A stretch of DNA of 10,260 nt from a virus. Lineage: Duplodnaviria > Heunggongvirae > Uroviricota > Caudoviricetes. Positions 1 through 10,260 of the stretch are shown here, piece by piece. The notes under the pieces were generated by a model that saw only the letters and a list, made by a program, of their open reading frames with translations, ran no database searches and was not told where the DNA came from. How positions within the stretch are numbered: the stretch's first letter is position 1; each line of letters opens with the position of its first letter. A program made the translations under genes and the position numbers. Location of the stretch: the IMG/VR virus record IMGVR_UViG_3300005660_000003, positions 1 through 10,260 of that record; one strand, given 5' to 3'.

Positions 1-7
1 GTTCTGT
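1..7 (+). other. R' box (GTTCTGT) of an upstream attC truncated by the window edge
   Basis: GTTCTGTGC (1-9) is the exact reverse complement of GCACAGAAC (597-605), the R'' flank of the next attC. Confidence 0.75.
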
Positions 8-159
8 GCCACCTTAGGTACATTACTTCCATCCTCCATGCAGTCTGCCCACATATTTGGCTTAAGTGTAAACCCATCCCAACCTATCGGGCGTTTATAC
101 CCTGTCTCTGTTTTTACTACGTCGTAATTCAACCCTAAACCATATGGAACTCTTTGCAT
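1..159 (-). CDS. Candidate 3'-truncated ORF (MQRVPYGLGLNYDVVKTETGYKRPIGWDGFTLKPNMWADCMEDGSNVPKVAQN...), runs off the window
   Basis: Hand translation: 53 codons with no stop from ATG 159 to position 1. The frame is open back to 357. No clear SD. Not in the track because it has no stop in the window. Confidence 0.3.
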   Translation of the reverse strand, partial: MQRVPYGLGLNYDVVKTETGYKRPIGWDGFTLKPNMWADCMEDGSNVPKVAQN

Positions 160-595
160 GACTGACTCTTTCTCTGAAGATTTATCGATTGCGGCACGTT
201 TCATGTGGAAACACCGAAACGAACCACAGTATTGGACATGGGAATCATTAACAGACCTAAACAAAGTCACAGACTCCCCTAATTTAAACCATGCTGTAGC
301 ATGGAACATTATTACGGTACTCGAAGGAAAGGGGTTCTTATTATCCTTTCCAGAATTTCAAAAAGACGGGCAAATTATCAAGTACCCATTTAAACTTCAT
401 CTTGGTGATCTAAAGGCGTGGCGTCGTATTAAACGATCCCCTTCTTGTTGCACATACTTAATTAATCTATGGGAAGATTTTTCGCCCAAACTCTATGCGT
501 TTATTATTGGTATCTTTTCATTAGCAATAGCATCTGTCATCGTTTACGCCCTACAACGCTACATCGATATCAAATGGCCAGCACCACCAAACTAA
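158..595 (+). CDS. Cassette 1 gene, conventional orientation; hypothetical 145-aa protein with a C-terminal transmembrane helix
   Basis: Stop TAA at 593-595 directly abuts the attC R'' (597-605), as in classic cassettes. Hydrophobic stretch LYAFIIGIFSLAIASVIVYAL. Confidence 0.75.
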   Translation: MTDSFSEDLSIAARFMWKHRNEPQYWTWESLTDLNKVTDSPNLNHAVAWNIITVLEGKGFLLSFPEFQKDGQIIKYPFKLHLGDLKAWRRIKRSPSCCTYLINLWEDFSPKLYAFIIGIFSLAIASVIVYALQRYIDIKWPAPPN

Positions 596-598
596 AGC

Positions 599-689
599 AC
601 AGAACAAAACGATGCACGCCGAGCAACGGTGGTTAGGTTATTGCTGTGGTTTGGTTACCTCCGTTGCCGGGTGATCGTCAGCGTTATTT
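599..689 (+). other. attC site 1 (91 bp)
   Basis: ACAGAAC-aaaac-gat[G]cac[G]ccg[A]gcaacgg ... ccgttgc-cgg-gtg-atc-gtcagc-GTTATTT. Confidence 0.9.
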
Positions 690-857
690 TGAAGACCCGG
701 CAGACCACCGAAACCAATGACGCGGAGTCATGATTTCAAGGCGTGGACCGCTGCCCGACTTCTTTCGCCCAAACAAAAACGCTGTCGTCCGAAAGTGGAG
801 ACAGAACCGACAGCCATAGGCTTGTGTGTACTCCACATCTTTCTGCACATGAACCAT
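684..857 (-). CDS. Cassette 2 inverted ORF, 57 aa (MVHVQKDVEYTQAYGCRFCLHFRTTAFLFGRKKSGSGPRLEIMTPRHWFRWSAGSSK); missing from the ORF track
   Basis: Hand translation. SD-like GAGAGGG just upstream of ATG 857. TAA stop at 686-684 lies in the bottom strand of the attC1 R' box. One CxxC motif. Confidence 0.6.
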   Translation of the reverse strand: MVHVQKDVEYTQAYGCRFCLHFRTTAFLFGRKKSGSGPRLEIMTPRHWFRWSAGSSK

Positions 858-872
858 GATTGCACCCTCTCA

Positions 873-963
873 AAATAACAACAAGTTGTACGCCGAGCAG
901 CGGGCCACCGTGACCCGCTTTACAAAGTGTCCCGCCGCTGCCGGGTAAACTTTGTCGTTCTAC
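873..963 (+). other. attC site 2 (91 bp)
   Basis: AAATAAC-aacaa-gtt[G]tac[G]ccg[A]gcagcgg ... ccgctgc-cgg-gta-aac-tttgtc-GTTCTAC. Confidence 0.9.
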
Positions 964-1244
964 GGATGCCGAACCAGTGAATACGTTTCGACGCTTGCTG
1001 AATACGCTTCCGCAATCCGTTTTGCAAACTTCTGACTCCTCGTTACGGTGCTTTGATCCACTACCGCCGACCATTGCCCGTTTCCGAAATCAAACCAAAA
1101 CCATTCCCCCTTGCTTTTATCTACAACTGCATACAACGTCAGTGGAGACAAAAACCGACCACGCTCAAGCCAACGGCCCCGCGCGTCCATCGCAAGCACC
1201 GCAGAACAATCAGATGCAGCCGAGCCGTCAACGTCGTTCGTCAT
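960..1244 (-). CDS. Cassette 3 inverted ORF, hypothetical 94-aa protein; N-terminus encoded by attC3
   Basis: SD AAGAAAGG 9 nt before ATG 1244, both inside the attC3 loop. TAG stop at 962-960 lies in the attC2 R' box. Aromatic-rich beta-like core (YAVVDKSKGEWFWFDFGNGQW). Confidence 0.7.
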   Translation of the reverse strand: MTNDVDGSAASDCSAVLAMDARGRWLERGRFLSPLTLYAVVDKSKGEWFWFDFGNGQWSAVVDQSTVTRSQKFAKRIAEAYSASVETYSLVRHP

Positions 1245-1305
1245 ATCCTGAAACCTTTCTTATGCAATGCAGGCTCGTCGGCCCGGCTGATCTGAGTCGT
1301 TATGC
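1201..1305 (+). other. attC site 3 (105 bp)
   Basis: GCAGAAC-aatca-gat[G]cagccg-a-gccg ... cggc-c-cggctg-atc-tgagtc-GTTATGC. Confidence 0.88.
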
Positions 1306-1842
1306 AGATACATCTTGACTCGGATACTGCGAACACAATTCACAGCGAAACTGACCACGTTCCTCGTCACTCAAATCCTTGCCGCAGTCTCCACATGTCC
1401 CATACCGCGACTTCTTGCACGTCGGGCAGTATCCAGCTCCGCGACCAGCACAGCCCTGACAGCCCTCCGCGTCTGGAAGCAGCGTTACAAAATCAGCCGC
1501 CATCCTGCGAACGGCGTTCGTAATCGCTTCGCGATATCGCTGCTTGTACTCATCGTTCATCCACCCGGCGACGACTTCAGTCAGCACTGATACGAGTCGT
1601 GTTTCTCCGCAGTTGGCTTTGTACGCTCCGTCTGCTGGCGGTGTCTCCAGTTTCCCATGAGGCACATCAATTAACTGCTCTCGCAGGTCTCGCATTGCTG
1701 CCGCAATTTCGTATTCCTGTGCGTCCATTGCGATCCTGATGGCGGCATCGAAGCTCTTAGCCACAAGTCTGGCTTTGGGCTTGCAGCTCGTCAGGCTATA
1801 CAGCGAAAACAGTAATCTGCCAATATCTTTTTGCGCACTCAT
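1300..1842 (-). CDS. Cassette 4 inverted ORF B, ~180 aa: UVR (UvrB/UvrC-type) motif plus four C-terminal CxxC pairs
   Basis: Start reassigned to ATG 1842, which forms an ATGA overlap with the upstream stop. AMDAQEYEIAAAMRDLREQL fits the UVR motif. CQGC, CPTC, CGDC, CELC. TAA stop at 1302-1300 lies in the attC3 R' box. Confidence 0.75.
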   Translation of the reverse strand: MSAQKDIGRLLFSLYSLTSCKPKARLVAKSFDAAIRIAMDAQEYEIAAAMRDLREQLIDVPHGKLETPPADGAYKANCGETRLVSVLTEVVAGWMNDEYKQRYREAITNAVRRMAADFVTLLPDAEGCQGCAGRGAGYCPTCKKSRYGTCGDCGKDLSDEERGQFRCELCSQYPSQDVSA

Positions 1843-2177
1843 GACTGGAACCCCACAAACGGACGGTTGCAATGATCACACCTGCCTGACGGCAGCCTGT
1901 AGCCAATACCGCAGGTCTGGCACACATACCCAGCCAGATCCTGAATCTCTTCAATCTCACGAAATGCTGCCCCCGCATGCACTGCTGGCTGTAACACTTC
2001 GCCGCTCGCAATCTCAAGCAGTCTGCGACGCATTACTGCGTGTTCTCGCATTAGCCTGTCAACATCTGCGAGCTTGACAAACTTGCCTGTTTTCGACTCC
2101 ATCACAAGCGAGCACTGATACAGCGGAAGCTGCATAACAATGCAATCAACCGGAGTTGCCGACGATGCGTTTTCCAT
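1839..2177 (-). CDS. Cassette 4 inverted ORF A, ~112 aa, C-terminal zinc ribbon (CQTC...CDHC); N-terminus encoded by attC4
   Basis: SD GAAAGG 8 nt before ATG 2177 inside the attC4 loop; alternative TTG start at 2183. Stop overlaps the start of ORF B. Confidence 0.7.
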   Translation of the reverse strand: MENASSATPVDCIVMQLPLYQCSLVMESKTGKFVKLADVDRLMREHAVMRRRLLEIASGEVLQPAVHAGAAFREIEEIQDLAGYVCQTCGIGYRLPSGRCDHCNRPFVGFQS

Positions 2178-2222
2178 GATCAAAACCTTTCACCGGCAAC
2201 CCGGTTATTGCAAGCGTTCGCC
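2132..2222 (+). other. attC site 4 (91 bp), canonical structure
   Basis: GCATAAC-aatgc-aat[C]aaccgg[A]gttgccg ... cggcaac-ccggtt-att-gcaagc-GTTCGCC. Top-strand extrahelical C and A correspond to bottom-strand G and T, as in classical attC sites. Confidence 0.93.
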
Positions 2223-2254
2223 GCCACACTCTTCTCTTCAATCTCTCTCTTCAT
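2180..2254 (-). CDS. 24-aa peptide MKREIEEKSVAANACNNRVAGERF translated through the right arm of attC4
   Basis: Strong SD TAGGAG 7 nt before ATG 2254. TGA stop in the attC4 loop overlaps TTG 2183 and lies 2 nt before ATG 2177. Confidence 0.5.
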   Translation of the reverse strand: MKREIEEKSVAANACNNRVAGERF

Positions 2255-2340
2255 TTTCTTCTCCTAAATAAAAGTTTTCAAATTCTGCACTAAAATTCCC
2301 GAATTCTTCGGACAAATCAAGCCCCTCATGCGATTCGCTT

Positions 2341-2430
2341 ATGGGATTTTTTCGTTTCACTCTGGGGATCGACATGGAGATTCTCGTCATCATTTGCTTG
2401 CTCATCTGGAATTACGTTTCAAGCGATTAA
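2341..2430 (+). CDS. Small hydrophobic peptide, 29 aa (MGFFRFTLGIDMEILVIICLLIWNYVSSD) or 18 aa from ATG 2374
   Basis: Hand translation. GGGGA precedes ATG 2374. Its TAA merges into the SD (TAAGGGG) of the next peptide. Confidence 0.45.
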   Translation: MGFFRFTLGIDMEILVIICLLIWNYVSSD

Positions 2431-2439
2431 GGGGTTACT

Positions 2440-2520
2440 ATGGCCGCAATACAGTTTCTCTTTGGTTTGGCCCTCGGGGTCTTTGTCCTTACCATAACGA
2501 AAGAAAAGAAACGACAATGA
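2440..2520 (+). CDS. 26-aa single-TM peptide with basic tail (MAAIQFLFGLALGVFVLTITKEKKRQ)
   Basis: SD TAAGGGG 5 nt upstream. Its stop overlaps the next start (ATGA 2517-2520). Confidence 0.55.
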   Translation: MAAIQFLFGLALGVFVLTITKEKKRQ

Positions 2521-2720
2521 ATTTCGCAAACCTTACACCAATGCCGAGCTCTTCAACTAATCAAAACGTTTTCATCAATCCTGCGTTCGTCACTCACGTT
2601 GGCAGTGATGCTGGCGGTACAACGATCATCTTCTTTAGCGGTGGCACGTCCACCACAATTGATGACACTCCGGCTCGTGTAGTCGAAGAATTGATTAAGG
2701 CCAGCAATTCATCTGTGTGA
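2517..2720 (+). CDS. 67-aa small beta-rich protein, FlbD-like pattern (true start probably 2517, not 2328)
   Basis: MNFANLT...VFINPAFVTHV...TTIIFFSGG...IDDTPARVVEEL resembles the FlbD-type pattern by eye. ATGA coupling to the upstream peptide. Confidence 0.6.
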   Translation: MNFANLTPMPSSSTNQNVFINPAFVTHVGSDAGGTTIIFFSGGTSTTIDDTPARVVEELIKASNSSV

Positions 2721-3034
2721 ACTGGCACATCAATTTTTGTCCCATTGTCTAGATGAGCAAAACAACTTTCACGCCTCCACTTTTGCCAGTATCCTTCGTT
2801 GGTGATTGCCACAATTCTACTCGGATCCACCACGCAAAAGGTATGTTCCACTTCGTGGACCTTCGCTTCTTCTGGTGCCTGCCCAAATTCATGGAATGTG
2901 CTTAGGTCATCATTCACATGATATTTCCCCCTAAACACTAAAAGCGGCGAACAAAGCGTTGAACCCGAGCTACCGGTGTCGGGTTCTGGGGTGGTTTGGG
3001 TTCCGGCGGCAGCCGGGTTAACTTGGTCGTTCAT
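2594..3034 (-). CDS. Cassette 5 inverted ORF (146 aa from ATG 3034, reading through attC5; alternative GTG start at 2917); C-terminal half FlbD-like pattern
   Basis: ATG overlaps the TGA of the upstream phage gene. SD AGGGGG lies 9 nt before in-frame GTG 2917. VVDPSRIVAI...CFAHLDNGTKIDV...DELLALIN. Confidence 0.65.
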   Translation of the reverse strand: MNDQVNPAAAGTQTTPEPDTGSSGSTLCSPLLVFRGKYHVNDDLSTFHEFGQAPEEAKVHEVEHTFCVVDPSRIVAITNEGYWQKWRRESCFAHLDNGTKIDVPVHTDELLALINSSTTRAGVSSIVVDVPPLKKMIVVPPASLPT

Positions 3035-3035
3035 A
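2946..3035 (+). other. attC site 5 (90 bp), distal end of the array
   Basis: GGCGAAC-aaagc-gtt[G]aacccg[A]gctaccg ... cggcagc-cgggtt-aac-ttggtc-GTTCATA. Confidence 0.88.
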
Positions 3036-3516
3036 AATATTCCTCTATCTGATCTAAGTCAGAAATTTTAATGTTAAAACAATCACACTTTACTTTAAAA
3101 TGTGTACCTTCTTCTATTTCATCCTTTTTAAGGAATTGGGCTTTCTCCATAAAAGCTACTACGGGGATTATACCCAAACAATAAGCTGTGGATAAGTCGT
3201 TGGTTATTCTATAAAAAGCATAATGACTACACTCTTTTTTCTTCACTTGGTACGCTGCAACTGTACAAGAATAGGAATCCAGTGGTCTCGAAGAGCACCT
3301 CTTAGCTTTAATATCAATACACCCTATTTTTGCGTGAGCAACATCATAATTATAAGAGTCTACTAGCTCTCCGCCATAAGTGTCGAGAAAAAGTTCCTCA
3401 GCAACCATACCAGCTAGCTCCCCATCACTACAAATCTTTTTACTATTTTCACCGATTTTGCTTGCTCTGGCTTGAGCTTTGCTCAAGACAGCTTCAGAGA
3501 CTTCTAATTCTGTCAA
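3031..3516 (-). CDS. Phage PD-(D/E)XK restriction-endonuclease-fold protein (putative)
   Basis: Motifs GMVAEE, NYD and CIDIKAK fit an E...D...(D/E)xK active site. TTG start with SD GGAGGAGG overlaps the recA stop. Confidence 0.6.
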   Translation of the reverse strand: MTELEVSEAVLSKAQARASKIGENSKKICSDGELAGMVAEELFLDTYGGELVDSYNYDVAHAKIGCIDIKAKRCSSRPLDSYSCTVAAYQVKKKECSHYAFYRITNDLSTAYCLGIIPVVAFMEKAQFLKKDEIEEGTHFKVKCDCFNIKISDLDQIEEYL

Positions 3517-4598
3517 GCTTCCTCCTCCCCATCTTCTTCCGGAGGAACAAAATCATAAGATATTGAATACTTTTCTATAAAATAATCCTTTATAATCTTT
3601 TGAAAAAGTTCCAAGTTTTCTTCTATTACAGCTACTGCTTTATCTGACCCCTGAGCTCTTATTTCTGTACCATCTGGTAACATAAAATAATACCACGCAC
3701 CCTTAGTGGTTAACAATCCTGTTTCTGGTAAAACTTCTAGGGCCTCCATAGCCCAATAAATACCCTCACCAAACCTAAGATAAGAATTAATAGGATTTTC
3801 CTTACTAACATAAGGGGCAAGTTTCTTATTATACGGCATTTGCCATTTAATTAGTTGGCCCTTCAGGCTTTCACCGTCTTTATTATTTAGTCTACTACCA
3901 TCCCAATCATACGGTTTGTGGCGAGCCTCTAAAACTATATCACATTCATATTCAAGTTTTACACCACCATCTGGCACTAATGGATCACCATACCCGGAGG
4001 TATTTGTGATAAAGTGTTGAATACCTATTACAATAGATCTAGTAGTACGAACAAGATTACCTATCTTTTTACAAAAATCCGCATTAAGTTTTGGGGTAGT
4101 GTCTCGCCTATTACCCTTAATGTCAATGTCGTTAAGAGTATCTTCTGGAATTATTTTAGAAAATGAATCTATTACATAAACTGCCCCTTTATACTTAGGA
4201 AGACCCATCATATCTTTAATGGTTTTGTATATTTTATCTCCAGATAAAACGGGGACACCCTCCTGAGATCTTAATATTAAAAATTTGGGATTATTTATAT
4301 CTAATCCTTTAATTTGAAAGTATTTTTCCCCAAGTAATCTACATTCAACATCGGCATAAATAACATATCTTCCTTGAGCTAGGGCGTTGGTCGCTATTTG
4401 CATAGCACACATCGACTTCCCGAGTTTAGGCGGGGTCCTAATAAGAACCAAACTTCCCTCTGGGATTCCACCTCCAAGTTTAGCATCTAGGGAAGGACCA
4501 ACAGATACAACGTATGGACTTGCTTTTTCTTTTGTAATTATACTAGCAGCACTTTGGAATAAGTTTTTATCTATAAGTGGTTTTTTGGCTTTAGCCAT
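3513..4598 (-). CDS. recA: RecA/UvsX-family recombinase (phage type)
   Basis: SLDAKLGGGIPEG, P-loop variant TPPKLGKS, YADVE, Walker B VYVIDS, DGGVKLEYECD, C-terminal KGAWY and QG motifs, acidic tail; 361 aa. Confidence 0.9.
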   Translation of the reverse strand: MAKAKKPLIDKNLFQSAASIITKEKASPYVVSVGPSLDAKLGGGIPEGSLVLIRTPPKLGKSMCAMQIATNALAQGRYVIYADVECRLLGEKYFQIKGLDINNPKFLILRSQEGVPVLSGDKIYKTIKDMMGLPKYKGAVYVIDSFSKIIPEDTLNDIDIKGNRRDTTPKLNADFCKKIGNLVRTTRSIVIGIQHFITNTSGYGDPLVPDGGVKLEYECDIVLEARHKPYDWDGSRLNNKDGESLKGQLIKWQMPYNKKLAPYVSKENPINSYLRFGEGIYWAMEALEVLPETGLLTTKGAWYYFMLPDGTEIRAQGSDKAVAVIEENLELFQKIIKDYFIEKYSISYDFVPPEEDGEEEA

Positions 4599-4954
4599 TA
4601 ATTCTTCTTTCTGAAGAGTGGTGAAGTTTCACATGGGGTGACTTGTGGGTTTTGTTTAGCTATGTGCTCTCTTAGGTTTTTCTCATTTGTAAGCCGAGCC
4701 TGCTCGACCTCTATTAAATCTGGCAACTTTTTAGCATATAAAGACCAACACCAAGATTCTTTTCTTATTGTGTTCCATATAGCTTCCTCACTATAGGCCC
4801 TGAATAATTTTGCTGCTATTATAGTTTGCTGTTGGTACTCCTTTTTATATTTTGGTAATCTCCAAAACGCCTCCGGAAGAGTTATCCCTTGTTTTTCATA
4901 CTTTCTCTTTATTATATAAGATACTAGCATTTCTCTCTGGGATGATTCCCCCAT
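4598..4954 (-). CDS. Hypothetical phage protein (118 aa)
   Basis: ATG start; TAATG overlap with the recA start; in operon. Confidence 0.75.
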   Translation of the reverse strand: MGESSQREMLVSYIIKRKYEKQGITLPEAFWRLPKYKKEYQQQTIIAAKLFRAYSEEAIWNTIRKESWCWSLYAKKLPDLIEVEQARLTNEKNLREHIAKQNPQVTPCETSPLFRKKN

Positions 4955-5236
4955 TTATTCACTCCTGTAAATTCCCCTGTGCTCATCAGAGGCCTGAGTT
5001 GGTTGTGTGGGAGCTGGTTCCTTATCAATGTCTGCAGTCATTTGATAAACTTTTTGCCCATTCTTTAGGGTAATCTTAGAAGCACCCAACCTATTTGCTT
5101 TATTAGTTTTATCATAGATCTCTTTGATCAGAGCTTCTGACAAATCTAATTCTTGGGAAATTTCCGCAATACTTTTACTTCCGGCGAAACTACTAATATA
5201 AAGCTCGTCTGCCGGGTTCAATTTTTTTCGACTCAT
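4955..5236 (-). CDS. Hypothetical protein with possible N-terminal helix-turn-helix
   Basis: SIAEISQELDLSEALIKEIY is HTH-like. ATGA overlap with the upstream gene. Confidence 0.65.
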   Translation of the reverse strand: MSRKKLNPADELYISSFAGSKSIAEISQELDLSEALIKEIYDKTNKANRLGASKITLKNGQKVYQMTADIDKEPAPTQPTQASDEHRGIYRSE

Positions 5237-5559
5237 ATTTGTCCGCTCGCTTGCATTGCTTGTGTTGTTAGTTTGTAAAGCCCCTCATGCTTAGTAGTTA
5301 AATACTTGACATAATTTTCAAAAATATCCCTAGTAACCTTAATAAAGGTTGGATTAATTAAACTTTTATTCATCTTGGTTTCATGATGAATTGGTTTAAG
5401 CCCCTCTACTCGTATGTAGTGCTTAGTGTTATCGTCCGACACCACCTCTTTTGCAACTATATTGTTCGCCACCTTTGTTTCATCACCATTGATATCATAC
5501 AAATAGTAAAAACTTTCATTGTGTTTTCCACCATAAATAAATTCTACTTGATCTACCAT
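5233..5559 (-). CDS. Hypothetical phage protein (108 aa; start reassigned to ATG 5559, MVDQVEF...)
   Basis: ATG lies 1 nt after the upstream stop (5561-5563). The track start at 5664 would overlap another gene by ~100 nt. Confidence 0.7.
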   Translation of the reverse strand: MVDQVEFIYGGKHNESFYYLYDINGDETKVANNIVAKEVVSDDNTKHYIRVEGLKPIHHETKMNKSLINPTFIKVTRDIFENYVKYLTTKHEGLYKLTTQAMQASGQI

Positions 5560-5560
5560 T

Positions 5561-5788
5561 TTAAATTTTTCTCTTATAAAAGACTCTTGGTTTACACATA
5601 ATTTTATTTTCATCAATAAATTCGAAATAATATTTATCATTACCAGAAAGCTTGGGGTACCCAATGAAGGTTTCTATTATTTCTTTACCACACACACACT
5701 GGACCTTAAAACTTACAATCTCTTCTCCACCGGAGTCTATGGCATACAACAACTCTTCTTGACACTTACTACAGGTTATAACGCTCAA
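5561..5788 (-). CDS. Small zinc-ribbon protein (CSKC...CVCG)
   Basis: Cys motifs; TTG start in a TTGA overlap with SD GGGGG. Confidence 0.7.
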   Translation of the reverse strand: MSVITCSKCQEELLYAIDSGGEEIVSFKVQCVCGKEIIETFIGYPKLSGNDKYYFEFIDENKIMCKPRVFYKRKI

Positions 5789-5997
5789 GTGGCCCCCAAT
5801 TCTTTAATTGCCGCTAATATAGCGGCAACTTTTGCCGCCACTTCTTCGGGCGAGCCCGGCTTTATTGTAATTAAGAAATTTTTTAGTCCAGCTTCCCGTT
5901 GGGCTTTTAGACCCACACTTTTTCCTAATTCTCCAGTGGTTTCTACCTCATGAACATATACGGATATAGATATTATTGCTTGATGGGCTTTACTCAA
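5785..5997 (-). CDS. Hypothetical protein (70 aa)
   Basis: TTGA overlaps at both ends; in operon. Confidence 0.6.
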   Translation of the reverse strand: MSKAHQAIISISVYVHEVETTGELGKSVGLKAQREAGLKNFLITIKPGSPEEVAAKVAAILAAIKELGAT

Positions 5998-6200
5998 AGG
6001 GATTTTCTTTCTACTAATTCATATTCTATAATGTCTATTTTTGACGCAGAAATATTATTATTATCTTTACAAAGCTTTCTTACTCTGCGGGCTTCAGCTA
6101 GTTCTTCAAACACTTTGGCGGACTTTTGTTTTGTTGACCACCTTTTGTTTTTGGTAAAAAAGTTATTTCCGATACGTTCTCGTATCATGTATACGTTCAC
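5994..6200 (-). CDS. Hypothetical protein (68 aa)
   Basis: GTG start in a GTGA overlap with the upstream stop. Confidence 0.65.
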   Translation of the reverse strand: MNVYMIRERIGNNFFTKNKRWSTKQKSAKVFEELAEARRVRKLCKDNNNISASKIDIIEYELVERKSL

Positions 6201-6523
6201 AATATTCCTTTCTCAATAAAATCCCGCATTTGTTTATTTGTATTTATGGCCTGAATCTTCTGCGTTCTGGATTGTGCATTTAATTTTTCTTCTGCCCCAA
6301 CACCAAAAGCCCGCTCCCTAGATAGTGGATTACGACGGTTGTTTAATTCTAGTAGTGAACCTACCGTGCGTGGGTCACACAGCTTAGAAATAATAGGCCC
6401 AGAAATAAGACGTTCTAAATCCCCATTACAGATAGGGCACTTTTCGTAGATTTCTGTATGATTTTGCAAGAATTCTATATCTCCACAAGATTCGCAGAGG
6501 TATTCTTTAGTTACTAGTGCCAA
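6197..6523 (-). CDS. FmdB-family zinc-ribbon putative regulatory protein
   Basis: EYLCESCG...EKCPICNGDLERLIS matches the FmdB-type CxxC-CxxC pattern. SD AAGGG before TTG. Confidence 0.75.
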   Translation of the reverse strand: MALVTKEYLCESCGDIEFLQNHTEIYEKCPICNGDLERLISGPIISKLCDPRTVGSLLELNNRRNPLSRERAFGVGAEEKLNAQSRTQKIQAINTNKQMRDFIEKGIL

Positions 6524-6557
6524 TTTAATTTTCCCTTAATTGAATTGTTTTTCTTAT

Positions 6558-6570
6558 TACTGTTACAGTA
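6558..6570. promoter_or_regulatory. Intergenic palindrome TACTGT-T-ACAGTA, possible operator
   Basis: Perfect 6-bp inverted repeat in the 68-bp gap upstream of the FmdB-like gene. Confidence 0.3.
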
Positions 6571-6591
6571 GGCATCTAAAATAGAAACGTG

Positions 6592-6927
6592 TTATGAAAC
6601 AATACAACCTTTTTCAAGATTCCCAATATAATCCGGTCCTTCGCCGTAAGATATAGCTATATTACGTGTAGCCCATAACGGTTGAAGATTTGTATAATGG
6701 AAGCAAATTTTCTGTTGCTCGGGATCTGAAAGATCAAAAGATGCACAAGGTTTTATATGATCTAAGTGCCATCCTTTGTCTCCGTGATTTTTCCAAGTCA
6801 TACCCTGAGTAAACTTTGACTCAATGTGTTCAATAAAAAATGATATATTACAACTTAATAAATTAAACGTTAAGTCCGATTTTGAGGCTTTATGATTTTT
6901 TAAGATTGCTCGTATTCTTTCTCTCAT
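6592..6927 (-). CDS. HNH-type (endonuclease VII-like) homing endonuclease domain, short and possibly N-terminally truncated
   Basis: [40 protein letters not shown] are hallmark motifs of this viral endonuclease family. No SD before the ATG. Confidence 0.75.
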
Positions 6928-6948
6928 CTTCTATAATATACTTCTCTG

Positions 6949-6962
6949 TTTTTGATCAAAAA
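6949..6962. promoter_or_regulatory. 14-bp perfect palindrome TTTTTGATCAAAAA overlapping a weak -35-like element upstream of the HNH gene
   Basis: Directly read. On the minus strand: TTTTGA-N17-TATTAT, then ATG 5 nt later (possible leaderless start). Confidence 0.3.
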
Positions 6963-6970
6963 ATTTATTT

Positions 6971-7576
6971 TCACTGAGTTTCCAGCTCTGCAAGGTACTT
7001 GAGGCAGATCTGAGACCACGTTTCAAATTCATCGATTTGCCCCACCAATTCTGACGGTGGTGCGAATCCTGCGTTTATCATCGACTTTTCACGGGGCTGA
7101 ACTTTGGGTTTGTCCAAATTGAAAATATGAACTATCCCAAGATGAACTTTCCCAACTTCTGTTTCATCGTCGTTGATTAACCCAACGCACTTTTCTGTCC
7201 AGTCTGCCTGAATCTCCACCTCTTCCTCAATCTCCCGTTTCATTCCTTCAAGATACGGAGACTGCACACCATCGAGGTCCAGTGTTGAGACATGGCCGCC
7301 GACGCCGACCGATCGCTTGGCGTGCAACCGCGCTTCTCCCTGAGCCGTTCCACGCTGATAGAAGAAGATCTCGCCGTTGCAACGAAACACGCAGTACGGG
7401 ATCAGCTGCTTGAAGGTGGGATCCTGCTCCATCTCAGGTCGAGGCCGATAGCTGGCGTGTTGCGGATCCAGAATCACCTGCAGGTAACGCTCGATGTCGC
7501 TGCTGAATCCCTGAAAATGACCGACCTGAAGAAAGACGGGAGTTGGAATGACCAAAACACGCTCATTTAACGACAT
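6971..7576 (-). CDS. NUDIX-family predicted phosphoesterase (YmaB/COG4112-like), cellular-type sequence
   Basis: [20 protein letters not shown], Nudix box [28 protein letters not shown] clearly higher than the flanks (spot counts 40-63% vs 23-30%). Confidence 0.88.
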
Positions 7577-7982
7577 ACTTTACTCCATCTAAAATCAAAG
7601 AGCTTATGCTTCTATGGTCTACTTGACGAATATTGTTGGTTGGCAAATCTAAATCAATCACTATACTTCTTCCCAAAATTGGTTCGCTCTTAATAAAATG
7701 CCCACGCAAGGATCTGTCAACTCCGTCCCCTTTAAGAAAAGTAACCGTAAATGGGCGAATTCCAGCCCCCATTAATTTTTCTACCACATGAGTGATGGGG
7801 CACTTTTCTTCATGGTTAAATTCGTCTGCTGACCACACATTGCCTATTTCTTCAAAGTAGTCGAGTGGGCACTCATATTCTTTTTGCCCACCTAGGTCTA
7901 ATACGGTGATAGCATCCTCAGACACCTTTGATATCTTGTAATAGCCCATTTCGCACACTATATCATTTTCTTTAATCTTCAA
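7563..7982 (-). CDS. Hypothetical protein with C-terminal WYL-like/DUF2693-type SH3 barrel (tentative)
   Basis: [17 protein letters not shown]...VIDLD...[13 protein letters not shown] pattern. SD TAGGAG before TTG. Confidence 0.55.
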
Positions 7983-7992
7983 GCTTGTTCTC

Positions 7993-8760
7993 CTAAAATT
8001 TAATTCCAGTTAATGATCCAATATATGTTTCACCCATTTGTTGGTATGGCGTTGTAGTCATTTTTAATCCTTCAAACACAGGTTTTTCATTAATCCATAT
8101 CCCCTTACTTTTATCTATAAATAAAATCGCCGCCAATACATCATGCATAGCTTTAGTTGGATCTAATTTATTAAAAAATGCCCGCACCCTTTGGTTCTCA
8201 GGAACCCATATCTTTTCAAGATGAGCCTTTGTAAACCCATGACAAACATTTTTACCAACAAAGTATTTAGACTTTATGTTTTCGGAATCTACAATTCTTT
8301 TAAAATCTTCTCTAGCACCAGAAGGATTGAATGATTGTACAGAGTGAAGATTTTTGAATTTTTCTAAAGGTCTGATGCTTTTGGGGCAATGCCCACCCTG
8401 AAAGAAGAGTTCGTTACAAGATAATTTATTTCCAATGTTTTTATGTGGGCCAATTATTAAGGCCCGGTCTACAGTTAGATCTAGCTCAGAAAGATCTTCT
8501 GTTGGCAATAAGCAGTTTCCAGAAAAATCTTTATGCTTACCATAAGAAAACTTTTCGTTATATTCCACATCTTTTGAATTATAAAGCTTGGGATATGAAA
8601 TATCGTATGAATTTATTATAGTGGTCAATATCTCATTTTGCTGTAGATGGCCGGGAGATAAACCAATTATATTTGGAACAGCATTATTTTCAATTAAGTA
8701 CGCTAAAGCAATAGCATCATCTGGATCATGTCCTAAGTCTGTATGTAGTAATATTTTCAA
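7993..8760 (-). CDS. Inosine/uridine-preferring nucleoside hydrolase family protein
   Basis: N-terminal TDLGHDPDDAIAL (DxxxDxDD Ca-binding motif), SFNP and MHDVLAA motifs. Confidence 0.75.
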   Translation of the reverse strand: MKILLHTDLGHDPDDAIALAYLIENNAVPNIIGLSPGHLQQNEILTTIINSYDISYPKLYNSKDVEYNEKFSYGKHKDFSGNCLLPTEDLSELDLTVDRALIIGPHKNIGNKLSCNELFFQGGHCPKSIRPLEKFKNLHSVQSFNPSGAREDFKRIVDSENIKSKYFVGKNVCHGFTKAHLEKIWVPENQRVRAFFNKLDPTKAMHDVLAAILFIDKSKGIWINEKPVFEGLKMTTTPYQQMGETYIGSLTGIKF

Positions 8761-9155
8761 AACTTATACCTCTTACTGGTGTCCGAAGTTGACTTGTCAA
8801 CTTCTATTGTTTCTAGTATATCCTTACTTAACCTGCTTATATTAAAGTCACCCCTACCTAATTCTAAAATGTGCGTAGATGAAGCCACCACCTTTTTCGC
8901 CGCGTCTAGCGGGGCATCCGCATCATACATTTTACCAAATTTATTCGGCTTTAGGTTTTTGCTTCCTTCAGTGGCATCCCAAATTATTGGTATGATTTCT
9001 ACACCTATCTTTGAGCTGGCTGCGAATTTAGCAGCCATCTTATGATCCAAGGAAACAAATTTAATAAAACCCTCAGTTTTAGCAACTTCTTCTAAGGTTG
9101 AACGCAGTTCTGCGTAATCTTCGAATTCACGATCTATGGAAAGGGCCACTTTCAA
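8757..9155 (-). CDS. Degenerate SLOG-superfamily (DUF2493/YspA-like) protein
   Basis: MKV...REFEDY.EL, PIIWD, NKFGKMYDADA follow the DUF2493 pattern, but the GSR, GAD and RN motifs are absent. Confidence 0.5.
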   Translation of the reverse strand: MKVALSIDREFEDYAELRSTLEEVAKTEGFIKFVSLDHKMAAKFAASSKIGVEIIPIIWDATEGSKNLKPNKFGKMYDADAPLDAAKKVVASSTHILELGRGDFNISRLSKDILETIEVDKSTSDTSKRYKF

Positions 9156-9937
9156 GTTTTGTACCTCTTCATAATTTCTATTAGAAATGGATCACGCACA
9201 ATATCATTTTCATGAAACTCTACGTAACCCACATCTCTCATTCCATAAAATCTATCTACTGCATCATCTAGACCACAAAGTTCCCCTCTATTAAGTCTTA
9301 TATCTATTTGATCTGGGTCGCCCATAATAACTAGCTTACTGCCTTCCCCAATTCTAGATATAAAACTTTTCATTTCGCCGACTGTGGTGTTTTGACTTTC
9401 GTCTAGAATACATATACTTCCTATTGGATTACCAGTTGAGTCATATCTTCCGAAGGTAGTCCCCCTAATATAGTTAAGAACCACTTCTTTAATTATACCA
9501 TTTTCAGTTAGATATTTACACCCTTCTTTACCAACTAGTTTTACTATATTATCATAGAAATGAGCAAAGTGTACGGCAGTTTTGTCACTAACCTCTCCGG
9601 GCAAATGTCCGAGACCCTTACCGGAGGTAATTTCAACAATGGGCTTAGTAAGAAAAATTTGATCTATGTTAAAAGAGGTGTCCTTGACTATGTTTATGGC
9701 TGCCGCTAAAGCACAAATGGTCTTCCCCACGCCAGCAACACTACGAACAAAAGTTATACGATTATCTAATATAGTATTATACAAGTCTCTTTGTTTGTTG
9801 TTTTTAAACTTGAAGATCAGCTTGGGTTGAGGACGTGTTGGAACATATTCTTGACTTGGGGCCTCTATTGCTCTACCATGAGCTGTTACGTGACGAGTTT
9901 GTGTTGGTTTTGGTCTTTTTGTTCTATGTCTGGTCAA
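9152..9937 (-). CDS. phoH: PhoH-family ATPase (phage type)
   Basis: SVAGVGKT P-loop, LGHLPG, YIRGTTF, ILDESQN, SRIGEGSKLVIMGDPDQID, DIVRDP. Confidence 0.92.
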   Translation of the reverse strand: MTRHRTKRPKPTQTRHVTAHGRAIEAPSQEYVPTRPQPKLIFKFKNNKQRDLYNTILDNRITFVRSVAGVGKTICALAAAINIVKDTSFNIDQIFLTKPIVEITSGKGLGHLPGEVSDKTAVHFAHFYDNIVKLVGKEGCKYLTENGIIKEVVLNYIRGTTFGRYDSTGNPIGSICILDESQNTTVGEMKSFISRIGEGSKLVIMGDPDQIDIRLNRGELCGLDDAVDRFYGMRDVGYVEFHENDIVRDPFLIEIMKRYKT

Positions 9938-9947
9938 GGTTATTCCT

Positions 9948-10259
9948 TTAAGGAAAGGGGTTGGTTATTATATTAGTAAACACTACTGGTGGTTTTAATT
10001 CACGGTCTTTATGTCTAACTAAAAGTTTAATATCTTTATATTTTCTAAAGTCTAGCCTTCGTTTGGCAAATTTTGTTTCGCATTCTTTTTTAAGCTTTAA
10101 AAAATCTACATCTGATATGTTGCTAAAATAATCGTACACATTCGCATCAAATTCAGTAGCGTAAGCCATAGCCAAAATGTGACTTTTACGCAAAGAAGCT
10201 GCGGGTTTAAAATCTGGCGAGGCTAATTTACTAAATAGTACAGGACTAGGAACCCACTT
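9948..10259 (-). CDS. Hypothetical protein, 5'-truncated by the window edge
   Basis: The frame stays open upstream of the track start at 10193 (KWVPSPVLFSKLASPDFKPAASLRK...). Its stop merges with the phoH SD (TAAAGGA). Confidence 0.7.
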   Translation of the reverse strand, partial: KWVPSPVLFSKLASPDFKPAASLRKSHILAMAYATEFDANVYDYFSNISDVDFLKLKKECETKFAKRRLDFRKYKDIKLLVRHKDRELKPPVVFTNIITNPFP

Positions 10260-10260
10260 T

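Follow-up and report, generated by a model that had tools for sequence, protein, structure and literature searches.

Integrons have been studied almost entirely as bacterial systems, and the movement of cassettes between lineages and the origin of new cassettes are open questions. CALINs, i.e. at least two consecutive attC sites with no intI gene nearby, were first published for virulent phages in 2023 (Qi et al., PMC9892861). The same report demonstrated the recombination of phage-borne attC sites by bacterial IntI1, and it proposed an in-trans logic and a role in horizontal transfer. Its section 3.1 describes Vibrio anguillarum phages that harbour fragments of Vibrio chromosomal integrons. 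In bacterial chromosomes, attG insertion at a GWT target, with single-attC products (SALINs), was described for IntI1, IntI2 and IntI3 (Loot et al., bioRxiv 10.1101/2022.09.11.507474).

Here we analysed 10,260 nucleotides of a Caudoviricetes virus (positions 1 to 10,260 of IMG/VR record IMGVR_UViG_3300005660_000003, hereafter called the window), together with longer contigs that cover the same locus. The initial annotation took attC sites to be known mainly from cells, a premise that the 2023 report has made out of date. As in the published phage CALINs, the phage genome carries attC-bounded cassettes with no intI gene in their vicinity, and the array is thus itself a CALIN. Unlike the phages described in the cited sections of PMC9892861, the present one is uncultured, spans at least 153 kb and carries 11 + 1 attC sites of a Planctomycetota-type family; moreover, a near-identical copy of one of its cassettes was caught at a bacterial attI site, in an order that differs by whole units. 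None of the phages named in those sections is the present phage, and none is assigned a Planctomycetota host. The V. anguillarum phages likewise harbour host-type array pieces in functional phage genomes, but both the host phylum and the attC family are different here. The present array therefore extends the known picture of phage-borne cassette arrays. We consider it very probable that this CALIN, with its Planctomycetota-type attC sites, has swapped cassettes with a host integron by means of the host IntI acting in trans.

Integron-type attC sites in the window

The five full attC sites of the initial annotation, with their spacing of 270-920 bp, are all present on the plus strand with complete geometry, and the measured cassette lengths agree with that spacing (Table 1). 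Each site has the layout AAC-N5-NNN-(bulged G or C)-6 or 7 bp-(bulged A)-stem...stem-6 bp-NNN-N6-GTT. The R'' box ends in AAC on the 5' side and the R' box begins with GTT on the 3' side, which is invariant in 5/5 window sites; AAC and GTT are kept in 45-47 of the 47 sites collected for the family, and the flanking RYYY/RRRY positions fit loosely. One extrahelical base follows the L'' triplet and another is found 6-7 bp further on, and the unpaired spacers are of unequal length (N5 versus N6). In textbook attC sites the first bulge is a G on the bottom strand; it is a C in four of the five window sites. On the top strand, the two bulge columns of the 47 sites hold G in 45 cases and A in all 47.

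In the alignment of the five sites, 94.7% of the cells pair and 10 of the 19 pairs are changed on both sides, with a covariation score of 0.47 as compared with 0.17 after shuffling and at most 0.14 in slid alignments. With 47 sites, bacterial ones included, pairing reaches 98.2%, compensatory changes affect 14/19 pairs, and the score is 0.52 versus 0.13 in controls (slid controls, at most 0.055); 0/500 shuffles reach the observed values. In both alignments, the palindrome formed by L''/L' and the stem is thus kept in structure rather than in sequence.

Another hallmark is the complementarity between each R'' box and the start of its own cassette, in runs of 9, 10, 5 (8/9), 9 and 9 bases for the five cassettes, as compared with 3-6 bases for off-diagonal pairs. 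For instance, the R'' sequence AAATAAC of attC2 pairs with the cassette 2 start GTTATTT in a 10-base run, GGCGAAC of attC5 pairs with the cassette 5 start GTTCGCC in a 9-base run, and bases 1-9 of the window (GTTCTGTGC) are the reverse complement of the 9 bases that end in the AAC of attC1. This pattern is the mark left by cassettes that have passed through a circular intermediate.

A covariance model built from the window sites and run on the whole 117.8-kb contig (G000) detected those five sites and only one more, so that chance does not account for the pattern. A scan of the window against Rfam 15 returned nothing at E <= 1; attC sites are possibly not among the Rfam families. The window sites are confirmed as true integron-type attC sites, and they are predicted to be recombined by IntI.

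Cassette contents

Six of ten cassettes of the phage array have body GC contents of approximately 0.41, and the attC sites have GC contents of 0.56-0.64. The protein family of cassette 1 is conserved at 48-62% identity, and a homologue with 62% identity is encoded by a sense cassette that has an attC site on either side. AlphaFold gave a poor model of the cassette 1 protein (pLDDT 65, pTM 0.34); its secondary structure suggests, as a lead only, a small helical or hairpin domain followed by a membrane helix. In cassette 4, comparisons with homologues indicate that the 180-aa frame is under purifying selection. The mismatches fall at codon position 3 in 27/47 and 60/91 cases, the frame is intact at 82% DNA identity, with a protein identity of 87%, and 21 proteins, including the window's own entry, match at E <= 0.001. 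Searches of approximately 20 cassette ORFs against Pfam and PHROGs yielded no match, except for the sub-threshold zinc ribbon of the 112-aa protein, and an ESM Atlas search of the cargo gave nothing above 0.78. Two small sense ORFs were suspected to be similar, but the similarity proved not to be significant.

Table 1. Features of the window and the solitary cassette elsewhere on the contig. The attC coordinates are AAC to GTT spans; a slash in G/TT marks the crossover point.
Feature	Position	Strand	Length	Basis or remarks
GTT of the R' box of the preceding attC	1-3	+		contig begins exactly at the G/TT boundary of cassette 1
Cassette 1 with attC1	2-683	+	682 bp	body GC 0.41; covariance model, cassette boundaries
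Cassette 1 sense gene	158-595	+	145 aa	C-terminal membrane helix
attC1	603-685	+		covariance model, 85.5 bits
Cassette 2 with attC2	684-957	+	274 bp	ORFs of 53-57 aa only, on either strand
attC2	877-959	+		covariance model, 84.4 bits
Cassette 3 with attC3	958-1299	+	342 bp	R'' matches cassette start at 6/7 bases
Candidate inverted ORF in cassette 3	960-1244	-	94 aa	start in attC loop; ORF list
attC3	1205-1301	+		long loop; covariance model, 68.8 bits
Cassette 4 with attC4	1300-2216	+	917 bp	carries inverted two-gene unit, minus strand
Cassette 4 gene	1300-1842	-	180 aa	Cys-rich; overlaps 112-aa gene by ATGA
Cassette 4 gene	1839-2177	-	112 aa	zinc ribbon (sub-threshold match)
attC4	2136-2218	+		covariance model, 82.8 bits; hairpin z = -4.7
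Cassette 5 with attC5	2217-3029	+	813 bp	small sense ORFs versus minus-strand ORF 2594-3034
Cassette 5 example sense ORF	2517-2720	+	67 aa	competes with minus-strand ORF 2594-3034
attC5	2950-3031	+		covariance model, 84.6 bits
Array-phage junction	3029-3033			crossover G/TT at 3029/3030; read from sequence
Phage gene, right-hand neighbour of the array	3031-3516	-	161 aa	ORF
UvsX/RecA-like recombinase	3513-4598	-		phrog_97 2e-27; PF00154 4e-08
Solitary (twelfth) cassette	contig 33104-33413		310 bp	beside nrdB, ~30 kb from the array; 56 bits

The complete array and its insertion in phage DNA

The five cassettes of the window form the right-hand part of a 6.1-kb array of 11 attC sites, all co-oriented and spaced by 274-917 bp, in which the complementarity between R'' and own cassette start holds for 10/11 sites. 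The array is located among the replication and recombination genes of the phage. In longer contigs, an attC site of 80.8 bits ends at window base 1. The initial annotation had placed a possible phage-encoded IntI to the left of the window; instead, six more attC sites are found there, followed by phage replication genes, with neither integrase nor attI. In locus L063, which is 100% identical to the whole window, the left bound consists of genes for GP88-like, DnaB and DNA polymerase III proteins. The left boundary of the array was not found: GTTCTGC, the cassette start expected there, was absent within 800 bp of the leftmost attC site, which counts against the proposed explanation, and the similarity of this site to a near-duplicate attC site starts exactly at R''.

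On the right-hand side, the array ends at a stop codon in an AT-rich recA/phoH operon, as initially annotated: the last GTT (3029-3031) shares one base with the stop codon (TCA, 3031-3033, minus strand) of the 161-aa gene, uvsX comes next, and identical contigs have a PhoH call more to the right. The array is oriented antisense to the surrounding phage genes. For the 161-aa protein, no Pfam or PHROG match was found, and no homologues outside its own cluster.

The solitary cassette has G/TT at both ends and an 11-base match between R'' and its start, and it is surrounded by AT-rich phage DNA. Both this cassette and the array at its right-hand side stop at a bare G/TT in non-att DNA, which would be in line with the GWT target and the single-attC products of attG insertion; the difference is that the target is a phage and that the enzyme would be a putative Planctomycetota IntI. 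Metagenome scans for the empty site of the solitary cassette and for the phage right flank returned 0 matches each; the right flank exists in JGI contigs, and these zeros are thus uninformative.

It is very unlikely that the locus results from an assembly chimera, in which a bacterial integron array would have been misjoined to a phage contig. The GC content does drop sharply at the junction (step at 3031, from approximately 0.52 on the array side to 0.37 on the phage side), the array is located at the end of G000, and cassette 1 is common to a bacterial genome of related samples, making it a repeat that might confuse assemblers. However, at least nine contigs that were assembled independently, with different assemblers and from different samples, carry the same sequence and an identical junction; the ENA, JGI and Logan assemblies agree, and phage genes flank the array on both sides in L063, L064 and L067. 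In addition, the join falls exactly at the G/TT recombination point, where the two sides have no k-mer in common, a further cassette is found in mid-contig, and cassette 1 has other neighbours in the bacterium, where 3 of its bases are different. The independent assemblies, the two phage flanks and the internal solitary cassette thus contradict the chimera that the initial annotation had named as a refuting condition. All the phage contigs found represent one genotype, and none among them has an empty or differently filled locus.

A prophage, or a cointegrate made by IntI in a host chromosomal integron, would imply that the array belongs to the bacterium. A single crossover between an attC site and a GTT, joining a circular phage with a host array, would indeed generate the exact 3029/3030 junction. 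We nevertheless regard this scenario as highly improbable, since phage genes border the 6.1-kb array at either end, neither intI nor attI nor any bacterial gene is found within these limits, and the bacterial integron with cassette 1 is carried by a different contig (see below).

The phage genome and the search for an integrase

The array belongs to a large uncultured tailed phage genome, as supported by genes for the large terminase, portal, tail spike, NrdAB, UvsX and DnaB. CheckV rated G000 as 67% complete. The phage DNA examined amounts to approximately 153 kb, i.e. the 117.8 kb of G000 and approximately 35 kb of adjoining sequence (26 kb to the left and 9 kb to the right, ends without overlap); judging from other contigs, the phage genome extends by more than 60 kb beyond this part. 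A megablast search of the window against GenBank phages returned no match, and no relatives were found via UvsX or via the 161-aa neighbour.

Searches of G000 with PF00589 and TIGR02249 revealed no tyrosine recombinase, tblastn with a host-type IntI returned no match in the 35 kb of adjoining phage DNA, and the head of the array, which abuts the GP88-like/DnaB phage genes, shows no IntI remnant and no attI similarity. Within the phage DNA examined, the locus is therefore not a complete integron, in which intI, attI and a Pc promoter would precede the cassettes. The lytic lifestyle assumed in the initial annotation is suggested only by the lack of an integrase in an incomplete genome.

These data bear on the alternative that the phage encodes its own IntI and attI in an unsampled part of the genome, the array being the distal end of a complete phage-borne integron. 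The incompleteness of G000 and the extension of the genome well past the examined contigs are compatible with it, and complete integrons are reported in temperate phages in the cited sections of PMC9892861. It is nonetheless unlikely, given the negative searches, the ordinary phage genes without attI on both flanks, and the presence of cassette 1 at a bacterial attI. Furthermore, two IMG/VR virus records rated 100% complete and harbouring the same attC family are devoid of IntI; one (G010) has a large terminase, and the other (G007) has terminal repeats, with only a primase confirmed.

The same attC family in Planctomycetota integrons

Using the window-trained model, we detected at least 28 co-oriented sites between 22.2 and 42.3 kb on contig 17 of a Planctomycetaceae MAG (G001). 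The array reads away from an IntI gene (43346-44293; TIGR02249 410 bits, cut-off 265) and its cargo consists mostly of sense ORFs. The association of this attC family with a true IntI gene fixes the orientation of the window sites. Similar arrays were found in Fuerstiella, Pirellula and other Planctomycetota loci, and the bacterial arrays beside true IntI genes score 45-78 bits with the phage-trained model. A motif scan of IMG/VR virus records yielded 33 loci with 163 model hits, indicating that the same attC family is common in these records. The first two IMG/VR pattern matches (L045 and L046) were due to chance, as the covariance model scores nothing there.

The phage array thus resembles the sedentary chromosomal integrons of Planctomycetota in its attC family, with the bulged G and A at the same positions, and in the orientation of attC relative to the sense of the cassettes. 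Unlike them, it lacks intI, attI and a Pc promoter, and at least one of its cassettes, cassette 4, is inverted. The cassette bodies of the G001 array have GC contents of 0.49-0.57, unlike the six AT-richer bodies in the phage.

That the hairpins might be repeats of the phage's own, such as terminators or REP-like elements that resemble attC, is extremely improbable. No Rfam family matches them and hairpins after genes can act as terminators, but this explanation does not account for model matches in arrays beside true bacterial IntI genes, and it leaves unexplained both the complementarity of R'' with own cassette starts and the cassette-wise rearrangements.

As the attC sites belong to the family of Planctomycetota chromosomal integrons, the phage hosts are likely to be Planctomycetota (Planctomycetaceae, Pirellulaceae). 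The basis of this assignment is the attC family and IntI similarity only, and the phage GC content of 0.37, far below the approximately 0.54 of the proposed hosts, counts against it.

A cassette shared with a bacterial integron

Bacterial contigs L078 and L080 display the order intI, attI, G/TT, cassette 1, cassette 5. The L078 IntI is 443 aa long (TIGR02249 433.8 bits). This integron, in which cassette 1 takes the first place, stems from a metagenome within the same ENA accession series, and the phage and bacterial copies of the cassette share 99.57% identity over 691 nt, with 3 differing bases. Directly after it, the start of cassette 5 is 96% identical to that of the phage, so that the order differs between phage and bacterium by whole cassettes. 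In L083, cassette 1 is followed by a 92% variant of cassette 4. The bacterial integron is adjacent to GrpE-like and HSP70-family genes; the HSP70-family gene next to intI found no match in five Planctomycetota genomes.

The initial annotation had envisaged the host IntI acting in trans, and the presence of the same cassette at the attI site of a bacterial integron supports this view. Based on these sequence comparisons, cassettes most likely pass between phage and host by way of the host integrase. During infection, the host integron integrase would fold the bottom strand of attC sites and recombine them at G/TT, the partner being either a plain GTT target in the phage DNA (attG-type) or an attC site already in the phage. 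Whole cassettes would thereby move between the host integron and the phage, which would keep them as accessory genes and could carry them to other cells. In this model, IntI catalysis, the direction of transfer and the expression of the cargo are inferred.

A bolder proposal, which we put forward tentatively and regard as possible rather than probable, is that the traffic is two-way, the phage array being a working gene bank and not a dead-end by-product, with phages as both a source and a vehicle of cassettes. It is prompted by the six phage-like bodies set on GC-rich attC sites and by the attI-proximal, i.e. most recently acquired, position of cassette 1 in a bacterial integron whose own DNA has a GC content of 0.54-0.56. 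If this is true, inverted cassettes such as cassette 4 would be expressed by read-through from the minus-strand replication and recombination operon of the phage.

The attC family thus offers a lead to the hosts of this large uncultured phage, namely Planctomycetota. That a phage array and the insertion site of a bacterial integron hold one and the same cassette represents a natural, sequence-level example of sharing, and it makes cassette exchange between phage and host directly testable.

Five attC sites and the cassettes they close

The window forms the left end of a linear IMG/VR virus record (117,774 bp; CheckV completeness 67%). Its GC content is ~0.52 over bases 600-3031 compared with ~0.37 to the right, where genes run consecutively on the minus strand from 3031 onwards. 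The initial annotation had proposed five attC sites, and all of them were recovered on the plus strand where it had placed them. In the outgoing arm, AAC is followed by five unpaired nucleotides, a 3-nt L'' box, a bulged G (C in attC4), 6-7 bp, a bulged A, the stem and a variable loop. Bulges are absent from the return arm, which comprises the L' box, six unpaired nucleotides and GTT. When the five sites were aligned, 94.7% of the cells were paired, with double-sided changes in 10 of the 19 pairs, and the covariation score was 0.47 versus 0.17 for shuffled and at most 0.14 for slid partners, which supports attC pairing. Searches with a regular expression and with a covariance model (R1), both derived from these five sites, yielded no other such site in the window and only one more in the whole contig.

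At every site, the 7-10 bases that lead up to and include AAC are the reverse complement of a G followed by the beginning of the site's own cassette. These identical runs amount to 9, 10, 5 (8 of 9), 9 and 9 bases for cassettes 1-5, respectively, versus 3-6 in mismatched combinations. Judging from the sequence, this is the pattern that should be expected of a cassette that passed through a closed circle. The matches fix the boundaries of the cassette units and identify the first base of the contig as the G of the crossover point, G|TT. The window units are true cassettes.

Coordinates of attC sites and cassettes (window positions unless specified)
Feature	Position	Strand	Basis
attC1	603-685	+	direct reading of sequence
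attC2	877-959	+	direct reading of sequence
attC3	1205-1301	+	direct reading of sequence
attC4	2136-2218	+	direct reading of sequence
attC5	2950-3031	+	direct reading of sequence
cassette 1	2-683	+	R''/start match
cassette 2	684-957	+	R''/start match
cassette 3	958-1299	+	R''/start match
cassette 4	1300-2216	+	R''/start match
cassette 5	2217-3029	+	R''/start match
solitary cassette, 310 bp	G000 (whole record) 33,104-33,413 = L048:3304-3613		G|TT at both ends, 11-base R''/start match

The array is part of a phage genome

Assemblies from ENA, JGI and Logan contain 15 contigs that encode a protein identical to the 180-residue product of cassette 4. One phage locus, L063, comes from a contig of 83.5 kb; it matches the entire window at 100% identity and extends 8.7 kb farther left. 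R1 detected six additional sites in this extension, bringing the full array to 11 attC sites over 6.1 kb, with the R''/R' chain intact at 10 of the 11. The array is flanked on the left by genes for GP88-like and ferredoxin-like proteins, DnaB, a PD-(D/E)XK nuclease, a split DNA polymerase III alpha, SSB and a glycosyltransferase, and on the right by a 161-aa gene, UvsX and PhoH. Large terminase, portal, tail spike and NrdA/NrdB genes are found elsewhere in the record. The cassette array is thus part of the phage genome. An assembly chimera joining array and phage would require several independent misjoins, each located precisely at a recombination point and recurring in many assemblies, and it is excluded for practical purposes. 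The record and two other phage contigs (L065 and L070) all end exactly at window base 1, the G of G|TT before cassette 1, which may be explained by cassette 1 being a repeat shared with a bacterial integron and thus having two left-hand contexts. Only one phage genotype was found.

A twelfth attC (56 bits) is present at positions 33,329-33,419 of the record, in a solitary cassette surrounded by AT-rich phage DNA, between a tRNA-like sequence and a small gene adjoining nrdB. It looks like an insertion in the window phage of the SALIN (single-attC cassette) type. Phage contig L128 ends exactly at the G|TT of this cassette, and we suspect a with/without polymorphism.

In the L063 array left of the window (-3105 to 7 in window-style coordinates), the first 40-60 bases are alike in several cassettes, e.g. 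those that follow sites 0 and 3, or sites 1 and 4 (84-85% identity), and sites 0 and 3 are near-duplicate attCs, which suggests a shared leader or a recent duplication. The phage is also rich in inteins and homing endonucleases: its large terminase gene (100994-106039 of the record; 1681 aa) has intein and LAGLIDADG matches, and its NrdA (34773-37979; 1068 aa) harbours a LAGLIDADG domain as well. A second GC-rich island (window 6971-7576, minus strand; GC 0.51-0.53 versus a background of 0.35) encodes a 201-aa protein matching phrog_8902 (1e-37), of unknown function. As there is no attC near it, this island is not a cassette of the window type.

Cassettes shared with bacterial integrons

No match to PF00589 or TIGR02249 was found in the record, and tblastn with host-type IntI, the integron integrase, gave no match in the extra phage DNA (26 kb left, 9 kb right). 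Nothing in the phage corresponds to the bacterial attI region. The identical 145-aa cassette-1 protein is also encoded on two bacterial contigs, L078 (ENA) and L080 (JGI), in which GrpE-like and HSP70-family genes are followed by an opposite-strand IntI gene (443 aa; TIGR02249, 433.8 bits), ~200 nt of attI, G|TT and cassette 1. The bacterial cassette 1 is 99.57% identical to the phage copy over 691 nt, and the start of cassette 5 (96% identity) directly follows attC1. On a further contig, L083, the unit after cassette 1 is a variant of cassette 4 (92%). The arrays of phage and bacteria thus have cassettes in common, and their differences consist of whole units cut at G|TT, a pattern that reads as the hallmark of IntI activity. 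The integrase encoded on L078 and L080 shares 79% identity with an IntI fragment from a Planctomycetaceae MAG and 54% with one from Fuerstiella, and it is this similarity that supports a putative Planctomycetaceae host.

Distribution of the attC family

By scanning species genomes for the motif and then applying R1, we found arrays of the same attC family in Planctomycetota, namely in Planctomycetaceae MAGs, Fuerstiella, Pirellula and Pirellulaceae. Contig 17 of one Planctomycetaceae MAG (G001) codes for an integron integrase at 43,346-44,293 (410 bits; TIGR02249 cut-off 265) and harbours at least 28 sites over 22.2-42.3 kb (45-78 bits), all on the strand pointing away from intI. Most cassettes of this array contain one long sense ORF. 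By the same orientation, the conventional top strand corresponds to the plus strand of the window, whose left side would be proximal to an integrase. In an alignment of 47 sites from the G001 bacterium, the window phage and two further virus records, 98.2% of the cells are paired, 14 of the 19 pairs show compensatory change, and the bulged bases are G in 45/47 and A in 47/47 sites.

A second motif scan of IMG/VR revealed 33 loci (L085-L117) with 163 model matches of this family and up to ~15 sites each, none close to the window phage. No IntI above the cut-off was detected in the ten largest of these records. Records without IntI include G010 (55.8 kb, CheckV 100%, with a clear large terminase) and G007 (70.7 kb, with terminal repeats, rated 100% complete), the latter with ~7 sites across its ends.

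Cargo, coding strands and composition

None of the cassette ORFs matched Pfam or PHROGs. The sense gene of cassette 1 is a member of a small family conserved at 48-62% identity, with invariant motifs and a C-terminal membrane helix, and a 62% homologue of its product is encoded in sense between two attC sites of another array. Cassette 4 is inverted, with its 180-aa gene on the minus strand. Substitutions in this gene are biased to the third position (27/47 and 60/91), and the frame remains open at 82% DNA identity, with 87% identity as protein, above any other frame. The gene shares an ATGA overlap with one for a putative zinc-ribbon protein of 112 aa, whose start is inside the attC4 loop. 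Because every flanking phage gene is on the minus strand, sense cassettes would run against phage transcription, and read-through would be possible for inverted cassettes only.

At the array-phage junction (3031-3034), the 161-aa phage gene ends in a stop codon that overlaps, also as ATGA, the ATG of a predicted 146-aa ORF (2594-3034, minus strand), which runs through attC5 into cassette 5 and is annotated by gene callers in every contig. An open-ended 103-aa ORF (1-309, minus strand), called as 230 aa in longer contigs in which it crosses the preceding attC, is probably spurious, since it overlaps the conserved sense gene at 158-595. A 131-aa cassette-4 homologue (92% identity over its C-terminal half) is encoded within L072:7684-8396 (NCBI GCA_033813855.1, 88-kb contig), adjoining one attC-like site (36 bits). 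This region contains YqaJ exonuclease, P22-like and sigma-70-like genes and resembles another phage or prophage.

The GC content of the cassette bodies is ~0.41 for six cassettes of the array, 0.45 for cassette 5 and 0.51-0.54 for cassettes 2-4, that of their attC sites is 0.51-0.64, and the cassette bodies of the G001 integron are at 0.49-0.57. At 0.41 versus 0.54-0.56 for the bacterial flanks, the body of cassette 1 is a compositional outlier in its bacterial setting. Phages might thus also feed cassettes into host integrons, a proposal that is unproven.

Relation to known systems

Qi et al. (PMC9892861) tested six phage attC sites, of which IntI1 recombined five, and Loot et al. (bioRxiv 10.1101/2022.09.11.507474) showed that IntI inserts cassettes at GWT 'attG' sites and also defined the SALIN. 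The window locus agrees with both. This array, a CALIN (attC cluster lacking an integron integrase), is a real, well-supported and unusually well-documented case of an already known kind. Three aspects are new relative to known cases: the putative host phylum, an array as large as 11 + 1 sites, and the direct match of cassettes between phage and bacterium.

Follow-up and report, generated by a model that had tools for sequence, protein, structure and literature searches.

Results

The attC array and its surroundings

The window, by which we mean the whole stretch of 10,260 nucleotides analysed here, belongs to a large uncultured phage contig of low GC content (118 kb) with 11 attC sites in a row, all on the same strand (L014). 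Five of these sites lie inside the window, and for all five the + strand is the top strand: S1 (599-692, +; R'' AAC 603-605, R' GTT 683-685), S2 (873-966, +; R'' AAC 877-879, R' GTT 957-959), S3, which has a long loop (1201-1308, +; R'' AAC 1205-1207, R' GTT 1299-1301), S4 (2132-2225, +; R'' AAC 2136-2138, R' GTT 2216-2218) and S5, which closes the array (2946-3038, +; R' GTT 3029-3031). The contig begins within the array, at the R' GTT of a preceding attC (1-3, +). Two contigs that are 100% identical to the window, L014 and L015, extend it to the left through six further attC sites, the nearest of which ends at window positions 1-10. In total, eight other contigs carry the window's array and every one is identical to it, so that the mobility of the window's own cassettes has to be judged from relatives.

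To the right, the junction of array and phage falls precisely on a stop codon, because the TGA (3033-3031) of the first low-GC backbone gene (3031-3516, minus strand, 161 aa) overlaps the GTT of S5 (3029-3031). The boundary sequence reads G|TTCAT, the bar marking the crossover point. This gene provides a fourth case of a stop within an R' box, one that was absent from the list in an earlier note on this DNA.

No match to PF00589 or TIGR02249, and hence to an integron integrase or another tyrosine recombinase, was found in the 117.8 kb of this record, which is 67% complete, and within the same 117.8 kb the array is not accompanied by the intI, attI and Pc that make up a complete integron. A CALIN is defined by at least two attC sites that share a strand and lie within 4 kb, and by no nearby IntI (Cury 2016, PMC4889954); here the window has five same-strand sites and L014 has 11. 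A megablast search of the window against GenBank phages returned no match, and a search among viral contigs for related phages with the RecA-like protein found none. Promoter and terminator scans were level with shuffled sequence.

Identity and polarity of the attC sites

Each site is an imperfect inverted repeat that folds as a hairpin, with outer boxes R'' (..AAC) and R' (GTT..) and inner boxes L'' and L'. The matches are not due to chance: a covariance model trained on four of the window's attC sites gave 92 bits for S1, 91 for S2, 70 for S3, 44 for S4 (E 2.6e-9) and 82 for S5; its scores of 70-92 bits on the + strand compare with 12-17 bits on the minus strand. Across 26 members of the family the stem comprises 20 pairs, about 95.7% of cells pair, and compensatory changes are present in 14 of 17 stem pairs. 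With the + strand folded, every bulge is in the 5' arm, and the left and right spacers measure 5 and 6 nt. The fold of S1 has three such 5'-arm bulges, the third of which is present in S1 and S2. The bulged base preceding the conserved A-T pair is G in 22 of the 26 sites and the bulged A is invariant, both being on the 5' arm; the first of these bulges would correspond to a C in the bottom strand, where G is usual. By definition, extrahelical bases are confined to the R''-L'' arm, 6-8 nt apart, and go with an asymmetric unpaired central spacer and a crossover at R' (Bouvier 2009, PMC2727003); the present sites agree with this definition.

Sites of the same family form arrays beside an integron integrase at four cellular and five viral loci, and IntI (TIGR02249, above cut-off) is divergent from the model's top strand at each of them (4/4 cellular, 5/5 viral). 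In integrons of Planctomycetota and Acidobacteriota, sites of this family point away from IntI, and the cassettes there carry sense ORFs. Judged from sequence, the sites of the window are predicted to be true attC sites of the kind seen in these Planctomycetota and Acidobacteriota integrons. Their + polarity follows from the 5'-arm bulges, the IntI-divergent bacterial relatives, the sense ORFs in bacteria and the G|TT breaks in shared cassettes described below. Complementarity between the end box and the box of the next attC was dropped as a test of polarity, since either polarity predicts it.

Cassettes and cargo genes

Three consecutive cassettes carry their genes on the minus strand. In cassette A (684-957), gene A (684-857, minus strand, 57 aa) has GAGGG 7 nt ahead of its ATG and ends in a TAA that is the reverse complement of TTA 684-686, with which the cassette begins. 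Gene B (960-1244, minus strand, 94 aa) of cassette B (958-1299) starts, together with its GAAAGG, inside the loop of S3 and stops at a TAG, the reverse complement of CTA 960-962. Cassette C (1300-2216) contains gene C1 (1839-2177, minus strand, 112 aa), with a C-terminal CxxC...CxxC and its first 15 codons within the cassette's own attC (S4), and, joined to it by an ATGA overlap, gene C2 (1300-1842, minus strand, 180 aa), with a Cys-rich zinc-ribbon tail and a TAA stop that is the reverse complement of TTA 1300-1302. From the G|TT of the R' boxes to the stops of A, B and C2 there are 0-2 nt.

The earlier note had placed these three stops in R' boxes, had read the attC orientation as + from the left-arm bulges and the 5/6 spacers, and had described the genes as antisense to the direction of Pc. 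All of this is confirmed here: with polarity + and the genes on the minus strand, the cargo is antisense to where Pc would read. The note needs correction for the third cassette (1300-2216), which has two translationally coupled genes. As the own attC of cassette C is at 2132-2225, position 2177 is the ATG of this cassette's first gene, within the attC loop.

All four minus-strand ORFs (684-857, 960-1244, 1300-1842 and 1839-2177) show an excess of substitutions at the third codon position. Homologues of gene A are 65-81% identical (substitutions per codon position 8/2/21), and the gene B homologue P0039 is 74% identical and has the same final residue (7/10/36). For C2 there are 20 homologues (18/13/62, 7/5/33, 9/6/42 and 12/4/35), and for C1, P0022 is 74-76% identical (20/9/44). 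The + strand shadow ORFs, whose conservation in place of the minus ORFs would have spoken against the earlier note, have no homologues and fail the codon-position test. In every copy, the gene calls over the equivalent of 684-2177 are on the minus strand. Their pattern of substitutions marks the four minus-strand cargo ORFs as real genes.

In a classical Pc-expressed cassette, a top-strand ORF starts after R' and stops at or before R''. None of A, B, C1 and C2 has this arrangement. It is found in cassette 0 alone (2-683), where a sense ORF (158-595, +; 145 aa, with a C-terminal hydrophobic helix) stops 4 nt ahead of R''; the longest ORF there is 438 nt in sense versus 93 nt in antisense, a classical forward layout that is antisense to the phage operon. 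Cassette D (2217-3029) has overlapping ORF candidates on the two strands (+ 2517-2720; minus 2594-2929/3034), with longest ORFs of 393 versus 345 nt, and gene callers differ from copy to copy. The left part of the array has at least one sense cassette (158-595) plus five without clear orientation, so the array is mixed. Given the attC polarity and the cargo genes on the opposite strand, the array is a phage CALIN, an attC cluster near which no integrase was found, of largely reversed-polarity cassettes.

When compared with Pfam and PHROGs, the cargo proteins matched no family, weak zinc-ribbon matches apart, and ESM Atlas feature searches gave sub-threshold leads only. AlphaFold modelled C2 (180 aa) with a mean pLDDT of 56. 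For each of the four cargo genes there are homologues among ordinary phage genes that lack a nearby attC (L007, L023, L029, L151, L153), and one C1 homologue, in L027, is a single-gene cassette flanked by two attC sites. Gene B and its attC-less homologue share the final residue, after which the window reads TAG|AAC versus TAGACC in the homologue. The C-terminal tails of cargo homologues diverge right after the conserved core, beside the boundary. Ten cassette proteins of locus L003 compared with Pfam and PHROGs yielded no function, and the cargo in a relative is a DNA methyltransferase. Cargo of this type, small phage accessory proteins and a methyltransferase in a relative, suggests a role in counter-defence gene exchange.

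Orientation of cassettes in viral and cellular contigs

We surveyed cassettes with two bounding sites, using one attC DNA pattern and one detector, at 113 viral and 120 cellular loci among the matches listed. ORF orientation was assigned by the longest-ORF rule, which left about a quarter of the cassettes unclear, and the labels "viral" (IMG/VR) and "cellular" (GTDB) are imperfect, prophages occurring in genomes. Among the matches listed, viral cassettes were antisense in 85 cases, sense in 8 and unclear in 30 (113 loci), whereas cellular cassettes were sense in 122, antisense in 21 and unclear in 43 (120 loci). This comparison had been proposed in the earlier note, and its outcome agrees with the cassette class suggested there. 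According to the covariance model's own coordinates, 71 cellular cassettes were sense versus 4 antisense. When each locus was counted once by its majority, again among the matches listed, 40 viral loci were antisense versus 1 sense (52 loci), and 3 cellular loci were antisense versus 43 sense. The viral cassettes listed are diverse, with 110 of 123 distinct at 85% identity.

The stop lies exactly on the R' TTA in 36 of 85 viral antisense cassettes versus 2 of 122 shadow ORFs of cellular sense cassettes (matches listed). GTTA, which gives TAA on the opposite strand, is present in about 60% of sites in the viral and the cellular set alike. The classical position of a stop at R'', to which the earlier note had contrasted the present genes, is borne out by cellular sense cassettes, in 20 of 122 of which the stop overlaps the R'' AAC (among the matches listed). 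Within the samples scanned, viral contigs usually have the reversed layout, whereas cellular contigs seldom do, a contrast that suggests a distinct pool of exchangeable genes adapted to phages.

Movement of reversed cassettes in relatives

An identical cassette, P0005, is present in four contexts, and identity stops at G|TT at either end. In four further viral pairs, the cassette body and its own attC are kept while the preceding attC differs. The cassettes in all of these cases run from TT to G, as produced by crossover at G|TT. Identical cassettes in different arrays have G|TT junctions and an intact antisense ORF, as expected from the claim that cassettes of this class stay ORF-precise when shuffled. 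Reversed cassettes are also found beside a phage-encoded IntI. That reversed cassettes recur from array to array with junctions exactly at G|TT identifies them as mobile units, beyond trapped genes. By these alignments, the unit predicted to move in reversed cassettes of this kind is TT...attC...G, bounded by G|TT junctions. Locus L001 has a lone cassette at CTTG|TTAAAA, matching the GWT consensus of attG; an empty site for this cassette was sought among viral contigs and none was found.

Discussion

We conclude, with a probability of roughly 0.8, that positions 1-3038 of the window are the right-hand part of an 11-site CALIN in which A, B and C are reversed-polarity cassettes, expressed and captured in the manner proposed below. 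Read gene by gene, the array has a classical appearance, with a gene, a stop within a core box, a hairpin, about 16-20 nt and the next start, and the R''/R' heptamers are near-palindromic and alone have no discriminating power. The polarity might thus have been mis-called, the attC sites lying on the minus strand of ordinary forward cassettes with stops in R'', as in aadA. We consider this highly improbable: the bulges and the spacer asymmetry would be on the wrong arm, the same model orientation is ORF-sense and IntI-divergent in bacterial integrons, and shared cassettes travel with the attC on the start side and not with the one after the stop, breaking at the model's R'. Equally little credence is due to the idea that the hairpins have a structural role in RNA or DNA, as terminators, REP-like repeats or 3' stem-loops that stabilise mRNA, and only resemble attC. 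In the gene sense each of them does stand directly 3' of a stop codon, as REP elements and terminators do, and no recombinase was found on the contig. However, no T-tract follows, the terminator scan was at chance, and three features are specific to attC, namely conserved unpaired bases, AAC/GTT boxes and 5/6 spacers; moreover, the same family occurs in IntI-linked arrays and its cassette junctions are at G|TT.

It is less far-fetched, but still unlikely, that the layout is a passive by-product with no role of its own, an array or single attC sites having landed antisense in phage operons and trapped genes that then resemble reversed cassettes, with ORFs running on to the first stop, supplied by the A/T-rich R' box. 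Such an origin would fit the attC-less homologues of all four cargo genes in other phages, the C-terminal tails that vary just past the conserved core, the TAA supplied by GTTA at comparable frequency in both sets and the failure to find an integrase in the 117.8 kb. It is at odds with the occurrence of the same reversed cassettes in more than one array, joined exactly at G|TT, with a very strong bias that extends over 110 distinct cassettes and 40 of 52 viral loci (among the matches listed), and with reversed cassettes that adjoin a phage-encoded IntI. Such an account speaks to where the layout came from more than it argues against a function, and part of it is shared with our preferred explanation.

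In the preferred reading of mobile, reversed-polarity cassettes, the top-strand order is TT(A), the reverse-complemented gene, a ribosome-binding site, the cassette's own attC and G. In the gene sense, attC lies ahead of the gene, and the stop is the last triplet before the crossover. IntI, provided by the host or by the phage's missing third, would fold the bottom strand and cut AA|C of R', and this bottom strand would here double as the coding strand. Transcription of the cargo may occur by read-through from the minus-strand operon of the phage (PhoH-like ... RecA-like ... 161-aa gene), and translation may start from the genes' own ribosome-binding sites, which would make a Pc promoter unnecessary. 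Such a cassette could be born by recombination between an attC that lies upstream of a phage gene and a secondary GWT site at the gene's stop codon. Suitable stop sites would be TAAC or TAGAAC, which are GTTA or GTTCTA on the other strand, and the gene captured there would have its stop at the very edge of the cassette. Whether phages keep a pool of mirror-image cassettes (attC, ribosome-binding site, gene, stop at the crossover) that are read from phage promoters, towards any phage intI, and that arise by stop-flush capture of accessory genes is in our estimation an even bet.

The reversed cassettes have much in common with classical ones (class 1; the sedentary type of Planctomycetota and Acidobacteriota): the imperfect R''-L''...L'-R' hairpin with AAC/GTT and a 5/6 spacer, an R''-L'' arm with extrahelical bases spaced by 6-7 nt, a variable loop (93-108 nt), the unit TT...attC...G with its G|TT crossover, and a sequence family that is also present beside IntI in bacteria. 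They differ in that the cargo ORF is on the bottom strand with attC upstream of the gene, the stop and not the start abuts the crossover, a Pc promoter would be unable to express the cargo, and the cargo homologues are phage genes. The portion of Qi et al. (2023, PMC9892861) available to us describes phage CALINs, integrase-less attC clusters in virulent or uncharacterised phages, some sites of which recombined with attI1 via IntI1. Like these, the array reported here is an attC cluster in a phage without an integrase; it has 11 sites compared with 3 in phage TJE1, the one example given with a count in that portion, which contains no mention of ORFs antisense to attC or of stops in R'. Our literature search on inverted, opposite- or reverse-orientation cassettes and on attC in combination with phage anti-defence, which covered subscription journals thinly and is weak evidence of absence, found no account of this layout.

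Many toxin-antitoxin cassettes of Vibrio are in reverse orientation. These are a minority in sense arrays and consist of toxin-antitoxin pairs, whereas reversal is the rule in the viral cassettes sampled here, and the present cargo has no match to a toxin-antitoxin family in Pfam or PHROGs. Toxin-antitoxin cassettes of Vibrio chromosomal integrons have their own promoter and are Pc-independent (Richard et al. 2024, PMC13108822), a likeness to the lack of dependence on Pc that we propose. Through attC x attG recombination, cassettes insert at genomic 5'-GWT-3' sites, and imprecise excision may carry along neighbouring DNA (Loot et al., bioRxiv 10.1101/2022.09.11.507474). Insertion of this type explains cassettes and arrays outside attI, such as L001 at its CTTG|TTAAAA site and the array-phage junction G|TTCAT. 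The system of Loot et al. was the chromosomes of E. coli and V. cholerae, and it is we who infer from it a capture of phage genes as reversed cassettes.

Integron biology has assumed that attC polarity guarantees expression from Pc. Cassettes of opposite polarity that are concentrated in viruses would mean that integron recombination serves phages under another logic of expression, and the cassette pools of phage and host would be separate in part despite common attC types. Surveys that take only same-strand ORFs upstream of attC would miss or mis-translate the reversed pool. Cassette and non-cassette cargo pairs that end at the same residue are concrete material on the unsolved genesis of cassettes. 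If a mirror-image pool is indeed kept by phages, the recombinogenic strand would be the coding strand, so that genes co-oriented with replication would place it on the lagging-strand template. Phage arrays would then be recombination-prone, the opposite of the stable chromosomal integrons of bacteria, and pairs of cassettes and their non-cassette ancestors would make the old question of cassette birth directly testable.

Results

The viral record is 117,774 bases long at 37% GC, and the window forms its first 10,260 bases. Minus-strand phage genes of low GC content occupy 3031-10260, among them a RecA-like gene (3513-4598) and a PhoH-like gene (9152-9937); the GC content of 600-2250 is 52-58%. 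Four hairpin repeats were used to build a covariance model, which identified five + strand attC sites at 44-92 bits, S1 (599-692), S2 (873-966), S3 (1201-1308), S4 (2132-2225) and S5 (2946-3038), and gave 12-17 bits on the reverse strand. The window is near-identical in eight other public contigs (seven at 100%, one at 99.97%), two of which (L014 and L015) extend leftwards with six further attC sites, resulting in an array of 11 sites, all on one strand. The contig starts (window 1-10) exactly at the GTT of an attC site, probably an assembly break in the repeat given that L014 and L015 are identical and carry six more sites leftward. No integron integrase was found in the 118 kb of the phage record searched, the record being 67% complete as estimated by CheckV.

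In the leftward part of L014 (7833-10948), among candidate ORFs of the five cassettes that precede the window, short ones fitting between sites are sense to attC, and longer antisense ones cross whole attC sites. About 33.3 kb into the genome (G000:C1:33329-33422 on the contig of the phage record; L009:3429-3522, +), a single further attC of this family scores 56.6 bits. It adjoins a GC-rich stretch of ~400 nt amid low-GC phage genes near a 352-aa gene, and may represent the insertion of one cassette. A 201-aa ORF without a Pfam match (6971-7576, minus strand), of ~51-57% GC within a backbone of 33-40% GC and with no adjoining attC, may be another acquired gene.

The fold of the sites is supported by covariation. 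Among 26 family members, in an alignment fitted to the covariance model, 95.7% of cells are paired, with compensatory changes in 14 of 17 stem pairs, and shifting the partner by 1-3 columns leaves pairing at only 24-39%. An independent MAFFT alignment of four sequences gave the same picture. Each site leaves unpaired an invariant A and, 6-7 nt away, another base that is usually a G, with a third in S1 and S2; every one is on the 5' arm of the + strand. Bouvier et al. 2009 (PMC2727003) assign extrahelical bases by definition to the R''-L'' arm, locate the crossover within R' and show that strand choice is set by the first extrahelical base. According to this rule, + is the attC top strand. This orientation had been proposed in the earlier note, and the 5'-arm bulges, the spacers between outer and inner boxes (5 nt left, 6 nt right), the model scores and three independent checks agree on it.

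In a scan of the attC pattern against one genome per prokaryote species, sites of this type came mainly from Planctomycetota and Acidobacteriota among the matches listed. An integrase divergent from the attC top strand is the classical integron geometry. At least four cellular loci have an integron integrase scoring above the TIGR02249 cut-off beside the array, each divergent from the top strand of the model. Among the matches listed, cellular cassette ORFs were 71 sense and 4 antisense in model coordinates, and a stricter purpose-written scanner, which reproduces the coordinates and strands of the model, gave 122 sense and 21 antisense. The cassette for P0005, a protein related to the 180-aa product of gene C2, recurred identically in four contexts (an 88-kb phage contig, a nine-cassette array and two further contigs). 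Its identity ends exactly at the model R' G|TT on both sides, and its gene moves together with the attC beside its start codon. The sites of the window thus delimit genuine attC-bounded units.

The cargo genes of these units are on the bottom strand. In cassette A (684-957), the gene runs from 857 to 684 with GAGGG 7 nt before its ATG, and its TAA constitutes the first three bases of the cassette. In cassette B (958-1299), the gene runs from 1244 to 960, its start and a GAAAGG lie in the S3 loop, and its TAG starts two bases past the crossover. Cassette C (1300-2216) carries C1 (2177 to 1839), whose start lies in the loop of the cassette's own attC, and C2 (1842 to 1300), joined to C1 by an ATGA overlap and ending in a TAA that is again the first three cassette bases. 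Stops of minus-strand genes at the R' box, as described in the earlier note, are therefore present in cassettes A, B and C. Cassette C is probably a fusion of two cassettes, since a homologue of C1 is a separate cassette between two attC sites in contig L027, with its TAA in R'. Cassette 0 (2-683) has the classical layout, with a sense ORF at 158-595 (+). The junction of array and phage backbone is G|TTCAT, in which TCA is the TGA of a 161-aa backbone gene.

On the minus strand of the S3 and S4 loops (1242-1262 and 2175-2195), GAAAGGTTT is followed after 6-7 nt by ATG, so that the variable loop of the attC supplies the translation start of its own cargo gene; the start of the C1 homologue in L027 is likewise within its attC. 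A minus-strand ORF at 2594-3034, the ATGA start of which overlaps the stop of the 161-aa gene, crosses the whole S5 bottom strand (~31 codons) and continues in frame into the putative gene of cassette D, with an alternative GTG start at 2929 preceded by AGGGGG. The alternatives are translation of attC S5 and a chance open frame.

Homologues exist for all four minus-strand ORFs. Aligned to these at the DNA level, the ORFs differ mostly at third codon positions in the minus frames, with substitutions at positions 1/2/3 of 8/2/21 for 684-857, 7/10/36 for 960-1244, 20/9/44 for 1839-2177, and 18/13/62, 7/5/33, 9/6/42 and 12/4/35 for 1300-1842. By frame arithmetic, in the + shadow ORFs 717-878, 977-1318 and 1315-1590, and in 1739-2077 across its overlap with 1839-2177, the variable positions correspond to codon position 1 or 2, indicating that the shadow ORFs are not coding. 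ORF 977-1318 crosses all of attC S3, and gene callers predicted only minus genes in this stretch in every copy of the window. The opposing case raised in the earlier note, conserved + shadow ORFs and minus ORFs without homologues, thus conflicts with both the homologues and the third-position bias of the minus ORFs. Homologues of 1300-1842 (alignment A4) share a core conserved to ...CSQYPS; beyond it, nearly every homologue has a different tail, with variation beginning less than ~15 nt from the cassette boundary, as if the 3' ends of this family had been repeatedly re-made at the crossover.

The survey of ORF orientation and stop position called for in the earlier note applied one attC pattern to IMG/VR and to species genomes, yielding at least 113 viral and at least 120 cellular loci. 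Polarity was assigned heuristically from the longest ORF per strand in cassettes bounded by two sites. Among the matches listed, viral cassettes were 85 antisense, 8 sense and 30 unclear, whereas cellular cassettes were 21 antisense, 122 sense and 43 unclear; by locus majority, 40 viral loci were antisense and 1 sense, compared to 3 antisense and 43 sense among cellular loci. At 85% identity, 110 of the 123 viral cassettes were distinct. The stop was exactly on the R' TTA in 36 of 85 viral antisense cassettes and within 15 nt in 70, but for shadow ORFs of cellular sense cassettes it was exactly on that TTA in 2 of 122, with GTTA about equally frequent in both sets. A stop overlapping the R'' AAC in 20 of 122 cellular sense cassettes mirrors the viral pattern. 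All these counts refer to the matches listed.

In four further viral cassette pairs from different arrays, the body and its own attC are kept and the preceding attC is only 65-72% identical; each pair has G|TT junctions and an unaltered antisense ORF, in agreement with the earlier proposal that ORFs stay precise on shuffling. Cassettes of these relatives move as TT...attC...G. One of the four pairs, in two different arrays (L215 and L269), is a reversed cassette whose 229-aa cargo protein reads as a DNA methyltransferase by its DPPY motif. An integron integrase (TIGR02249, 266-310 bits) adjoins attC sites of the same family in at least five viral contigs (L203, L243, L190, L170 and L268), and in each its orientation is divergent from the attC top strand. 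For L190, L203 and L243, the three scored, the longest ORFs of the cassettes lie antisense to attC and so read towards intI.

Discussion

Phage CALINs, attC clusters without an integrase, are already published (Qi et al. 2023, PMC9892861), as are cassettes with their own promoters, for example toxin-antitoxin cassettes (Richard et al. 2024, PMC13108822). Our literature search, with most subscription journals outside its reach, returned no report of phage cassettes systematically antisense to attC with stops in R'.

An IntI of the host, or one encoded in the missing third of the phage, would recombine the folded bottom strand. The cargo genes would be read by run-through from the minus-strand phage operon, with translation from ribosome-binding sites of their own. 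Since the cassette opens with the stop triplet, the ORF should be intact after any preceding attC.

For each of the four cargo genes, homologues exist as ordinary phage genes without nearby attC. Gene B and its attC-less homologue share the same final residue, after which the window reads TAG|AAC and the homologue TAGACC. Integron integrases target GWT sites for cassette insertion, and flanking DNA can be carried along when excision is imprecise (bioRxiv 10.1101/2022.09.11.507474). Together, these two activities could allow stop-codon capture of a phage gene: we hypothesize that an attC upstream of the gene recombines with the GTTA or GTTCTA at its stop codon, and that the gene would thereby be captured as a cassette.

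Follow-up and report, generated by a model that had tools for sequence, protein, structure and literature searches.

Two hairpins in a phage genome from activated sludge, both of them integron attC sites, probably serve more than recombination, as the terminal loop of each appears to carry a portable translation start for the gene that follows it. We analysed the first 10,260 nt (the window) of a 117,774-nt IMG/VR virus record with an estimated completeness of 67%. In the account that we consider fairly likely as a whole, window positions 1-3035 are a cassette array of integron type that lacks an integrase (CALIN) and lies in the genome of a virulent-type phage, and its cassettes are mirror images of the usual ones, with the gene on the bottom strand, such that the mRNA would present the hairpin first and the gene next, as one mobile unit. 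The usual description of an integron cassette is of a gene with its attC behind it, expressed from a promoter of the platform. Here the attC comes first, and the translation start seems to be provided by the recombination site itself.

The hairpins concerned are attC3 (1201-1305, minus strand) and attC4 (2132-2222, minus strand). Their otherwise dissimilar terminal loops share AAACCTTTC on the plus strand, at 1251-1259 and 2183-2191, as an earlier note on this DNA had pointed out. On the minus strand the two sites read GAAAGGTTTCAGGATATG (attC3) and GAAAGGTTTTGATCATG (attC4), that is GAAAGGTTT-CAGGAT-ATG with the ATG at 1244-1242, and GAAAGGTTT-TGATC-ATG with the ATG at 2177-2175. The note had taken this for an SD-like tract before the ATG that opens the cassette ORF, and the arrangement holds in both cases, with the ATG 6 nt (attC3) or 5 nt (attC4) behind the 9-mer and opening ORF3 (960-1244, minus strand, MTNDVDGSAASDCSAV..., 94 aa) and geneA (1839-2177, minus strand, MENASSATPVDCIVMQ..., 112 aa), respectively. 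The first 15 codons of ORF3 (MTNDVDGSAASDCSA, 1200-1244) are encoded by the loop, 3' arm and R'' box of attC3, and the first 14 codons of geneA (MENASSATPVDCIV, 2136-2177) by the loop and 3' arm of attC4. Complementarity of AAAGG to the anti-SD is limited to 4 nt (AAGG), at the right spacing. Genes of the phage itself are preceded, at the same distance, by GAAAGA or AAAGG tracts, as in the recA-like gene (CAGAAAGAAGAATTA-ATG) and in phoH (TTAAAGGAATAACC-TTG).

So how much weight can two copies of a 9-mer bear? GAAAGGTTT has two copies only in the 10,260 nt, where shuffles of the window lead one to expect 0.18, and two copies were reached in 3 of 200 shuffles. The identity by itself is nevertheless of marginal significance, because a 9-mer common to any of the five loops of the array occurs in 4% of loop shuffles. 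This would suit a meaningless chance match between two loops, as would the fact that relatives have only a core of 5-6 nt in common. We consider such a coincidence very improbable, given that both copies lie on the same strand at the same distance to an ATG, and that the core recurs in at least nine distinct cassettes. As such, the evidential weight of the motif comes from this core, GAAAG[GA]-N5-10-ATG, which recurs at related loci in loops that are otherwise not alignable, and not from the 9-mer.

The array occupies an island of 45-58% GC (window positions ~600-3035) with five imperfect hairpins whose length from AAC to GTT is 82-97 nt; their coordinates include the 7-nt boxes. Positions 3031-10260, at 32-40% GC, are AT-rich, with genes on the minus strand, a RecA-like gene and phoH among them. 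This phage was assembled independently, array included, from at least eight samples, and on longer contigs phage genes, including GP88 and DnaB, flank the array on both sides; the array is therefore no assembly chimera. A complete integron would have intI and attI beside its array. What flanks this one are phage genes, and no tyrosine recombinase (no PF00589 match) was found in the 117.8-kb record (67% complete); on both grounds the array is a CALIN. CALINs in virulent and temperate phages have already been published (Qi et al. 2023, PMC9892861), and like those described in the available sections of that paper, the present one consists of an attC array with small ORFs in a phage genome that has no integron integrase. 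The same sections treat the arrays as typical bacterial cassette arrays, with no mention of bottom-strand genes or of starts in attC loops. A literature search of partial coverage, which included attC sites in Planctomycetes and in phages, likewise gave no account of inverted cassettes with a start in the attC loop. The array of one relative holds a DNA methylase cassette. Within the window, Rfam contains no family for these hairpins, megablast against GenBank phages gave no match, and Pfam and PHROGs gave no function for any cassette protein, save for a weak Pfam match of geneA, which has a C-terminal zinc ribbon, to Zn_ribbon_LapB. The array is covered by contigs from RNA libraries, which reveal neither strand nor ends and prove neither transcription nor translation.

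These are true attC hairpins, of the Planctomycetota type. Those in the window and 22 in relatives are imperfect palindromes bounded by AAC...GTT (R'' and R' boxes, with L boxes inside), and the ends of each cassette are complementary (GTTATTT with AAATAAC, GTTATGC with GCATAAC, GTTCGCC with GGCGAAC). The extrahelical bases of an attC bottom strand lie on the arm opposite 5'-AAC-3', G nearest the R box and T furthest from it, with a 6-bp stem between them (Nivina et al. 2016, PMC5027507). Our bulge test asked for two to three extrahelical bases on one arm, with T furthest from the R box and the outermost bases 6 bp apart. The minus strand of attC4 (83 nt from AAC to GTT) reads ..GGCGAA/C GC TTGCAAT AACCGG GTTGCC..loop..GGCAAC[T]CCGGTT[G]ATTGCA TT GTTATGC, where the arm opposite AAC bears an extrahelical T and G with 6 bp between them. 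The corresponding bases are T..C..C in attC1 (599-689, minus strand) and attC2 (873-963, minus strand), and T (or a G.T pair) plus C in attC3. Besides its fold and bulges, attC4 shows stem covariation, with compensatory changes in 7 of the 15 stem pairs of its family. The assignment of attC3 (boxes GCATAA/C at 1305-1299 and GTTCTGC at 1207-1201, 97 nt from AAC to GTT) rests on its fold, the bulges on the 3' arm and its Planctomycetota-type arms, and a close copy exists at locus L020:1035.

As a control we used the attC of aadA1 (plasmid R100), which in gene sense reads GTCTAAC-AATTCG-TT[C]AAGCCG[A]CGCCGC-TTC-GCGGCGCGGCTTAA-CTCAAGC-GTTAGAT, with the extra bases on the AAC arm. The cassettes of the window resemble aadA1 in hairpin anatomy, in the crossover at G/TT and in coding sequence that runs up to or into the attC. 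However, in aadA1 the attC comes after the gene and the bulges lie on the AAC arm in gene sense, whereas here the hairpin comes before the gene and the polarity is reversed. Because the bulges lie opposite the AAC arm, the reverse of the aadA1 control, the gene-bearing minus strand is, by its predicted fold, the attC bottom strand. Rather than a gene on the top strand with its attC downstream, we find each hairpin upstream of its own gene. Taking the minus strand for the top strand instead, with canonical genes that have their stops in R'' and their starts after the crossover, was rejected on the bulge rule, on aadA1 and on natural breakpoints. The polarity given in the earlier note, with plus as the top strand and the genes inverted, is right on the rule and on the breakpoints alike.

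These breakpoints come from natural rearrangements, which settle the linkage of hairpin and gene independently of the bulge rule. In two relatives of the geneA cassette (L019 and L021) the gene body has ~83% nucleotide identity to the window; in all three, identity starts at the C of AA/C on the 5' side of the hairpin, and the sequences further upstream are unrelated (..GGCGAA/C, ..GGCATAA/C and ..CCACATAA/C). An attC3-like hairpin with a 55-aa gene behind it is identical in three contexts, which differ up to TTAGAA/C, GGGTAA/C and TGCTAA/C. Since the breakpoints of relatives fall at AA/C, on the 5' side of the hairpin, each hairpin moves with the gene downstream of it. The start module moves along, which bears out the earlier claim that it is portable with the cassette. 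Furthermore, a contig from one sludge DNA run joins position 679 to 2213 across a shared AGCGTT, the very junction that attC x attC recombination between attC1 and attC4 at G/TT should produce, and contig ends from other runs cluster at hairpin borders. Coding sequences also end inside the boxes of the next hairpin: the stop of ORF3 (TAG, 962-960) falls within the attC2 box GTTCTAC, and geneB (1300-1842, minus strand, 180 aa), which shares its cassette with geneA and whose start overlaps the geneA stop (ATGA), ends at TAA 1302-1300 within the attC3 box GCATAA/C.

If the loops provide starts, the tract and ATG should persist among homologous attC loops, a check that had been proposed at the outset and that turned out positive for attC4/geneA and for attC3-type hairpins. 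All nine full-length homologues of geneA that were found keep an in-frame extension before VMQLPLYQC, the DNA having been read for seven loci. In four more attC4/geneA cassettes, which are diverged versions, GAAAG[GA] is kept 6-9 nt before an in-frame ATG although the remainder of the loop has changed. In geneA loops that cannot be aligned, a purine tract stands before the ATG each time, as seen in GTGAAAGGTTTTGATCATG (window), TTCGAAAGGGATAGAATG (L004), AACGAAAGGTCCTTGCGATG (L010) and AACGAAAGACATTCACATG (L015), and the extension comprises 14, 16, 15 and 14 codons, respectively, with the frame kept. Among close relatives and reads, one-base indels are confined to the stretch that separates tract and ATG (GATC, GAATC, +T after 2179), and natural variants of the attC4 tract keep the purine run, with T2188>C turning it into GAAGGG. 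In attC3-type hairpins AAAGGT-N8-9-ATG stands before three unrelated proteins, each in frame behind MT(N/K)(D/T)VDGS..SDC. Counterparts of the attC3 tract are CACGAAAGGTTTCAGGGTATG at L020:1035 and CAAAGGTAATCGCGATG at L003:973, and those of its peptide, MTKTVDGSNGSDCSA and MTKDVDGSAASDCY, are in frame with two unrelated proteins at L003:973 and L020:1035. The same build is found at L019:124, L019:1478, L019:1812 and L020:797, and at L003:2797 with GGGAGGA-N7-ATG; some relatives carry GAAAGA. Over 27 distinct related hairpins there are 31 in-hairpin ATGs, and those with AAAG[GA] or GGAGG 5-10 nt upstream open a long ORF in 12 of 12 cases, against 3 of 19 for the others (Fisher p = 3e-6). The ORF3 protein is identical on 16 contigs. 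For geneA, no relatives were found in IMG/VR contigs and only three loci in JGI metagenomes, and an exhaustive search of representatives gave one full-length cluster plus zinc-ribbon fragments, with no distant homologue from which the ancestral start of the protein might be read.

The attC sites of bacteria provide the contrast. The arm pattern of attC3 occurs in at least 120 genome contigs, mostly of Planctomycetota, and the hairpins here resemble those of the sedentary chromosomal integrons of that phylum (for example in the genomes behind L049 and L094, with an IntI matching TIGR02249) in their arms (ATCAGCCGG...CTCGGCTGCAT), bulges and AAC/GTT boxes. Two complete Planctomycetota genomes that have this attC type elsewhere encode integron integrases that score above the curated cut-off of TIGR02249, with similarly built attC-like arrays in canonical layout directly beside them; a strict pattern gave no attC within 1.5 kb of Planctomycetota intI genes, while wider flanks did yield arrays. 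The 43 bacterial attCs with the same arms form hairpins of ~81 nt with short loops, and in 68 of 83 flanks it is the top strand that carries the longer ORFs, in canonical direction. By contrast, the loop-start hairpins measure 83-112 nt, have their genes on the other strand and lack an integrase nearby. An SD-like tract with a loop ATG that opens an ORF is present in none of the 43 bacterial hairpins and in 12 of the 27 of the window family (p = 2e-6). With the module confined here to hairpins with reversed genes, it goes with gene orientation, as would be expected of a signal for translation and not for recombination.

The same comparison bears on whether GAAAG is kept for reasons of DNA, as a purine-rich, GAA-type element in the bottom-strand loop that stabilises the recombining hairpin, its proximity to an ATG being secondary. 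A conserved 5'-GAA-3' and purine enrichment have been described for the unpaired bottom strand (Nivina et al. 2016, PMC5027507), and several of the loops read C-GAAA-G or GAAAGnnTTTC, which could form a small stem. Yet the 43 bacterial sites do without the element despite having the same arms, GAAAG always stands 5-10 nt before an in-frame ATG, its position in the loop tracks that ATG and not the stem, and it resembles the ribosome sites of the phage itself. We thus regard an exclusively DNA-based reason as improbable, although a DNA role and a translation role could coexist.

A more serious competitor is that both genes start at downstream methionines, geneA at the R''-box ATG of GTTATGC (2135-2133, minus strand; MQLPLYQC...) and ORF3 at M19 (ATG 1190-1188, MDARG), which would leave a 76-aa protein, with the loop ATG and its tract untranslated or a minor start. 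Such an in-frame ATG is indeed present in both cassettes. What does selection say? The body of geneA is clearly coding, since 37 of its 49 differences from close relatives (in 294 nt) are at third codon positions, and the loop ATG is a conserved, in-frame candidate start codon ahead of this gene under purifying selection. The 42-nt extension has 0-3 differences without third-position bias and is far more conserved than the synonymous sites of the gene body; 3 of 4 changes in close relatives are non-synonymous, and in distant relatives changes occur at all codon positions. As changes fall equally on all codon positions, there is no amino-acid-level selection on the extension, which speaks for the downstream starts, and codon-position analysis of these 14 codons does not separate a coding from a hairpin constraint. 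The peptide is, on this pattern of changes, presumably a by-product of the hairpin, of which only frame, ATG and purine tract are kept. Two other findings lean towards the downstream starts. In the methylase cassette L003:2079 the C5-methylase motif LDLFCKAGG lies directly behind the R''-box ATG and the loop ATG is out of frame, so that this cassette most likely starts at the R''-box ATG of its GTTATGC. Furthermore, the sole homologue of ORF3 that lies outside a cassette differs at its N-terminus and lacks the attC peptide; its similarity to ORF3, however, begins 4 residues upstream of M19.

Several observations argue against downstream starts as the general case. The loop ATG and its frame are kept in every diverged version of geneA despite codon-sized changes in length, each loop ATG with the motif opens a long ORF, several cassettes, the 55-aa one among them, have no other early in-frame ATG, and the downstream ATG has no SD and in geneA lies in a helix of -45 kcal/mol. 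Folded as RNA, the hairpins are predicted to be very stable (-27 to -50 kcal/mol), and the loop AUG is predicted to be mostly unpaired in 10 of 12 loop-start hairpins (0.59-1.00), with a P(unpaired) of 1.00 in attC4 and 0.59 in attC3. For the R'' end of the stem P(unpaired) is 0.09-0.29 (~0.2 at the R''-box ATG of geneA), and the purine tract is predicted to be only partly free, at 0.30 and 0.42. On balance we consider it unlikely that geneA and ORF3 start downstream. The conserved motif, ATG and frame thus support the proposal of the earlier note that these attC loops double as portable RBS and start modules, and from this sequence evidence we infer that translation in fact begins at the loop ATG.

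How would such a start work? The enlarged terminal loops of attC3 and attC4 would offer a GAAAGG tract, like the phage's own ribosome sites, 5-6 nt before the ATG; ribosomes would initiate within the loop, translate the 3' arm and the R'' box and continue into the gene, adding 14-15 residues that are dictated by the hairpin and not by the protein. A cassette would in this way bring its translation start wherever it is inserted, independent of its neighbour and not buried in the stem. For attC4 there may be an additional coupling route, as a 24-aa leader ORF (2180-2254, minus strand; ATG at 2254, SD TAGGAG) runs through the 5' arm and ends in a TGA 2 nt before the loop ATG, and could open the hairpin and deliver ribosomes. 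This leader ORF is missing in other contexts of the geneA cassette.

The nearest known counterpart is the translation start ORF-11 / ORF-18 within attI1 of class 1 integrons (reviewed in PMC8876359), where a recombination site with a working SD and ATG likewise helps to translate cassettes that lack a start. However, the ORF-11 start belongs to the platform, serves the first cassette only and works by coupling via a short peptide (PMC8876359), whereas the module described here sits in the attC, is carried along by the cassette and forms an in-frame fusion with the protein. A closer parallel to ORF-11 is the 24-aa leader ORF (2180-2254). The proposed reading, if correct, accounts for the expression of cassettes that lack a 5' untranslated region anywhere in a phage operon. 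It would also mean that gene callers and integron finders, which place ORFs between attCs, mis-set such starts, and the unsolved problem of how cassettes are made would have to cover a second class of them. The finding points to host integrases of the Planctomycetota type as the shufflers of phage accessory genes. More tentatively, and somewhat short of an even chance in our estimation, phages of Planctomycetota-rich habitats may keep their own pool of mirror-image cassettes, in which the attC loop has evolved into a portable combination of recombination site, RBS, start and short disordered N-terminal tag. A host integrase could then drop any gene behind such a hairpin into any phage operon, to be translated at once.

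The loop start does not extend to all cassettes. The suggestion that each cassette carries its own start holds for two of the window's five hairpins and for about half of the family. It fails for the rest, where translation would begin elsewhere, either at an SD that follows the hairpin or further upstream, reading through it. Neither attC1 nor attC2 has a loop ATG, and the attC2 cassette gene (684-857, minus strand) has a strong SD after the hairpin, GAGAGGG-N8-ATG. Hairpins that lie wholly inside ORFs starting upstream are E0 (just beyond the window), attC5 and a solo hairpin in another contig (L023:11787); were a phage-owned cassette pool to exist, these read-through hairpins would follow the same principle, as in-frame linkers. 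At attC5 (2946-3035, minus strand), the last hairpin of the array, which adjoins the phage ORF 3031-3516, an ORF from ATG 3034 reads through the hairpin, and the likelier start of the cassette gene is GTG 2917, behind AGGGGG with an N9 spacer.

Within the phage population, the array of integrase-less cassettes is itself variable. On a contig from one sludge DNA run (X10), the attC hairpin E1 is joined to the end of the hairpin E4 (679/2213) over a common AGCGTT, so that cassettes 2-4 (1,533 nt) are missing; this junction demonstrates polymorphism at the level of whole cassettes. A contig from an RNA library (run X5) carries ten G>A changes, C>U in the sense of the gene, within 58 nt (window 597-654) that comprise the left arm and loop of E1, and no such changes in the other arm of this hairpin. 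In total, X5 has 14 G>A but 2 C>T changes across the stretch, a bias absent from both DNA runs. The G>A excess may reflect a strain variant, deamination or editing.

Gene content also varies between relatives. In its cassette, geneA, the zinc-ribbon ORF behind E4, is followed by second genes that differ from one relative to another, encoding 180 aa in the window, 73 aa in L003-L009, L020 and L021, and 100 aa in L019, with none in L010; each second gene overlaps geneA by 4 nt at stop and start (in the window at 1839-1842, where the overlap reads ATGA). In the window, a plus-strand ORF of 145 aa with a hydrophobic C-terminus (158-595), which is in canonical orientation relative to E1, and a minus-strand ORF (MQRVPYGL...) start back-to-back on GCATGA (157-160), overlapping by 2 nt and leaving no intergenic space.

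The record itself begins exactly with GTTCTGT (window 1-7), a box complementary to R'' of E1. Just past this left end lies a sixth hairpin, E0 (L023:11238-11316), which closely resembles E5, and whose repeat interrupts several assemblies, all at one and the same base. An ORF of 180/230 aa passes in frame through E0; the peptides encoded by E0 (NDQANPDAAKTVPTPETEDGGSGSAYCSPL) and E5 (NDQVNPAAAGTQTTPEPDTGSSGSTLCSPL) are paralogous, as are the domains downstream of them. On the same locus, a solo E3-type hairpin (L023:11787-11873) lies entirely within a 119-aa ORF (L023:11754-12113), in which the attC is read through over its full length as ..NDQDQPGTANDLPHETAEPRDSAASDCYA.., with the start of this ORF at a phage-type SD, TAGGAGAAACTTATG, 30 nt upstream of the hairpin.

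Another solo attC-like hairpin, AAATAAC...GTTATTG (G000:C1:33329-33417, equal to L014:2330-2418), together with a matching box at approximately L014:2098-2104, delimits a cassette of about 310 nt and 46-51% GC adjoined by nrdB/nrdA-like genes. Its minus-strand ORF terminates at a TAA within the box, giving the same mirrored layout, hairpin upstream of its own gene, as in the window array, and the sequence after the hairpin, GTTATTTGCGAGGTGTGGCGTG, is homologous to the L015 cassette that adjoins geneA. Outside the array, a minus-strand ORF of 201 aa (window 6971-7576), without Pfam families at E<=0.01, is conspicuous amid AT-rich phage DNA for its 51-57% GC.

Follow-up and report, generated by a model that had tools for sequence, protein, structure and literature searches.

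Clusters of attC sites without an integrase (CALINs) are known in virulent phages, with GTT-containing motifs at the array boundaries (Qi et al., 2023; PMC9892861), and cassettes also insert at secondary genomic sites (attG, consensus GWT), where they are expressed when they lie beside host expression signals (bioRxiv 10.1101/2022.09.11.507474). The locus described here occupies the start of the window, a 10,260-nt stretch that opens a linear IMG/VR phage contig of 117,774 nt, estimated by CheckV to be 67% complete. Like the phage CALINs just cited, it is a cassette-bearing attC array that lies in a phage genome and lacks intI, but it has 11 cassettes, compared to few attCs in each of the examples illustrated in that study. 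Also unlike those CALINs, it is mirror-oriented, with the longest ORFs on the attC bottom strand; its ORFs run through the attCs; and its terminus lies inside a phage stop/start overlap. As in attG insertion, the distal junction resembles attC × GTT recombination outside attI, but a simple insertion of this kind is fitted by the distal junction only, the proximal end having no matching boundary.

In class 1 integrons, the translation starts of ORF-11 and ORF-18 reportedly lie in attI1, a finding attributed to Hanau-Bercot in 2002. We propose that here, similarly, a start signal outside the cassette and beside the recombination point drives a cassette without its own start. In contrast to ORF-11 and ORF-18, this would occur at the distal end and on the bottom strand, with the signal provided by a phage gene overlap or a neighbouring cassette, and with an in-frame fusion through the attC itself. 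The arrangement has the hallmarks of ATGA coupling in phage operons (a 4-nt overlap, an SD inside the upstream gene, and recurrence of this overlap type in the operon), but differs from the usual case in that the downstream partner is a foreign cassette, which would be entered through a recombination hairpin.

The integrase-less array and its mobile cassettes

GC content is 46–58% across window positions 1–3029 and 31–42% in the genes from 3031 onward, all of which are on the minus strand and include those for a UvsX/RecA-like recombinase and a PhoH-like protein; that of the phage overall is ~35%. A second contig (L011), 100% identical to the phage contig over 11,034 nt, extends past its start and holds the full array, with 11 attCs detected by covariance model and 11 cassettes, followed by a GP88-family gene, an 88-aa gene, and genes for DnaB, a split Pol III alpha and SSB, all co-directional. 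The array sits between the 161-aa phage gene P0002 and the GP88-family gene, inside a co-directional recombination/replication operon. No tyrosine recombinase (PF00589) was found in the 117.8-kb contig, no integrase in the gene tables for 16 kb past the far array end, and neither attI nor intI at that end. With no tyrosine recombinase on either flank, the array is therefore a CALIN, and not a complete integron with intI and attI beside it, within the replication/recombination operon of a large activated-sludge phage.

A covariance model built from the window's own five attCs (match threshold E ≤ 1) delimits, all on the plus strand, attC1 (599–689; 86.4 bits), attC2 (873–963; 84.4 bits), attC3 (1201–1305; 70.3 bits), attC4 (2132–2222; 85.5 bits) and attC5, the distal-most of the array (2946–3035; 81.5 bits), with R″ GGCGAAC at 2946–2952 and R′ GTTCATA at 3029–3035. 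These five imperfect R″-L″…L′-R′ palindromes align with invariant AAC and GTT ends, and 12 of the 18 pairs in their consensus fold have compensatory changes. The first-pass annotation had noted no complementary attC in the 7.2 kb downstream of the junction, and the model likewise returned none at E ≤ 1 in 3036–10260. The whole 117.8-kb contig has one additional, solitary attC (33329–33419). It belongs to a solitary 310-nt cassette (G000:C1:33104–33419; L023 1276–1591) lying within a local GC-rich patch, whose attC scores 57 bits, whose R″ (AAATAAC) perfectly matches its start (G^TTATTT, the caret marking the crossover) and which is adjoined by a module-like TTAGGAGAAGAA.

The R″ 7-mer matches, in reverse complement, the opening 6 nt of its own cassette together with the preceding G at all 10 internal boundaries (9 perfectly, one with one mismatch); for attC5 this start is G^TTCGCC at 2216–2222. 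Since this complementarity rule is symmetric it cannot set orientation, and the window plus strand was assigned as the attC top strand because of bulge geometry and natural rearrangements (in contigs L008–L010 and runs X5 and X8). The bottom strands of attC1–4 fold to bulged hairpins with an extrahelical T and G/C on the 3′ arm, which corresponds to R″/L″. Extra bases on the 3′ arm are the canonical attC geometry, and the bulge layout of attC1–4 presumably agrees with that of attCaadA7. Free folding of attC5 did not give the canonical hairpin, despite its 81.5-bit model score. The array has a mirror orientation, in that the attC bottom strand, which is also the strand of the phage genes, carries its longest ORFs, the cassette-5 gene among them. 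The attC motif AACGACCAAGYTAACCCGG is present in 14 genome contigs (L034–L047). Because 11 of these are from Planctomycetota MAGs with attC arrays, the cassette pool, and perhaps the host too, is suggested to be planctomycete despite the 35% GC of the phage.

Cassette 5 (2217–3029, plus strand; 813 nt) is mobile. It occupies another array position in L008–L010, where it lies after a different cassette and before a different attC with both breakpoints inside GAAC (AA^C), and it has other proximal neighbours in X5 and X8, an attC1-like site being joined directly to it in X5 (contig joint 679 to 2213). It thus moves as a unit at the crossover and is bounded at G^TT, with an R″ complementary to its own start. 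The cassette ahead of it in L008–L010 has top-strand genes of 70 and 95 aa, and the open frame through attC5 there extends to a 201-aa product, P0004. Cassette 5 has only 5 internal differences between L008 and L011, and a synonymous/non-synonymous comparison was uninformative.

The contig start is itself informative. Positions 1–7 (GTTCTGT, plus strand) are the reverse complement of the attC1 R″ (ACAGAAC) and form the R′ of attC0, itself off the contig; L011 runs on into attC0 at window base 1. By the boundary complementarity, the contig therefore begins exactly at a cassette boundary. Two separate contigs, this one and a 75.7-kb JGI contig (L013), stop exactly at the G of the boundary, and in X8 attC0 is joined to cassette 5 rather than to cassette 1, so the assembly break probably marks a polymorphic crossover point.

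The distal junction and the phage ATGA overlap

The end of attC5 reads GTCG^TTCATAAAT, with G at 3029 and T at 3030. This distal G^TT is the array/phage boundary, as defined by a GC shift from 0.46–0.58 to 0.31–0.42 (about 52% to 37%) and by the point within GTTC at which the phage and L008 contexts of cassette 5 diverge. Because cassette 5 moved as a unit in L008–L010, with breakpoints inside GAAC, the distal end appears to be a genuine IntI-type crossover, and we infer that the junction was made by an integrase at a secondary GTT-type site.

An ATGA stop/start overlap on the minus strand (3031–3034) falls entirely to the phage side of this crossover and is also found at the end of the same gene in the array-less relatives L032/L033 and L030. 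Its TGA (3033–3031) ends P0002 (3031–3516, minus strand), a phage gene lying downstream of the UvsX/RecA-like gene (3513–4598) and whose orthologues (46–51% identity) hold the same position in relatives. Its ATG (3034–3032) opens P0001 (2594–3034, minus strand; 146 aa), which comprises the phage ATG, ~30 attC5-encoded codons and the cassette-5 body, and is stop-free across all of attC5; its predicted N-terminus is MNDQVNPAAAG…. An SD-like GAGG (3042–3045, minus strand) lies 7 nt upstream of this ATG, within the 3′ end of P0002. By sequence, the site hence has the elements of ATGA coupling: a 4-nt overlap, an SD in the upstream gene, and a real downstream frame with a homologue. Two claims of the first-pass annotation, that the array terminus is embedded in a phage ATGA overlap and that the last attC is open in the frame of the phage ATG, are thereby borne out.

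No family matches were found in Pfam or PHROGs for P0001, P0002 or the other through-attC ORFs. An Rfam search likewise gave no family, and BLAST of the flanking sequences was uninformative for both phage and plasmid records. The RNA fold of the junction was no stabler than shuffled sequence (z = −0.6), and so makes no case for a structural block or terminator.

We next compared array-less relatives, with RecA 64–75% identical. In L032/L033 (two contigs of one relative), a 137-aa gene (MKVIG…) begins at the ATG of the ATGA that closes the P0002 orthologue; in L030, the ATG of the ATGA is bypassed and the next gene begins 10 nt further on. The window phage retains an intact orthologue of the relatives' next gene (140 aa, MRTIG…; 54–59% identity, beginning at residue 1) 7.4 kb downstream, where it again starts in an ATGA. 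In L031, ~25 small genes (57–94 aa) occupy ~5.5 kb (9564–15075) between the P0002 orthologue and a 139-aa gene, and mark a hypervariable hot spot. Since L032/L033 start the next gene at this ATG, and the window phage has GAGG 7 nt upstream of it, the ATG at 3034 is an old phage start position within this insertion hot spot. Scans for closer matches were negative: neither P0002 nor the RecA-like protein, used as protein patterns against viral contigs, retrieved any relatives, and exact-pattern junction scans for an empty site gave nothing in viral contigs and only an unrelated AT-rich chance match in metagenome contigs, so that no array-less close relative emerged from these scans.

Runs carrying the stretch came from activated sludge, wastewater, sediment and rhizosphere in 16 studies. 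Contigs span the junction in three of the four runs examined (X5, X6 and X8), and none of the four has a loose contig end at 3029/3030. A contig from an RNA library bridges 2809–3828; RNA contigs of run X9 that end on either side of attC5 reflect only a gap in cover and were not counted as evidence. The RNA-library runs X8 and X9 (597–654, 3263–3305) showed ~19 G>A differences on the plus strand vs. 1–2 others, and 10 of the RNA-library differences cluster in attC1; DNA runs show mixed changes. Such a G>A excess would correspond to C>U on minus-sense RNA, by editing, damage or as an allele.

Reading frames through attC and leader modules

An exhaustive search with the P0001 body yielded a homologue, P0188, with 35% identity to P0001 over 133 aa, the attC-encoded part included. 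P0188 consists of a leader (MREENMKT), an attC-encoded stretch and a body; in its DNA (L051) an attC lies exactly over residues 8–37, preceded by an SD+ATG leader, and no Met follows the attC until residue 99. Where the two proteins are attC-encoded, their likeness may stem from constraint acting on the DNA hairpin and not on the peptide. L051 is from a related phage with a separate 4-cassette array (1005–2960), flanked by genes for a 275-aa protein and a PDDEXK nuclease. In this array each of the four attCs is read through from an upstream leader, and the proximal end also has no matching boundary.

We then compared three low-GC phage arrays (18 attCs) with arrays of the same attC type in Planctomycetota MAGs (27 attCs). 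The N-D frame is open through the attC in 15 of the 18 phage sites vs. 7 of the 27 in the MAGs (p = 2e−4), and an in-frame SD+ATG occurs within 60 nt upstream of 11 of the 18 phage attCs vs. none of the 27 bacterial ones (p = 3e−6). Moreover, each of the three phage arrays has its distal ORF opening close to the end of a co-directional phage gene, at −4, 0 or +9 nt relative to that gene's stop.

Five cassettes in L011 carry at their 5′ end a conserved, near-identical bottom-strand SD+ATG leader module, (T)TAGGAGAAA-N-TTATG (8768–8812, 11531–11575, 12100–12144, 13390–13434 and 14006–14050). The module ATG precedes the next attC's AAC by 33–36 nt and sets a frame in which that AAC is an Asn codon. 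In cassette 5, the module (2223–2267, minus strand; GGAG at 2261–2264, ATG at 2252–2254) reads across the crossover into attC4 and stays with cassette 5 in L008; the leader thus lies across the crossover from the gene served. The leader modules and the phage ATG at 3034 share a frame, a match expected by chance in 1 of 3 cases. The module is also present in a viral contig (L048, ~7075–7090). Separately, in an IMG/VR contig of 55% GC (L050, 3486–3577), the R′ box of the last attC visible before the locus ends likewise falls on an ATGAAC, behind which a frame of 109 aa is open.

Competing accounts and proposed expression of the terminal cassette

The reading that we favour, with a probability of about 65%, is that 3029/3030 is the distal G^TT end of an integrase-less 11-cassette array, and that the frame of the terminal cassette is opened by the phage ATG in the P0002 ATGA. 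Three other accounts bear on it. A sharp GC change at the junction, the location of the array at a contig end and an attC type otherwise known from Planctomycetota MAGs would all be expected if assembly had wrongly fused a bacterial integron array to a phage contig. The same junction, however, is present in at least 10 independent assemblies, which argues that it is no chimera: exact look-ups place P0001 beside P0002 in contigs of ENA, JGI and Logan assemblies that cover more than 8 samples and several years, contigs of 83.5 and 22.8 kb pass through the array into the phage replication genes, and the join falls exactly at G^TT. We consider the chance of a chimera negligible. Another account, from the first-pass annotation, held that the founding insertion cut a Met-Asn phage gene at codon 2, with the remainder beyond the far left end of the array and restorable by excision. 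In its favour, the ATG and AA come from the phage, relatives use the ATG to start a gene, and joining the far end in silico at L011 14497/14498 gives an in-frame GP88 (MNVGNN…). This was the sole in-frame phage gene among the joins of ATGAA to each AAC, the others giving readings of 39 and 70 aa that merely continue the first cassette's own ORF frame, or of 3–27 aa. We rejected the GP88 join as a coincidence. The 5′ end of GP88 is native, because its own YNLLNVG, which follows a TTG start with an SD, fits the family N-termini: an MN(V/I)G start is absent among the 120 listed GP88 homologues, nearly all of which have M-x(1–4)-LL or a close variant before (N/S)(I/V)G, and the Pfam match begins at residue 5. 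The join site, moreover, resembles the expected proximal boundary (GCAGAAC) only in the invariant AAC. Between the last attC and GP88 no 7-mer is within 1 mismatch of GCAGAAC, and the best have 2 mismatches, with no gene restored there; perfect copies at L011 15874 and 16457, within or beyond conserved phage genes and out of frame, were taken as chance. The far array end is thus without a recognisable cassette boundary, and array-less relatives read ATGAAA or ATGAGC at the junction instead of the predicted ATGAAC. Since the relatives' next gene is intact 7.4 kb downstream, no phage gene is split by the array. What survives of a founding insertion at a phage gene start is the real phage ATG and a plausible coupling; the split gene itself is largely refuted and, in our judgement, very improbable.

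A stronger objection to the favoured reading is that the ORF through attC5 could be an annotation artefact, the attC being transcribed but not translated, with the ATGA just the end of P0002 and the cassette gene either unexpressed or started at a rival GTG in the P0001 frame (2915–2917, minus strand). This GTG, which is codon V40 of P0001, has AGGGGG (2927–2932) 9 nt before it, in which a variant in L008 alters position 2931; the frame runs further upstream in another context (the 201-aa P0004), and gene callers simply take the first ATG; and a given frame is open across the attC by chance in ~26% of bacterial attCs. Against this, the SD+ATG leader of P0188 precedes its attC, beyond which the first Met is residue 99; phage arrays are strongly enriched for the leader architecture; and GAGG precedes the phage ATG. 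We therefore regard an artefact as unlikely, if a good deal less so than a split gene, and translation through attC5 from the phage ATG as plausible on these sequence features, with 3034 the probable translation start.

In the favoured reading, bottom-strand ORFs would be read through the attCs in the frame where the R′ AAC is an Asn codon. The ribosome site, the ATG and ~10 leader codons would come from across the crossover, at the 5′ end of the neighbouring cassette, so that each cassette would supply its neighbour's start. The terminal cassette has no neighbour to supply a leader, and its frame would for this reason be opened by the coupled phage start codon, the ATG in the P0002 overlap with GAGG 7 nt upstream. 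Ribosomes ending P0002 would restart there, translating attC5 as the N-terminus of the cassette protein. More tentatively, and with slightly less than even odds in our view, the cassettes may be circularly permuted genes, each composed of an attC-encoded N-terminus, a body, and the SD, ATG and leader of the next gene, with the crossover inside the coding sequence. Since each cassette would carry the next gene's leader, neighbours would exchange leaders at every rearrangement, and the array would be expressible only when its distal end is docked on a co-directional phage start codon, which here would be that of the P0002 ATGA. The attC would then act as recombination site, linker peptide and coupling point.

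Cassette order differs among natural populations, but the junction with the phage does not. With the array set into a phage operon at a stop/start overlap, phage transcription and a phage start codon would replace Pc and attI. The locus would thus show how promoterless, start-less cassettes can be expressed in a virus without an integron platform, and offers a concrete, testable case in which a DNA recombination hairpin is probably translated.
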